The notes under the pieces: model-generated
What the model was told of the DNA's origin: nothing
Database searches by the model: none
What the model saw: only the letters and a program-made list of their open reading frames with translations
Translations under genes and position numbers: made by a program
Shown: positions 1 through 64,000 of the stretch, one piece after another
Position numbering within the stretch: the first letter of the stretch is position 1
Layout of the letters: each line of letters begins with the position of its first letter
Assembly (NCBI GenBank): GCA_934754475.1
Contig: CAKVHV010000002.1
Coordinates: forward strand, 951-64,950
DNA length: 64,000 nucleotides
Reading direction: 5' to 3'
Source: an uncultured Clostridia bacterium
GTDB lineage: Bacteria > Bacillota > Clostridia > Christensenellales > UBA1242

Positions 1-33
1 TGTCTATTTTCTTTAAATAAGAAAACAAAACAC

Positions 34-68
34 AAAAAAATACAACCTTGCTCGGTTGTATTTTTTTT
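34..68. terminator. Rho-independent terminator hairpin, bidirectional
   Basis: 7-bp stem tacaacc/ggttgta (41-60) flanked by A7 (34-40) and T8 (61-68). It lies just 3' of the minus-strand ORF ending at 94. Confidence 0.6.
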
Positions 69-93
69 GCTCTCATAAAGAGTTGCCATATTG

Positions 94-2172
94 TTAGTTA
101 TTCTTATATATTTTAACAAGTAATTCTTGACTAAAATTATTCCAATTGCTATCATCAGAAACATAAATTTTTATAAATAAATTATAATAATCTTCTGTGC
201 TTTCAACGGTTGTTAAGTCAGTTTCTAAAACAAACTTTTGATAACTTGAATTTTTACCTGCAATTGGTTCAAAACGTCCAGTAATATTGCTTGTAATTTC
301 GATAGGATCACTACCGCCATTATAGAAATTATAAGTTCCTTCTCCCCTTGCTTCCCAAATAAAATGGACGTCTTTATAATAATCATATTCTCCAAATTTT
401 AATTCAACAGTTTTATTATCTGTATTGAATTTAATTGTTTGATCGCCAGTGTTTGCAAGATAACAATATTGTTTACTTATGTCTCCTTTTAAAATCTTCC
501 AACCATATTCAATATATCCTTCATTTTCGATTGTTTTATCGTGTTTTGTGATTGTTATATTACTATTATCATGAGTTAAATTTTTATCGTTATAATATAA
601 ATTAGGATTAATATAACATCTTATAGAATAACGACCAGCAGCTGAAGAACAAACATAAAGGTATTTATGTTCATCTTGTTCAAATTTAGCATCAGTATAA
701 ATACAATAAGATTTATTCGCTTCAAATGCTGTTTTCAAGTGTTGAGCAAGTTCTGTTTGCGTTACGTCATAAGGAATCAATGCATAATCTGGTGCATTAA
801 GTTGAAATTTCATTTCTTGAGGATTACCATTGTTATCGGTTGAATACTTAAAGCCGGATAACTCGTTTATAACATCTAATGTAGGTGCTGAATATGCAGT
901 TCTGCGAAGTATAATTGTAATTTCAAATTCTTGAGATTCAGCATAAAATTTTTCATAATAATTTTCATATTCTTTAGGCACAAATTTAACCATAGTTGTT
1001 ATTGTGTTTGTTTCCCCTTTAGTGCTATCAAAGTTATATGTTTTAGGATTGACTTCCGCAAGGGTGCCATAAATAGCAATTCTATTGTCAGCTTCATTCC
1101 AGGACTTTTCAAAATTATGCCATATCAATTCTTCACTTGTTAATTTGTTATCATTTGCTGAATTGTTATTTTCGTCATTAAGGTCAGAACTTAAAAGTAA
1201 TGATAGTTTACCATTTATTTTTGAATTACCGAAAGATGTATAACTATAACTATCACCATCTGATATGCCACGTAACATTTCATCAAGAGTGACACCTCTA
1301 CAAAGATATTTGTCAAAGGTGAAATCAATCTTAAAATTCTCTGCAGTTGCAACGATTTGTGATTTTTTTACAACAAGAGTTTGATAAGCAGAATATGATT
1401 TAAGGTAATTTCCTTGTTCTTTTATTTCAGCAAAAATCAAATATTTGCCTGGTTTAATATTTTCTAAAATTGATAATTCATTTGATAATTCACCAACTTG
1501 ATAATTTTCAGAATCAACAATTTCGTTTGGTTTTGGCAAAGCGTCAATTTCTTCTTGTGTTAGTGAAGAAATGTCATAAGCATAGTATGTTGAATCCTCT
1601 AAAATACAAATTTTCTCAATCATACTATCATCTAATTGAGTAGTGCCATTAGAAACGCTATAGTCGATACCTTTAAACTTTGTTCCATAGTAAATTTGAT
1701 TTTTACCAATATTTCCCACTCTACTTGTAACATTTAAAGTGTAGTTGCTATTATCGTTTACTTTTCGAACATCGATATTAACTTCACATGAATTGTCTTT
1801 ATAATTTAAAGTTAATCTCCAAAAGCCAGCTGTAAGATTTGAATTCTCACACATTTGAGTGTATTCTTCAAAAGTTTTAGTAACTCTACTTTCCTCGGCA
1901 CCATCAGCCGTAAAACTTACGGTTATTTGAACATTAGTCAATTCAACATTTTCATTAGAATTGTCTGAATAATATGCTTTTATTTTTATATTGTTAAGTC
2001 CAGTAGTATTACCAAAATCTCTGGTCTCGTAAATTGATGCTGAATATTCACCATCAGCCAAAGATACTTGAATGTAATTTAACTTTTTATCATTTCCACA
2101 GGCACTTAACAAAAATATGCAAGGAATAATTAAGCAAAAAGCAAAAATAAAACTCAATAATTTCTTTTTCAA
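94..2172 (-). CDS. Putative surface lipoprotein, function unknown (692 aa)
   Basis: 2079-nt ORF with a TTG start shortly after an AAGGAGGA RBS. Signal peptide plus lipobox (..IFLLSAC|GND). N/Y/T-rich sequence with no catalytic motif recognised. Confidence 0.7.
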   Translation of the reverse strand: MKKKLLSFIFAFCLIIPCIFLLSACGNDKKLNYIQVSLADGEYSASIYETRDFGNTTGLNNIKIKAYYSDNSNENVELTNVQITVSFTADGAEESRVTKTFEEYTQMCENSNLTAGFWRLTLNYKDNSCEVNIDVRKVNDNSNYTLNVTSRVGNIGKNQIYYGTKFKGIDYSVSNGTTQLDDSMIEKICILEDSTYYAYDISSLTQEEIDALPKPNEIVDSENYQVGELSNELSILENIKPGKYLIFAEIKEQGNYLKSYSAYQTLVVKKSQIVATAENFKIDFTFDKYLCRGVTLDEMLRGISDGDSYSYTSFGNSKINGKLSLLLSSDLNDENNNSANDNKLTSEELIWHNFEKSWNEADNRIAIYGTLAEVNPKTYNFDSTKGETNTITTMVKFVPKEYENYYEKFYAESQEFEITIILRRTAYSAPTLDVINELSGFKYSTDNNGNPQEMKFQLNAPDYALIPYDVTQTELAQHLKTAFEANKSYCIYTDAKFEQDEHKYLYVCSSAAGRYSIRCYINPNLYYNDKNLTHDNSNITITKHDKTIENEGYIEYGWKILKGDISKQYCYLANTGDQTIKFNTDNKTVELKFGEYDYYKDVHFIWEARGEGTYNFYNGGSDPIEITSNITGRFEPIAGKNSSYQKFVLETDLTTVESTEDYYNLFIKIYVSDDSNWNNFSQELLVKIYKNN

Positions 2173-2664
2173 TTTATTTTCCTCCTTAAAATTGAATTTC
2201 TATTTTTATTATAGCATATATTTTAAGAAATCTTATACAAAATTTTAACTTTTTCAAAAATTTGTTTTAGTTTCATCAATATTTTTTAATTTAATCTATT
2301 ATAAATACCTATAATTAACAACTATCAAAAAATAGCACTAGAAAATAAAAATTGAAAAACTTATATTGATTTTTAAGATTTTTTATTTATATTTTTTGTC
2401 AAAAAATACTTTGTTTCACATCTGTCTAAAATTAGACACCAAAAACTTAAATAAAATTAGGAGAATTGCTACAAAACGAAATAAAATTATATAACATGAA
2501 TTCGCTAGGTAAAATAAGGGAATAAAGAGATTTTTAAGTCATAAAATAAGCCATTTTAACAAGTTTTAATCACACCACTGTGTTGCATTGGGTCCAATCT
2601 TTAACTTTTCATTTAATTATCCTTTATTTGGCTTTTATTGATTTTTTTCTTCCAAATATTTTTG

Positions 2665-3252
2665 TTAATTTTTTATTTTTTGTTCATTCTTTTTTATAAG
2701 TTCGCTCGTTGTATAAATTTGTGTCACTTCAAAATTTGTTGGATTTAATGCTTTTAGGTCATTGTAAAGTTGTTCAGAAATAACCATTTGAGCTCCATCT
2801 TTTATATAGAAAAAATTATAGTTATTTGGTATATTATTTATAATTACACTCTTTATAGCTGTTCCCAAAACTCCATCCATTACACTATTTTCTCTATCTA
2901 GCACATCTATTTTATACTTTGTCCTTAGAATATAGTATGGTTTTAAAATCCCTTCATCTTTTGCAAAACACTTGTAAAATTCTATTTCATCAGAATATTT
3001 TTCTTTAAGCATCGTATATATTCTTTCAGAAACTATAAGTTCAGCCCAGTCGTTAAGTAGAAAATCTGATATGGGTTCGTCATTTTTATAACTCTTATCT
3101 CTTTCAAAGATGATTGGAGTGTTAGAAAACCCCTTAAACGATTTTCCAATATCCATAAATTCATAATATTCAACATATGGTTCATAATCATTTAAAAAGT
3201 TTGCATACTTTTTTGCACAATTTGTTACTAATCTAATTTCAAAATATTTCAT
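2665..3252 (-). CDS. Hypothetical protein, weakly resembling Imm11/DUF1629-type immunity proteins
   Basis: 195-aa ORF with an ATG start. The segments ..ELIVSERIYTMLKE..EIEF.. and ..MVISEQLYNDLKAL..NFEV.. recall the DUF1629 pattern. The family assignment is from memory only. Confidence 0.4.
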   Translation of the reverse strand: MKYFEIRLVTNCAKKYANFLNDYEPYVEYYEFMDIGKSFKGFSNTPIIFERDKSYKNDEPISDFLLNDWAELIVSERIYTMLKEKYSDEIEFYKCFAKDEGILKPYYILRTKYKIDVLDRENSVMDGVLGTAIKSVIINNIPNNYNFFYIKDGAQMVISEQLYNDLKALNPTNFEVTQIYTTSELIKKNEQKIKN

Positions 3253-3350
3253 CTATTAATTCTCTCTTATCTCCAAAATACCTTATATTTACTATCTGGA
3301 TTATTCATAACTTTGTTAAATGTTTTAATTTAATCATTTGTTATCCTGAA

Positions 3351-3998
3351 TTATTTCAATTTATCTTGTTCTTCTTGCGGAATCTCCCAGTCTATATCTC
3401 CCCAAAAAGAATTTGCAATTGCCGGAATCTTTCTACACCACTTTTCTTTGTTTGGGTGTTTGCGATAACCATTTTCATCATATTCTGGAGTTAAATATTT
3501 AAAATAATAATCCATCAATTCTTTTATTGAATTAAAGACTTTAATAGGTTCTACTATTCCATTTGGCGAAACATATATTTTTGGATTGTTAATCTCAGAT
3601 TGTTTATAATAAAAATTATAATTTCCCACTCCGCCAAAAAACACAATATCATCCAAAATTTGCTTGGAAATTTTTTTATCGGTTATTTCTTGATGTTTAT
3701 TGTAATCATTCAAAAAGAACTCCATAGGTCTCGACACCCCTACACCCAATCCATATATAACTATAGAAGAAATAAATAAACGACAACCATTGTAGAATTT
3801 ATAAAATTCTTTTAATTCTGGCAACAACACTATATTGTATGTTTTTTCAAAATTATCATAATAATTCTTATCAATTTTTTTACATAGATAGTGCAAATAT
3901 GTCTCACCTGATATTTCTTTCATGACAACATAAACTTTACCTTCATCGTTGTCTTTCTCTAATTTCCATTTCTTTTGCAATAACTCATCTAAGTACAT
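3351..3998 (-). CDS. SMI1/KNR4 (SUKH-1) family protein, immunity-protein-like
   Basis: LPELKEFYKFYNG and FFGGVGNYNFYY motifs are typical of SMI1/KNR4. ATG 3998 follows GGAGAG by 6 nt, so it is preferred over the TTG 4010 of the ORF track. Confidence 0.6.
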   Translation of the reverse strand: MYLDELLQKKWKLEKDNDEGKVYVVMKEISGETYLHYLCKKIDKNYYDNFEKTYNIVLLPELKEFYKFYNGCRLFISSIVIYGLGVGVSRPMEFFLNDYNKHQEITDKKISKQILDDIVFFGGVGNYNFYYKQSEINNPKIYVSPNGIVEPIKVFNSIKELMDYYFKYLTPEYDENGYRKHPNKEKWCRKIPAIANSFWGDIDWEIPQEEQDKLK

Positions 3999-4098
3999 AA
4001 TTCTCTCCAAAAAGTCTAATTTTGTCCATTACACAAGTATCCCTAACAATATATCTTTTATTTAGACTCATCCAAAATCCGTTTATTGACAACCATCA

Positions 4099-4485
4099 TT
4101 AATTTTTTACCACAATCCAACCAGCACCATTACTTCTTGAAACTTTTATTGGTTTAATTTGATTAACTCTATCTAGCCAAATAAGAGTACAATATTTCTT
4201 TTGAAGAGTTGCTTGCCAATTTTCAAACTTTTCTGTACCAATTTCTTTGCCATATTTTATTCTTATATCTTCAACAATTTCTGGTGTTAGTTCAAAGTAT
4301 TTAACGTCTTTAACTTTTGCAGTTGCTGTAACATCTTTGCAAGTTTCTTTTAGCAGTATCTCATCTCCAATTTTTACTTTGTTATATGGAGCAACTTTGT
4401 GCATACTCCACCTACTCTCAATTGTTTTTGTACCACTTAAAACCATATCAAAAAATGGCTGTCTTAAGATTGCAATATGTTGCAT
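4099..4485 (-). CDS. ASCH (PUA-like) domain protein
   Basis: N-terminus MQHIAILRQPFFDMVLSGTKTIESRW is typical of ASCH domains. 128 aa. Confidence 0.65.
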   Translation of the reverse strand: MQHIAILRQPFFDMVLSGTKTIESRWSMHKVAPYNKVKIGDEILLKETCKDVTATAKVKDVKYFELTPEIVEDIRIKYGKEIGTEKFENWQATLQKKYCTLIWLDRVNQIKPIKVSRSNGAGWIVVKN

Positions 4486-5063
4486 AAAGTCTCCTTAAAA
4501 ATATTCTCATTGCCTTTGTAACACAAAGGGTTTGCGGGTGATGTGTGATAAATTGGAATAGCTATTTTGGTTTTGTCTCCAATCTTTATTTCAAATATTT
4601 TGCCTACCACTCTGCAAAGTTTATCTATTTTTATGTCAAGTATGGTTTCTGTTGGATGTTTTCCCATAGGAAGAATAATGTCAAAATCATAATTTTCAAG
4701 TTGTTTAAGTAGTATTGGTTTGCAATTTTGAGAACACTCTCGAAGTCTTTTCCTATCTTCTATTATACATTTACAGACTTCTGTAAAATACACATCATCC
4801 AGCGTCAATCCACACAAATTCAATAATCGCTCAAGTACTTTTCCAGTAGATTGCAATTTTCCATTTATATTATAAAATGCTTTTTTTGAAACAATCCAAC
4901 CATCCTTTGCGGGAGACTCACCCAAAATTAGAATTTTGGATTTTCCAGTTTTCATTGAATCGCATTTCAATTTTGGCAAACTACCACATTTATTACAATC
5001 TTCTATTACCTTTAAAATATCGTCGTTATCTTGAGATTTCTTTATCAATGAATTTTCTAACAT
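4464..5063 (-). CDS. Uracil-DNA glycosylase superfamily protein (family 4/5-like)
   Basis: ILILGESPAKDGW resembles UDG motif A and IYHTSPANP resembles motif B. ATG 5063 chosen (the track uses TTG 5072). It overlaps the 3' end of the upstream gene by 38 nt. Confidence 0.55.
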   Translation of the reverse strand: MLENSLIKKSQDNDDILKVIEDCNKCGSLPKLKCDSMKTGKSKILILGESPAKDGWIVSKKAFYNINGKLQSTGKVLERLLNLCGLTLDDVYFTEVCKCIIEDRKRLRECSQNCKPILLKQLENYDFDIILPMGKHPTETILDIKIDKLCRVVGKIFEIKIGDKTKIAIPIYHTSPANPLCYKGNENIFKETLCNILQS

Positions 5064-5397
5064 ATTCTTCAACCTTATCTTTCAATAATTCAAATCTTTC
5101 TTTTACATTAGCTTTGTTTTGGTCTGGTTGCTTGACAACACTATTTGAGTAATCTAAGTCGTAATCAAACTGCTCTTTTGTTAAGTCGACCACATGATTA
5201 TTTATTACATTAAAATAATGAGATTCAATATTATGCCTACATATATCTCCACCAAAGTAATACTGCACAAGCAATGCTGTAGGCACACATTGTCCACAAG
5301 TCGGATTCTCTTTGCTCCATTTGTCTTGCCAGTCAGGATGTGCAGTTTCCTTTGAATATACTTCCAACAAAATTTTTTTCAATTCGTCAATTGTCAT
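5026..5397 (-). CDS. Small conserved protein, YunG-like, function unknown
   Basis: 123 aa. NPTCGQCVPTALLVQYYFGGDI..HYFN..VVDLTKEQF resembles YunG-type proteins (from memory). Confidence 0.4.
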   Translation of the reverse strand: MTIDELKKILLEVYSKETAHPDWQDKWSKENPTCGQCVPTALLVQYYFGGDICRHNIESHYFNVINNHVVDLTKEQFDYDLDYSNSVVKQPDQNKANVKERFELLKDKVEEYVRKFIDKEISR

Positions 5398-5462
5398 TTG
5401 TTCTCCTATATGTTTTTAAATAAATATTTCATAAAACTTTTAACGCATTTATTTGCAAAATA

Positions 5463-6362
5463 TTACAAATCTTTTTCTGCCATAAAATAGTATGTAGAAA
5501 TTTTGTAACCAGAGTATCCATACATTTTGTCTAATCCTGTGTATGTATATCCCAAACTAGCATCTTTAAGCCCAATTTCCTTTAAATACTTAGTTCCCAT
5601 ATTAACCATTTTTGATGCGATTCCCTGATGCATTTCGCTAGACGAAACACAAGTACATCCAACAGAACCCAAATTTTTGCCTTCTGTTTCAATAGAAACA
5701 ATTAGTGACCCAACTATTTTATTGTTTTTAATAGCAACTAACACTTTTTGATTGTTATTCTCTTCGTATAATTTTGGATTTTTGTAATACTCAGAAAACT
5801 TTTCACTCTGATATTGACAAGCATCATCTGCACACACCAATATATCTTCCATATCTTTTAAAGTAGCCCATCTAAAACTTACACCTTCAATCGATTTTTT
5901 CATTTCAACATAATCTTTTAATTGCATTTTCATATCAAAACAATTACAGTCGCCCCAAGCATGAGTATATAGTTGATTTTCAAAAAAATTAGATGCCTTA
6001 TCGTCAACTTCCTTGCTCAAATTTTCGTTTACACTATCTGTATACTTTCTACTAGTCGGAACACCCGGCATTAAATAATCATATCCTGCACCTACTGTAA
6101 TTTTGTCATAGCCACAAGATTTAATATGTTCTTCACATTGTTTTAATAGTTTGCTTCCGATACCCTTATTCCTATATTCTTTATCTACAACCAAAAGCAA
6201 AATAGTATTTTTATTGACAACCGCACACGCAATTAATTTGTCATTTTTTCTTTTTTCAAAAACGACATTATCTTTGTTATCTATAATATTTAAAGCAGTT
6301 TTTTCTTCTCTATTAATATACGGGAAATTCCTTTTAAACATTTCATATATTTCTTCTTTCAT
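5463..6362 (-). CDS. Tandem-GNAT N-acetyltransferase
   Basis: Two acetyl-CoA-binding type segments (VVDKEYRNKGIGSKLL and SEMHQGIASKMV) in one 299-aa chain. Confidence 0.65.
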   Translation of the reverse strand: MKEEIYEMFKRNFPYINREEKTALNIIDNKDNVVFEKRKNDKLIACAVVNKNTILLLVVDKEYRNKGIGSKLLKQCEEHIKSCGYDKITVGAGYDYLMPGVPTSRKYTDSVNENLSKEVDDKASNFFENQLYTHAWGDCNCFDMKMQLKDYVEMKKSIEGVSFRWATLKDMEDILVCADDACQYQSEKFSEYYKNPKLYEENNNQKVLVAIKNNKIVGSLIVSIETEGKNLGSVGCTCVSSSEMHQGIASKMVNMGTKYLKEIGLKDASLGYTYTGLDKMYGYSGYKISTYYFMAEKDL

Positions 6363-6403
6363 ACTAGACCACCTTTATTGCAAAGTTTGTGTTAAAAATA
6401 ACG

Positions 6404-6946
6404 TTATTTCATCTCAATCAATCTTTTTTCAATCACAGCAACAATTTCATCGTTGCCAAATTTTTTCCCAACAAATTGCCTTATTTTTACAAAACCTAAA
6501 CTATAAAAAACATTCAAAGCAGATTGTCTACTTTCAGGAACTGTATCCGTAAGACAAATAACACCATATTCTTTTGCCTTTTCAATAAGTTTTTCCATCG
6601 CAGGTCGCATGTACCCCTGCCCACGAAATTCACTCTTAACAACTATTCCCATAGTCGCTATTTTCGTTTCGGGATTTTTGTTAAAGTTAACATAGCCAAT
6701 AAACATATTATTTTTAATATCTTTTATATAAGCATAAAAGAAATTGGGATTACTTAGTTTGTTTTCTATCCAAGCGCTCCATTTTGATTTGGGAAAATCT
6801 ATACAGCCAGTATCTCGATGATAACCTTCATAACTCACATCATATCCAGCATTATAACTCATCGTATTTAAATCAGACATGCAATCTTCTCTAAATTTGA
6901 GTTCATCAAATGTAGGTTTATGTAATTCAATTTTTATATCTCTCAT
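6404..6946 (-). CDS. GNAT family N-acetyltransferase (RimJ/RimL-like)
   Basis: GIVVKSEFRGQGYMRPAMEKLIEKAKE matches GNAT motif A. 180 aa. Confidence 0.7.
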   Translation of the reverse strand: MRDIKIELHKPTFDELKFREDCMSDLNTMSYNAGYDVSYEGYHRDTGCIDFPKSKWSAWIENKLSNPNFFYAYIKDIKNNMFIGYVNFNKNPETKIATMGIVVKSEFRGQGYMRPAMEKLIEKAKEYGVICLTDTVPESRQSALNVFYSLGFVKIRQFVGKKFGNDEIVAVIEKRLIEMK

Positions 6947-6966
6947 GACACAAATTCCTTCAACAT

Positions 6967-9525
6967 CTATTCACTTCTTAAACAAATAACTGGGTCTTTT
7001 TTGGAAGCAATTCTTGCTGGAACTGTTCCTGCAATTGTTGTAAGTACTGTACTTACTCCAACCAAAATAAGTGCATGTGTAAATTTGAGTGTTGCCATAT
7101 TTGTTGTAATTGTTCCACCTGCAATTGCCTTAATAATTGCACTAAGCGGAATTGTTAGAACCCAACTAAGAGTTACACCCAAAATCCCCGCAAAGAGACC
7201 AATTAAAATTGTTTCACTATTGAATATTCTCGAAATATCTTTCTTTCTAGCACCAATACTTCTTAAAACACCTATTTCTTTGGTTCTTTCAATTACAGAA
7301 GTATAAGTAATTATTCCTATCATTACAGACGATACAACAAGCGAAATCCCCGCAAATGCTATTAGCACATAAGAAACAATATTTACAAGCGAGCCAAGAG
7401 TGGTTGTCAAAAATCCAGTTGTATCCGAATAGACAATCTTTTCGCTATCTTTTTCAACCGAAGAATTATACTCATCTATTAATGAAATAATCCTATCTTT
7501 TGCATCAAAATTTTTAGGATAAAACTTAATACTTACTGGAATACTGCTAATTCCAATTTGTTGCATAGCAACATCAAAAGCATCATCATTTGACAAAGTA
7601 TATCCATATTGTAGATTTAAAAAGTTATTGATTTGTGCAACATCAGAAAAACCTTCTGTAGGCAAAATTCTTTGTAGTTCTGTAACTGACAAAACGTAGT
7701 TATCATAAAAAGCAAGTGAATCTTTGTTTGCCAATTGTTTCCTAGCAATTAGTGAATTTCTGCAGTTATTTGCATAAAAATTATCAAAACTAGAAATATA
7801 TGCAAGCCCCGAACTAAGAATTTCACTTGTAGCATCTTCTTTGATTCTAACTATTCCCGAAATTTTGAGTGTAACCGAAGCATTTTGATAAGCATTATAT
7901 AATTCAACTTGGTCAGTTATATCTAGTTTGTCAAATTTGGTTATACTATCAAACTCACTACTGTCTGCAGTGTAATAATCGTCATTAAATAAAACTTTGT
8001 ATTCTTTGTTGCAAATATCTTCAAAGGAAATATTTTCATATTCTCCAAGTTCATTTTTTGTAGGCTTAAGTCCAATATTTTCAAGAACACTATCCGAAAT
8101 TTTATTTCCCTTGCCAATTACCAAAACCATTTCGTTTGAATAACCTTCAGCATTATTTTTAGGAAGTGTGCCATAGACCAAATCATATTGTTCCATAACA
8201 AAATCCATGTTTTGATTAATAGGATAAATCGTGCTACTAATATCTCCCGACATAATACTAGTTGAATTTTGTCTTTGGATAAACTGATACTTTCCATCGT
8301 CATTTTTAGCAAGCAATTTAACTGGAATATAATAGTTATAGTCAATCATATTAATACTTGGATTATGACTATTGGCATCATTCTTTTCAAATTCTTTTAC
8401 CTTTTCAACAAAACCACTAGTTAAATTGTTGTAATGTCCATAAGCCATAAGTCTTAGATTTGGATTGTATGGAACAACCACATCTCCACTTACGTCTTCG
8501 CTATCGTCATCCGCCCTTTCAAAACTAGAAAACTTGTTCATATCCACACTTATTGCCGAAATAGTAATAGGATAATTTCCAAGAGCGTCAGATTGAACTT
8601 TGTTTATGTAGTTATTCATTCCAGTCGAAACCGCAAGAACTAGCGCTATGCCAATTATTCCAATTGAACCCGCCAAACTTTCAATAAATGTTTTCCCACG
8701 TTTTGACCAAAGATTTTTTAGAGATAATCCAAAAGCAGTTCCATAACTCATCGAAGTTTTAATTTTATTCTTCTTTTTTCGTGCAGATTCTCTATCTAAA
8801 CTTTTGTTTACACTAATCGCATCTGACGAAATCTCTTGGTCGTCAGGATTGTACGGGTCAGTATCCCCAGTTAGTTCCCCATCCAAAATATTAATAATTC
8901 TTGTAGAATATGTTTTTGCAAGTTCTTCGTTATGTGTAACCATAATAATCAAATACTTGCTAGAAATTTTTTTGAGTAAATCCATAACTTGAACACTTGT
9001 TTCGCTATCCAAAGCGCCAGTAGGCTCATCTGCAAGAATTATTTTTGGCTCATTTACAATAGCCCTAGCAATAGCAACTCTTTGCATTTGACCACCAGAA
9101 AGTTGATTTGGTCGTTTTTTCATTTGGTTTTCAAGCCCAACTTCTTTAAGTGCCTTTATTGCTCTTTTTCGCTTTTCAGTTTTGCTAATACCAGCAATAC
9201 TAAGTGCCAATTCTACATTTTCAAGAATACTTAAATGCCCTATCAAATTATATGACTGAAATATAAACCCAATATAGTGATTTCTATAAGCATCCCAATC
9301 TCTATCCTTGTATTCCTTGGTCGAAACACCATTAATAACAATATCTCCCGAAGTATATTTATCTAGCCCGCCAATAATATTAAGCATTGTAGTTTTTCCA
9401 CATCCTGATGGACCTAAAATAGAAACAAATTCGTTATTTCTAAAGTTTATACTTACATTTTTGAGTGCATGAACTTCGTTTTCACCCGATAAATAATTTT
9501 TTGTAATATTTTTAATTTGAATCAT
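6967..9525 (-). CDS. Fused ABC transporter ATPase plus FtsX/MacB-type permease
   Basis: Walker A GPSGCGKTT, signature LSGGQMQRVAIARA and Walker B ILADEPTGALD, followed by a large extracytoplasmic region and C-terminal TM helices. ATG 9525 follows a GGGGGA RBS; the track's ATG 9537 has none. Confidence 0.85.
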   Translation of the reverse strand: MIQIKNITKNYLSGENEVHALKNVSINFRNNEFVSILGPSGCGKTTMLNIIGGLDKYTSGDIVINGVSTKEYKDRDWDAYRNHYIGFIFQSYNLIGHLSILENVELALSIAGISKTEKRKRAIKALKEVGLENQMKKRPNQLSGGQMQRVAIARAIVNEPKIILADEPTGALDSETSVQVMDLLKKISSKYLIIMVTHNEELAKTYSTRIINILDGELTGDTDPYNPDDQEISSDAISVNKSLDRESARKKKNKIKTSMSYGTAFGLSLKNLWSKRGKTFIESLAGSIGIIGIALVLAVSTGMNNYINKVQSDALGNYPITISAISVDMNKFSSFERADDDSEDVSGDVVVPYNPNLRLMAYGHYNNLTSGFVEKVKEFEKNDANSHNPSINMIDYNYYIPVKLLAKNDDGKYQFIQRQNSTSIMSGDISSTIYPINQNMDFVMEQYDLVYGTLPKNNAEGYSNEMVLVIGKGNKISDSVLENIGLKPTKNELGEYENISFEDICNKEYKVLFNDDYYTADSSEFDSITKFDKLDITDQVELYNAYQNASVTLKISGIVRIKEDATSEILSSGLAYISSFDNFYANNCRNSLIARKQLANKDSLAFYDNYVLSVTELQRILPTEGFSDVAQINNFLNLQYGYTLSNDDAFDVAMQQIGISSIPVSIKFYPKNFDAKDRIISLIDEYNSSVEKDSEKIVYSDTTGFLTTTLGSLVNIVSYVLIAFAGISLVVSSVMIGIITYTSVIERTKEIGVLRSIGARKKDISRIFNSETILIGLFAGILGVTLSWVLTIPLSAIIKAIAGGTITTNMATLKFTHALILVGVSTVLTTIAGTVPARIASKKDPVICLRSE

Positions 9526-9748
9526 ATTATCCCCCATAAGATAATTGTATTATATCACAAAACATTTTAAATTTAAATAAAAAACCACCTTATATTTATA
9601 ATTTATTCTTCACATTATTAAATGTGTTGATTAAATAAACATAATCATCACACACAAGTCCAGTTGCACAAAAAAAGATACCTATAAGGCATCATTTTGG
9701 TGCGGATAAATGGATGTGTATTAAGGAGACACATTGTCGACGTCAATT

Positions 9749-9792
9749 CTCGGGTGGCAGACATGTTCCATGGCTGACGAGTTCCCGAGTAC
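9749..9792 (-). other. Conserved 44-nt nested-hairpin motif, copy 1 of 3
   Basis: The minus-strand sequence gtaCTCGGGaactcgtCAGccatggaacatgtCTGccaCCCGAG is identical (44/44) to 12019-12062. 26 of 44 positions are G/C. Confidence 0.7.
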
Positions 9793-9860
9793 AATGCACG
9801 GAAGTGCTGGTAAGTCTCTCTTGAGACTTGTGTGCATTGCACACTCAAATCCAGTTGCAC

Positions 9861-9884
9861 AAAAAAAGATACCTATAAGGTATC
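9861..9884 (-). terminator. Terminator of tRNA-Leu(GAG)
   Basis: On the minus strand: gatacct-tat-aggtatc hairpin followed by T7. Confidence 0.6.
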
Positions 9885-9888
9885 ATTT

Positions 9889-9972
9889 TGGTGCGGATAA
9901 CTGGATTTGAACCAGCACGGGTCTCCCCACAAACACCTCAAGCTTGCGCGTCTGCCATTCCGCCATATCCGC
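9889..9972 (-). tRNA. tRNA-Leu(GAG)
   Basis: Manual cloverleaf. Acceptor GCGGATA/TATCCGC, anticodon arm CAAGC-TTGAGGT-GTTTG, long variable arm, T-loop TTCAAAT, encoded CCA. 84 nt. Confidence 0.9.
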
Positions 9973-10161
9973 ATATTAACTTTGTTAACTTGGTTATTGT
10001 ATCACAAAAGTATTGGTAATGCAATAATTTTGAAATACTATATTAATTTTTTTAAATAAAACATCCATATTGAATACGCAAATTTTATTAAATTAGGTCT
10101 TGAAATTAAAAATTTAATATGATATAATCTTAATCGTATAAATCAATATAGGTGGTATATT

Positions 10162-11046
10162 ATGAAATTTTTAGATTTTTTAAAAAAGAAAAACGAAATG
10201 CAGAAAGCTGACGATGTAGCCAGCACAACAAATAATCAGGAACCAAAATCTGTGAATACACAAGCTGTTGTTGATGATTTCCAAGACATACTTGAACAAG
10301 AATCTTTAAGATTTTTCCCAGAAACCGGAATTTGGTTTAGTGGTTGTTTTTCGAGACCTAATGATGTAGCATACGCATATCTTCCTTGCCATTTGAGAGA
10401 TAATCTTTGGTTAAGCAAATTAATGCAGCAAAATCTTAGCGAAATTGGTGTTAATATTCCTTTAAATAAAATTAGGAAATTTGTTTCTACATCAGAAAAT
10501 TTCCAAGAATTAAGACATGCTTATGAACTCAAGATTGTCAAGTGGCAAATTGACTTTATAAAAAATGGTGGAGAAAATTGGGTTGCTCCAAAAGGATATG
10601 ACGAAGCATCTTTGTTATTTGGTGAAAATATTGACAAAATTATTCGTGGTGGAGTATCAAGAACTTTGCAATCAATTGGAATGAATTATGATGTAATCGA
10701 AGAAGGACTTGAAAAGTATTCAGATGAGTGGAGACCAAGTAGTATGATGCTTGGATTTAAAAACAAGTTTGAAAAACCTATGTTTTTGGATATTTCTCCA
10801 GAACCAGCTAGTTGGGAACATAGACAGAACTGGTTAGCAAACAGAGAATATAAATATTATCTTGAACATAAAGATTCCGTAGACAAGTATGGTACACCAA
10901 CTTCAGCCATGAAAATGACACCAGAAGAACATAGAGAATTAATTTCAATACTTAACAAACAAAATAATGACAGATTGGAATATATTAATGAACTAAAGAA
11001 GAATAGTGGTAGAGATTCTAAAGAATTTCATCAACCATGGAAATAA
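10162..11046 (+). CDS. Hypothetical protein (294 aa)
   Basis: Long ORF; ATG preceded by ataGGTGGtatatt. No family recognised. Confidence 0.6.
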   Translation: MKFLDFLKKKNEMQKADDVASTTNNQEPKSVNTQAVVDDFQDILEQESLRFFPETGIWFSGCFSRPNDVAYAYLPCHLRDNLWLSKLMQQNLSEIGVNIPLNKIRKFVSTSENFQELRHAYELKIVKWQIDFIKNGGENWVAPKGYDEASLLFGENIDKIIRGGVSRTLQSIGMNYDVIEEGLEKYSDEWRPSSMMLGFKNKFEKPMFLDISPEPASWEHRQNWLANREYKYYLEHKDSVDKYGTPTSAMKMTPEEHRELISILNKQNNDRLEYINELKKNSGRDSKEFHQPWK

Positions 11047-11123
11047 TTATCAAATAATAGGTTACTAGTGTGGCCTATTTTTTTGTATACCAAAAATAAA
11101 AATAAAAAATTTAAAAAAAATTG

Positions 11124-11152
11124 TTGACAACGATACCAATAGATGATATTAT
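11124..11152 (+). promoter_or_regulatory. Sigma-A type promoter of the tRNA cluster
   Basis: TTGACA (11124-11129), 17-nt spacer ending TGa, then TATTAT (11147-11152), about 35 nt upstream of tRNA-Gly. Confidence 0.6.
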
Positions 11153-11186
11153 TATAATGCGTTTTGCAAAAATTAGATATAAATGT

Positions 11187-11260
11187 GCGGGTGTAGCTCA
11201 ATGGTAGAGCCCCAGCCTTCCAAGCTGGTTGCGTGGGTCCGATTCCCATCACCCGCTCCA
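11187..11260 (+). tRNA. tRNA-Gly(UCC)
   Basis: Acceptor GCGGGTG/CACCCGC, anticodon loop CTTCCAA, T-loop present, encoded CCA. Confidence 0.9.
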
Positions 11261-11281
11261 TTCACTAAAATAGTGAGTTGT

Positions 11282-11358
11282 GCGCCAGTAGCTCAGCTGG
11301 ATAGAGCACCGCCCTTCTAAGGCGGGTGTCAGGGGTTCGAATCCCTTCTGGCGTACCA
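11282..11358 (+). tRNA. tRNA-Arg(UCU)
   Basis: Anticodon arm CCGCC-CTTCTAA-GGCGG, T-loop TTCGAAT, encoded CCA. The first acceptor pair is G.U. Confidence 0.85.
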
Positions 11359-11380
11359 TATTTATTTTTTATAAATATAT

Positions 11381-11457
11381 GGTGGATATAGTTCAGTTGG
11401 TAGAGCGCCAGATTGTGGCTCTGGAAGTCGTGGGTTCGAGTCCCACTATTCACCCCA
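11381..11457 (+). tRNA. tRNA-His(GUG)
   Basis: Extra G at position -1 paired with discriminator C. Anticodon arm CCAGA-TTGTGGC-TCTGG, encoded CCA. Confidence 0.9.
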
Positions 11458-11470
11458 TTTAATTTTATAT

Positions 11471-11545
11471 TGGGGTATAGCCAAGTGGTAAGGCACGAGA
11501 CTTTGACTCTCGCATCCGTAGGTTCAAATCCTGCTACCCCAGCCA
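11471..11545 (+). tRNA. tRNA-Gln(UUG)
   Basis: U1-A72 acceptor TGGGGTA/TACCCCA, anticodon arm CGAGA-CTTTGAC-TCTCG, encoded CCA. Confidence 0.9.
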
Positions 11546-11550
11546 ATATT

Positions 11551-11768
11551 TAATTTCTCTTAACTCGTACAACTAAATATGGCCTATTAGCTCAGTAGGC
11601 GCGACGCGTTAATAAATTTTGCCAGTGGCAAGATTTTAGCCAAAGCGGGAGACACTTTAGGTGTCGACGGAAGAGTTTACTCTACCTACGCTCACTAGCA
11701 ACTCTGACTGATAGTTTATATAATTCCCTTAACTCGTACAACTTAATATGGCCTATTAGCTCAGTAGG
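11551..11768 (+). repeat. Direct repeats (11551-11599 and 11721-11768) around a 121-nt GC-rich insert. The upstream repeat ends in an orphan 19-nt tRNA-Lys 5' fragment
   Basis: taatt(t)c(t/c)cttaactcgtacaact(a/t)aatatggcctattagctcagtagg occurs twice. The second copy continues into the intact tRNA-Lys; the first runs into cgcgacgcgtt... Confidence 0.85.
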
Positions 11769-11825
11769 TAGAGCACATGACTTTTAATCATGGTGTCCCG
11801 CGTTCGAATCGCGGATAGGTCACCA
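11750..11825 (+). tRNA. tRNA-Lys(UUU)
   Basis: Acceptor GGCCTAT/ATAGGTC, anticodon arm CATGA-CTTTTAA-TCATG, T-loop TTCGAAT, encoded CCA. Confidence 0.9.
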
Positions 11826-11828
11826 CTT

Positions 11829-11911
11829 GCGGATGTGGCGAAATTGGCAGACGCACCAGACTTAGGATCTGGCGGGAAACCATGGGGGTTCAAGTCCTCT
11901 CATCCGCACCA
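11829..11911 (+). tRNA. tRNA-Leu(UAG)
   Basis: Acceptor GCGGATG/CATCCGC, anticodon arm CCAGA-CTTAGGA-TCTGG, long variable arm, encoded CCA. 83 nt. Confidence 0.9.
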
Positions 11912-11917
11912 AAAAAT

Positions 11918-11939
11918 GCACCATTTACGGTGCTTTTTT
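11918..11939 (+). terminator. Terminator of the tRNA cluster
   Basis: gcacc-atttac-ggtgc hairpin followed by T6. The same hairpin recurs at 12114-12135. Confidence 0.65.
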
Positions 11940-12018
11940 GTTTCTTTATTCGCGTCCTTTAGTGCTTGACAGCACTTTGATTATTGCATAATCAGAACCC
12001 CCACTTTCCATGGGGAAG

Positions 12019-12062
12019 GTACTCGGGAACTCGTCAGCCATGGAACATGTCTGCCACCCGAG
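12019..12062 (+). other. Conserved 44-nt nested-hairpin motif, copy 2 of 3
   Basis: Outer stem CTCGGG/CCCGAG. Inner stem CAGCCATG/CATGTCTG has one C.T mismatch. Confidence 0.7.
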
Positions 12063-12213
12063 ATATATTCCTTTCAGGCATATAGACAAGTCCTCTCATC
12101 CGCACCAAAAAATGCACCTTTTACGGTGCTTTTTTGTTTCTTCATTCGCGTCCTTTAGTGCTTGTCAGCACTTTGATTATTGCATAATCAGAACCCCCAC
12201 TTCCATGGGGAAG

Positions 12214-12257
12214 GTACTCGGGAACTCGTCAGGCATGATACATGCCTGCCACCCGAG
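12214..12257 (+). other. Conserved 44-nt nested-hairpin motif, copy 3 of 3
   Basis: Same outer stem. The inner stem is now a perfect CAGGCATG/CATGCCTG, because both partners of the mismatched pair have changed. Confidence 0.7.
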
Positions 12258-12390
12258 ATATATTCTTTTCAGTCATATAAACAAGACTCTTCTCCCTACA
12301 TTACAAAATGAAACAAATAATTTTCAAAACCTATTGAAATTAGATAATTTGTATGATAAAATACTCAAAGAAAAAACTTGGGGGAAAATT

Positions 12391-12666
12391 ATGACAAAAG
12401 ACTTAAAAGATTATTTGATAGAAAATTACAGAAAGAAAGGAAACACTGCACAAAGAAGTCTACAAAGTTTACGTGACGAGTTAAAGCAACTAAAAAATTT
12501 AGACAAAACACTTAAGTTTAATGATACTGAACTTGCAATCATTAATAATTCTGACGATTACCTTAAAAATGCTTTAGACCAATTAGCTTTGGCTATGCTT
12601 TGTATTTCTAATATTCAAAATATATCTGATTACTCTGACGAACAAGATAACGAACTAATCAAATAA
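12391..12666 (+). CDS. Small hypothetical protein (91 aa)
   Basis: ATG 12391 follows a GGGGGA RBS. The upstream part of track ORF 12010..12666 merely translates the tandem repeats. Confidence 0.5.
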   Translation: MTKDLKDYLIENYRKKGNTAQRSLQSLRDELKQLKNLDKTLKFNDTELAIINNSDDYLKNALDQLALAMLCISNIQNISDYSDEQDNELIK

Positions 12667-13140
12667 TTAATTTAAATTAATATAAATCGGCTTTATGTCG
12701 ATTTTTTTGTTGTCATCTATATTTATTTCAAGCATTTGGCACATCCCATTGGGTCTTTTTTGGAATGTTCCCGGATTAGCAATTATTATATCTTCAAATT
12801 TTTCAATCAAAGGCATATGAGTATGTCCAAAAAGTACAATGTCCGCTCTTTCTTCCCTACCCTTTGCCTTAAGTAGGTTTATTCCGGACTTAGCCGAGTA
12901 TTTGTGTCCATGAGTCATAAATATTAGCACACCATTTGCATTAAATAGCCTTTCAATCGGTTCATCCGAAAAATAATCACAATTGCCAGATACAGCCATA
13001 ACATTATCTAAATAAACATAATTTCCCAAATCTCTAAGTCCGTCGCCAAGAAAGATTAAATAATCAAACTTAAGGGTTTCAAATACTTTTTTTATGCCAT
13101 CAACATTTCCATGACTATCCGAAAGAACTAATATTTTCAA
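12667..13140 (-). CDS. YfcE/MJ0936-family metallophosphoesterase
   Basis: Motifs LSDSHGN, GDG, GNCD, THGH and GHTH. TTG 13140 lies 7 nt after AGGAG and gives the typical MKILVLSDSHG N-terminus. Confidence 0.8.
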   Translation of the reverse strand: MKILVLSDSHGNVDGIKKVFETLKFDYLIFLGDGLRDLGNYVYLDNVMAVSGNCDYFSDEPIERLFNANGVLIFMTHGHKYSAKSGINLLKAKGREERADIVLFGHTHMPLIEKFEDIIIANPGTFQKRPNGMCQMLEINIDDNKKIDIKPIYINLN

Positions 13141-13277
13141 TCTTTTTCTCCTAAATATATTGATTTTTTGCAATTTGTATATTAAAATATATATAATAAA
13201 TACATGTTTTGTAAATATGTTAATACAAATTTAGATTTTTAACAAATAAATACAAAAGAATTTAAAAAGGAGTTTAT

Positions 13278-14168
13278 ATGGCTACAAATATTTCAAGAGT
13301 AATTTCCAGTTGTCGAAAAAAACCCGAACTTAGCCATTTACTTACGTCATGCGACAAAAAATTTAGTTCATATGGTTTTGGAACTAATATGCCTGTACCA
13401 AACCAATGTCTCAAAACTGCAACAAAAAAGAATGGACAACCCGTTAAACTTTGCATTAATAAAAATGCAGGGCTTGTACTAGATATGATTAGAAATTTAG
13501 CTCAAGAAAAATCCACATATAGACTAGAGAATAACAAAAAAGACACGCCTATTGAGTTTGTTTGCATGGGATATTTAAATAAATCCGGAAATATAGTTAT
13601 TGATAACATCGTTATTCCGTCTCTTCAAGAACTTTGTGATAACTCCCAAGATATTGAAGATGCCAAAGAAAAGTTATTTAAATATGTAGCAAAAAAAGAA
13701 GCAAATATAGACCTTCTTTGTACATATTTTGATTATATGCGAGACAATGTTTATCCTGCTAAGGAAAAATTTGGTCTAATGCCAATTGCATTACTTGGCA
13801 CTACCAAGCCACTAGTTTCTTATAATGACAAAACCGAAAATTGTCCTAGACTTGGCGAGATTGCAAAATCTGTTGTTCCCGGAGATGCTGAATTTAGAAC
13901 ACCTTTCATATCCGGACTACTCTGCGTTACTCCTAAGACAATTAAACAAACACCAAATGGTCAAGAACTTCAAGACGGAAGTTTGGAATGTATAGTTACA
14001 ACCTATGAAAAACTTAAAAATAATTATGTAAAGCCTAACAACATGCTAAATATTGTTTCTTGTGAAAGAATTACTCCACAAGATACCATTGCAACAGTTC
14101 CAATTTCTTGTTCGCATCAACCTTTGGAAAATCTCCCAAGAATCACTGGAAATCACCAAAAATATTAA
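13278..14168 (+). CDS. Hypothetical protein (296 aa)
   Basis: ATG preceded by AAAGGAG. No family recognised. Confidence 0.6.
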   Translation: MATNISRVISSCRKKPELSHLLTSCDKKFSSYGFGTNMPVPNQCLKTATKKNGQPVKLCINKNAGLVLDMIRNLAQEKSTYRLENNKKDTPIEFVCMGYLNKSGNIVIDNIVIPSLQELCDNSQDIEDAKEKLFKYVAKKEANIDLLCTYFDYMRDNVYPAKEKFGLMPIALLGTTKPLVSYNDKTENCPRLGEIAKSVVPGDAEFRTPFISGLLCVTPKTIKQTPNGQELQDGSLECIVTTYEKLKNNYVKPNNMLNIVSCERITPQDTIATVPISCSHQPLENLPRITGNHQKY

Positions 14169-14431
14169 TTTATTTTTAATATACAACAAAAACAACCCAA
14201 ACATATTCTATTCCACTATTGGACTTAGATAGTTGTTTGGGTTATTTTTTTAGTTATAATATATAAATTATTTGTAGTTTAAAACAAATATTTAAATAAA
14301 ATTTTTTAACCACTAACGATTACTAAAGCCTATAATACTTTTTGCAACTACTTGGCAAAACAAAATTATTTTAGAAATACTATAAGAATCATTACATTAT
14401 TTACATTTTGCCATTTCGAAAAATATTTCGT

Positions 14432-15910
14432 TTACAACAAAATACAAATAACTCCGCCTTTGCCTTCATTGACAATACGACCCAAAGTTCTACGCATTTT
14501 TCGTTGAACTTCTTGTGGCATTACATGTAATTTGTTTTGTAAGTCGTCATTAACAAGCGAGTATAGACTTCTGCCAAAGACCTTGGTTTCCCACATTTCT
14601 TTTGGGTCACTCTCGAATTGTTCCATAAGTGATTTAACAAGTTCTTCTGATTGTTGCTCATTTCCGACCATAGAATTAACTTCTGTTTGAATATCTACTT
14701 GCATAATATGTAAACTTGGTGCGCTTGCTCTTAATTTTACGCCATATTTACCGCCAGATTTATACATTTTTGGTTCTTCCAATGTCAAGTCATTTGGGTC
14801 TGGATGCACAACACCATAGCCATTTTCTTTGACTTGTTCAATTGCATCTTTGAATTTGTCATATTGAACTTTGGCAACACTAAGTTGTTTGATGTATGAA
14901 ATCAAATGAAATTCGTCTTTGATTTCTTGATTACATTCACCACTAAGAACTCTATAATAAAGGTCTGATTTAGGAGTAAATGTAAGTGTAAGTTTTCCTT
15001 GACCCAAGTCAAGTGACTTAGCAATTTCAGGTTCAAAATCTCCCGAATTTTCCCCAAGAGAAACTGTTTCTGGAAGTTCATCAACTTTATCAAATGAATC
15101 AATAATTGATTTTACATTTTCAATAATGTTTTTGATAATATCGCTTGTGTAATCCAAGATTTGAAGCCATTCTGGGAACTTAATTGCAACTTTTTTAACT
15201 GGGAACTCGTGCAAAATTCCTTCAAATACTTCGTTTAAGTCATTATCTTCCATATTATCTACATTCAAAGGAAGAACTTTGGTTTTGTACTTATTATAAA
15301 GTGACTTAGCTAGATTAATAGTTTCAATATTCTTAGGATGTGTGGAATTAAGTACAATTACAAAAGGCTTTTTGCAATTTTTAAGTTCGTTTACAACCTT
15401 TTCTTCGGCTTTGATATAACTATCTCTATCCAAATCAGTAATACTTCCATCAGTTGTCACCATAATTGCAACAGTTGAATGGTCGGTAATTACTTTGTTT
15501 GTGCCAATTTCAGCCGCTTTTTCAAATGGAATATCGTTCTCATCCCAAGGTGTCGAAACCATTCTTGGGTGTGCATTTTCTTCGTGACCTAATGCACCAT
15601 CAACCAAATATCCAACACAGTCAATCAGTCTAACTTTGAAATTAACATCTTTGTCAAGACTTACACCAACTGCTTCACTTGGAATAAATTTTGGTTGAGT
15701 AGTCATAATAGACTTTCCATCTCCACTTTGTGGCATTTCATCTTTGGTTCTTTCCTTGCTATATCCTTCTGCAATATTTGGAAGCACAAGTTTTTCCATA
15801 ACTTTGGTTATAAATGTTGATTTACCAGTTCTAACTGGACCTACAACACCTATATAAATATCGCCATTTGTTCTTTCGGCAATATCTTTGTATATATTAT
15901 ATTCGCTCAT
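14432..15910 (-). CDS. spoIVA: Stage IV sporulation protein A (spore coat morphogenetic ATPase)
   Basis: Colinear with B. subtilis SpoIVA as remembered: IYKDIAERTNGDIYIGVVGPVRTGKSTFI (Walker A) through SQSEELV and the C-terminal NEGKGGVICILL. Confidence 0.95.
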   Translation of the reverse strand: MSEYNIYKDIAERTNGDIYIGVVGPVRTGKSTFITKVMEKLVLPNIAEGYSKERTKDEMPQSGDGKSIMTTQPKFIPSEAVGVSLDKDVNFKVRLIDCVGYLVDGALGHEENAHPRMVSTPWDENDIPFEKAAEIGTNKVITDHSTVAIMVTTDGSITDLDRDSYIKAEEKVVNELKNCKKPFVIVLNSTHPKNIETINLAKSLYNKYKTKVLPLNVDNMEDNDLNEVFEGILHEFPVKKVAIKFPEWLQILDYTSDIIKNIIENVKSIIDSFDKVDELPETVSLGENSGDFEPEIAKSLDLGQGKLTLTFTPKSDLYYRVLSGECNQEIKDEFHLISYIKQLSVAKVQYDKFKDAIEQVKENGYGVVHPDPNDLTLEEPKMYKSGGKYGVKLRASAPSLHIMQVDIQTEVNSMVGNEQQSEELVKSLMEQFESDPKEMWETKVFGRSLYSLVNDDLQNKLHVMPQEVQRKMRRTLGRIVNEGKGGVICILL

Positions 15911-16167
15911 AAAATCCTCCGAAAAACTTTTAAACTCAAAGCAAAAATTGTTTTGATTAACATGAGTTTATAAATTATATGAAGCCAAATATCCAGATAT
16001 GCTAGTGTAATTCAATTAATTTCTCTCAAAAATAATCTGTATTTTAATGATTTAATCAACATTTTAGGAATTTTGAGTAAAAAAAGTCAAAAAGTGTTTT
16101 TAATTACAATTTTTTTTGATATAATAAAATAACTTTAGATAAAACCGCCAGTAACTTGGAGAATTTT

Positions 16168-17439
16168 ATGTATTATAATTTTTTTCACATAGGAAATATT
16201 GTTTTTTATATTTGTTTAGGAATTAGTGTATTACTTTTAGTCAACAAAATTATTTATCATATAGTTGGTTTGTTTCCGAGCAAAAAATTGCCAGATGCCA
16301 AGAAAGAGCATAGGTTTGCAATCTTAATCCCCGCAAGAAACGAAAGCAAAGTAATCGAAGGACTGCTTAAGTCTATTGAAAATCAAACATATAATCAAGA
16401 TTTGCTTGAAACTTATGTAATAGTTGAAAAATCTGATGACCCGACTTGTCAAATTACCAAGAACTACAAAAATACAAATGTTTTTGTAAGAGAACACTTA
16501 GAACTCAAAGGCAAAGGTTATGCCTTGGATGAATGTATCCAAAAGATTTTCAAAGATAACAAAGAATATGATGCAATGTTTATATTCGATGCCGACAATA
16601 TCTTGTCCCCTACATTTATCGAAGAAATGAACAAAAGTTATGATGCTGGTTACAAAATTGCACTAGGCTATCGTAACTCAAAAAATTGGAACGACGGCTG
16701 GGTTGCTTCGTGTTCGGCATTAACATTTTCAATGATAAACACTTTTCACAATAAATGTCGCGCAAAGTTTAATAGGAATGTAATTTTAAGCGGAACTGGA
16801 TTTTATATCGACTTTGAAGAAATCAAAAAGATTGGCGGTTGGAAATTTTATACTCTAACCGAAGATTATGAATTAACATTATTTTCCGCACTTAACAACA
16901 TAAATTCAACTTATAACGAATATGCCGAATTTTTTGACGAACAACCAACAAGTCTAAGAACAAGTTGGAATCAACGTTTACGTTGGGTCAAAGGACATTC
17001 GCAAAGTGACAAAAAATATATCAAAGAATTAATCAAAAGTGCAATTATCAAAAAAGGCAAAAGATTTAACAAAACCGAATTTGCACTGAGCATACTTCCA
17101 ATTGCAACAATGTTAATAACAATTATTGGCTACACAATGTATACACTCGTTCTCTCAATTGTTGGATTTTGTCTAAAAGAACCTTTGGCAATTAGAGCGC
17201 TGATGGCTTGTGGAATTTCGGCAGTTGCAATATATACTTTCTTAGTTCTCTACACTGCTCTTATGATTTCAGCCGAACGAAAGCGAATTAACTTAACACA
17301 TAAAAATGCCTTTATTTGTTGCCTTACTAATCCATTCTTTATGTTTATGTACATTCCAATTTTCTTTAGGTCAGTATCCAAAAAACAAGTTGAATGGAAG
17401 CCTATAGTTCATTCTGTCACAAAAATAGATAATAAATAA
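16168..17439 (+). CDS. Processive family-2 glycosyltransferase with C-terminal TM domain
   Basis: FAILIPARNES, the DxD-type FDADN and QRLRWVKG (QxxRW). N- and C-terminal TM helices. ATG 16168 lies 6 nt after GGAG (the track uses TTG 16156). Confidence 0.75.
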   Translation: MYYNFFHIGNIVFYICLGISVLLLVNKIIYHIVGLFPSKKLPDAKKEHRFAILIPARNESKVIEGLLKSIENQTYNQDLLETYVIVEKSDDPTCQITKNYKNTNVFVREHLELKGKGYALDECIQKIFKDNKEYDAMFIFDADNILSPTFIEEMNKSYDAGYKIALGYRNSKNWNDGWVASCSALTFSMINTFHNKCRAKFNRNVILSGTGFYIDFEEIKKIGGWKFYTLTEDYELTLFSALNNINSTYNEYAEFFDEQPTSLRTSWNQRLRWVKGHSQSDKKYIKELIKSAIIKKGKRFNKTEFALSILPIATMLITIIGYTMYTLVLSIVGFCLKEPLAIRALMACGISAVAIYTFLVLYTALMISAERKRINLTHKNAFICCLTNPFFMFMYIPIFFRSVSKKQVEWKPIVHSVTKIDNK

Positions 17440-17576
17440 AGATTATTTGAGTATTAATATATTTTAAATTTAATTCAAAAAAAACTTATAACTTAATTAA
17501 ATAAAAAACAAAAAACTCTACAAACTTGGAAACATATCAATAAGATTGGTTTCACTTAAGTAGAGTTTTTTATTTA

Positions 17577-18479
17577 TTAATTATTATTTTCTTTATCGTC
17601 TTGTATAACTAAAGAATTATCGCTTTCAGTAGCCTTATCTTTTTTCCCTGTCACTTTGGAAATTTTATTATTATCCGCAATTTTATTTTGCTTTTGGTTA
17701 ATTCTTTCTATTTTATTATTAACTCTGGTTTCCTTTTTAACAATTTTTTTGTTAAATCTATTTTCTATTTTATCTATTTTTATAGCATTTTTTTCGAGTT
17801 TCTTTTCTCTTTTATTTTGAATTTTTGCTATATCTTTTTTTAAGCCTTCTTGTAAATCTGCTGGATTTTCTCTATTTTCGATTAGTCTTAGTATATTTTG
17901 TCTATGACACCAGACATCAATTATTACAATGACCCACATAATAATTTTTGCTATCCAACTACCCGCCATTACAGGTCTAAATAGTTGAACAACCGCTTCG
18001 ATTGTAATAAATAACAAACTAACTAGACTGCCAATCTTAATAAAGTACAATGTCAAAAACAAAATTCCAAACAAAATCACAGTACAAATTGGGTCTGCAA
18101 CCATAAATACACCAAAGGTTGTTGCAATTCCCTTTCCGCCTTTGAACTTTGAAAAAATCGGGAATATGTGACCAAGTACAGCACAAAGTCCAAAAGAATA
18201 CAAGGCAATATATGCCATTTGAAAACTTGCAAAGTGTCCAAAATACAAATAACCAAATAGTGCTGGAATTGAACCTTTGAGAGCATCACAAAACAAAGTA
18301 AATAATCCCATTGCAAGCCCACGAGTTCTTAGCATATTCATAGTTCCGGGATTTCCACTGCCAGATGATGAAATATCGCTTTTGCTTTTCTTGGTTATCA
18401 TTCTAGCGACACTAATTCCACCCAAAATATAACTAACAATACAAGAAGCTATAAATATCAAAATTTCTCTAACTTCCAT
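17577..18479 (-). CDS. plsY: Glycerol-3-phosphate acyltransferase PlsY with a ~95-aa Lys/Asn-rich C-terminal extension
   Basis: GSGNPGTMN, FKGGKGIAT and HRQNILRLIENRE are PlsY hallmarks and end near aa 205. The remainder is KKDIAKIQNKREKKLEKN... Confidence 0.85.
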   Translation of the reverse strand: MEVREILIFIASCIVSYILGGISVARMITKKSKSDISSSGSGNPGTMNMLRTRGLAMGLFTLFCDALKGSIPALFGYLYFGHFASFQMAYIALYSFGLCAVLGHIFPIFSKFKGGKGIATTFGVFMVADPICTVILFGILFLTLYFIKIGSLVSLLFITIEAVVQLFRPVMAGSWIAKIIMWVIVIIDVWCHRQNILRLIENRENPADLQEGLKKDIAKIQNKREKKLEKNAIKIDKIENRFNKKIVKKETRVNNKIERINQKQNKIADNNKISKVTGKKDKATESDNSLVIQDDKENNN

Positions 18480-19807
18480 TAACCATTCTCCTTGTCTGAT
18501 TTGCTTCTAAGTATAATTCTAATTGGAGTGCCTTTGAAATCAACCGCATTACGAATACAATTTTCCAAATATCTCAAATATGAAAAGTGCATAAGTTCCT
18601 TGTCATTAACAAAGACAATAAAAGTTGGTGGAGCGACGTCGGCTTGAGTCATGTAATAAATCTTGCATCTCTTTCCCTTTTGAATTGGTGGTTCGTTGAC
18701 AGCAACAGCATTAGTAATTATTTCGTTAAGCATGCTTGTGCCAATTCTAAAATTAGATTTAGCATAAACTTGTTCGACATTTTCCATAATTTTATTTAGT
18801 CTTTGACCAGTCAAAGCAGATACATAAACTGGAACAAAGTAACTCATAAATTTAAGGTCTTCATTCAAATCATCATTAAATTTATTCATCGAATATGAGT
18901 CTTTTTCAATCAAATCCCACTTGTTCATAACAACAATGCTAGGCTTTCCTTCTTCGTGAATAAATCCGGCTATACGTGTATCTTGTTCGGATAGTCCACT
19001 ACTTGCATCAACAACCAACAAAACCACATCTGCTCTACGAATAGCATCAAAAGCCCTAAGAACACTATAAAGTTCTACACTTTCGTTAGGAACAGACCTT
19101 TTTCGTCTAATTCCTGCGGTATCTATTAGCAAATATTCCTTTCCATTATAATTAAATGGTGTATCAATTGCATCTCTAGTAGTTCCGGCAACCGAACTAA
19201 CCATAACCCTATTTTCACCAAGTAATTTATTAATAATTGAACTTTTGCCAGCATTTGGCTTTCCTACAACAGCAATTTTAATCTTTTTGGCATCTTCTTC
19301 GGCAGAAATCTTAGTTTTAAAATATTTAACACATTCGTCCAAAATATCCCCAAGACCCTTGTTATTTTCCGCACTGCAAGCAAAAGGTTCGCCTAGCCCT
19401 AAGGAATAAAATTCATAAGTATTTTCAACTTGATTATTGTCTAGTTTGTTAACAACAAGCACAACTGGAACATTGTATTTTCTCAAAAAATTTGCGACAT
19501 CATAGTCTGCCGACACCAAACCTTCCTTGCCATCAACCATAAAGATAACAACATCGGCTAGTTCAACAGCAATTTCCGCTTGACGAGTTATATTATTTTG
19601 AAACTCGTCTTTGTTTTTTATATCCAAACCACCAGTATCTACAATAGAAAAAGCATAGCCACACCATTCGGCATCACCATAAATTCTATCTCGAGTAACC
19701 CCCGGCATATCTTTGACAATACTAATTCGTCTACCACAAATAGTGTTAAAAAAAGTACTTTTTCCAACATTTGGTCTACCAATCAAAGCAACTAATGGTT
19801 TTCGCAT
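18479..19807 (-). CDS. der: Ribosome-associated GTPase Der (EngA)
   Basis: Two GTPase domains (GRPNVGKST and GKPNAGKSS, DTGG and DTAG, NKLD and NKWD) plus a KH-like C-terminus. Confidence 0.95.
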   Translation of the reverse strand: MRKPLVALIGRPNVGKSTFFNTICGRRISIVKDMPGVTRDRIYGDAEWCGYAFSIVDTGGLDIKNKDEFQNNITRQAEIAVELADVVIFMVDGKEGLVSADYDVANFLRKYNVPVVLVVNKLDNNQVENTYEFYSLGLGEPFACSAENNKGLGDILDECVKYFKTKISAEEDAKKIKIAVVGKPNAGKSSIINKLLGENRVMVSSVAGTTRDAIDTPFNYNGKEYLLIDTAGIRRKRSVPNESVELYSVLRAFDAIRRADVVLLVVDASSGLSEQDTRIAGFIHEEGKPSIVVMNKWDLIEKDSYSMNKFNDDLNEDLKFMSYFVPVYVSALTGQRLNKIMENVEQVYAKSNFRIGTSMLNEIITNAVAVNEPPIQKGKRCKIYYMTQADVAPPTFIVFVNDKELMHFSYLRYLENCIRNAVDFKGTPIRIILRSKSDKENG

Positions 19808-20083
19808 CTTATTTCTCCTTATTCCTTTTTTGATAAGTATAATCTAGGAAGATTAAACAAAGTCGTCCCCACGGACACCTTGTTTTAATCTGACGAAGTT
19901 TTCAATCTATATGCCCACGATTTATCGTGGTTGTTGCTTTTTAAAGCAACGTGAGATTTGGTGCAACCTAATTTCACTTTTACACATTCCTTATCACACA
20001 TTCCTTATGATTATTGATTATATTATCGGAAGTTGTCGGCAAGCAGCCCAAAGGGATATTTGCCAGCAACTGATGTTTATTCA

Positions 20084-20166
20084 ATCTATGTAACCACGAT
20101 TTATCGTGGTGTTTGCGATAGCAAATTGTTTTGTGAATGTAATGAACAAAGCAATATCACATAGAT
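20084..20166 (+). ncRNA. Candidate structured RNA module, family C type B
   Basis: Closing stem atctatgt/acatagat encloses three hairpins: CCACGA..TCGTGG, TTTGC-gata-GCAAA and TTGTTTTGT-N11-ACAAAGCAA (one G.U). Confidence 0.45.
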
Positions 20167-20234
20167 TATAATCTAGGAAGATTAAACAAAGTCGTCCCCA
20201 CAGGACACCTTGTTTTAATCTGACGACGTTTTCA

Positions 20235-20319
20235 ATCTATATGTCCACGATTTATCGTGGTTGTTGCTTTTTAAAGCAACGTGAAATTTGGTGCAACCTA
20301 ATTTCACTAACATATAGAT
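20235..20319 (+). ncRNA. Candidate structured RNA module, family C type A
   Basis: Closing stem atctatatg/catatagat encloses three hairpins: CCACGA..TCGTGG, GTTGCTTT-tt-AAAGCAAC and GTGAAATT-N11-AATTTCAC. Confidence 0.45.
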
Positions 20320-20423
20320 TATAACATATGTGCAAAAAAAACAATACTTTTTTTGAAAACAAATTCAATTAAATTTATAATATCTATATCAAAACAAAAA
20401 AATCGGCAAAAAATGCCGACTGA

Positions 20424-21527
20424 TTATTTTTTCTGACTAACATTTTTATTCTTTAGATTTTTGTAAAAAACAAAGAAAGTAGATACACAAACACCCGCTG
20501 AGAGAATTATTACAACAGAAATTGCAAACAATTCACTTTTGTTGTTTTCTTTTGATTCCAAAGCCTTGTTTATAACCTTGTTTTCTTTGTCTTCGACACC
20601 ATTAATTGTTAATTCCCCACTTGTGTTATTTACTGTCGTGTTATAAAGCGATGTTGTAATAACATCAGACAATTCCTTCATGCTATCCAAAAGCAAATCT
20701 TTTTCACACAAGTGTGAACCCATTTCAAATAGTATCGCCTTGCTACTGAGTTCTTGGTTATAATGTCCCCTTGCATAATAAATATCTGTAAAGAGCCAAG
20801 GATAAAGTTCATTTCCGACAGTCATAAGATATGTAGCAAATTCTTCGTTAAGTTTCATGTTTGGGTTTGCTTTCCCTACAACTATTCGAACTCTTCCACG
20901 TTCTTTGCCGTCAATGTTTGTTACATAGTATTTTCTACTTGCACCATCTCTATGTATATCAAAAATCGCATCGGGACTATATTGGGAAATCAAATTTTTG
21001 GCGGTTTTGACACTACGTGAATATGCTTGAGTATCATGTGGAATATGCAAAGTGTCATTAAGATAAACATCAATCATATTTTTTTCCAACTCACTTTTGA
21101 GTGCCAACGCAACATCCTTTATGCCACCATTTCCATAAACACTATCCACACCATCAGTTGGAACATAACTTTCGTCATTATGAGTCATGTACATGCAGAT
21201 AGTTCGCTTTTCAACTTTGATAGGTGCTGGAAGATAAGATTTTTCAATTTTGGGCTTTTCTACATCTCTTACAAATTTTGCAATTCCCTTGTGACTATCT
21301 TTATCAAGATAAATGATTTCGTAATACTTAAAGTCGTTAGACATATAACTATCACCAATTTCAACTTCATCTCTTTCAAATAACAAGTTGAAATTTTCAT
21401 CATAGATTGAGTAAATTGGCATATCACTTTCAAAAAAATCCAAAGCATATATGTCGCTTCTCAAACTACTTAAGCACATTACAAACATTATTACTACAAG
21501 CGATAATATTACAGAAATTTTTTTCAT
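20424..21527 (-). CDS. spoIIP: Stage II sporulation protein P
   Basis: N-terminal TM anchor, then MYMTHNDESY and FDIHRDG motifs as in SpoIIP amidase/peptidase. Strong GGAG RBS before ATG 21527. A second TM helix at the C-terminus. Confidence 0.75.
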   Translation of the reverse strand: MKKISVILSLVVIMFVMCLSSLRSDIYALDFFESDMPIYSIYDENFNLLFERDEVEIGDSYMSNDFKYYEIIYLDKDSHKGIAKFVRDVEKPKIEKSYLPAPIKVEKRTICMYMTHNDESYVPTDGVDSVYGNGGIKDVALALKSELEKNMIDVYLNDTLHIPHDTQAYSRSVKTAKNLISQYSPDAIFDIHRDGASRKYYVTNIDGKERGRVRIVVGKANPNMKLNEEFATYLMTVGNELYPWLFTDIYYARGHYNQELSSKAILFEMGSHLCEKDLLLDSMKELSDVITTSLYNTTVNNTSGELTINGVEDKENKVINKALESKENNKSELFAISVVIILSAGVCVSTFFVFYKNLKNKNVSQKK

Positions 21528-22095
21528 AACAATTCTCCTTTCTAAAATTAAACAGTCTTACAAACTGATTTTGCATAAAGTTAACAAGCAAACAAATAAA
21601 CACTAAGTCGAAAAACAAATTTGTATTTACAACACAAAAAGAAAATTCAAATAACTCAAACCTTATATCAATTGCACCCATGGTAAGCAAATTTAGTATT
21701 ACAAGAAAAACACTTTCATAAGTATTCAATGTAAATATCAAAGGAAGCAAAGCAACCAAAGAAAATACTAACGAATTGTAAGAAAGCAGCAATGATGTAT
21801 CAATTGAAAGCAAACAAAAATATAAAATTGGACATAGCGATGCAACCAGTATACACTTAAGATTTAATTTAAATTTTGTCAAAGTATAAATCGCTATCAA
21901 AATCAAAAGTAACACTTGAAAATAATTAAAGTAAACTTCATGGATATTAACATACTTAACATAAAAACTAATCAATACAAAAAACGAAACAAATTTGTAT
22001 AACATCAGATTAAATTTATTTTTGATTTGAGTAACATTAAATATTAGCATTATCAAACCAACACCAGACATAATAAATGCAATTGGCATATACAT
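21466..22095 (-). CDS. Polytopic membrane protein, unknown function
   Basis: 209 aa with about six hydrophobic helices. Its 3' end overlaps the spoIIP start by 62 nt. Confidence 0.5.
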   Translation of the reverse strand: MYMPIAFIMSGVGLIMLIFNVTQIKNKFNLMLYKFVSFFVLISFYVKYVNIHEVYFNYFQVLLLILIAIYTLTKFKLNLKCILVASLCPILYFCLLSIDTSLLLSYNSLVFSLVALLPLIFTLNTYESVFLVILNLLTMGAIDIRFELFEFSFCVVNTNLFFDLVFICLLVNFMQNQFVRLFNFRKENCYEKNFCNIIACSNNVCNVLK

Positions 22096-22242
22096 TCCTT
22101 ATTTAAAAATTTTTAACTTAATTTAGTTTGATAAAAAAATAAAAAATTATGTAAAAACGTTATTTAAAATACATGTCAAAAAATGTAAAATCTTAGAATT
22201 TTTTGTAAATCATATTCATATAATCATACTAAGGAAAAATAT

Positions 22243-22608
22243 ATGGAAATATCATTTTGCAAATTAAAAAATAAAGATGTAGTTAATATTTGTGACGGCA
22301 AGAATTATGGAAATATCACAGACATAATTTTTGATACTTGTTGTGGAAGAATACTCGGAATTATTGTCCCTTGCAACAAAAGTTTTTTTCAAATTTTCAA
22401 ATCAAGCAACGATATTTTTATTCCATATAATCGCATATGCAAAATTGGAAAAGATGTCATTTTGGTTGACATAATTATGCAAACAAATTGTGAAGTTTGC
22501 AATAGTGTTATGGCATGTAATACACCACAAAATGAACAGCCACAAAACAAACCACAACAAAAATTCAATATTCAAAGTGTTCTTGATGATATAAATTTAA
22601 ATAAGTAA
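22243..22608 (+). CDS. YlmC/YmxH-family (PRC-barrel) sporulation protein with Q/P-rich tail
   Basis: LKNKDVVNICDGKNYGNITDIIFDTCCGRILGIIVP matches the YlmC/YmxH pattern. Confidence 0.7.
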   Translation: MEISFCKLKNKDVVNICDGKNYGNITDIIFDTCCGRILGIIVPCNKSFFQIFKSSNDIFIPYNRICKIGKDVILVDIIMQTNCEVCNSVMACNTPQNEQPQNKPQQKFNIQSVLDDINLNK

Positions 22609-23059
22609 TATTGTCAATATGTATTAAGTTATTGTCAACAACTATATATAATTTGCATAATATTAGTATACAAATAACAATTACAACAAAATATTAATTA
22701 AATTTATTTATTAATAAAAACACTGATATTTTTATTAATTTATCAAAATTTATAAATTAACATATTTTGATATATCAAACATTATATTAATATTACATAA
22801 TTACATTATGTATTTTTATAATATTTTTAAAATAATTATACATAGTTTAAAATCACCAAAATTGAAACAAATACTGATACAATAGTTGCAATTTTTTAAA
22901 CAATTAGTAGTCTACAATTTACACTCTAGCATAGTAAATATTTGATTTTAAATTTCTTCAATTCAAACTTAGAATTTCATCGATGTCAAAAAAAATAAGC
23001 CAAATTATTTTGACTTATTTTTTGTAATTACACTCTTCTTATTTTTTTAATTGCCCTTA

Positions 23060-23515
23060 TTATTTTTTGTTATCATACTCTTGGATGAACTCTATAAAAT
23101 GTGTTAGGTCAGCAAACTTTCTATACACACTTGCAAACCTTATATAAGATACTTCATCAATCTTTTTTAGATTCTCCATAACAAGTTCTCCAATCTTGGA
23201 ACTGTGAACTTCTTGGTCAAGAGAATTATACAAAGACTTTTCGATATTGCTAACAATCATATCTATCTGCGCCATTGACACTGGTCTTTTTTCACATGCT
23301 CTAATTATTCCACGTTTGAGTTTTTCTGCATCAAACTCTTGCCTACTCTCATCCGACTTTATAACAAGCAAAGGTGTTGTTTCAACAGTCTCATAAGTTG
23401 TAAATCTTTTTCCACACGACAAACATTCACGTCTTCGTCTAATGCTATTTGAGTCATCTGAACTTCTACTATCCAAAACCTTGCTCTCAGTATTTCCACA
23501 ATAAATACACTTCAT
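23060..23515 (-). CDS. nrdR: Transcriptional repressor NrdR
   Basis: MKCIYCGNTESKVLDSR..CLSCGKRFTTYE zinc ribbon plus an ATP-cone. 151 aa. Confidence 0.95.
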   Translation of the reverse strand: MKCIYCGNTESKVLDSRSSDDSNSIRRRRECLSCGKRFTTYETVETTPLLVIKSDESRQEFDAEKLKRGIIRACEKRPVSMAQIDMIVSNIEKSLYNSLDQEVHSSKIGELVMENLKKIDEVSYIRFASVYRKFADLTHFIEFIQEYDNKK

Positions 23516-23703
23516 TTGTAAACTCCAATAATTTATTTCAGTAATATTTTAATATATTTAAAAAAAATTTTCAAGCAAAAGATTGTATTAATTTATTTTA
23601 CAATTCTACTCAATTTTGTTAATATAATAATTAGGTAATTTAATTATTAACTAACTTGACATTAGTTAATTTAAAACTAAACACATAGGAGAAATTATAA
23701 AAA

Positions 23704-24471
23704 ATGAAAGCAGTTGTACTTGTAGCTGGATATGCTAGTAGATTATATCCACTAACACTTAATACACCGAAAGCCCTACTTACACTCAATGATGTAAGTT
23801 TGCTTGACTACCTAATTGACAAAGTAAAAGATATTGATGCTATTGACGAAGTAATTTTGGTTAGTAACCACAAATTCTATCGTAACTTCCTAGACTGGAA
23901 ACAATCATACAATGGCGATTTAAAAATTACAGTTATTGATGATGGCACTACCACTAACGAAACTAGACTTGGTGCTATCGGCGACTTTAACTACGCTGTA
24001 GAAAAACTCGGAATTGACGACGAAGTTATGCTTCTTGTAAGCGATAACTACTTCACTTTCTCGCTTAAAGACTTTTATAACTTTTATCTTGAAAAACAAT
24101 CCGATTGCATTTTAGTTACTGAATTTGAAGACCTTGAATATTTGGGCAAAAACTTTGCTTGTGTCAAACTAGATTCAAATAGACAAATCACAAGTATGGT
24201 CGAGAAGCCTGGCGGAATCCCTGACACAAATATTGGTGCTTACGCTAGTTATATCTACACAAAAGAAAGTGTTAGAATGATTAAAGAATACCTAGAGCAA
24301 GGCAACAACAAAGATGCACCAGGAAACTTCCCTTCTTGGTTATATACCAAAAAACCGGTTTTCGCTTACTCATTTGAAGGCGAATGTTATGATATTGGAA
24401 CTATTGATGTTTACAACAAACTCAATGCAAAAATGAAAAAAGAAAGAGAAAATAGCGAATTAACTAAATAA
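23704..24471 (+). CDS. Sugar-phosphate nucleotidyltransferase
   Basis: MKAVVLVAGYASRLYPLTLNTPKALL is the N-terminal signature of NTP-transferase family proteins. Confidence 0.7.
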   Translation: MKAVVLVAGYASRLYPLTLNTPKALLTLNDVSLLDYLIDKVKDIDAIDEVILVSNHKFYRNFLDWKQSYNGDLKITVIDDGTTTNETRLGAIGDFNYAVEKLGIDDEVMLLVSDNYFTFSLKDFYNFYLEKQSDCILVTEFEDLEYLGKNFACVKLDSNRQITSMVEKPGGIPDTNIGAYASYIYTKESVRMIKEYLEQGNNKDAPGNFPSWLYTKKPVFAYSFEGECYDIGTIDVYNKLNAKMKKERENSELTK

Positions 24472-24478
24472 CGAAAAA

Positions 24479-24508
24479 ATCTGTACTTGATTAAAGTACA
24501 GATTTTTT
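24479..24508. terminator. Bidirectional terminator between convergent genes
   Basis: atctgtactt-gatt-aagtacagat 10-bp stem flanked by A6 and T5. Confidence 0.65.
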
Positions 24509-24521
24509 GTTCGTATTAAAG

Positions 24522-26030
24522 TTACAAAACTTCCAAGTTTTTGCCAAATGCTTTTTTGAATTCACTTCCGCAAAGCATTGCATAACTAATTTCAAATGCC
24601 GAGTCTTCCTTGACAATAGTCTTCATAATTACACTATCCCCAAGAATATCACAACTAATATCAGTTACATTGCCAAATCCGGTTATATCCAAAGCTTCGG
24701 CAATTTTGAGAATAACAGATAGTTTTTTGACAGCCATCAAATCTTCTTCGGTTACATATTCTTTGAATCTAACCCATTCGCTTAGATTAAAGTTGTCTGA
24801 ATTTTTGCCAAGTGCGACAAAACTAGCAAGTATTATATCAGTATGATTTACTCCATAAATTTCGCTGTTTTTGATAACGTCATAAGCAATTTTATCAGCA
24901 TTTTCAACATTAATTCTATAGCCACTATTAGATAGATAACTAGCAATTCTAAGAACTTTTACATAAGGTCTTGGCAATTTGTGCAAAACTTTGAGTTGTT
25001 TAAACAAAACCATGCTAATTTCATAAACATGAAGTGAGTTATTAGGTTTTGGGTCAAAATAGTCATTCAAAACTTGCAAACTATATCCAAGTGTATCACT
25101 AATTGGTTTTTCAAGAGTTAATGGAAGTACACTGTGGAACAACATTCCATCCGTAGCACCAAGTGAACTAATAGCAAATTCTTCGTTTTCAAAACAATCA
25201 ACCACTGCCTTAATGATTGCAAGTCCGCTTGGGAAGTACTTGCTATTATTAAGCTTAAGACCTTTAATCTTTGTGGATGATGTCATATCTAGGTTTTTGA
25301 TAAGTCCATAAACCTTTTCAAGGTCAGCATTTGTTGAAACAAAGTTATGGCTCAAATCAAGCGGATATTTTTTGGCTTTTCTACATACGATTCCATAATC
25401 TTTGAAAGCATCTCCAGCACCTATAATATCAAATTCTTCGGGCAAGTCACTCTTAAATTCGCTTTCTTCAATTAATTTTTGAATTTCTGTCTTAATTGTT
25501 TCAATTTTTTCATCATAACTCAAATCACCAAGTTTATCATGAACCTTGACAGCACCATAAGGCACAACAATCTTTTTGAGAATGTTTCGTCTATTATACA
25601 AAACCAATTCCGAATTGTAATCTGAAATATTAACAATTATTCCCTTTGGTCTATTAAAACTATTGATTACCGCTGTATAAACATCGTCAATTTCGGATTC
25701 AGGTGAAAATACCTTGAAGTCAAATCCATTGCTTACAAGCAATTCATTCAAAAATCCGTTTAAATTTTTGGCTTCACTCAAAAAATCTGTCGCTACACAT
25801 ATTGTCTCAGAACATTCCAAACTTTCGATAATTCTTTTGAAAATTCCAAGTATAGAGTTGATTTCCTTTGTGACAGTTGGCTTTATGAACATATCTCCAT
25901 AAAAATCTTTTGTAAGATTAATTGGCATTTCAATTGCCTTACGATTTTGGAAATACTTATTTCTAATTACATCAACAATTTGCAATTTAACACAAGTTGT
26001 TTTAAGTTCTACTACTGCTACTCTTTCCAA
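24522..26030 (-). CDS. Ppx/GppA-family phosphatase-like protein with degenerate phosphate-binding motifs
   Basis: 502 aa. Layout and scattered similarity to Ppx/GppA (ASKHA N-half, helical/HD-like C-half). The usual DxGSNS and DxGGGSxE positions read ELKTTC and NISDYNSE. Confidence 0.5.
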   Translation of the reverse strand: MERVAVVELKTTCVKLQIVDVIRNKYFQNRKAIEMPINLTKDFYGDMFIKPTVTKEINSILGIFKRIIESLECSETICVATDFLSEAKNLNGFLNELLVSNGFDFKVFSPESEIDDVYTAVINSFNRPKGIIVNISDYNSELVLYNRRNILKKIVVPYGAVKVHDKLGDLSYDEKIETIKTEIQKLIEESEFKSDLPEEFDIIGAGDAFKDYGIVCRKAKKYPLDLSHNFVSTNADLEKVYGLIKNLDMTSSTKIKGLKLNNSKYFPSGLAIIKAVVDCFENEEFAISSLGATDGMLFHSVLPLTLEKPISDTLGYSLQVLNDYFDPKPNNSLHVYEISMVLFKQLKVLHKLPRPYVKVLRIASYLSNSGYRINVENADKIAYDVIKNSEIYGVNHTDIILASFVALGKNSDNFNLSEWVRFKEYVTEEDLMAVKKLSVILKIAEALDITGFGNVTDISCDILGDSVIMKTIVKEDSAFEISYAMLCGSEFKKAFGKNLEVL

Positions 26031-26196
26031 GACTAAACTCCTTTATTCTAGTAAAAATTATTTTGGGCATAATTTCCCATCGTCTAAATTATACCATATA
26101 ATTTTTAAATTGTACACAAAAATTTGCAAAATCAAATAAAAAATCATCCAAATAATGTGGATATTTCCCACAAAACCAGGATGACTTTCAAAATTA

Positions 26197-26379
26197 TTAT
26201 TCTTCGATTGCATTAACTGGGCAAACACCAGCACAAGTTCCACAATGAACACAAGTTTCTTGATTGATTTCTGCCTTGCCATCAACAAGAGTAATTGCTT
26301 CAACTGGACAACTTCCTACACAAGAACCACAACCAATGCAAACATCTTTGTTAACTTTCATTTTTCTCCCCTTTGCCAA
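26197..26379 (-). CDS. 2[4Fe-4S] ferredoxin
   Basis: CIGCGSCVGSCP and CVHCGTCAGVCP. 60 aa. Confidence 0.9.
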   Translation of the reverse strand: MAKGRKMKVNKDVCIGCGSCVGSCPVEAITLVDGKAEINQETCVHCGTCAGVCPVNAIEE

Positions 26380-26547
26380 AACTTGACATTTAGTAAATTT
26401 TATTAAGTTAATCTACTTAATAATGAATGTATTTTAACATAATTAATTTTTCAAATCAAGCAAAAACATATAATTACAAAAATCTAAAAACTAAACATTT
26501 TTAAAAATTATATAGATTTTAACATTCACAACATCAATTCATCCTTA

Positions 26548-26973
26548 TTATTTAATATAAATTCGAAATTTAACATTTTCAAATTTTGGCTTTTTCTTGG
26601 ACTTTTTGAGTGCAATAATTGTTTGAACTGCTTGATTTAAACCTACTAACAACAAAAATACTGCAAAGATTTTTTGAAGCAACTTATTACTAAGAATACT
26701 AGCCAAATATGAGCCGAAAACCGAAAATGCAACCCCGCTAATTATTATTGGAATTCCCACTTTGAAATCGACTAATTTATTTTTGATATGGATAATCAAA
26801 GCAACCAAAGACATCGGGATAAACACAAGCAAGTTAATTGCTTGAGCACTTTTTTGTTTGAATGACAAAAAAATCGTTAAAATTGGAATAAGCAAAGTTC
26901 CACCGCCCATTCCCATTCCACCTACAATTCCACTCACAAGCCCCGCCAGAAATAACCACAAAAATTCCATCAT
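26548..26973 (-). CDS. TSUP (TauE/SafE) transporter, C-terminal half-size subunit
   Basis: Four predicted TM helices. FLAGLVSGIVGGMGMGGGTLLIPIL motif. Confidence 0.7.
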   Translation of the reverse strand: MMEFLWLFLAGLVSGIVGGMGMGGGTLLIPILTIFLSFKQKSAQAINLLVFIPMSLVALIIHIKNKLVDFKVGIPIIISGVAFSVFGSYLASILSNKLLQKIFAVFLLLVGLNQAVQTIIALKKSKKKPKFENVKFRIYIK

Positions 26974-27413
26974 ATAAGCAATTTTATTCCCCCAGCAATA
27001 ATGATTACACTAAATATTATTCCAAGCCATAAGTTGCTAATAAATTTGAGTACTATTGCACCTATTAGACCGCCAGCAACAAAACCTGCACCTATTTTAA
27101 GTGCATTTATTATTTCCAAATTCCCACTTATCAGATAAACTATTAGACTTGCTAAACTCAAAGGCAACATAATAAGCAAAGTAGTTGCGTGGGCTTTCTT
27201 TTCGGGAAGTTTGATAATCTGCATCAAAAGTGGCACACAAATCATTCCACCACCACCGCCCCAAAATCCGTTAACAAAGCCAATTAATGCACCTGTTAGT
27301 AGTTTTACAAAGGTCGAATTGTTTGACTTATTTTCGTTTGGACTATACGAAATCTCATATTCCATTCCGCCAAACATGTCATTATGTTTGCTATTAATAG
27401 AAAAATTTTTCAT
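26970..27413 (-). CDS. TSUP (TauE/SafE) transporter, N-terminal half-size subunit
   Basis: Four predicted TM helices. LTGALIGFVNGFWGGGGGMICVPLL motif. Its stop overlaps the next start (ATGA). Confidence 0.7.
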   Translation of the reverse strand: MKNFSINSKHNDMFGGMEYEISYSPNENKSNNSTFVKLLTGALIGFVNGFWGGGGGMICVPLLMQIIKLPEKKAHATTLLIMLPLSLASLIVYLISGNLEIINALKIGAGFVAGGLIGAIVLKFISNLWLGIIFSVIIIAGGIKLLI

Positions 27414-27494
27414 AAATAAATGGTTTACATAATTATTTGATTTAATGCAAATTTTTGTAATAAAAAAATTATTTTTGCTTCATACTACTAAAAA

Positions 27495-27538
27495 TTGGAA
27501 AATAATTCCAATAAATTTGGAAAATAATTCCAATAAAT
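27495..27538. promoter_or_regulatory. Two exact tandem 22-bp units, each containing the palindrome TTGGAA-N5-TTCCAA (candidate operator)
   Basis: ttggaaaataattccaataaat occurs twice, head to tail, in the divergent intergenic region. Confidence 0.4.
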
Positions 27539-27540
27539 GA

Positions 27541-27675
27541 ATCTATGTTACATGCTTTGTTAATTTCATTCACAAATCAACTTGCTATCGCAAATTCCAC
27601 GATTAAATCGTGGTAACATAGATTGATAAACATCAGTTTTGCTTGAAAATGACTTCGTCGCTTTCAGACAAAACT
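27541..27675 (-). repeat. Single family C module (type B) in inverted orientation
   Basis: Core at 27541-27623: closing stem atctatgtta/taacatagat, CCACGA-ttta-TCGTGG and TTTGC-gata-GCAAA on the minus strand. The leader shares ctgatgtttatcaatctatg with 20070-20090. Confidence 0.85.
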
Positions 27676-27908
27676 TTTAATAAATTTGAAAAATGTTTTC
27701 AATATAAATGGAAGTTATTTTCAAAAGTGTAAGATAAATTTTTAAGATAAAATAAAATTTATATTCAAAAAAATTGTCTACTATGTATAACTTATATATT
27801 TAATTAATTATAAATAACCTTTAAAATACCCTAAAATTACTTGAATAGAAAATTAAAATAGTATATAATTACTAGGTGTAACAAATTAATAAAAAAGGTG
27901 AACAATCT

Positions 27909-30900
27909 ATGTCAAACACTAAAAATTACAAAATAAAAAGTATAATTTGTAGCATGTTATTATGCTTTGCTATGATAATCTCTGCATTTGTCGGAATTAA
28001 TTTTAAGGCAAATGATGTTGTTATGGCTGATGACGGCTCAAATTATAGAGTAGTAAATGTCTCTAGCGATTTGCTTAGCAGTTATTACAACTTTAATACA
28101 ACTTCATCCACAAGGTCTGCTCCTGCAACTCCAAATGGTTGGTCAGTAATTACTGGGGTTGGAAATCAAGTTAACAAAGATAATATTCTAAATGGTATTG
28201 TTGATTTAACTGATGACACAACTTTTTCAACTTCGACTTTCAAGACTTCAAGACCAAAGAACATTTTGGAAAATATAACTTCGGATACCGCTTATTACAA
28301 AAACCTTATGATTAATTCTCATAATGGCGCTGGTAGACTTGGTTACAAGAGCAATTCAATGAACTTGGAAGCAAATAGTTATTACTCTATTTCGGTTAGA
28401 CTATATACAAATCGTACCGAAAAAACAGATAACTACGACGAAACTGATGCATATGCTTCAATTTATCTAAGTGGACTTGAAACAGAAGACTCTCAAGAAA
28501 ACCAAGTTAAGTTCGAAAATATCAACACTTTGGAATCTTGGGTTGACTACACTTTCTACATCGACACTTTTGATAGTGCAAGTGTAAATCTTGAACTTTG
28601 GTTAGGAAGCAAGACAAGTAATGTTCAAGGTGCAGTATTCTTTAATAACGTAACAATCTATAGATATAGCGAAGATTATTACAAAGAATATATTCTAACA
28701 AAATCAGATACCGAAGAAGACAATCACAATATTCTATCTTTTTCTAAATCGTACACCGAACCAGTAACAAATAGTAGTTTTGAAACAACTACTCCACTTG
28801 GCTGGACTAACATTGCAAAAAGCACAACCGATGCCGAAACTCAAAAATGTCAAATTGTTGACGTTAACAATTACACTCTAAAAGATGATGATACTACAGT
28901 TTCTGCACCACGTTCTAACAACTCTGCAAATAATAACCATGCTTTGTTTATGTACAACAAAGAAGAAGGCTATCAAGCAGTAGAGAGTTCAAAATTTACA
29001 ATCGAACAATTAACATACTACAAAGTATCATTCTTTGCTAAATCTAATTGTGGAACTGGCACTGGTGCGACTGTATATTTGGTTGACAAATCAGAAAACG
29101 ATGCAATTGATAGTGCCAAATTAACTTTGGCTACAACTTTTACAAAAAATTCTAACGTTTATCGCAACGACTGGACACAATATAGTTTTTATGTTTATGG
29201 CGACGAACTAGCAGATAAGGAAGTTGCTTTACAAATTTGGTTGGGTACAAACTCAAGCAAAACCAAAGGTTATGTATTTGTAGACGACTTTAGAATGGAA
29301 AAAGTTTCTTATCAAACTTTCTCAAACAATTCTAGTTCTTCAAATTCAACTTCACTTAATTTCAATAACGAAAGTGCAAGTTTTGTAGTTATTAACTCAA
29401 ACTTCAACAAAACTCAAAACGAAGACTACAATACCACTTACCCACTAGCACCAAGCAACTGGGCAAAATCTGGAGATACTAATAGTAACACATTTAGTGG
29501 CGTAATCAAGGCTAATGCCGAACATTTTGATGCTAACAAATCTAGTTATACAAATACTTCAATTGTTCCATCAAGACCAGCAAATCACCCTATTTATGGC
29601 GATAATAACAACGTTTTGATGATTGGAAGCACAAACGAAAACAATACTCAATCTTATGAAAGTGATAGCATGACACTTAGTTCAAATAGTTATTACAAAC
29701 TAAGTTTCTATGTATTCACCGATTATTTCAAGAGCAACCTTAATAACAATGGTGCAAGAGTTACCCTTAAGAATAGTTCAAGAGTATTATTTGATTATCA
29801 AAATATCTGTTTTACTGACAATGGTTGGCACTTATTTGAAACATATATCAAAACTGGAAACAACTCCGAAAATGCTAATTTGTTCCTAGCATTTGAAAAA
29901 ACAACTGGTTATGTATATTTTGACGATATTAAGTTGGAAACAACTAAGGAAGCAATTTATAATAACTTTACAAAACAACCAAATGTGATTTACTCAAAAG
30001 TTGATTTGAGTTTTGAAAACTTTGATAACAAGACATTCAATACAAATACAAAAATTCAAACTCCAAACAACTGGGATGGTGCTGGACAAGATTCAGATAC
30101 CCCAACCGAAAGCGGAATAATTAGCATGGATAACGATAGTCTTGCACTTATTCCACCTACTCTATCTGGCAACAAAAATGTGCTTATGATTAATAGTTTG
30201 CATAATGTAAATTATGCCTATACTAGCAAAGAAAGTTTCAACTTTGCATCAAAAACATATTACAAAATCACTGTTAATGTTCTTACAAACAACCTTGTAG
30301 CCGAGAATACCGAAGATAGCGAAGGCTATGGCGCAAGCATCATTTTGAATGGTTCAAAAGATATTATTGTCAAAGGCATTAATACAAATGGTGTATGGAA
30401 GACATTTACAATTTATCTAAGTAGCGAAGATGCTATTAATAGCACAATTTCACTAGGACTTGGCGCTACCAACCAAAAGATTAGCGGAATGGTTTTGTTT
30501 GATAATCTCAAAATCGAAACCACTGACCAAGATACTTTCCTTGAAGATTTGAAAACAACTGATGACGACTACACCAAGTGTTTCATCAACTACACCGAAC
30601 AGACCGAAACCAACGAAGAAGAATCAACTTGGTCAAATGAATTTAACTGGCTAATTCTTCCAAGTTTAATTACTGCACTTGCAATTATTATTGCTGTACT
30701 TGGATTCTATGTAAGAAAGATTAACTTTAGTAAAAAGCCAAAAATCAAAACAAAATACGATAGAAGAAAGACTCTTGACAAAGACATCGACAAACGTGAA
30801 AGAATTGTTCTTAGACAACAGATTATTGATGAATTGAATGCCGAACTCAAATCAATAGATGACGAAATCGAAGAGTACAATAGATTATCCGCTCAAAAAC

Positions 30901-31451
30901 TCGAAGAAATGAAAGCTCAAATCTTGGAAGAAAAACAAGTTATTGAACGTCAAAAACTAGAAATCGAGATTAAGAAGAAAGAAGCAACTGCCGAACGTGA
31001 AAAACAACTAAAAGCAAATCCAGAACTTGTAAGCAATGTTAAGGCAGAAAAAGAATTTGAAAAATTACTCTCTCATCTTGACAAACAAGAAATGAGTTTG
31101 CAAAAACAAATTAATCAAAAAGATGTCAAACTTGAATCTACAAAAGAAGCAGATAAATCTAAACTTTCAAAATTCTTAGAAAGAAAAGAATTTATCAAGA
31201 ACGAAATTGCTAAGATTGAAGCCGAAATCGAAGAGATTGCCAAAGAAGAAGCTGAAATGTGGGAAGAATACAAGAAAGCTAAGATGGAAGCAAAACAAAG
31301 AAAAGCCGAAATCAAAGCTGAAAAAGCATGTCAGCCCCCTGCAAAATCTACAAAAAAGAAATCAATTACCAAACCAGCGGATTCAAAAACAACTCAAGAT
31401 GAAGCAAAAGTTAGTCAAGAACAAAATAGTTCTAACGACAAAAACAACTAA
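27909..31451 (+). CDS. Large type I membrane protein: four CBM-like jelly-roll modules outside, one TM helix, ~250-aa coiled-coil tail inside
   Basis: Signal/anchor at aa 10-35. Four ~180-200-aa modules share NxLMIN, YYK(I/L/V)S, W..F..Y and G.V.F(D/N)(D/N) motifs. TM helix WLILPSLITALAIIIAVLGFYV. K/E-rich heptad-like tail. Confidence 0.7.
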   Translation: MSNTKNYKIKSIICSMLLCFAMIISAFVGINFKANDVVMADDGSNYRVVNVSSDLLSSYYNFNTTSSTRSAPATPNGWSVITGVGNQVNKDNILNGIVDLTDDTTFSTSTFKTSRPKNILENITSDTAYYKNLMINSHNGAGRLGYKSNSMNLEANSYYSISVRLYTNRTEKTDNYDETDAYASIYLSGLETEDSQENQVKFENINTLESWVDYTFYIDTFDSASVNLELWLGSKTSNVQGAVFFNNVTIYRYSEDYYKEYILTKSDTEEDNHNILSFSKSYTEPVTNSSFETTTPLGWTNIAKSTTDAETQKCQIVDVNNYTLKDDDTTVSAPRSNNSANNNHALFMYNKEEGYQAVESSKFTIEQLTYYKVSFFAKSNCGTGTGATVYLVDKSENDAIDSAKLTLATTFTKNSNVYRNDWTQYSFYVYGDELADKEVALQIWLGTNSSKTKGYVFVDDFRMEKVSYQTFSNNSSSSNSTSLNFNNESASFVVINSNFNKTQNEDYNTTYPLAPSNWAKSGDTNSNTFSGVIKANAEHFDANKSSYTNTSIVPSRPANHPIYGDNNNVLMIGSTNENNTQSYESDSMTLSSNSYYKLSFYVFTDYFKSNLNNNGARVTLKNSSRVLFDYQNICFTDNGWHLFETYIKTGNNSENANLFLAFEKTTGYVYFDDIKLETTKEAIYNNFTKQPNVIYSKVDLSFENFDNKTFNTNTKIQTPNNWDGAGQDSDTPTESGIISMDNDSLALIPPTLSGNKNVLMINSLHNVNYAYTSKESFNFASKTYYKITVNVLTNNLVAENTEDSEGYGASIILNGSKDIIVKGINTNGVWKTFTIYLSSEDAINSTISLGLGATNQKISGMVLFDNLKIETTDQDTFLEDLKTTDDDYTKCFINYTEQTETNEEESTWSNEFNWLILPSLITALAIIIAVLGFYVRKINFSKKPKIKTKYDRRKTLDKDIDKRERIVLRQQIIDELNAELKSIDDEIEEYNRLSAQKLEEMKAQILEEKQVIERQKLEIEIKKKEATAEREKQLKANPELVSNVKAEKEFEKLLSHLDKQEMSLQKQINQKDVKLESTKEADKSKLSKFLERKEFIKNEIAKIEAEIEEIAKEEAEMWEEYKKAKMEAKQRKAEIKAEKACQPPAKSTKKKSITKPADSKTTQDEAKVSQEQNSSNDKNN

Positions 31452-31466
31452 TGACGAACGAAAAAA

Positions 31467-31492
31467 TGCCTAATCACTTAGGCATTTTTTTT
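31467..31492 (+). terminator. Rho-independent terminator
   Basis: tgcctaa-tcac-ttaggca followed by T8. Confidence 0.7.
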
Positions 31493-31541
31493 GTTATATT
31501 TTTAAAATAAATCAATTTTTAGTCAAATTTAAATTAGACTC

Positions 31542-32744
31542 TTAAATCAACTCGCTTTTGTTTGTTTTAAAATTAGGAACGCAAAAACTATCTTTGTCTC
31601 TTACAACTCCTGATATTTTATTGTTTTTCAAATTAAGTGTGGTAATCATTCTATTTCTTAGTAATTTAAAATCAAAATAATTTTCAAAGGCTTGTTTTTT
31701 GGTGTCGGAATTAATCCAAAGATTTGAAAAGACCATATAATAATCATTTGTCTCAAATTTTTCAGCCAAGATAGCTGAGAAAATTTCCATTACTTCCTTA
31801 TTATAGTTTTTGTTAGAAACCATCCAAGAAATATCATGTTCGTTTTTGTATTCACCACCGACAGTATACATCGTCTTGGAAACAAATACTCTACCCATAG
31901 TTGTTTGCAATCCAAGTGAAGTATTTTTGGTTATTAACATACTGCCCACTACTTCGTCATTATCATTAATTAGGATTGTCAAGTCATCTGTCTCAAACAA
32001 ATTTTTGATTGATTTGAGATAGTTTAAGTATACCTTGTCAGTAATTACCAATGGATAACCAGATATAGAATTTTCGTACATTAAGTCAAAAATTTTTCTT
32101 GCGTACATGGCTACTTTGAATTTAACTGAACCATCAACCAAGCGAAGTTTTGCTTTTGATAAATTTTTGTAAATACTATCTTTAACATCAGTTAAATCAA
32201 AATTATCTTTCAAAGTTAATGAGTATTCACTAAATTTTTTGGCAAAAGTAAAACCAAACTCTTTGAAATGTTCCAAATAATATGAATAATTAAATCCTTG
32301 TTGATAGGTTGAAATTGCTTGAGATGAATTTTTGGAAACCAATCCAATTTGACCCAAATCATTAAAGTTAAGAGAACCTACTTCGCAAGTTGCCCCTTGA
32401 GTCTTTGCCCAATCAGACAAAGCATTAAGCAAAGCAAAAGATACTTCGGTGTCATTAATAAAGTCAAAATGTGAAAATCTCACAATACCACTTTGTTCTT
32501 TTTCAACTCTATTAATAATTCCAAGAATTCGCCCTACAACCTTCCCTTCTTGATAAGCCAAAAATCCAATTATCTCGTTTGAAACAAGGCTAGGATTTTT
32601 TTTGTGCGAAAACAATTTTTGTTCACTCTTTTGATAACGTGGACAATATTGTTTGCAATCACTATACAAATAATCTACAAATTTAAAGAAATCTTTAATT
32701 TGTTTTTTTGTTTTTACAATCTTTATTTCAACCATACAAAACAC
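31542..32744 (-). CDS. Hypothetical protein, possibly GNAT-fold acyltransferase-like (400 aa)
   Basis: The N-terminal third (..FLAYQEGKVVGRILGIINRVE..) recalls large GNAT-like proteins. The start is ambiguous: GTG 32744 or ATG 32735. Confidence 0.35.
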   Translation of the reverse strand: MFCMVEIKIVKTKKQIKDFFKFVDYLYSDCKQYCPRYQKSEQKLFSHKKNPSLVSNEIIGFLAYQEGKVVGRILGIINRVEKEQSGIVRFSHFDFINDTEVSFALLNALSDWAKTQGATCEVGSLNFNDLGQIGLVSKNSSQAISTYQQGFNYSYYLEHFKEFGFTFAKKFSEYSLTLKDNFDLTDVKDSIYKNLSKAKLRLVDGSVKFKVAMYARKIFDLMYENSISGYPLVITDKVYLNYLKSIKNLFETDDLTILINDNDEVVGSMLITKNTSLGLQTTMGRVFVSKTMYTVGGEYKNEHDISWMVSNKNYNKEVMEIFSAILAEKFETNDYYMVFSNLWINSDTKKQAFENYFDFKLLRNRMITTLNLKNNKISGVVRDKDSFCVPNFKTNKSELI

Positions 32745-32799
32745 TCAACCTTTTGGTTATTTTACAACAAATATGCGGTTTTTGTCAATTACTAGCACG

Positions 32800-33222
32800 T
32801 TATATCCACAAAATTTGTCCAACGAATAGTTTTTCGGTCTTTAAGTCATTATTTTGTATCAAATCAGATGTAGTTACACCAAATTTAAATGCTATGTCTT
32901 GTAGTGTTTCAAGTGGTGAGACTACATATCTAATACTCTTAGGTTTGGTCAATATTATTTCATCGCCACTACTTACACTCAAAGCTTCTGTTTTGAAACC
33001 CCTAGCCAAAATGTCTAGTAGACTTTCATTATTTTTAACTTTGTAGTCATATGCTGGCAAATAATTATTTACAATTATTACATCATCCAAACCTTTGTCA
33101 ATTGTTGCATATTTATATCCAAATATTCTATCTTCAGCCAATTCAATATCTCTTGCTTCCTTAAATTCGTATTTGATTTTGTCAAGGCTATCTCCACGAT
33201 TTAGCAAATAAATTTCTTTCAT
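32800..33222 (-). CDS. LysM domain protein
   Basis: C-terminal YVVSPLETLQDIAFKFGVTTSDLIQNNDLKTEKLFVGQILWI matches the LysM consensus. Confidence 0.7.
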   Translation of the reverse strand: MKEIYLLNRGDSLDKIKYEFKEARDIELAEDRIFGYKYATIDKGLDDVIIVNNYLPAYDYKVKNNESLLDILARGFKTEALSVSSGDEIILTKPKSIRYVVSPLETLQDIAFKFGVTTSDLIQNNDLKTEKLFVGQILWI

Positions 33223-33459
33223 ATTATCTCCTTTAAGGTTATTTAAATATATGAAAAGAATTTTTATTATATGAAAAAAATAAATTACAAATTTAATTTT
33301 AAAAAAATCTTATTTAAAATTATTTAATTATTACTCAATTTTTAATTACAAAAGCACTTGCTTAATTTTTTTTGAGAATATTAACAAATTTCAAATAGTA
33401 TAGTAATATATATTTCAAAAAAATTTAAGGGGTGGGTTATCAAAAAAGTTATCAAAGCA

Positions 33460-34950
33460 ATGCTAATGCTTACAATTTTTAGCGTTCTAACTAGATGTCT
33501 AGGTTTTATCTTTAAGATTTATTTAACCAAGATTATGACCACAACTGAACTTGGTGTTTATAATTTGAGTGTATCTGTATATATGGTTATGATAACACTA
33601 GTTGGAGCAAGTATTCCACTGACAATTTCCAAAATAACCGCAAGCAACAATACTCTCCACCACGAAAACGAAACAAAGTATAGTGTAACATCTTCACTAA
33701 TTATGACCAGCGGATTTTCACTACTAATATCCGCACTACTTCTAATAAGCAAACCACTTCTTACAATAATAATTGGTGACCCTATTGGATACTACATAAT
33801 AATTTCTTTGATTCCGTCAATTGTGTTTACAGCGATATACTCCCAAATTCGTGGTTATTTATGGGGAATAGAAAACTACTTTGCAGTTAGCATAGTTGAA
33901 TTTGTTGAACAGATTTTGAGAATTGCATTTTGTATAACGTTTGTACTAACTGGTTGGTTTTCGTCACCAGTAATTGCGGTCGGAATGGCTCTAAGCATTG
34001 CATGTGCATTAAGTACAATTTATGGAATTATATTGTATCTAAAGAATGGTGGTAGATTTAAGTACAAAAATGGATATTTCAAATCTATTATCAAATCCAC
34101 TCTCCCTTTGACGGGTGTAAGATTATTTGGAAGTCTACTTCAACCACTAGTTGCAATAATTATTCCTTATAGACTAACAAGACTTGGAATGTCCAAAGAC
34201 TTGGCACTAAGCGAACTTGGAATAGTTATGGGAATGACGATGCCTTTGCTTTCAATTCCTTCTACAATAATTGGAGCATTGTGCATGATACTAATTCCAC
34301 GAATAAACACTGTTAATTCTAAAGAAGAACTCAAACGACAGATTAACAACTATCTAAAGTTTACACTCACTTGTATTTTTGTATTCCTTCCAATATTTTT
34401 GACTCTCAGCACTCACTTGTGCGTATATGTCTACAACAATATTGATGCCGGAATTTATATGGCGAGATGTTCGTGGATTGTCGTTGCATTAGGACTATCT
34501 CAATTAACTACATCAATTTTGAATGCACTTAATCAAGAGAACAAAACATTTATCTATTATGTAATAAGTTGTGTAATAATGATAATTCTTTCGCTTATAC
34601 TCCCAAATTTCTTTGGAATTAAGTCAATGCTTATTGCATCAGGAGTTAGTTCAATTGTATTAGTTATACTTAATCTTTACAAACTAAATCGTCAAATTGG
34701 AATAAAAACACACTTAATAAAAACCATAATTTATCACTCACTAATTTGTATTCCCGTTATAATACTCAACAAATTTTGTTATAATATTTTTGTAAATTTT
34801 GTAAGCACATTCTTTGCAATTGCATTTACTTCAGTTATAAGTGTTCTTAGTTATTTAGGATTACTCTTTGTTTTTGGAATACTCGATGTTAATATTATCA
34901 AAGACTACTTTTTAAATAAATTCAAATCTAAGAAAAATAGTAATTGTTAA
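33460..34950 (+). CDS. MOP-superfamily flippase (SpoVB/MurJ-like polysaccharide biosynthesis protein)
   Basis: About 14 TM helices with a SpoVB-like N-terminus. ATG 33460 has no RBS, whereas an AAGGGG box lies 6 nt before an in-frame ATC at 33439, so the true start is uncertain. Confidence 0.7.
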   Translation: MLMLTIFSVLTRCLGFIFKIYLTKIMTTTELGVYNLSVSVYMVMITLVGASIPLTISKITASNNTLHHENETKYSVTSSLIMTSGFSLLISALLLISKPLLTIIIGDPIGYYIIISLIPSIVFTAIYSQIRGYLWGIENYFAVSIVEFVEQILRIAFCITFVLTGWFSSPVIAVGMALSIACALSTIYGIILYLKNGGRFKYKNGYFKSIIKSTLPLTGVRLFGSLLQPLVAIIIPYRLTRLGMSKDLALSELGIVMGMTMPLLSIPSTIIGALCMILIPRINTVNSKEELKRQINNYLKFTLTCIFVFLPIFLTLSTHLCVYVYNNIDAGIYMARCSWIVVALGLSQLTTSILNALNQENKTFIYYVISCVIMIILSLILPNFFGIKSMLIASGVSSIVLVILNLYKLNRQIGIKTHLIKTIIYHSLICIPVIILNKFCYNIFVNFVSTFFAIAFTSVISVLSYLGLLFVFGILDVNIIKDYFLNKFKSKKNSNC

Positions 34951-35100
34951 TAATCAGACTTCTAGCAATTATATTAAAAATCAAATTATTTTTTAATTAT
35001 TAATTTTTTAAGTATAAACATATAAAAACTATCACAAAAAAACATGCAAAAAAACAAACCCTACAGCCAAAATGTAAGGTTTGTTAAATCGCATGTTTTT

Positions 35101-35469
35101 TTACTTTTCTATTTTTGGAAGTAGAGTCATCGAAGAACAAACTAGTCCTATCGACAAAAGTATAACCAATGCCTTAACATCAATGTTTTCATTAATACAA
35201 AGTATCAATGTAACAAGTGCCATAACCATCGCAACAAATCTAAAAATTAAATCCATAAACTTAATTATTCTCTTGTTTTTGGACTCTTTTTTTTGGTCAA
35301 TAGCGAGATTTATTCTATCTACTTCTTCAGAAGTCAACTCCAAATCTTGAGAATTATTCAAAATCTTTTCAAGTGTAGCACTTGAAATTCCTAAATTCTT
35401 TGCACATTTTGACGAAGAAAAGTTATTCTTTTCCATGTAAGATTTTACTTTTTCACTTAACTTATTCAT
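35101..35469 (-). CDS. Membrane-anchored helix-turn-helix protein
   Basis: XRE-like HTH (SSSKCAKNLGISSATLEKILNN) followed by two TM helices. Confidence 0.5.
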   Translation of the reverse strand: MNKLSEKVKSYMEKNNFSSSKCAKNLGISSATLEKILNNSQDLELTSEEVDRINLAIDQKKESKNKRIIKFMDLIFRFVAMVMALVTLILCINENIDVKALVILLSIGLVCSSMTLLPKIEK

Positions 35470-35549
35470 AATTACCTTCGGTCTTTTAACATTACAAATA
35501 TTCTAACACAATTTGGTGTTATTACAAAATAAATTTAGATTGTAAACCT

Positions 35550-36059
35550 TTATTTTTTTCTAGTTTTTATTAAATATATTATTGTCCAAATTATCATAAA
35601 TACATCCATCGCAATACTAAAATATGCTTTTGTAATACATGCATAAATTCCCCACAAGAACTTTGTAATTATTAGCACAATTTTAATAAGAACCACACTG
35701 TTTTGCCAAACAGAAAAGCATACTAAAGTTGAAGCAATAATTGGAAAAATATCATACCAAACATCAAAGTTAAAAAGCGAAACAAATATATTAAGTGCAA
35801 CAAAGAATACAAGTAATATTACATAAAAAACCTTGTTGTATTTATCTTTGAATTTGTAAACTATTAGTCTAACAATCGTTATTGCACACAAATAGAGTGC
35901 AATTATTTTGTTTAAAAAATAATACTGCACACCCGAAAACACATTTTGTGTTAAGTTAAAATATATGTACTTTGACCTATTTTTTGAAAGTACACTCAAT
36001 ATCGAAACCACAAAAGCAAGTAAACCAAATGCTTGGGCTATCCAAAAATAATCTATCAT
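35550..36059 (-). CDS. YgjV-like inner membrane protein
   Basis: 169 aa with five to six TM helices. The N-terminus IAQAFGLLAFVVSILSVLSKNR resembles the YgjV family. Confidence 0.45.
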   Translation of the reverse strand: MIDYFWIAQAFGLLAFVVSILSVLSKNRSKYIYFNLTQNVFSGVQYYFLNKIIALYLCAITIVRLIVYKFKDKYNKVFYVILLVFFVALNIFVSLFNFDVWYDIFPIIASTLVCFSVWQNSVVLIKIVLIITKFLWGIYACITKAYFSIAMDVFMIIWTIIYLIKTRKK

Positions 36060-36224
36060 ATTTCAGTATATGAATAAATATTTGAATTTGCATCTTTCAG
36101 ATTTTTGACATTATTTCAAATTTGTCAAATTTAAGGCTATATTACTCGACAAAACTCGACATATTTGATAATATAAAACTAAATATTTGTCAGAGTTTTG
36201 ACCAAATTAATATAAGGAGAATTT

Positions 36225-37133
36225 ATGAACAAATTTGAAATATCCACCGATTCCACTAGCGATTTTTATGAAAGTGAAATCAAACAATACAATTTATATG
36301 TAGGCAAACTTGACTTTATAATGACTGACAAGAGCGGAAAAATCACTGAAAGAAAAGATGACTTCGTTAGTCCCCAAGAATACATAGATTTTTATAACGA
36401 TTTATCCAACGGAATTGTTGCCAAAACATCAATTCTTAATCTTCAAGCACATATTGATTTATTTAGAAAAATGGCTCAAGATGGAATTAAAAATGCTATA
36501 CACATTTCTCAAGGCATGGGACTTAGCCCTACTGTTGTCAATGCAAGAAAGGCAATTGAAGAAGTTAAACTTGAATTTCCGGACATCAATTATGTTGCAA
36601 TAGACAGCAACACCACTACTGTTCAAGAAGGAAATTTAGTTAGAATTGCAATGAAACTAAGAGACAATGGAAAATCCATGAAAGAGACCATTGACTTGTT
36701 AGAAAAGTTTAAAATGCAAACTCAACACTTTATTGTTGTTGATGATTTGATGTATTTAAAACGTGGTGGCAGAATTAGTGCCCTTTCTGCAACAGTTGGA
36801 ACTTTGCTCCAACTCAAACCAATTATTGAATTTACAAAAGAAGGCAAACTCGAAGTTATTCGAAAAGAAAACGGAATTAAAAAAGCATACAAGTCTGTAA
36901 TTGAAGAAATTAAGAGAGACTATACTTTCCACAAAGAATTTGGAAATGCGATAATCGTTCATACAAACAATCCAAATGGTGCAAAACTTATGTCAGATAT
37001 GTTCAACGAAGCTTTTGGATATGTTCCAGAAATAAGAATAATGGGTCCAATTATTGGAGCGCACGTTGGGCCAAATGCTGTAGCGGTTACTTTTCTTTCA
37101 AACGAACAACGTAAATATTCATCTAATAAATAA
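36225..37133 (+). CDS. DegV-family fatty-acid-binding protein
   Basis: STDSTSD N-terminus and GGRISALSATVGTLLQLKPII motif. Confidence 0.8.
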   Translation: MNKFEISTDSTSDFYESEIKQYNLYVGKLDFIMTDKSGKITERKDDFVSPQEYIDFYNDLSNGIVAKTSILNLQAHIDLFRKMAQDGIKNAIHISQGMGLSPTVVNARKAIEEVKLEFPDINYVAIDSNTTTVQEGNLVRIAMKLRDNGKSMKETIDLLEKFKMQTQHFIVVDDLMYLKRGGRISALSATVGTLLQLKPIIEFTKEGKLEVIRKENGIKKAYKSVIEEIKRDYTFHKEFGNAIIVHTNNPNGAKLMSDMFNEAFGYVPEIRIMGPIIGAHVGPNAVAVTFLSNEQRKYSSNK

Positions 37134-37140
37134 CGAAAAA

Positions 37141-37182
37141 AGCATTATAATTGGGATGTATTTCCAAGAATAATGCTTTTTT
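37141..37182 (+). terminator. Rho-independent terminator
   Basis: agcattat...ataatgct stem followed by T5. Confidence 0.6.
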
Positions 37183-37273
37183 GTTATCAACTTTTGACTG
37201 TTTTTGATAATTTTTTCTTTATTCAAAGTCTATTTTGCATAACATTTTACACAATTTAAAGTTGATTTTTTAA

Positions 37274-38104
37274 TTAATCGTCATAATTATCTAAGAAGTT
37301 ATAAGTGTTCTTTCCTTTTTTGTATCCAAGAATTTTATCGAGATTAACATTGCTTGCACTTTTGAATACATTTTTTTCAACATTATCATTATATTTTATC
37401 AAACTTTTGATAAGCAGTTTTGTCTCATGTCTTTTGGAATTTAAATCATGCTCAAGTTCATTTTCTATGCTTTCAGTCATTCTACATGCACATCTTATAA
37501 ATTCTAGTTCACATGCTTCCTTCCAAGCAATAATATCTTTTTCCCTAATCAAATACATTGGTCTGATTAATTCCATGTTTTCAAAGTTGTCGCTATGTAG
37601 TTTTGGCATCATGGTTTGAAAAGAGCCGGCATTTAAGATATTCAAAAGCGTTGTTTCGATTACATCGTCATAATGATGACCAAGTGCAATTTTGTTGCAA
37701 CCACGTTCCTTGGCTAGTCGATACAAAGCCCCCCTACGCATCCTTGCACACAAATAGCATGGACTTCCGCCTACACTATCTGTAACTGAGAATATATCTG
37801 TATTTACAATTTCGGCATTTATGTTCAAATATTTTAGATTATGTTTAATCAAGTCCAAATTCTCTTGATTGTATCCCGGGTTCATAACCAAATAAATAAC
37901 TTCAAAGTTTATGTTTGAATGTTTGTGGAGTTCTTCGAATAATTTGGCAAGTAGCATACTATCTTTTCCGCCAGAGATACACACACAAATTTTGTCATTT
38001 TCGTTTACAAGTTTGTAGTCTTTGATTGCTTTTGTAAATTTTGACCAAAGTCTTGACCTATATGTTGTTATTATTGACCTTTCAATTTCTTGATATTTTT
38101 CCAA
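37274..38104 (-). CDS. ttcA: TtcA-family tRNA thiolation PP-loop ATPase
   Basis: PP-loop CISGGKDS, plus CYLCARMRR and CACRM cysteine motifs. TTG start 7 nt after AAGGA. Confidence 0.65.
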   Translation of the reverse strand: MEKYQEIERSIITTYRSRLWSKFTKAIKDYKLVNENDKICVCISGGKDSMLLAKLFEELHKHSNINFEVIYLVMNPGYNQENLDLIKHNLKYLNINAEIVNTDIFSVTDSVGGSPCYLCARMRRGALYRLAKERGCNKIALGHHYDDVIETTLLNILNAGSFQTMMPKLHSDNFENMELIRPMYLIREKDIIAWKEACELEFIRCACRMTESIENELEHDLNSKRHETKLLIKSLIKYNDNVEKNVFKSASNVNLDKILGYKKGKNTYNFLDNYDD

Positions 38105-38367
38105 TTCTTTTTCCTTAAAATAAAGTTTCAGTAACTAAAATACTAGTAGTAGTCTACAATAATTTAAAAATATTTTCAACTAGTATCCATAAATTTATTT
38201 AATTCTATCAAAATTATTTATTTTGCTAAAAAATATATAACTTTGAAATTAATACTTTTCCATAATTTACATTTTGAAAGAAAACCCGAAAATACATATT
38301 TCGACAAATTTTTACACAAATTATTTGTAGATAGAATTATTATTCTAAATAAAATGGGAGGTAGATT

Positions 38368-38916
38368 ATGAAAAAAGTTTTAAAGGTTTTTGCTATAATG
38401 TTACTAATTGTTGCGTGTTTTGTGGCAATTCCAGCCTGTGGAGAAACTCCACCACAAAATGATTACATAACAGCAAACACAAGCGGTTCTTCATTTAGTG
38501 GAAGCGATGTAGTTTTCAAAAATGCAGACGATTTCAAACTTGAATACTTAGATAACAACAACTACAAAGCAGTAGGTTCGGCTAGTCGTATGACCGAAGA
38601 ACAAGCAACAACTTGGGGAACAGTAGCAAACTCAAAATTCATCGTAATTAGCGTTAAGATGGGTGTTGGTGGCAAAGCAATTATTGGTTGGAGAAATAGC
38701 GAAACTATGAATAATCCTTACAGCCAAGAAGAAATTGACGGAACATTTATCAAAAACTCAACTACAGCAAAAAGCGAAACTAAAAACTTTATTTTGGCAT
38801 TAACTGATGGCGATACTCCTAGACATCCAGATTATAAGATTTGGAGAATAGAAGTAACCGAACAAGATGCTACTGAATCAAAAGCATTTACTGTAGATTT
38901 CTCAGACTTATATTAA
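38368..38916 (+). CDS. Small lipoprotein, unknown function
   Basis: Signal peptide with lipobox VAIPAC|G. GGGAGG RBS. Confidence 0.7.
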   Translation: MKKVLKVFAIMLLIVACFVAIPACGETPPQNDYITANTSGSSFSGSDVVFKNADDFKLEYLDNNNYKAVGSASRMTEEQATTWGTVANSKFIVISVKMGVGGKAIIGWRNSETMNNPYSQEEIDGTFIKNSTTAKSETKNFILALTDGDTPRHPDYKIWRIEVTEQDATESKAFTVDFSDLY

Positions 38917-38992
38917 CTTGTAAATAGAGAATTTTAATAATTCTCTATTTTTTTGTTTATTCAAAATGTTTTAGTCAAAACTTATTTTTATT

Positions 38993-39020
38993 TTGCTAAA
39001 ATACTTTTTTTTGCTAAAAT
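38993..39020 (+). promoter_or_regulatory. Candidate promoter of the Rrf2-iscS-iscU operon
   Basis: TTGCTA, 16-nt spacer, TAAAAT. Both boxes lie within a repeated ttttgctaaaat element. Confidence 0.4.
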
Positions 39021-39042
39021 ATCTCAAAAGGAATAAAATCAT

Positions 39043-39444
39043 ATGAAAATATCATCAAAAGGCAGATATGCTGTTAGAATAATGACTGAAATTGCCAAAT
39101 CAAAAGAAAAATGTGTTTCTGTAAGTGAGATTGCAAATAATCAAAATATTTCTATCAAGTATACCGAACAAATCATAAGCAAACTAGTCAAATCCAAATT
39201 AGTTGAAAGTTTTAGGGGTACTACGGGCGGATACAAATTGATAAAGTCCCCAAAAGATATTAACATCGCCCAAATACTCTCCACAACTGGCGATGCCCCT
39301 AACCTTGCGCCTTGTATTAATTCAAACTGCAATCGAAAGTCTGAGTGCGAGACTATTGGATGCTGGGAAACTCTAAATAATCTAATATATAATTACCTTA
39401 GTAGTATCACCCTTCAAGATATTTTGGACAAAAATTTTAAATAA
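39043..39444 (+). CDS. Rrf2-family transcriptional regulator (IscR/CymR-like)
   Basis: MKISSKGRYAVRIMTEIAK.. winged helix, with C-terminal Cys residues (CINSNCNRKSECETIGC). Confidence 0.8.
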   Translation: MKISSKGRYAVRIMTEIAKSKEKCVSVSEIANNQNISIKYTEQIISKLVKSKLVESFRGTTGGYKLIKSPKDINIAQILSTTGDAPNLAPCINSNCNRKSECETIGCWETLNNLIYNYLSSITLQDILDKNFK

Positions 39445-39529
39445 TTCAATTTGATGCTTGACAAACGCATCATTTTGTTTTATTATATATCATACTATTT
39501 TGGTAGGATATAAAACAAAGGAGAAATAA

Positions 39530-40714
39530 ATGATATATTTAGACAATGCTGGAACAACCAAAATGACACAAAATGTAATATCAGCAATGCTTCCAATGTT
39601 TGATACAAACTATGGAAATGCAAGTAGCCTATATTATTTTGGTCAAAAATCCAAAGAAATCCTGGAAGAAGCAAGAGAGCAAGTTGCAAAGTGTTTGAAT
39701 GCCGAATCTAATGAAATATACTTTACATCAGGTGGGAGCGAGAGTGATAATTGGGCAATCAATTCTGCTTGCAAGTTTGCCAAGTTAAAAAATAAAACCC
39801 ATATTATAACCACTACTTTTGAGCATCATGCAATTTTGAATACTCTCAAAGAAAAGGAAAAAGAAGGTTTTAAGGTAACATATTTGCCTGTATACGAAAA
39901 CGGAATAATTCACTTGGATGACTTAGAAAAAGCAATCACAAAAGACACTTTTTTGGTTACAATTATGTTTGCAAACAACGAAATTGGCACAATTCAGCCT
40001 ATCCAAGAAATTGGTGAGATTTGCAAAAAGCATGGAGTAATCTTTCATACAGACGCAGTTCAAGCGGTTGGTCACGTCAAAGTAGATGTCAAGGCTATGA
40101 ATATAGATATGCTATCTATTTCAGGACATAAATTTCATGGTCCAAAGGGAACGGGAGTGTTATTTTGCAAAAAAGGTTGCCCATTATTCCCATTTATTCT
40201 TGGCGGAAGTCAAGAGAAAAACAAACGTGCCGGAACTGAAAATATTGCGGGAATTGTAGGCTTGTCCACTGCTCTCAAAGATGCAATTGACGAAATGGAC
40301 GTAGTTTCAGAAAGAGAAACAAAACTTAGAAATAGATTATTTGAAGGTTTGAGCAAAATTGAACATAGCAAAATTAATGGCGACCTAGAAAATAGACTTC
40401 CAAACAATTTTAATATGTGTTTCGAAGGAATTGAAGGCGAAAGTTTGTTACTTATGCTTGATGACAAAGGAATTTGCGCTTCAAGCGGTTCGGCTTGCAC
40501 CAGCGGTTCACTTGACCCTAGCCACGTTTTGCTTGCAATTGGACTTCCCCACGAAATAGCCCACGGAAGTCTAAGACTAACACTTTCTAAGTTTACAACA
40601 ATCGAAGAAGTAGATTATACAATTGATGCAGTCAAAGAAGTCGTTAAAATTTTGCGAAAAATGAGTCCAGTTTGGGACGAATTACAAAAAGGAGAAAGAA
40701 AACATGTTATATAG
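39530..40714 (+). CDS. iscS: Cysteine desulfurase (NifS/IscS type)
   Basis: PLP lysine motif SGHKFHGPKG and active-site loop SSGSACTSG. Confidence 0.9.
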   Translation: MIYLDNAGTTKMTQNVISAMLPMFDTNYGNASSLYYFGQKSKEILEEAREQVAKCLNAESNEIYFTSGGSESDNWAINSACKFAKLKNKTHIITTTFEHHAILNTLKEKEKEGFKVTYLPVYENGIIHLDDLEKAITKDTFLVTIMFANNEIGTIQPIQEIGEICKKHGVIFHTDAVQAVGHVKVDVKAMNIDMLSISGHKFHGPKGTGVLFCKKGCPLFPFILGGSQEKNKRAGTENIAGIVGLSTALKDAIDEMDVVSERETKLRNRLFEGLSKIEHSKINGDLENRLPNNFNMCFEGIEGESLLLMLDDKGICASSGSACTSGSLDPSHVLLAIGLPHEIAHGSLRLTLSKFTTIEEVDYTIDAVKEVVKILRKMSPVWDELQKGERKHVI

Positions 40715-41141
40715 TGAAAAAGTTATGGACCATTTTAGAAACCCACGTAATGTTGGTGAAATCAAAGATGCAGATGCCATAGGCGAAGTTGGAAATGCTA
40801 AGTGCGGAGATATTATGAGAATGTATCTCAAAATCAAAGACGGAATAATTACGGATGTTAAATTTATGACATTTGGATGCGGAAGCGCAATTGCTACAAG
40901 TTCAATGGCAACAGAACTTATCAAAGGCAAACCACTCAAAGATGCCTTGAAATTAACAAACCAGGCAGTTGTCGAAGCCTTGGATGGTCTCCCACAACAC
41001 AAAATCCATTGTTCTGTTCTAGCCGAAGAAGCAATTAAATCAGCAATCAAAAATTATTATGACAAAAATAATATTGAGTATGATGCAAAAGATTTTTGCG
41101 CACTCGACTGCCCTTGTTGCCACACACATGATAATGATTAA
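40704..41141 (+). CDS. iscU: Fe-S cluster scaffold IscU/NifU-like with Cys-rich C-terminal tail
   Basis: NAKCGD, FGCGSAIA and HCSVLA scaffold cysteines. An extra tail, CALDCPCCHTHDND. Confidence 0.85.
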   Translation: MLYSEKVMDHFRNPRNVGEIKDADAIGEVGNAKCGDIMRMYLKIKDGIITDVKFMTFGCGSAIATSSMATELIKGKPLKDALKLTNQAVVEALDGLPQHKIHCSVLAEEAIKSAIKNYYDKNNIEYDAKDFCALDCPCCHTHDND

Positions 41142-41217
41142 TAATAAAAAACAACCCTATCATATAAGTTTTGCAAAAAGCAGAACTATATTATAGAGTT
41201 ATTTTTTTTATTTAATA

Positions 41218-41721
41218 TTAATCTTCTAATTCTTGTTCTAAATATTTTTTGTTAATTCTAAATTCATAATCTTTAATTTGTTCCAAGTCAAGATATTCAG
41301 GAATATCTTTGAGATTACTTGTTTGAAGATATAGAGAAAAAGGTTTTAAATCATCCAAAACACCATCATAAATGCCACACTTTATCTGTCCACCATAAGA
41401 ATCCATGTAGGATAAAATAATTCTGTTACTAAGTACCGGCAATATCATTCCATCTTTTGAAGGTGCTTTATAGAATTTAAAATTCTTATAAATCCCATGA
41501 TTTTTTAAAAATTTATTATTTGTAGAAAGCGATGACTTAATTTCCTTTTCAGTTGCTGGACATACAATCACATGTTCTACATAAGAAAAACGACTATGAG
41601 AATAACGAGTATCATCGTATCGAGTAAACAAATTATGCTCAGCAAGAAACAATTGGTTAGTTTTAAACTTACCCATAGCTTCTTTAGTTTCTTTTTTCCA
41701 CTTTAAATAGTCTTTAAACAT
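41218..41721 (-). CDS. Hypothetical protein (167 aa)
   Basis: ATG 41721 follows AGGGTGG. The track's ATG 41742 has no RBS. No family recognised. Confidence 0.5.
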   Translation of the reverse strand: MFKDYLKWKKETKEAMGKFKTNQLFLAEHNLFTRYDDTRYSHSRFSYVEHVIVCPATEKEIKSSLSTNNKFLKNHGIYKNFKFYKAPSKDGMILPVLSNRIILSYMDSYGGQIKCGIYDGVLDDLKPFSLYLQTSNLKDIPEYLDLEQIKDYEFRINKKYLEQELED

Positions 41722-41826
41722 TATATACCACCCTATTAACATTTAAACTAAAAGCAGTATATCATAGTCAATTTTTAAATTCAATATCTCAAAGAGAAAA
41801 AAATTAAAATTTCTTTGTCAAAATTA

Positions 41827-41855
41827 TTGACAACAAAATAAATATTTGATATTAT
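41827..41855 (+). promoter_or_regulatory. Sigma-A type promoter of tRNA-Ala/tRNA-Ile
   Basis: TTGACA, 17-nt spacer ending TGa, then TATTAT. Same architecture as the promoter at 11124. Confidence 0.6.
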
Positions 41856-41880
41856 AGTAGAGTTCTTAATAAATTTGTAT

Positions 41881-41957
41881 GGGGGTATAGCTCAGTTGGC
41901 TAGAGCACCTGCCTTGCAAGCAGGGGGTCAAGAGTTCGAGTCTCTTTATCTCCACCA
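41881..41957 (+). tRNA. tRNA-Ala(UGC)
   Basis: G3.U70 pair, anticodon loop CTTGCAA, encoded CCA. Confidence 0.9.
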
Positions 41958-41962
41958 TATAT

Positions 41963-42039
41963 AGAGATGTAGCTCAGCAGGTTAGAGCACCACCCTGATA
42001 AGGTGGGGGTCGGTGGTTCGAGTCCACTCATCTCTACCA
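41963..42039 (+). tRNA. tRNA-Ile(GAU)
   Basis: Acceptor AGAGATG/CATCTCT, anticodon arm CCACC-CTGATAA-GGTGG, encoded CCA. Confidence 0.9.
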
Positions 42040-42044
42040 AAACA

Positions 42045-42068
42045 TCTGACGAAAGTCAGATTTTTTTT
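42045..42068 (+). terminator. Terminator of tRNA-Ala/Ile
   Basis: tctgac-gaaa-gtcaga followed by T8. Confidence 0.7.
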
Positions 42069-42142
42069 AATAAATTTTTAGCGAAGAAAATTTATTTTCG
42101 TAGCAAAAAGATTATTAAAAAAATTATTGCGTTAGCAATGTT

Positions 42143-42307
42143 TGGTAGAGATGAGTGACGAGAACTACAATTTAAATAATCCCAAAAACTTATATCGCAA
42201 GATATAAGGTGGGGCAATGGAGTCAGATTTTTTTGTTGTGAGTGACGAAAACTACAGTTTATTATATCCCCTAACTCTTACATCGTGCTTTTGCACGATA
42301 TAAGGTG
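42143..42307 (+). repeat. Inverted copy of the tRNA-Ile 3' end fused to a twice-repeated ~60-nt hairpin module
   Basis: tggtagagatgagtg (42143-42157) is the exact reverse complement of 42025-42039. The modules are at 42153-42211 and 42240-42307. The terminator 3' half, agtcagattttttt, is duplicated at 42221-42234. Confidence 0.8.
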
Positions 42308-42449
42308 CTTACAATCTAACATTAACACCTACTTTTAGGGTGCTCCCCTGCATCCCAACAAATTTCTACTACCTATTGAAATTTAATTAATTTTGTGTTA
42401 AACTCTATATGCTATTTTAAATAGACAATTTAATTTAACAAGGAAAAAT

Positions 42450-42929
42450 ATGTTTACAAAAATAAAAGAATATATACAAAACAAGTTTACTAAAAAAGAA
42501 GAAGACAAACTAGATTTAGATAGCCTATATGTATGCAATATATGTGACTTCAAAATTTCAAAGTGGTTTAGCCCAAGACTTAGAAAGGACGTAAATAGAA
42601 CCACTCCAACTAGTAGAGAAAACAATAGATTGTACATTGCAAGACTACTAAGTGTAGCCGAAAAAGAAAGATATATCAAAGAAAAATACGGAGAAAACAA
42701 ACCAGAATATTTGTTCTTTGACCCTACAATTAGTTTTTATGAAATTGTGGACACAAAAGCAAAAATACCAGATGTTAGCGACAAACTCCTTCTTTCAAAA
42801 TTACAAGAAGGTGTCTACACCAGTGTTACAAATCTAAAACTACTCAAAAACTTACAAATTGATGTTAATCTATCTGATGTCAAATCAATAGAAAAGTCTT
42901 TGAACGAAAATCAACATACATTGGATTAA
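42450..42929 (+). CDS. Hypothetical protein (159 aa)
   Basis: ATG preceded by AAGGAAAAAT. No family recognised. Confidence 0.55.
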   Translation: MFTKIKEYIQNKFTKKEEDKLDLDSLYVCNICDFKISKWFSPRLRKDVNRTTPTSRENNRLYIARLLSVAEKERYIKEKYGENKPEYLFFDPTISFYEIVDTKAKIPDVSDKLLLSKLQEGVYTSVTNLKLLKNLQIDVNLSDVKSIEKSLNENQHTLD

Positions 42930-42981
42930 TCTAATATTAAACAAAAACCATGAGATTTTATTCTCATGGTTTTTTGTATAT

Positions 42982-44646
42982 TTATACATTAAGTTTTGAT
43001 TTGATTATATCTAATCTACGATATAACTCATCTTTGCCAAGCACACAACAAATTGCAAATAAATCTGGTGTATTTATTTTTCCAGTGAAAGCATATCTAA
43101 TTATATTACACAAACCCGCCAGATTTCCGTTGTATTTTGTTGGGTCTTGTTTGTATAACTTGTTATCCAAACAGAAATTATTGTTTTCACCTAGTTTTTT
43201 AACTCTTTCAAACCAGTCGGTTTTGTCTAAATTACTTTCAAATAACACAACATAAGTTTGCAATATTTTGTATAATAATTCATTGTCTATATTTGTAATA
43301 TCCGAAAAATTCAAATTGATATTTTCAAAATTTTCAAACATATAATTGTAATAATCCCTAACCATAGACCATTTGAAAATATCTTTACGTGGCTTAGGTG
43401 TTTCACGTTCAATGTTAAGTACATCAAGCGAATATCCTTCGTCACTTTTTAGTTTTTGAGCAAAGTCTTCGTCATATTTTTCTGCCCAGTTAACCAATTG
43501 TGAATAAACTTGACTAGCGGATAGTCTAGCGATATATTCTTTGGAAACATCATTTAGTTTTTGCATGTCAAACATTGGGTTTCCACTGCCAATTTTTTCA
43601 AGTTTAAACGGAAATTCATGATAATCTAAATTAGGATTTTCTTTTCGCCATGTTTCAAAATCACTATTGAGTAGATTTAACAAGTATTCTTTGACCGCCG
43701 TTACTGGATAACCATCTTTAATAAAGAACATACAGTTTGCTTCTGGGTCTTTTCTTTTGCTAAGTTTTCTCTTTTTACCATCGTCAAGTTTGCAAATATT
43801 TGGAGTATGAACATAAGGAATTTTGTTAAAACCGAATTTATCAAATATCTCCATATGACTAGCAACCGATTGATACCAGTCTTCGCCACGAACTATCATA
43901 GTTGTTCCCATAAGTGTATCATCAACAGCATGTGCAAATGAATAAACTGGAATACCATTACTTTTGATTAGCACTACATCCTTGCCATTTTCTCTAATCT
44001 CTCGTTTGCCTTTGATTAAGTCAACTATTTCAAATGTATTATCTGGATTGCCAGTAGATAAAAGTCTTAAGGCAAATGGTTTGCCCGCATTCAAGTTCTC
44101 TTCAACTTCTTCAAGGCTTAGGTTTCTACAAACATCATGGTCGATTGTATCGTTATTCTCTTCGATTTCTTGTTCTCTTTTGGCAACAATTTCTTCCTTG
44201 TCTTCAAGTTTTGTACAGAAACATGGATATGCTCCGCCCCTACTTACCAAATACTTAGCAAAAGCCTTGTAAATATCTAATCTCTTGCTTTGAACATAAG
44301 GTCCGTATATTCCCCTTTCTGGGCTATTTCCCCTGTATCCTTCGGTAGGAACTATTCCAAATTCACCTAGTGCCACATAGAGCAATTCTCCAGCATTTTC
44401 AATCTCACGTTTTTGGTCGGTGTCTTCAAGTCTTAAAAAGAATACACTTGAAGGCTCTTTGACAAGCATTTCGTGTAGAACACATTGAAAAAGTCCACCA
44501 ATATGCAAATATCCAGTTGGACTAGGCGCAAATCTAGTAACTACACCACCTTTAAGAAGCGGTCTGCTTGGATATTTAGAAAAGTAATAATTAATGTCTT
44601 TGTCCACATCAGGATAAAGTAAATCTGCTAATTTATTAAAGTCCAT
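42982..44646 (-). CDS. gltX: Glutamate--tRNA ligase (long form, 554 aa)
   Basis: RFAPSPTGYLHIGG (HIGH motif) and KLSKRK (KMSKS motif). The LRLEDTDQKR segment is typical of GltX. Confidence 0.85.
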   Translation of the reverse strand: MDFNKLADLLYPDVDKDINYYFSKYPSRPLLKGGVVTRFAPSPTGYLHIGGLFQCVLHEMLVKEPSSVFFLRLEDTDQKREIENAGELLYVALGEFGIVPTEGYRGNSPERGIYGPYVQSKRLDIYKAFAKYLVSRGGAYPCFCTKLEDKEEIVAKREQEIEENNDTIDHDVCRNLSLEEVEENLNAGKPFALRLLSTGNPDNTFEIVDLIKGKREIRENGKDVVLIKSNGIPVYSFAHAVDDTLMGTTMIVRGEDWYQSVASHMEIFDKFGFNKIPYVHTPNICKLDDGKKRKLSKRKDPEANCMFFIKDGYPVTAVKEYLLNLLNSDFETWRKENPNLDYHEFPFKLEKIGSGNPMFDMQKLNDVSKEYIARLSASQVYSQLVNWAEKYDEDFAQKLKSDEGYSLDVLNIERETPKPRKDIFKWSMVRDYYNYMFENFENINLNFSDITNIDNELLYKILQTYVVLFESNLDKTDWFERVKKLGENNNFCLDNKLYKQDPTKYNGNLAGLCNIIRYAFTGKINTPDLFAICCVLGKDELYRRLDIIKSKLNV

Positions 44647-44655
44647 AATTCTCCT

Positions 44656-45750
44656 TTAGTCATTTACAATCATACCTAAAGTATCTACAAGTCTGCCATA
44701 AACGTTCAAAACAAAGTCGTCCATAAACTTAAGTGATGCTTGTTTTGATTTGGTTAGCGAAGTCAAATATGACTCATAATCTACTCCAGTAACCAAGCCA
44801 AACTTGTATTGAGTAATTTTGTAAATATCTTCTTCAAAATAAGTATTTTTGTAAGTAGAAAGTCTTTGATTAAATACATCCATTGCATATAGATAATTAT
44901 TAACCAAATTCATTGTATTTGTATAATCTGAATTTTCCGAATTTAAACCCGCTCTAATTCTTACCGAAAGCGACTTGTAATCTTCCAAATCTTTTGTAAG
45001 CAAAAACTCACTTGTGTTTCCAATTATTGAATCAAGGTCATCACTAATTCCCTTTGAACCTACTGAGTAATCAAAGGCTTTGAAATTGTTTAGATAAATA
45101 ATATATGCAATATCTACATATGTTTTTTGAATCTTTGATTCAAGCGAATCAATACTAACTATATCCAAATTTTCCAAACAATATTTTTCATTCATAGTGA
45201 TAAATCTATTAATGAAATCAAAAGATTTTTGGATTACTTGATTTAAATCAAATGCATAATTAGTCAAATTAAATTCCATTACATCATTTACTCCGCCCTT
45301 GGTAGCATCAGTAAATGTATTGTATGAATTTTTGAAAGTATCAAGTTGAGATTTTAGACTTTCCAAACTATTATATAAGTCATTCATTTCGTTTTTATCA
45401 AAACTTGCACTCGACATTTTCAAATAAAAATTTTCTTTGTTCTTTTCGTAATAGTTAAAGATATTATTCAAAATCTTTTGTTGATAACCAATTACTGCAT
45501 ATTTTTTTGAAAGTTTTGAACTTGGCGATACATTATAAATAAGCGCGCTCACGTCGTCTGCATATTTTATAACAATCGAATCGGGTCTTGTTTCGTCCGA
45601 AAAGAATTTGTTGTCGTTATCTATTATACAAACTTGTTTTGTGTTTTCATAAAGAGTTTTTACATCTTCGGATTTTCTTTCTTCGCCACAACCACAAAGA
45701 CAAAGCAAAGCAACAATCGGAAGAATAAGTACAGCAAATATTTTTTTCAT
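44656..45750 (-). CDS. Lipoprotein, unknown function (364 aa)
   Basis: ATG 45750 follows AAAGGGGGAA. Lipobox LLCLCGC|G. Predicted helical extracytoplasmic domain. Confidence 0.6.
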   Translation of the reverse strand: MKKIFAVLILPIVALLCLCGCGEERKSEDVKTLYENTKQVCIIDNDNKFFSDETRPDSIVIKYADDVSALIYNVSPSSKLSKKYAVIGYQQKILNNIFNYYEKNKENFYLKMSSASFDKNEMNDLYNSLESLKSQLDTFKNSYNTFTDATKGGVNDVMEFNLTNYAFDLNQVIQKSFDFINRFITMNEKYCLENLDIVSIDSLESKIQKTYVDIAYIIYLNNFKAFDYSVGSKGISDDLDSIIGNTSEFLLTKDLEDYKSLSVRIRAGLNSENSDYTNTMNLVNNYLYAMDVFNQRLSTYKNTYFEEDIYKITQYKFGLVTGVDYESYLTSLTKSKQASLKFMDDFVLNVYGRLVDTLGMIVND

Positions 45751-45761
45751 AAATTCCCCCT

Positions 45762-46763
45762 TTAATATCCCAAAACCTTCAAAACACATTTGAGTCTTGA
45801 ATTTTTGTAGACATTCATATTAATATCGCTTGGCTCTTTGCCATTTGCAATTTCTTTCTTTTCTATATTCTGTTTTTGCAAAACCTTGTTAAACTCAGAT
45901 GAGTAGTTATTACAAATATAATTGTAATTAGTCAAGAAATCATATTCGGAATACTCTGTGCTGAATATACTTATATTTTTGCGGTATTTGTCAATTTTGT
46001 CAACAACCAAATGCAAGTCATGTGCACGATATGATTCTAATTCGTCTTTGATAACACTCGTTGAAATATACATGCTTCTCGAAAAACTATCCATAAGTGC
46101 AAATTCTGTATCATAATTAATCTGCCCAAACTTGCATTTAATGATTTCAAACATTGTGTTTATAAGTTCAGCACTATCTTTTAGACAGTTTCTATAAACT
46201 ACTCTTACATAAGCATAATTATTTTGCAAAACTTCCATTTCGGTATTTGTGCCTTCAATTGCACTCTGGCAATCAATCAAAATATCCAAGTTTTCTTTGA
46301 GCAACTTGTAATCATTTGAATAAGTGCTTGCAATCTTTTTGAGAGTCTTGGTTTGTGCATCGGCATTATTTACATTTTTGATAAAAGGAAGAAGTTTAAG
46401 CATAATATCTTGAGTCAAATTCTCAATTACCATATAACTATCAAAGGTACAAGTAATATTTCCGCCATCGTCATAAGTATTGATTACATCATCCGAAAAG
46501 AGTATATTCCTAACTCTAAGAATATCTTTTTGAATATCAGTGCTATCCGTAATTACATTAGTCTTGTCTGAACCTATATAGTTAATGCCTTTAAGTTCAA
46601 CAAGTTTTTCGGTTACACCAAGTGATTCTTTGTACTCAATAATCTCACATGTCCTATTGTATGCTTGCACTTCGTCTTTTTCTTTGAACACAAAAGCCCA
46701 AATTCCAAATGCAATAACAACTACTACACTAAGAGCAACTACAATTTTTACCCAAAATTTCAT
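45762..46763 (-). CDS. Membrane-anchored protein, unknown function (333 aa)
   Basis: N-terminal TM anchor IVVALSVVVVIAFGIWAFVF. It ends 11 nt before the next gene. Confidence 0.6.
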   Translation of the reverse strand: MKFWVKIVVALSVVVVIAFGIWAFVFKEKDEVQAYNRTCEIIEYKESLGVTEKLVELKGINYIGSDKTNVITDSTDIQKDILRVRNILFSDDVINTYDDGGNITCTFDSYMVIENLTQDIMLKLLPFIKNVNNADAQTKTLKKIASTYSNDYKLLKENLDILIDCQSAIEGTNTEMEVLQNNYAYVRVVYRNCLKDSAELINTMFEIIKCKFGQINYDTEFALMDSFSRSMYISTSVIKDELESYRAHDLHLVVDKIDKYRKNISIFSTEYSEYDFLTNYNYICNNYSSEFNKVLQKQNIEKKEIANGKEPSDINMNVYKNSRLKCVLKVLGY

Positions 46764-46852
46764 AAAGTCTCCTACTAGTATTTCAACAATACTTTTGCAT
46801 TTTATTTATAAATATAGTATCAAATATTTAAAAAATCGTCAATTAATATATT

Positions 46853-47587
46853 TTAGTATTCGACATTTTTAAGAATTAGCCCCTTAGATGGCATGGTTTT
46901 GCCAGCCTTTTGTCTATTTTTTGAATTAATAATGTCTACTATATCATCCGACTTAATTTTATCGAGGCCTACATTTACTAGAGTCCCCATAATAATTCTA
47001 ACCATGTTGTACAAAAATCCATTGCCACAGATACTTAGTTTAAACAATCCGCCATCTAATTCGATTATCTTACAATCATAAATAGTTCGTACTTTTGTCT
47101 TAACATCTGTATTGCTAGCACAAAAACTAGAAAAGTCATGCTCGCCTACAAAATACGTACTTGCCTTCTTCATTTCAGCAATATTTAAGTCTAGTGCTAT
47201 ATGCGAAGCAAAAGTCTCATATATAGCATTTTCCATTCCAACATAAAAATAGTATTCATATGTCTTTCTCTTAGAAGAATATCTTGCATGAAAGTCGTTA
47301 CTTGCCTTGGCTATCTCCAAAACTCTTATATCCCTTGGAAGTATTGCATTTACATATGACAAAACTTTATGCTCAACAATCTCATTTTCCACATCAAAGT
47401 GACATACTTGACAAAAAGCCGAAACCCCCGCATCCGTTCTACCCGAAGCAATAACCTTGATATTTTCCTTTGTAACCTGACTTAGTGCTGTTTCAAGCCT
47501 AAGTTCAATTGTGTCTTTGTTATTCTGTACTTGAAACCCCGAGTATTTGTCTCCTAGGTAGCTTAATTTTAAAATATATCTTTGCAT
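46853..47587 (-). CDS. truA: tRNA pseudouridine(38-40) synthase TruA
   Basis: YLGDKYSGFQVQ and GRTDAGVSA (catalytic Asp). 244 aa. Confidence 0.9.
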   Translation of the reverse strand: MQRYILKLSYLGDKYSGFQVQNNKDTIELRLETALSQVTKENIKVIASGRTDAGVSAFCQVCHFDVENEIVEHKVLSYVNAILPRDIRVLEIAKASNDFHARYSSKRKTYEYYFYVGMENAIYETFASHIALDLNIAEMKKASTYFVGEHDFSSFCASNTDVKTKVRTIYDCKIIELDGGLFKLSICGNGFLYNMVRIIMGTLVNVGLDKIKSDDIVDIINSKNRQKAGKTMPSKGLILKNVEY

Positions 47588-47717
47588 ATTACACCATATC
47601 CCAAAAAAATATAAATACTTTTGAATAAAAGTTATTATGTTGTCTATTTAATTTTATAACAATTTATCCAATTTTTCAATTGAATACCCACAAATTTACA
47701 CAAAGTTTAATAATTAT

Positions 47718-47746
47718 TTGACTAAAATCCAACTAACAAATATAAT
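47718..47746 (+). promoter_or_regulatory. Sigma-A type promoter of the PFOR gene
   Basis: TTGACT, 17-nt spacer, TATAAT. Confidence 0.6.
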
Positions 47747-47783
47747 AGTTTTAGTTGATTATTCAATTTTAAGGAGAGAAAAA

Positions 47784-50700
47784 GTGAAAAAAATTACAAT
47801 TGACGGAAATACCGCTGCGGCAACTATTGCTTATGCACTAAGTGAAGTTGCTACAATCTACCCTATTACACCTAGTTCAACTATGGCAGAACTTTGTGAC
47901 CAATGGTCAGCCGAAGGAAGAACAAACATTTTCGGACACAAAGTCAAAGTTGTCGAAATGCAATCCGAAGGTGGCGCATCTGGTGCTTTGCACGGAAGTC
48001 TATGTTCGGGTGCTTTGACTACTACTTTTACAGCAAGTCAAGGCTTACTACTTATGATTCCAAATATGTACAAGATTGCCGGAGAACTTACACCTTGTGT
48101 TATGCACGTTAGTGCTAGAGCGCTTGCAACCCACGCATTATCTATATTTGGCGACCACTCAGACGTTATGAGTGTTAGACAAACTGGTTGGGCAATGCTA
48201 TGTGCTTCTGGAGTACAAGAAGCTATGGATATGGCACTTGTTGCACATTTGTCTACTCTCAAAAGCAGTGTACCATTTGTTCATTTCTTTGACGGATTTA
48301 GAACAAGCCATGAGATTAACACAATTGAAGATATAGATATTGATAGTATCAAACATTTAGTTCCTTATGACAAAATCAAGGAATTTAAGGCTAGAAGTCT
48401 TAATGCTAACAACCCACATCAACAAGGAACTGCTCAAAATCCAGATATTTACTTCCAAAATAGAGAAACTGCAAATGCCTACTACGACAAAACCCCTGCA
48501 ATTGTTCAAGAATATATGGACGAAGTTGGAAAGATTACTGGCAGACATTATCATCTATTTGATTACTATGGCGATGCTAATGCTGAGAATATTATAGTTA
48601 TCATGGGAAGTGGTGCTAATACAACCGAAGAAACTGTTAAGTATCTTAATTCAAAACAAGGAAAGAAAGTTGGCGTTGTTGTAGTTAGACTATATAGACC
48701 TTTTGATACAAAAGCCTTTGTAGACGCTCTTCCAAAGTCTGCCAAAAATATTGCAGTTTTGGACAGAACCAAAGAACCTGGTAGCAATGGCGAACCTTTG
48801 TACAAAGACGTTGTTTGTGCACTTGCTGAACACAACTTTAAGGCTAATGTTTATGGCGGAAGATACGGACTAGGAAGCAAAGAGTTTACTCCTACAATGG
48901 TTAATGCTGTATATGAAAATTTGGAAAGCTCAACTCCAAAGAACCACTTTACAGTTGGCATAAACGACGATTTAACTCATACTAGCCTTCCACTCATTAA
49001 CAAAATATTCCCTAGTGACGAAAGTGTAACCGCTTGCAAATTCTATGGATTTGGCGGAGACGGAACTGTTAGTGCTAACAAGAGTAGTATCAAAATAATC
49101 GGCAACAATACAGATTTAAATGGTCAAGCATATTTTGAGTACGATAGCAAAAAGAGTGGTAGCGCAACAATAAGCCACCTAAGATTTGGCAAAAACAAGA
49201 TTAACGAAAGTTATTTGCTAGACAATATCGACTTTGTTGCTGTACACAAGGAAGCATATGTAACCAAATACAACCTACTAAACAATATCAAAGATAACGG
49301 AACATTGCTTCTTAACACCGGTTGGACTTTGGACGAATTAGACAAAGTTCTTCCAAATAGAATGAAAAAAGAAATCGCTTCAAAACACATTAATTTCTAT
49401 ACAATAGATGCGGACAAGATTGCTGGAGAAATCGGACTTGGAAACAAGATAAATCTTGTTATGCAATCAGCATTCTTCAAGTTAATTAATATTATCCCAA
49501 TCGAAACCGCTGTATCTGAGATGAAAAAATATGCCGAAAAGAGTTATGGAAGCAAAGGTCAAGCAGTTTTGGATATGAACTTCAAAGCCATAGATAGTGG
49601 TGTTAATAATATCTCCAAAATTGACTACCCTGCATCTTGGGCAGATTTGAATGAAGTAGAAGCAGTTATAGACAACAATTCCGAACAGGAATACTACGAA
49701 AAGATTATCAAACCTATTTCTCGCCTTGAAGGCAATGACTTGCCAGTTAGTGCTTTTGACCCACGTGGAATAGTTCCAACAAATACTGCTAGATTTGAAA
49801 AACGTGGAGTTGCGACTCAACTTCCTTGTTGGCAAAGCGACAAATGTATTCAATGTAATATGTGTGCGTTTGTATGTCCACACGCTGCAATTAGACCACA
49901 TCTTGTTAAACCTGAAAATCTAAACAATGCACCAGATTCCTTCAAGTCTGCAAATGCTATGGCAGAAAAAGATTTGAAATTTGTAATGCAAGTTAGTTCC
50001 AAAGATTGTACTGGTTGTGGAGTTTGTGCTAGTGTTTGCCCTGCTAAGGAAAAAGCAATTTTGATGCAAGATGCAACCAATATCATGGAAGAACAAAACA
50101 AAAATTATGAGTTTGTAAATTCTATTCCAAACGAAAAAAGCGGAGTATTCAAGCCAAACACTGTCAAAGGTAGCCAATACAACATGCCATACTTTGAGTT
50201 CTCAGGTGCTTGTGCTGGATGTGGCGAAACCCCATATCTTAAGGTTATTAGCCAAATGTTTGGAGACAGAATGGTTATTGCTAATGCGACTGGCTGTTCT
50301 AGTATTTATGGCGGTTCATCACCTACTTGTCCGTTTGTAAAAGACAAAAATGGTCATGGAATTGCATGGGCAAATAGTTTGTTTGAAGACAATGCCGAAT
50401 TCGGATATGGAATCAAAATCGGTCACCAAATTCAACAAGACAATTTACGTGCTAATCTAAATAAAATCTATGATACCGAACTAGATAGCGAACTTAACGA
50501 CTTAATCGAAGAATATTCAGGCTCAGACGAAACAAATCGTCAAAGAGAACTAGCCGAACTTATTACAAACAAACTATCATCACTCCAAGTTCCAGACGAA
50601 CTAAAATGTATAAAAGAATCAATTCTTTCAAACAAAAACAACTTTGCAAATGAATCAATTTGGATTGTTGGTGGTGATGGCTGGGCTTATGATATTGGTT

Positions 50701-51302
50701 ACGGCGGTCTTGACCATGTTTTGGCTAGTGGCGAAAATGTTAATATTTTGGTATTGGATACCGAAGTTTACTCAAATACTGGCGGTCAAGCAAGCAAATC
50801 TACCCCAATGGGTGCAATTGCTAAGTTTGCAAGCAACGGAAAACGTACTAACAAAAAAGACCTTGGAATGATTGCCACACAATACAAAAATGTATATGTT
50901 GCCAAAGTTGCAATGGGTGCTGATATGAATCAATTCCTAAAGGCAATTAACGAAGCAGAAAGTTACAACGGGGTTTCAATTATTATCGCATATGCACCAT
51001 GTATCAACCATGGAATCAAAATGGAAAATAGCCAACTCGAAGAAAAGAAAGCAGTTGAAAGCGGATACTGGCATTTATATAGATACAATCCAATGCTTAA
51101 AGAACAAGGCAAAAATCCATTTATCCTAGATAGCAAAGAGCCTACTCTTGATTACGAAGACTTCCTAAAAGGCGAAACTAGATACAAATCCCTACTTGCT
51201 AAGGACGAAGAACTAGCAAACGAACTATTTGAAGAAGCAAAACAAAATGCAATAGATACTTACAATCACTACAAAATGCTTGCTGAAAAATGCGATTATT
51301 AA
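47784..51302 (+). CDS. nifJ: Pyruvate:ferredoxin (flavodoxin) oxidoreductase
   Basis: About 1170 aa, single-chain PFOR layout. Two ferredoxin-type CxxCxxCxxxCP motifs mid-protein and the TPP motif GGDGWAYDIGYGGLDH. GTG 47784 lies 7 nt after AAGGAG. Confidence 0.95.
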   Translation: MKKITIDGNTAAATIAYALSEVATIYPITPSSTMAELCDQWSAEGRTNIFGHKVKVVEMQSEGGASGALHGSLCSGALTTTFTASQGLLLMIPNMYKIAGELTPCVMHVSARALATHALSIFGDHSDVMSVRQTGWAMLCASGVQEAMDMALVAHLSTLKSSVPFVHFFDGFRTSHEINTIEDIDIDSIKHLVPYDKIKEFKARSLNANNPHQQGTAQNPDIYFQNRETANAYYDKTPAIVQEYMDEVGKITGRHYHLFDYYGDANAENIIVIMGSGANTTEETVKYLNSKQGKKVGVVVVRLYRPFDTKAFVDALPKSAKNIAVLDRTKEPGSNGEPLYKDVVCALAEHNFKANVYGGRYGLGSKEFTPTMVNAVYENLESSTPKNHFTVGINDDLTHTSLPLINKIFPSDESVTACKFYGFGGDGTVSANKSSIKIIGNNTDLNGQAYFEYDSKKSGSATISHLRFGKNKINESYLLDNIDFVAVHKEAYVTKYNLLNNIKDNGTLLLNTGWTLDELDKVLPNRMKKEIASKHINFYTIDADKIAGEIGLGNKINLVMQSAFFKLINIIPIETAVSEMKKYAEKSYGSKGQAVLDMNFKAIDSGVNNISKIDYPASWADLNEVEAVIDNNSEQEYYEKIIKPISRLEGNDLPVSAFDPRGIVPTNTARFEKRGVATQLPCWQSDKCIQCNMCAFVCPHAAIRPHLVKPENLNNAPDSFKSANAMAEKDLKFVMQVSSKDCTGCGVCASVCPAKEKAILMQDATNIMEEQNKNYEFVNSIPNEKSGVFKPNTVKGSQYNMPYFEFSGACAGCGETPYLKVISQMFGDRMVIANATGCSSIYGGSSPTCPFVKDKNGHGIAWANSLFEDNAEFGYGIKIGHQIQQDNLRANLNKIYDTELDSELNDLIEEYSGSDETNRQRELAELITNKLSSLQVPDELKCIKESILSNKNNFANESIWIVGGDGWAYDIGYGGLDHVLASGENVNILVLDTEVYSNTGGQASKSTPMGAIAKFASNGKRTNKKDLGMIATQYKNVYVAKVAMGADMNQFLKAINEAESYNGVSIIIAYAPCINHGIKMENSQLEEKKAVESGYWHLYRYNPMLKEQGKNPFILDSKEPTLDYEDFLKGETRYKSLLAKDEELANELFEEAKQNAIDTYNHYKMLAEKCDY

Positions 51303-51419
51303 TTAATTCTTAAGTCAATTTTAACTACTAAAAATTGTATTTTGAAAAAATTAAATTCGAACTAGAACAAATTTAATTTCACCAACACAATTTGTAATTT
51401 TGAATAGTACACAAAAAAA

Positions 51420-51450
51420 TACAGATATTAACTAAATATCTGTATTTTTT
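51420..51450. terminator. Bidirectional terminator between convergent genes
   Basis: tacagatatt-aacta-aatatctgta stem flanked by A7 and T6. Confidence 0.7.
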
Positions 51451-51469
51451 GTTGTTTGCATAGTACTTG

Positions 51470-52801
51470 TTAGATTTCCTTGCCGGATTCTTTATCTTCT
51501 CTAGCTTTAGCATTATTTATTGTTCGTTGATAATTATCTATAAAGTATTCATTAAACTTTCTAATTTTGTCGTCACTTAAACTTTTAGCACAAGTTTCCG
51601 GATGAGATTTGTCGCCTATCAAATCAGTTTTGAACTTGCCAGAATTCCAAATATAGTCATAAATTATGTGTGCTTCTCTACTTAATTCTCGAGAACTTCT
51701 ACGAACAATTTGTCCATCCACATTCTTTGAATCCATACCAAGCCATTCTTTATCTTTTTTAACACTAGAATGTAAAGAATAAGCAATAGTTTTTCCACTT
51801 GGGTCTTGTATATTATAGTACCCAGCATCGTTTATTTTACCCTTGCCTTCTGCAATAGCCTTTTGCACTTCGTTTTTGCAATACTCATCATACCAATCAT
51901 AAGCATCTTTGATAAGTTTAAGAGTTGTCAAATTGGTTGTATCTACAAATTCTACAGTTTTGGTTTCCTTTGGTGGAGTTGTTTGTGTATTCTGTGAAGT
52001 TTGAGAAAAATTAAATGAGTATGTTTTTCCTTCAACCTTTCTTTCTGGCTCTGATTGAAACTTGGTTGCCGACTGACTAGTTGATGAATTAGTAGCAGTT
52101 CTCCCATTTACTTCACTTTCTATCTTCGACAAGTCTACACCCATTCTTTTCCACATGTCAGAATTATTATCTGGATATACATCAATATTTTTATCAATCC
52201 AATGCGGTGGTTCATTTTCATACAATTTAATTATATTTTTATAATCATCTTTAGTAGTCTTAATATCAAGCGAATTAAATAATTCATAAATATTCCTTAT
52301 ATTGGCAACATGCATAATTGTCTCGTGACTATTTTTCATAAAATTCATATCTTGCTTTTTATCGTACATTTTACTAGCAATTCCAATTGCCTTTTGAAAA
52401 GAAACATATAATCTAGCAAGTGATTCATTTTTTATTTGGTGTCCATTTTTTATTCCCGCTTCAACAAATTGAATCATTGTTCTAAAATCAATATCTTTAT
52501 ATTCACCTTTGCGTTTTAGTCTTTCTGAGAAATCTTCGGGAGTAACTTTAATATTATCTTTGGAATTTAGTCTATCAATCAAATTAGATATTGCGTTGTC
52601 CAAAATGATATCAAACTGAAGTTCCATATCAGCCTTTTTAATTTTCGCATCTTTAATAAATTGCTTTCTTTCTTCTTCTACTCTCTCTTCGTACTTTCGT
52701 CTATTTATTGTTCTCTCCAAAAATCCATTTGGTTTTGGTTTTATAAAAACCGGGGTTGCAGTATACCCATTAATATAATTTAATATTTCTTCTTTTGTCA
52801 T
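51470..52801 (-). CDS. Hypothetical two-domain protein (443 aa) with S/T/Q-rich linker
   Basis: ATG 52801 lies 6 nt after AAGGA. No signal peptide and no recognised family. Confidence 0.6.
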   Translation of the reverse strand: MTKEEILNYINGYTATPVFIKPKPNGFLERTINRRKYEERVEEERKQFIKDAKIKKADMELQFDIILDNAISNLIDRLNSKDNIKVTPEDFSERLKRKGEYKDIDFRTMIQFVEAGIKNGHQIKNESLARLYVSFQKAIGIASKMYDKKQDMNFMKNSHETIMHVANIRNIYELFNSLDIKTTKDDYKNIIKLYENEPPHWIDKNIDVYPDNNSDMWKRMGVDLSKIESEVNGRTATNSSTSQSATKFQSEPERKVEGKTYSFNFSQTSQNTQTTPPKETKTVEFVDTTNLTTLKLIKDAYDWYDEYCKNEVQKAIAEGKGKINDAGYYNIQDPSGKTIAYSLHSSVKKDKEWLGMDSKNVDGQIVRRSSRELSREAHIIYDYIWNSGKFKTDLIGDKSHPETCAKSLSDDKIRKFNEYFIDNYQRTINNAKAREDKESGKEI

Positions 52802-52857
52802 ATGCTATTCCTTAAAATTTATTTGCATTTTGTCAGTTTTTCCATTCTATTAACCTT

Positions 52858-52888
52858 AGTATACCCCCCCCCCAAGGAATTTTGTCAA
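52858..52888 (-). promoter_or_regulatory. Near-consensus promoter with a G10 tract in a 19-nt spacer
   Basis: The minus strand reads TTGACA-aaattcctt-GGGGGGGGGG-TATACT. The -10 box ends 56 nt upstream of ATG 52801. Confidence 0.6.
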
Positions 52889-53302
52889 CTAAAAATGGCA
52901 TAATATGCCTTATTTTTTAATTTTAATAACAAAAAAACACCGATTATTAAAGCACACTAAATAATATAGAGTAAAACTTAAATAATTGGTGTTTTGCTGG
53001 GTCAAAAGTTACTGCAAAAGTACAATTTGTCAGTCACTGCCCAAAAGTATAATGTTGACATATAAAGTTATATGTTCATTACATTAGTAGAATATCTAAA
53101 AATTAATTTTTTATTCAATTTTCAAAAATTTTTTTGTTAAACCTTACAAAAATGATTTCAAAATTATACTAAACTTTCAAAAACATTTCAAATTCAGTAT
53201 GCCAAAACATATTAATTATTTTAAACAAAAAAAGGAGTGATTAACAACCATACTCAAGATTAATCACTTTCCTTATATTTAATATTTGTAATAATTCAAA
53301 AA

Positions 53303-55300
53303 TTATACAATAGATAATATTTTATCTCTATTTTTTTTGATAACAGCAATCATTTCCTTAGACATTTCGTCCGCTGTCAAGCCAAATCTTTCGTAGAGTT
53401 CACTTGGCTTTGCACTTCCGCCAAAATCGTCTACACCAAAGCATTTTCCAAACTTTCCAACATATTTATACCAATTAGAAGTTGCACCCGCTTCAATTGA
53501 AAATATGGATTTCATGTTTGGTGGAACAATAGAATTCTTATATTTCTCAGATTGTTTATCAAATAAATTAGTACAAGGCATTGATACAACTCTAACATTA
53601 TATCCTTTGCACTTAAGCATTTCTTTGCACTCCAAAGCAAGTGTTACTTCGCTACCAGTTGCAATAATTACCGCATTAAGTTCACCCCTATCTTCCTTAG
53701 ACAAGATATATCCGCCAAATCTAACATCCTTAATATCACATTCAAATTCTCTCAAAGGTTGTCTTGAAAGCACGATATTACTTGGAAGATTGGAATTAAG
53801 TGCAATTTCGAAACTTGCCTTAGTTTCAGTCAAATTTGCTGGACGGAATGTATACATATTTGGAATATCTCTAAGGGCATTTAGTTGTTCGCAAGGCTCG
53901 TGTGTCGCACCATCTTCGCCGACTGCTATACTATCGTGTGTAAACACAGAAATACATTTAAGCCCCATAAGCGCTCTTAGTCTAAGCGATGCTTTCATAT
54001 AATCACTAAAGGACATAAAAGTACTATCTACAGGCACTAACCCGCCATACAACGCAATTCCATTAGAAATACATCCCATAGCAAATTCTCTGATGCCAAA
54101 CTTAATATTTCTATTTGCGAAATTATCGTTTACAAAGCCACTATCGTTATATTTAACTTTTGTACTCGAACTCAAATCTGCCGAACCACAAATAATATTT
54201 GGATATGCCTTGCAAAGTTCTTGCAAAACAAGATTTCCTAAGTCTCTACCCGAAGTATCTTTGAGTACACTTACATCATTCAAAAACGTTTCTGTATTTT
54301 CAAATTTTTTGGATATAAATTGTTGCAAAAGTTTGTAGTCACCAGGATATGCTCTTGAATAAGATTTTATACGGTCTTTTAAGGTCTTTTTGAAAGTATC
54401 AAATCTTTTTCTTAAGAATACAAAGTCTCTTTGAACATCTTTGTCTAACTCAAATGGATTTGTATTTACGCCCAATTTTTCTCTTAATAATTTAACGTTC
54501 TCTACACCTAACAAACTTCCATGAGATTTGTTGCTATCTTGCAAAGCACTTCCAAAGCCAATATGAGTACGAATTTGAATAAAACTAGGTTTATCCTTGC
54601 TTTTTTTGGCTAAATTAATTGCTTCGACAATTTGTTTGACATCATTTCCATCAGCAACATCAATAGTATTAAACCCAAGGCTTTGCATATAAGACAAAGT
54701 ATTTTGATTCATAACACCATTTATATCACTATCTAATGTTACCTTGTTGCAATCATACAAAACAATTAATTTATTAAGTCCAAGCGAACCCGCCAAACTC
54801 AATGCTTCATACGAAACACCTTCCATAAGACAGCCTTCGCCCACAAGAGCAAATGTATAGTTATCAAATAGAGTAATATCCGCTTTGTTGAATTTACTTG
54901 CCATAATCCTTTGGGCAATCGCAAGACCAACTGCACTGGCAACACCCTGTCCCAAAGGCCCAGTAGTTGCATCCACACCGGGAACAATGCCATATTCAGG
55001 ATGACCGGGAGTTATACTTCCGTTTTTTCTAAATCTCTTTAGGTCATCCATTGAAATATTATAACCAAAGGCATGAAGTGTTGCATATAGTATGCTACTT
55101 CCATGGCCAGCAGACATAACAAATCTATCTCTAAAGATATTTTTGTCGTCATCTGGTGTTACATTCAAAACCTTTGAATATAGCCCATAAAGAATTGGTG
55201 CCGAACCCAAAGCAATCCCCGGATGCCCACTACCAGCATTTTCTATCATGTCGACTGCTAAAATTCTTAAATTATTAATATTTTTGTTATCCATTTCCAT
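53303..55300 (-). CDS. tkt: Transketolase
   Basis: GSGHPG, GEGCLMEG and THDSIAVGEDGATHEP motifs. 665 aa. Confidence 0.95.
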   Translation of the reverse strand: MEMDNKNINNLRILAVDMIENAGSGHPGIALGSAPILYGLYSKVLNVTPDDDKNIFRDRFVMSAGHGSSILYATLHAFGYNISMDDLKRFRKNGSITPGHPEYGIVPGVDATTGPLGQGVASAVGLAIAQRIMASKFNKADITLFDNYTFALVGEGCLMEGVSYEALSLAGSLGLNKLIVLYDCNKVTLDSDINGVMNQNTLSYMQSLGFNTIDVADGNDVKQIVEAINLAKKSKDKPSFIQIRTHIGFGSALQDSNKSHGSLLGVENVKLLREKLGVNTNPFELDKDVQRDFVFLRKRFDTFKKTLKDRIKSYSRAYPGDYKLLQQFISKKFENTETFLNDVSVLKDTSGRDLGNLVLQELCKAYPNIICGSADLSSSTKVKYNDSGFVNDNFANRNIKFGIREFAMGCISNGIALYGGLVPVDSTFMSFSDYMKASLRLRALMGLKCISVFTHDSIAVGEDGATHEPCEQLNALRDIPNMYTFRPANLTETKASFEIALNSNLPSNIVLSRQPLREFECDIKDVRFGGYILSKEDRGELNAVIIATGSEVTLALECKEMLKCKGYNVRVVSMPCTNLFDKQSEKYKNSIVPPNMKSIFSIEAGATSNWYKYVGKFGKCFGVDDFGGSAKPSELYERFGLTADEMSKEMIAVIKKNRDKILSIV

Positions 55301-55315
55301 TTTTATAGTTTTCCT

Positions 55316-55819
55316 TTAAGAATAATATTTTACTATTTCTTCCAAGAATTTATCTTGTAATTCCTTTCCAGACAATTCCAAACAATCAACCACAATATCT
55401 GCTTTCTTTTCGCAAATAAAGTTTCTATCTTCGAACAAATCCAAATTAATTAGTTTCACACTGCTTGACAGATTTTTACATAGTTCCAAAGATTTATATT
55501 TATTTTTGTCAATTTTAAGATAAACAATTATACATGAATTTTTCAAAATTTCAAAGTTAATATCGCTATTTAACAATTGATATTCTACATTCAAAATAGT
55601 ATTTTCATATGAACAAATCCGTTTGATTATCGAAGTTTCTTTTTTCTCCAAATAATCTTTACCGCAAACTTCTTCCATTTTGTGCATATCAAAAAGTTCA
55701 AACTCGACAATCTTTTGAACATTAGCATAATACATTTCTAATTTTTTTGATAGCTCTAAGCCAAACTGGTCTACAAATTGGTTTGATAAGCCAATAAGGC
55801 ATATGTTCGCTTTTGGCAT
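55316..55819 (-). CDS. Shikimate-kinase-like protein lacking a Walker A P-loop
   Basis: NICLIGLSNQFVDQFGLELSKKLEMYYANVQKIVE aligns by eye with AroK [35 protein letters not shown], but GxxGxGKS is replaced by GLSNQFVD. ATG 55819 follows GGGAGAGG. Confidence 0.45.
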   Translation of the reverse strand: MPKANICLIGLSNQFVDQFGLELSKKLEMYYANVQKIVEFELFDMHKMEEVCGKDYLEKKETSIIKRICSYENTILNVEYQLLNSDINFEILKNSCIIVYLKIDKNKYKSLELCKNLSSSVKLINLDLFEDRNFICEKKADIVVDCLELSGKELQDKFLEEIVKYYS

Positions 55820-55981
55820 ATTACACCTCTCCCAGTTAGATTTTAATTTTAAAACATAAATATTTCTGACACCTTCAAAAACGAATTTTAAATCTAACAT
55901 TTAATTTATTTAATATCTTTGATATTATATTTTAATTTTACAATAATTTTACAAGTTTTACAATAGTATTTAAACAAGAAT

Positions 55982-57133
55982 TTAAAATTTATTTGAATTT
56001 GTTTCAGAATTTTTTGCTTCATTTTGTTTGTATTTTTCAAATCTTTTGTTTTGGAGTACAAAGCGAATGTCTTTCTTCCACACTTTAATTTGTGGAAGAA
56101 TAATTATGTAAATTATAAATACAGATACAATTATTGTATAGATATAGTAGTTGGCAAAATTGTATGTATCTATATTTTTTATTATATCAACTGTTGTGTT
56201 GTTATCAAAAGTAATAACAATATTTCCGTCATCCAAAGTTGTATAATAATTTGAAAACAAGTCTGTCTCATTATTTTTGTCATATTCAAGTAGTCTTTGA
56301 ACTGTGTCATTAGCGGGATGACCATATGTATTTACACCACAACAAGCAACTGCAATTTTTGGCGAAGTAACTTCCAAAAATTCGTATGAATTTGAGTATT
56401 TGCTTCCGTGATGAGATAGTTTGAGAATATCCACATCAAGCATTTCGCTTGGATATTTTCTAAGTAACTTTTCTTCTGTTTCGCTTGAAATATCACCAGC
56501 AAGCAAAATTTTTGTATTATTATCTTCGATTATAATAGTTGGCGAAAACTCATTTGTCTCAATTTGATTCAAGTCATGAAAGTAACCAAGTACGGACAAA
56601 ATATTTATATTAATTCCATCCGAACTCAAACTTTGTTCACTCGAAAATTTTGTGGGAATTTCAAGTTTATTTAGAGTTTGAATGACTTGTCTATATGTAA
56701 GATTTTCACAATATGGTGTCTTATTTTCAAATAGTTCATAAATTTCTGGTCTAAAAAACTCTTTAACATTGTAGTTATTTAGAATAAACTCCATATTTCC
56801 GCTATGGTCAACATCTGGATGAGTAAGCAAAACATAGTCCAAAGTTTTTGAGTTATCCAAGACCACGTTATCTAAGTAGTATTGTAATTTGTGTTGATAC
56901 TCTTTTGTTCCACTATCAACAAGCATTGTCTTCCCATTAGAAAACTTAATTGCGATTGCATCACCTTGACCTACATCAATAAAATGGACTTGAGTTTCAA
57001 AAGATTTTGTTATATTTGGTTTTAATTTTAAAAAAATTTCCATTTGGCTTGAGAAAAAATTAGATACTATAACTAGCACTAACAAAACGAGTAAAACTAT
57101 GTTTCTAATCGTTCCACTTTTGGATTTAATCAT
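55982..57133 (-). CDS. ComEC/Rec2-related metallo-beta-lactamase-fold protein, membrane anchored
   Basis: HFIDVGQGDAIAI and LLTHPDVDHSGN motifs, with N- and C-terminal TM helices. Confidence 0.65.
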   Translation of the reverse strand: MIKSKSGTIRNIVLLVLLVLVIVSNFFSSQMEIFLKLKPNITKSFETQVHFIDVGQGDAIAIKFSNGKTMLVDSGTKEYQHKLQYYLDNVVLDNSKTLDYVLLTHPDVDHSGNMEFILNNYNVKEFFRPEIYELFENKTPYCENLTYRQVIQTLNKLEIPTKFSSEQSLSSDGININILSVLGYFHDLNQIETNEFSPTIIIEDNNTKILLAGDISSETEEKLLRKYPSEMLDVDILKLSHHGSKYSNSYEFLEVTSPKIAVACCGVNTYGHPANDTVQRLLEYDKNNETDLFSNYYTTLDDGNIVITFDNNTTVDIIKNIDTYNFANYYIYTIIVSVFIIYIIILPQIKVWKKDIRFVLQNKRFEKYKQNEAKNSETNSNKF

Positions 57134-57971
57134 CAGTATATTTTTTTAAACTCCACCAATGTTTTCTTAATTTTTTCTTTCTAAAAAGGCTTTTAATTTC
57201 GGGAATCATCTTTTTTGTTGCATTGTAACCTTCTTCAATCATTTCAATCATCCCAGTTGTTTTGGATGCGCTAAATCTCTTTAAATCGGGTTTAATCATA
57301 ATATCCGAGTTTAAATAGCCTTTGATTGCATTGCTTTTCATCATAACCCTAACACTAGTCATGAGCAAATCAAAATATTTTTTTGAGTCAGTTCCGTTGC
57401 CACGTGTTGAATTAATATCAATTGAAACCACCGCATCACAGCCAAGTTTTCTCAAAACATCAGCCGGGATAGTGTTTTGAAGTCCACCATCAAACAAGAG
57501 TTTATCTTCAAATTCAACAGCATTAAAGACGGTAGGAACTGCACAACTTCCAGCCAAAGCCTTGCACAAACGACCTTTTGTAATATCTACTTCATTTCCG
57601 CTAACCATATCCACAGCAACCGCACAAAATGGTGTTTTTAAGTCTTCGATATTTATATCTCCAACTGTTTGGATAATGATTTTTTCGATACTTTCGGTTG
57701 AACTAGGCATAAAAGGTATTACGTTTTTTCTTATATCTTTGACTCTTATTTTTGTAGCAATATCTTGCATTTCTTGGCTAGTTACACCAAATGCAAGCAT
57801 CGCACCAATTACTGAGCCAATTGAAGTTCCGCTAATATAGTCAAACTTAATATTTGCTTCTTCAAAAGCCCTAACAGCGCCAATCAAAGCAAAACCCCTA
57901 GCACCACCACCGCCAAGAGCAAGACCAATTTTACGATATTTTTTTAGTTTTGGAGCAACTAGTATTTCCAT
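57126..57971 (-). CDS. Patatin-like phospholipase
   Basis: GGGGARG oxyanion motif, GTSIG nucleophile elbow and the DGG of the catalytic dyad. ATG 57971 follows GGGAG. Confidence 0.8.
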   Translation of the reverse strand: MEILVAPKLKKYRKIGLALGGGGARGFALIGAVRAFEEANIKFDYISGTSIGSVIGAMLAFGVTSQEMQDIATKIRVKDIRKNVIPFMPSSTESIEKIIIQTVGDINIEDLKTPFCAVAVDMVSGNEVDITKGRLCKALAGSCAVPTVFNAVEFEDKLLFDGGLQNTIPADVLRKLGCDAVVSIDINSTRGNGTDSKKYFDLLMTSVRVMMKSNAIKGYLNSDIMIKPDLKRFSASKTTGMIEMIEEGYNATKKMIPEIKSLFRKKKLRKHWWSLKKYTDD

Positions 57972-58206
57972 AAAATCTCCCACAAATCAATTTATCAAAA
58001 GTAATTCTTATATAAGAGTATACCCTAAATTAGGTTTGAGTACAAACAAATTTAAACATTAATATTATTAGATATTTGTTTAAGTATTTCCAAAATGATT
58101 GAAAAAAAGAACAAAATATTATACAATCTAACTAAGACAAGATATAATTTATCTTAAAATTAAGATTATTCAAGTTATTAAACAATCCACACTAAGGAGA
58201 AAATTA

Positions 58207-58884
58207 ATGTTTTTAATCAAGAAAAATTGGTTTGATTTGCTCAAAAGCGAGTTTGAATCAAATTCATACAGAGAACTAGAAAATTGGCTAAACCACGAGT
58301 ATCAAACCAAGATAATATATCCCAAACCAGAAAATGTATTTAATGCACTTAATCTTGTTAAATATAATGATGTCAAGGTAGTTATTATTGGGCAAGACCC
58401 TTATCACAACCCAAACCAAGCACATGGGCTTTCGTTTTCGGTCGAAAATGATGTAGCAATTCCACCATCGCTTCAAAATATTTACAAGGAATTACATGAC
58501 GATTTGGGCTGTTATATTCCAAACAACGGAAATCTAACAAAATGGGCAAAGCAAGGAGTACTACTACTCAATAGCGTTTTGACAGTTGAGCAAAACAAAC
58601 CCAATAGTCACAAAAACAAAGGCTGGGAAAAAATAACTGGCAAAGTTGTCGAACTACTAAATCAAAGAACTGACCCCGTTGTATTTTTGCTTTGGGGTTC
58701 AAATGCAAAAGCGATTGGCAAAAATATAGATAGAAGCAAGCACTATGTTTTGGAAGCAGCACACCCAAGCCCTATGAGTGCAAATCAAGGTGGCTGGTTT
58801 GGTTGTCATCATTTTAGCAAGACGAATGAAATTCTCAAGAAACTTAACAAAACTCCAATTGATTGGCAAATTGAAAATATTTAA
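58207..58884 (+). CDS. ung: Uracil-DNA glycosylase, family 1
   Basis: GQDPYH and HPSPMSA motifs. AAGGAG RBS. Confidence 0.9.
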   Translation: MFLIKKNWFDLLKSEFESNSYRELENWLNHEYQTKIIYPKPENVFNALNLVKYNDVKVVIIGQDPYHNPNQAHGLSFSVENDVAIPPSLQNIYKELHDDLGCYIPNNGNLTKWAKQGVLLLNSVLTVEQNKPNSHKNKGWEKITGKVVELLNQRTDPVVFLLWGSNAKAIGKNIDRSKHYVLEAAHPSPMSANQGGWFGCHHFSKTNEILKKLNKTPIDWQIENI

Positions 58885-59007
58885 AAACAAAAATGCACTA
58901 AGTTAAAAAAATATTTTAAACAAACTTAGTACATTTTTTTTGATGTATATTTACTTTAATAAATTTTTGTAGTAAAATATATATGTAAAAAGTTTTAGGA
59001 AAGCGAT

Positions 59008-59592
59008 ATGAGCAGATTATTAAATACATTCACCGAAATATTTTTGCCACTTATAATACTAGCGATTGGGATAGTATTATCTTTTGTTTTGTACAAACAC
59101 TTACAAAAAAAATTTAGTAAACCCATAAACCCCACACTTCAAAGAAATTCTACCCCACAAGTTAAACTGAAAGAAACATACTGCACCGAAAAAGAAATGG
59201 TATTTTTGAATGCTCTACACAAAGCACTTCCAAGAGACTGTATCGCTTTCCCAAATGTAGGAGTATCCAAATTAATCGAACCAAAAGGCAATTTAGTTGA
59301 TTACAAGTCAGTACTTGACAAGTATGTTGACGTCTGTGTATTTTTAAGAAAAGGAATGAAACCAATTTTAGTCATTGACTTGTACGAACCAAGTCCAGTA
59401 GCACAACAACTCAAAAAATTTGATGATAATGTACTCGCTGTATTAAATGAAGTTAAAGTCCCAGTAATGCACAAACAAATTGAAAGCGAATACAATGTTG
59501 AAGAATTAAAAGTTGAAGTTTTGAAGAAAATGAGCAATACAACAGTCGCCTATCTAAAAGACAAAATACTAAGCGAAGTGAACAAAAAGTAG
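59008..59592 (+). CDS. DUF2726-like protein with N-terminal TM helix
   Basis: EKEMVFLNALHKAL..VSKLI..YVDVCVF..PILVIDL pattern resembles DUF2726 (from memory). Confidence 0.45.
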   Translation: MSRLLNTFTEIFLPLIILAIGIVLSFVLYKHLQKKFSKPINPTLQRNSTPQVKLKETYCTEKEMVFLNALHKALPRDCIAFPNVGVSKLIEPKGNLVDYKSVLDKYVDVCVFLRKGMKPILVIDLYEPSPVAQQLKKFDDNVLAVLNEVKVPVMHKQIESEYNVEELKVEVLKKMSNTTVAYLKDKILSEVNKK

Positions 59593-59677
59593 CAGTTTAT
59601 TGTCAGAAAACCAAAACTATATGTCAAAAAGCACAAGATTAACTCGTGCTTTTATATTTTTAAAAAACTAATATTTT

Positions 59678-61003
59678 TTATAATTTATTATACTTTTCAA
59701 TAATATCTTTCAAAGCATTAATTATTATTTCATTTTCAATATCGCTTTGACTTTCCACATACAATCTTATCATAGGCTCAGTTCCACTTGGCCTAACAAC
59801 AATTCTGCAATATGGATATAATTTAGAAACTTTTTTTATTTCTAATTTTATACTTAAATTATCGTCCCAATTTTTGCGTAAATCTTTGGATACTTCCACA
59901 TTACAAAGTAGACTAGGATACTTAACTAGTTTAGACAAAATTTGCTTTACATCAATTTTATTTTCAGTAATAACTTTCAAAAAGTACAGACTATTAAACA
60001 ATGCATCACATGTGGTGTTATGCTCATATATACAGATGTGACCAGAAGGTTCACCGCCGATTGAATAGTGATTTTGGCTAAGGCAATTAATTACATTTTT
60101 GTCCCCAACATCACATCTAACAAGACTAATATCCAACTTTTTCAAACTTTCTTCTAAGCCCTTGTTTGTCATAATTGTTCCAACAATAGTCAGCCCATTT
60201 AGTTTATTTTTTTGTTTTAAGTAATTTGCTAAAATAAATAAAATATCGTCGCCATCCAAAATTTTGCCATCACTAAGCACAACTCTAAGTCTATCCCCGT
60301 CTCCGTCAAATGCTATTCCAAAATCAGTCGAATGACAGAGAACTTCTTTTTGCAATCTTTCTATATGATTTGCACCACAATCATTATTTATATTTTTTCC
60401 GTCATTATTACAAGCGACTTTAATAATATTTGCACCTAAAGTATTATAAATTTTTGGAGCAATAGAATAATTAGAACCATTTGCACAATCAAGAGCAATA
60501 CTTAAATCTTTTAAATTACAATTGCACTCGCTTAACAAATAGTCTTTGTAAATATTTGAAATTTGAAAATTGAAAATAATTTTTCCTTTGCTCGCACTTG
60601 GTCGAAGTTTCTTTTTGTAATACTCTTCGACTTCTTTTTCGCCTTCCATACTTAGTTTTCTTCCGATTTTATCAAATAGTTTGAGTCCATTGTATGTAAA
60701 ATCATTATGCGATGCAGTTATCATTACCCCACCGCCAATATTCATTTTTGTAAGCAAAAAAGAAATTGTAGGAGTGGATACTATTCCTACAAATATTACA
60801 TCTATTCCATAATCACTAAGCCCCGATGAAAGTGCTGAAAAATACGTATCTCCGCTAATTCTGGTATCTTTTCCAACAATAACTTTTTTGGGCAAGTTGT
60901 GTTTTTCTATGTAAACTGCATATGCTTTGCCAACATTGTATGCAAGTTTTGAATCAATTGATATGTCAACAATTCCCCTAATTCCATCTGTTCCAAAAAT
61001 CAT
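59678..61003 (-). CDS. glmM: Phosphoglucosamine mutase
   Basis: MIFGTDGIRG, TASHN (phosphoserine loop), FDGDGDR and GGEPSGH. Confidence 0.85.
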   Translation of the reverse strand: MIFGTDGIRGIVDISIDSKLAYNVGKAYAVYIEKHNLPKKVIVGKDTRISGDTYFSALSSGLSDYGIDVIFVGIVSTPTISFLLTKMNIGGGVMITASHNDFTYNGLKLFDKIGRKLSMEGEKEVEEYYKKKLRPSASKGKIIFNFQISNIYKDYLLSECNCNLKDLSIALDCANGSNYSIAPKIYNTLGANIIKVACNNDGKNINNDCGANHIERLQKEVLCHSTDFGIAFDGDGDRLRVVLSDGKILDGDDILFILANYLKQKNKLNGLTIVGTIMTNKGLEESLKKLDISLVRCDVGDKNVINCLSQNHYSIGGEPSGHICIYEHNTTCDALFNSLYFLKVITENKIDVKQILSKLVKYPSLLCNVEVSKDLRKNWDDNLSIKLEIKKVSKLYPYCRIVVRPSGTEPMIRLYVESQSDIENEIIINALKDIIEKYNKL

Positions 61004-61211
61004 ATTAAACCCCTTTAATATAATATGATTTGTTTTATTATTAAGTTAAAAGTTAAGTTTAGGAAGCATAAAAAATATTTATAATTTAAATTAATATGAA
61101 ACCAAAACAAAATAGTTCTCGTCATAATTAAAGTAATTATAAATATCTTAATTTATATTTAACAATCATTTATTTCAATTTATCAAAAACAATATTTTGC
61201 ACATAGAGTTA

Positions 61212-62075
61212 TTATTTTTGGGATAAATACTTAATTGCTTCGGTCGATGCAATTGCACCATCGCTACATGCTGTTACAATTTGACGCAAAGACTTTTTTC
61301 GAATATCTCCAGCGACAAAAACGTTTGCAATATTTGTATGCATGTTTTCGTCTGTAACCAAAAATCCAGAATCATTATTTATACTATCTTTGTACAAATC
61401 TATATTTGTAGTCTTTCCTAAATCGACAAAGATTCCATCACAATCGATGACTTTTTCGCTAATACCAATCATAGCCTTAATACCTTTAACTTTTGTATCG
61501 CCAATTATTTCGATTGGCAAAACATTATGATAACATTCAACTTCGTCAAAATCAAAGCCATTAGACATATCCATTACAACTATGTCACTAGTTAAATTTT
61601 TAAGATACTTAACCGAATTTATGGCAGAGTTGTTTTTTGTAAAAACTATTATTCTTTTGTTTTTATACAAATTACCATCACACACAGCACAATAACTAAG
61701 TCCATGCAACTTAAATTTTTCTTCAGTTTCCAAATTTAAACGTTTATAAGTTGAACCAGAAGCAATTATTAATGTTTTGTATTCAATTGAGTTATTGCCA
61801 GTATGAATGATGTTTTTGTCAAAATCTATGCTATTTATGTGTACAAAATCAAACTTAACGTCAAAATTCAAACATTGTTCATACATTTTGGAAACCAACT
61901 CAAAACCTGAAATATTAGTAAATCCTGGATAATTATCAATATTAGGTAGTGTCGCTGTAGTTCCACCGATATTATTATCTTCGATAATTAAAACAGATTT
62001 GTTTGCTCTTCCGGCATAAATTCCCGCAGTTAATCCCGCAACACCACTGCCAATAATTACAATATCATATAGCAT
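61212..62075 (-). CDS. Thioredoxin-reductase-like flavoprotein with a CAVC redox centre but no NADPH-binding motifs
   Basis: FAD motif IIGSGVAGLTAG, redox-active CAVCDG, C-terminal FVAGD. The positions of GGGNSA and HRRxxxR read FTKNNSA and DMSNGFD. Confidence 0.7.
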   Translation of the reverse strand: MLYDIVIIGSGVAGLTAGIYAGRANKSVLIIEDNNIGGTTATLPNIDNYPGFTNISGFELVSKMYEQCLNFDVKFDFVHINSIDFDKNIIHTGNNSIEYKTLIIASGSTYKRLNLETEEKFKLHGLSYCAVCDGNLYKNKRIIVFTKNNSAINSVKYLKNLTSDIVVMDMSNGFDFDEVECYHNVLPIEIIGDTKVKGIKAMIGISEKVIDCDGIFVDLGKTTNIDLYKDSINNDSGFLVTDENMHTNIANVFVAGDIRKKSLRQIVTACSDGAIASTEAIKYLSQK

Positions 62076-62253
62076 TTTTGTTTTCTCCTTAATTGCCTAT
62101 TTTATAAGATTTTTTGTATTTTGCATAGTACTTATGCATAGTAGTAATAAATAGACTTGATTTAAAATTTATTATACATTGCAAATAAAATCTAGGAAGT
62201 TGAGAGTAACACAAGTGTTTTAAATTTGTATTACCGAAACGACGACGTTTTCA

Positions 62254-62337
62254 ATCTATGTGACCACGATTTCATCGTGGCATTTGCGATAGCAAATTGG
62301 TTTGTGAATGTAATGAACAAAGCAACTTTACATGGAT
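62254..62337 (+). ncRNA. Candidate structured RNA module, family C type B
   Basis: Closing stem atctatgt/acatggat with a U.G pair at 62257/62334. Hairpins as in 20084-20166. Confidence 0.45.
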
Positions 62338-62407
62338 TATAATAATCTAAGAAGATTAAACAAAGTCGTCCGCTAGGACACCTTGATTTAATCTGACGAC
62401 GATTTCA

Positions 62408-62490
62408 ATCTATGTGACCACGATTTTATCGTGGGTTTGCGATAGCAAATTGGTTTGTGAATGCAATGAACAAACCAATATCACATAGAT
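62408..62490 (+). ncRNA. Candidate structured RNA module, family C type B
   Basis: Perfect closing stem and a perfect fourth hairpin, TTGGTTTGT/ACAAACCAA. Confidence 0.45.
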
Positions 62491-62561
62491 TATAACAGAT
62501 TTTATTAATATAAGCAAAAAAAGTTGAACCTAAAAATTCAACTTTTTTTAAAAACAAATAA

Positions 62562-63065
62562 TTAAACTAATTCAATAATTGCCAATTCAGCATTGTCACC
62601 ATTTCTAGTTCCAAGCTTCAAAATTCTAGTATATCCACCGCCAGTGCCAAGTGTTTCTTTTCTCTTAGCATACTTAGGAGCATATACATTAAATATTTTT
62701 TCGATTAGTGGATGCTTAATATCTTCAGTACGTTTAACAAAGTCAGCTTTTGATTCTTTGTCAGCTCTAACTTCTTGGATGTCATACAATTTGCTCATCA
62801 TATCACGTCTAGCAGCTAGTTTCTTAGTACCATCGTTGATAACTTCTCTTTGAGTTTTAACACCTTTTGCATCTACAGTAGTTTTTGTAGTTTTAACTAC
62901 GTCTTCATATGTATTGATTGCTTTTGTCAAAATTTTTTCAGCATAAGCTCTAACTTCTTTTGCTTTTTCAAGAGTTGTCTCGATTTTTCCGTACCAAAGA
63001 AGATTTGTAGCAAGACTACGCATTACAGCCATTCTTTCGTCTGTAGGTCTATTTAATTTTCTCAT
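62562..63065 (-). CDS. rplQ: 50S ribosomal protein L17 with internal expansion (167 aa)
   Basis: MRKLNRPTDERMAVMRSLATNLL..KIETTLEKAKE and GGGYTRILKLGTRNGDNAELAIIELV frame an extra ~45-50 aa. Confidence 0.9.
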   Translation of the reverse strand: MRKLNRPTDERMAVMRSLATNLLWYGKIETTLEKAKEVRAYAEKILTKAINTYEDVVKTTKTTVDAKGVKTQREVINDGTKKLAARRDMMSKLYDIQEVRADKESKADFVKRTEDIKHPLIEKIFNVYAPKYAKRKETLGTGGGYTRILKLGTRNGDNAELAIIELV

Positions 63066-63085
63066 TATACAAATTCTCCCTTAAA

Positions 63086-64000
63086 TTATTCTTCGTCATT
63101 TCTTAGTGACAAACCAAAACTTTGTAGTTTTGCTGCAACTTCTTCCAAAGAGCGTTTGCCCAAGTTCTTAACTTTTGCCAAATCGCTTTCGGATTTCTTT
63201 GTCAAATCAGCAACAGTATTTATACCTGCTCTCTTTAGACAATTATAACTTCTTACAGACAAATCTATATCTTCAATTGTCATTTCCAATACTTTGGTTT
63301 GTTTATCTTCTTCACGACTAACAAGAATATCCATTTGTGACATGCTTTCAACCAAATCAACAAACAATCCAATATGGTCTTGAACAAGTTTTCCCGAAAG
63401 AGAAATAACTTCTCTAGCGGACAATGTTCCGTTTGTTTCAACTTCGATTGTTAGTTTGTCATAGTCAATGCTTTGACCAACACGAGTGTTTCCAACAAAG
63501 TAGTTTACTTTTTTGACAGGAGTGAAGATTGAGTCAACAGCAATATAACCAATTGGCATATCTTCTTTCTTGTTTGCGTCAGCAGGAACATAACCCCTAC
63601 CACGACCAATATAAACTTCAAGTTCGAATTTTGCACCGTCATCAAGTGTACAAATATGAAGGTCAGGATTTAAGATTTCAACCAAATCATTTGGCTCAAA
63701 ATCAGCAGCAGTAACTTCACCTGCACCATATTTGTTAATTCTCAAAATAGTTGTGAAATCTTTGGCAGTATCATAACTTTTTACAGCCAAATTTTTGATA
63801 TTAAGGACAATGTCAACAACATCCTCAGTAACACCTTTAATTGTAGAAAACTCGTGTTGAACACCATTAATCTTTATTCCAATTGGAGCTGCACCTGGAA
63901 GAGCAGACAAAAGTACTCTTCTTAGACAGTTTCCAAGTGTAATACCAAAACCCCTATCCAATGGTTCTACAACAAATCTTGCAAAACAGCCATTGTCAGT
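63086..64000 (-). CDS. rpoA: DNA-directed RNA polymerase alpha subunit, 5' end beyond the window
   Basis: ..FVVEPLDRGFGITLGNCLRRVLLS.. through the C-terminal domain SVRSYNCLKRAGINTV. The reading frame stays open to position 64000. Confidence 0.95.
   Translation of the reverse strand, partial: TDNGCFARFVVEPLDRGFGITLGNCLRRVLLSALPGAAPIGIKINGVQHEFSTIKGVTEDVVDIVLNIKNLAVKSYDTAKDFTTILRINKYGAGEVTAADFEPNDLVEILNPDLHICTLDDGAKFELEVYIGRGRGYVPADANKKEDMPIGYIAVDSIFTPVKKVNYFVGNTRVGQSIDYDKLTIEVETNGTLSAREVISLSGKLVQDHIGLFVDLVESMSQMDILVSREEDKQTKVLEMTIEDIDLSVRSYNCLKRAGINTVADLTKKSESDLAKVKNLGKRSLEEVAAKLQSFGLSLRNDEE

Follow-up and report, generated by a model that had tools for sequence, protein, structure and literature searches.

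In a 64-kb stretch of a gut metagenome contig (ENA ERZ27286994, 208 kb; uncultured Clostridia lineage, about 31% GC), the whole of which is referred to below as the window, the spacer between rplQ and a trxB-like flavoprotein gene holds two head-to-tail units of about 153 nt, spanning 62192-62493, each consisting of a leader and a core of about 90 nt (table 1). The two cores start 153 nt apart on the + strand, and in the fold of each an 11-bp closing stem, CAATCTATGTG/CACATAGATT, encloses three hairpins. The first-pass annotation had placed two cores of one orientation here, and the model search recovers both; the individual pairs it had named (T62257.G62334, G62453-C62475 and T20129.G20151) read in the sequence as claimed. 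Unit 2 does have the leader hairpin of about 40 nt that had been described, with GTCC-gcta-GGAC at its loop against GTCC-ccac-GGAC at 19.8 kb, and unit 1 does have a different leader (Lc, against La in unit 2); the Lc type also precedes cores in four of the related loci, L024, L025, L026 and L028. Compared with dinucleotide shuffles, the whole units fold with z-scores of -3.3 (unit 1) and -7.5 (unit 2). TATAAT can be read on both strands at the junction between the units because ATTATAAT is palindromic; this junction, which makes up TGAACA-18-TATAAT on the + strand together with the end of core 1, recurs at 20165-20172. On a - strand reading the trxB-like gene lies downstream of the array, and the terminator hairpin after rplQ is kept in relatives with filled and with empty sites alike.

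Table 1. Positions of the arrays, their parts and the neighboring features in the window.
Feature	Position	Strand	Description and evidence
trxB-like flavoprotein gene	61212-62075	-	Pfam Pyr_redox_2, E 1e-29
Unit 1 leader, type Lc	62192-62250	+	Starts CTAGGAAG, imperfect hairpin, then small GAAACGACGACGTTTTC hairpin/linker; sequence and fold
Core 1, type B, four-way junction with three hairpins	62251-62340	+	Closing stem 62253-62263/62328-62338; model R1 104 bits, E 2e-23; fold
Inter-unit junction ATTATAATAAT	62336-62346		Includes palindrome ATTATAAT; sequence
Unit 2 leader, type La	62347-62403	+	CTAAGAAG, 42-nt hairpin 62353-62394, linker GACGACGATT; sequence and fold
Core 2, type B	62404-62493	+	Closing stem 62407-62417/62481-62491; model R1 108 bits, E 3e-24; fold
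Promoter-like host site, reads into the array toward trxB	62489-62517	-	TTGCTT 62512-62517, 17-nt spacer, TG 62496-62497, TATAAT 62489-62494
Bidirectional terminator hairpin after rplQ	62516-62549		A-run, GTTGAA...TTCAAC, T-run; sequence
rplQ, ribosomal protein L17	62562-63065	-	Pfam Ribosomal_L17
Sister array, three units, between der and spoIIP	19845-20326	+	R1 cores
Sister-array core, type A, 3' arm lost	19901-19990	+	R1
Sister-array core, type B	20080-20169	+	R1
Sister-array core, type A	20231-20322	+	R1
Solitary unit, leader Lb2 and type B core 27538-27627	27538-27690	-	R1 91 bits

A covariance model, R1, was built from 15 cores, and scanning the window with filters off returned exactly six cores at three loci: three at 19.8-20.3 kb, two at 62251-62493, and one at 27.5 kb. 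A 22-nt pattern of the 5' part of the core likewise occurs six times in the window, with 0.02 occurrences expected by chance. The earlier list of copies was thus right for the five cores at 19.8 and 62 kb and had overlooked the sixth (27538-27627, - strand). The sister array ends on its right in ATTATAACA (20318-20326), which is TGTTATAAT on the - strand, and contains a 330-nt duplication. The solitary unit sits in a divergent spacer between a half-size TauE gene and an open reading frame of 1180 aa. As an observation on these neighbors, the TauE/SafE exporter (26548-27413, - strand) is present as a pair of half-size genes lying side by side in swapped order, of which the first corresponds to profile positions 120-237 and the second to 1-113, and the 1180-aa reading frame (27909-31451, + strand) has no Pfam match at E <= 0.001.

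Relatives were surveyed as metagenome-assembly loci with 8-kb flanks. R1 recognizes 24 cores from 12 sources in related MAG loci, and the units occur at a minimum of ten unrelated loci in several species, so the dispersal that had been suggested from two neighborhoods covers three loci of the window and ten or more across related MAGs. A strict core pattern run against three public collections gave seven true matches in four MAG species labelled Clostridia, Clostridiales or Christensenellales, and also three JGI/ENA metagenome contigs that are orthologues of the MAG loci; it found nothing in viral contigs, and BLAST of the array against plasmids and phages gave no match. Judged with this strict sequence pattern, the range of the family is narrow, about four related Clostridia MAG species, and the family appears to be undescribed. 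Searches for known RNAs gave the same picture: Rfam 15 at gathering threshold recovers tRNAs alone over the whole window, nothing above 19 bits at 62080-62570 with E up to 10, and no matches at 19800-20440 with E up to 1, and ARAGORN and the Rfam tRNA model place nine tRNAs in the window and none at the arrays.

The common unit of the family is about 150 nt long and is composed of a variable leader hairpin, a GACGAnG linker and a core folding as a four-way junction. Core subtypes A to E differ in the sequences of their hairpins and share this architecture, and the fold is conserved through compensatory change. In the alignment of the 24 cores, 94.9% of cells are paired, and changes on both sides of a pair are seen in 15/31 core pairs, spread over all four helices; none of 500 shuffles matches the observed values of pairing and covariation, and sliding the partner columns by 1-3 positions reduces pairing to 32-46%. 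It should be noted that the core alignment was fitted to the structure, which somewhat inflates the pairing percentage; this does not obscure the compensatory counts or the slid controls. The La leader hairpin shows compensatory change in 5/17 pairs among eight copies. The compensatory evidence for which the first-pass annotation had argued from single pairs extends to many pairs of the core and the La leader. Either strand folds strongly and in a self-contained manner.

Leaders are of at least three types, starting at the 5' end with (C)TAGGAAG or CGGAAG and ending at the 3' side with GACGAnGWTT or ACTGATGTTTAT, and leader and core types combine freely; no leaderless core was found among the copies examined. 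Adjacent units are joined as ...CATAGATTATAAT followed directly by CTAGGAAG..., a joint which includes the palindrome ATTATAAT. These same unit ends, CTAGGAAG... and ...CATAGATTATAAT, are not inverted repeats, and the 11-bp inverted repeat encloses the core alone. Units have 31-35% GC and no open reading frame save one by chance. Truncated or degenerate copies are found at 19901, at L024:1906, as unit 1 of L018 and unit 3 of L025, and in L038, and internal deletions also occur.

Orthologous sites differ in the number of units. At rplQ-trxB, the window and L001 (L17 identity 100%) have two units in a spacer of 486 nt, L002 (99%) has three units in 636 nt, and L006-L013 (96%; 180 nt) and L014 and L015 (94%; about 219 nt) have none. 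At spoIIP-der the three units of the window fill a spacer of 616 nt (Der identity 100%), L038-L040 (99%) have a single degenerate unit in 272 nt, and L041-L044 (88-96%) have a spacer of 136-211 nt without units. The L002 array minus exactly one unit is the window array, with the breakpoint in the conserved TTCAATCTATGTGACC at the 5' end of the neighboring cores; this points to unequal recombination between units, unit number changing by recombination between neighboring cores. Leaders vary too: L021 and L031, which share an orthologous site upstream of a Fic-family gene, have the core alike and different leaders. The insertion at trxB may be more complex than a clean one, since the 39 nt to the left of it show only about 60% identity between filled and empty sites, and at the metG locus the relatives found are about 80% identical, beyond alignment, and lack the element. 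All sequences are metagenome assemblies, in which unit counts may carry assembly error; a MEGAHIT contig (L001), a SPAdes contig (L002) and the L038/L039 scaffolds nevertheless represent independent assemblies that agree on the units. Three Logan short-read contigs from other samples (L003, L004 and L005) stop 113-117 nt past rplQ within the last core, which indicates that the repeat breaks short-read assemblies of this organism.

The comparison of the trxB-rplQ region between relatives, which the first-pass annotation had proposed, thus yields two, three or no units, and its alternative of a fixed, non-variable spacer without structural conservation does not describe what is found, since the arrays vary and their structure is conserved. 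Because unit number, leader and presence all vary, and many copies are truncated, the family appears on these comparisons to be a recently active repeat, and to be neither a fixed spacer nor an indispensable RNA gene.

The empty sites also indicate where the arrays lie with respect to transcription signals. On the - strand of the empty trxB site (L006, L013), the rplQ terminator is followed by TTGCTT, 17 nt, TGTTATAAT and then directly by the trxB leader; an identical promoter is intact in the window (62489-62517), where the array starts straight after its TATAAT. From this position the predicted promoter would fire on the - strand into the array from its right end, toward trxB. At the der locus TGTTATAAT at 20318-20326 (TGGTATACT in L038) reads into the array in the same way, the corresponding place in empty der sites being TGATATAAT, and there is no room for a further der promoter because the start codon lies 30 nt from the other end of the array. 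Similar sites are found on the strand opposite to that of the first-pass reading at the arrays of L021 (TTGACT-17-TATAAT), L018 upstream of metG (TTTACA-17-TATAAT) and L028 (TTGAAA-17-TGATATAAT). A TGn extension, or a -35 matching in at least 5/6 positions at 17 nt, accompanies all five independent intact right ends (5/5); by the same criterion this is true of 10% of all 147 TATAAT in the window and 15% of the 47 intergenic ones, a probability of about 7e-5. The -35 regions are not alike from one locus to the next and so are host sequence outside the element. Two copies are exceptions: in L025 a strong TTGCAA-17-TATACT on the other strand reads into the array from its left end and the array itself extends into a tRNA gene, and no promoter abuts the solitary unit at 27.5 kb. 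The arrays at the remaining sites directly follow what we predict to be the -10 hexamer of host promoters that were already in place. Hexamers resembling TATAAT are found on either side of the arrays and at every junction, and a target, a duplication or a sequence carried by the element would all fit this arrangement.

This position bears on the strand that is likely to be transcribed. The arrays had been described as antisense to both flanking genes, which is correct as a description, although at trxB and der this orientation probably matters less. The G.U pairs cited in favor of the + strand are present, in 21 cells against 12 cells with A.C; as an argument for that strand this is weak, the cells stemming from few independent events. 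The + strand does fold better in 16/18 units, by a mean of 3.7 kcal/mol per unit, among copies that are not independent. The + strand as a functional RNA is thereby not established and is in part contradicted: the promoters abutting the right ends read the opposite strand toward trxB and der, which is probably the transcribed one at these two loci, and promoter-like sites of the + strand (TGAACA-18-TATAAT over the type B junctions) are no more frequent than in shuffled sequence.

We favor, with moderate confidence, the explanation that the family is a lineage-specific, non-autonomous, modular non-coding repeat lying behind -10 boxes and, at most loci, co-transcribed from the host promoter as a structured 5' leader. 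The suggestion that the element is dispersed and possibly mobile gains support from the ten or more loci, the filled and empty sites and the variation in unit number, and by the same comparisons dispersal and polymorphism extend to near-identical strains; transposition, the enzyme responsible, transcription and any effect on expression are what we infer from these patterns. The element would land at TATAAT-like targets by means of a trans-acting enzyme, and each unit would rebuild the target, so that further units could accumulate in tandem. The array at trxB and der would then be transcribed from the host promoter on the strand complementary to that of the first-pass reading, producing a long, self-folding 5' leader that is tolerated by the cell and may alter the stability or yield of the mRNA. 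The fold may be kept because the mobilizing step needs it, or because the gap between a promoter and an essential gene tolerates only inserts that fold compactly, and recombination between units would reshuffle the arrays. It counts against this mobile leader that the host promoters read the strand with the poorer fold. Scanning 27 window ORFs turned up no transposase, no recombinase and no longer, autonomous copy.

The arrays might instead be cis-regulatory leaders selected by the host, read from the host promoter on the - strand and controlling the expression of trxB, der or metG, for example as an mRNA stabilizer, attenuator or RNase target. They do lie between promoter and gene at trxB, der, L018, L021 and L028, their fold is strong and self-contained whichever strand is read, and co-transcribed BOX, Correia, ERIC and BIME repeats have effects of this kind (PMC3049150, PMC2649163). 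The neighbors, however, share no common function (trxB, der, metG, a Fic protein, TauE, a tRNA), near-identical strains differ in whether they have units and in how many, and the orientation is inconstant (L025 and the 27.5-kb locus), so that an effect on expression would more likely be a by-product than the reason for the element, and we consider selection as a host leader rather unlikely.

Tandem small-RNA genes on the + strand offer another explanation, with each unit expressed from the TATAAT of the preceding junction, starting near GGAAG and giving a hairpin-plus-cloverleaf RNA that acts in trans, for example in protein binding, or in the antisense regulation of the trxB and der leaders. 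The folding preference and the G.U excess given above point in this direction, as do the -35-like TGAACA at 18 nt across the type B junctions, the bidirectional terminators that follow both arrays, and the strong + strand promoter of L025. Such genes are nevertheless unlikely: no terminator separates the units, type A junctions have no -35, by inspection the first unit of most arrays has no convincing + strand promoter, and the predicted promoter-like sites do not exceed those of shuffles. The strand bias comes from few independent substitutions, many copies are degenerate or truncated, and strains with 96% identical L17 have no element, which is hard to fit to a needed RNA. Local tandem duplication (a minisatellite) or an assembly artefact, without mobility, would account for the change between window and L002, which resembles unequal recombination, for the 330-nt duplication at 19.8 kb and for the collapse of short-read contigs at the repeat, and is very improbable given the same units at ten or more unrelated loci in several species, the concurrence of independent assemblies (MEGAHIT L001, SPAdes L002, L038/L039 scaffolds) and a difference of 12-26% among the units of one array, owing to which they are not collapsed copies.

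Returning to the modular mobile repeat, its organization seems closest to that of the BOX elements of Streptococcus pneumoniae and S. suis (boxA-boxB(n)-boxC), which are non-coding, modular and dispersed between genes and are regarded as non-autonomous and parasitic (PMC3049150, PMC3184786); the resemblance is one of organization only. Both have interchangeable modules, a strain-variable tandem number, independently folding stem-loops and co-transcription with neighboring genes, which is predicted here (PMC3049150). Unlike BOX, in which an A/C stem encloses the B hairpins, the present unit is a hairpin plus a four-way junction, and its arrays lie at -10 boxes by the 5' ends of genes, whereas BOX is over-represented between convergent genes.

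In position and relationship to promoters the closest counterpart appears to be the Correia element of Neisseria, a MITE. The two are alike in a length of about 105-155 bp, in filled and empty sites between strains, in the many copies 5' of genes, some of them just downstream of a promoter, and in a -10-like sequence at the ends that makes or keeps promoters, with a structured RNA if co-transcribed (PMC2649163, PMC10969869). They differ in that a Correia element is bounded by 26-bp terminal inverted repeats (TATAG[CT]GGATTA...) and comes with a target-site duplication and an IHF site, and head-to-tail arrays of mixed subtypes belong to the present family and not to Correia. The Correia motif TATAG[CT]GGATTA, at up to two mismatches, has three matches in the window against 5.8 expected by chance, none of them at the arrays. 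Of the features used to recognize MITEs (PMC3184786, PMC3049150), the units of about 150 nt have the small size (below about 400 bp), the AT-richness and the lack of a transposase gene, and also the filled and empty sites and the many dispersed copies (rplQ-trxB and spoIIP-der; at least ten loci). They are not classical MITEs, since the unit ends lack inverted repeats.

Elements of the IS200/IS605 type, with their non-autonomous derivatives, and REP/RAYT systems are mobilized as single strands by a Y1 (HUH) transposase that recognizes subterminal hairpins, and insert 3' of a fixed target of 4-5 nt without duplication. The present family recalls them in the absence of terminal inverted repeats, in the hairpins near both ends, the apparent short AT-rich target and the single orientation per array, an analogy under which the conservation of the fold of one strand would have a mechanistic reason. 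No Y1/HUH transposase was seen among the 27 window ORFs scanned, to our knowledge a four-way junction is not an end structure of IS200/IS605 or REP/RAYT elements, and the better-folding strand at the three loci is not reconciled with the replication-strand rule. In neisserial intergenic mosaic elements (NIMEs) the units are linked through a short conserved repeat, and we know of no covarying four-way junction in them. They are similar to the present family in forming composite arrays of different repeat units, which in NIMEs are 70-200 bp long (PMC3049150), and dissimilar in junction repeat, organisms and genomic position.

Several other identities were considered and rejected. An integron attC array is contradicted by the closing arms CAATCTATGTG/CACATAGATT, which by inspection have no GTTRRRY, and by the lack of an integrase among the neighbors; a Correia element by the absence of its defining repeat at the arrays; and a tRNA or tmRNA by the ARAGORN result there. 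CRISPR or TIGR-like arrays, type III antitoxin repeats and retron ncRNAs do not fit a 153-nt period without spacers and without adjacent cas, toxin or RT genes. The neighboring genes are unrelated and the element is polymorphic, at variance with a riboswitch or T-box, and a self-cleaving ribozyme array was discarded given no Rfam match and loops and junction nucleotides that are not conserved between subtypes. A plasmid, phage or viral origin finds no matches.

As a class of object the family is ordinary; what is unusual is the covarying four-way junction and the tight association with -10 boxes. Since these are foreign to the described MITE, BOX and REP families, the mobilizing mechanism could be new. 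A more far-reaching proposal, which we hold to be doubtful, is mobile DNA of a new kind that seeks out sigma-70 -10 boxes, perhaps because promoter DNA is melted there, through a folded single-stranded intermediate of hairpin and four-way junction, regenerates its own target, accumulates head-to-tail between promoter and gene and so rewrites the 5' leaders of core genes such as der and trxB, or alternatively a new class of functional four-way-junction RNA expressed from the junction TATAAT boxes. If the favored reading holds, a small repeat reshapes the promoter-proximal leaders of the essential genes der, trxB and metG in uncultured, abundant gut Clostridia; arrays that differ between otherwise 99% identical strains would be a ready strain marker and a possible source of strain-to-strain differences in gene expression. 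For the discovery of RNA motifs there is a caution in that strong covariation alone does not prove a dedicated RNA gene.

Tandem repeats of about 191-196 nt adjoin tRNA-Leu genes at 11891-12285 (+) and 9649-9909 (-), and in L025 at about 4800-5250 (-), with no Rfam match. In the copy at 11891-12285, each unit has, in this order, a copy of the final ~20 nt of the tRNA, a terminator hairpin and a GC-rich motif, GGTACTCGGGAAC...GCCACCCGAGA, whose inner hairpin shows compensatory differences between copies (CAGCCAUGG.. vs CAGGCAUGA..); in L025 a similar motif, GGTACTCGGGAACCCGC...CCACCCGAGA, is found after a tRNA. A 45-nt duplication including the 5' part of tRNA-Lys lies at 11555-11599 and 11724-11768, the first tRNA-Lys copy (about 11581-11600) being a truncated fragment followed by unrelated sequence. 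A pair of tRNA-Ala(tgc) and tRNA-Ile(gat), usual in the 16S-23S spacer, is encoded at 41881-42039 (+), and no rRNA was detected in the window. Elsewhere in the 64 kb the uracil-DNA glycosylase superfamily is represented by two separate genes (4464-5072, -; 58207-58884, +), and adjacent Imm11-like and SUKH-1 (SMI1/KNR4) genes at 2665-4010 (-) look like a polymorphic-toxin immunity cluster.
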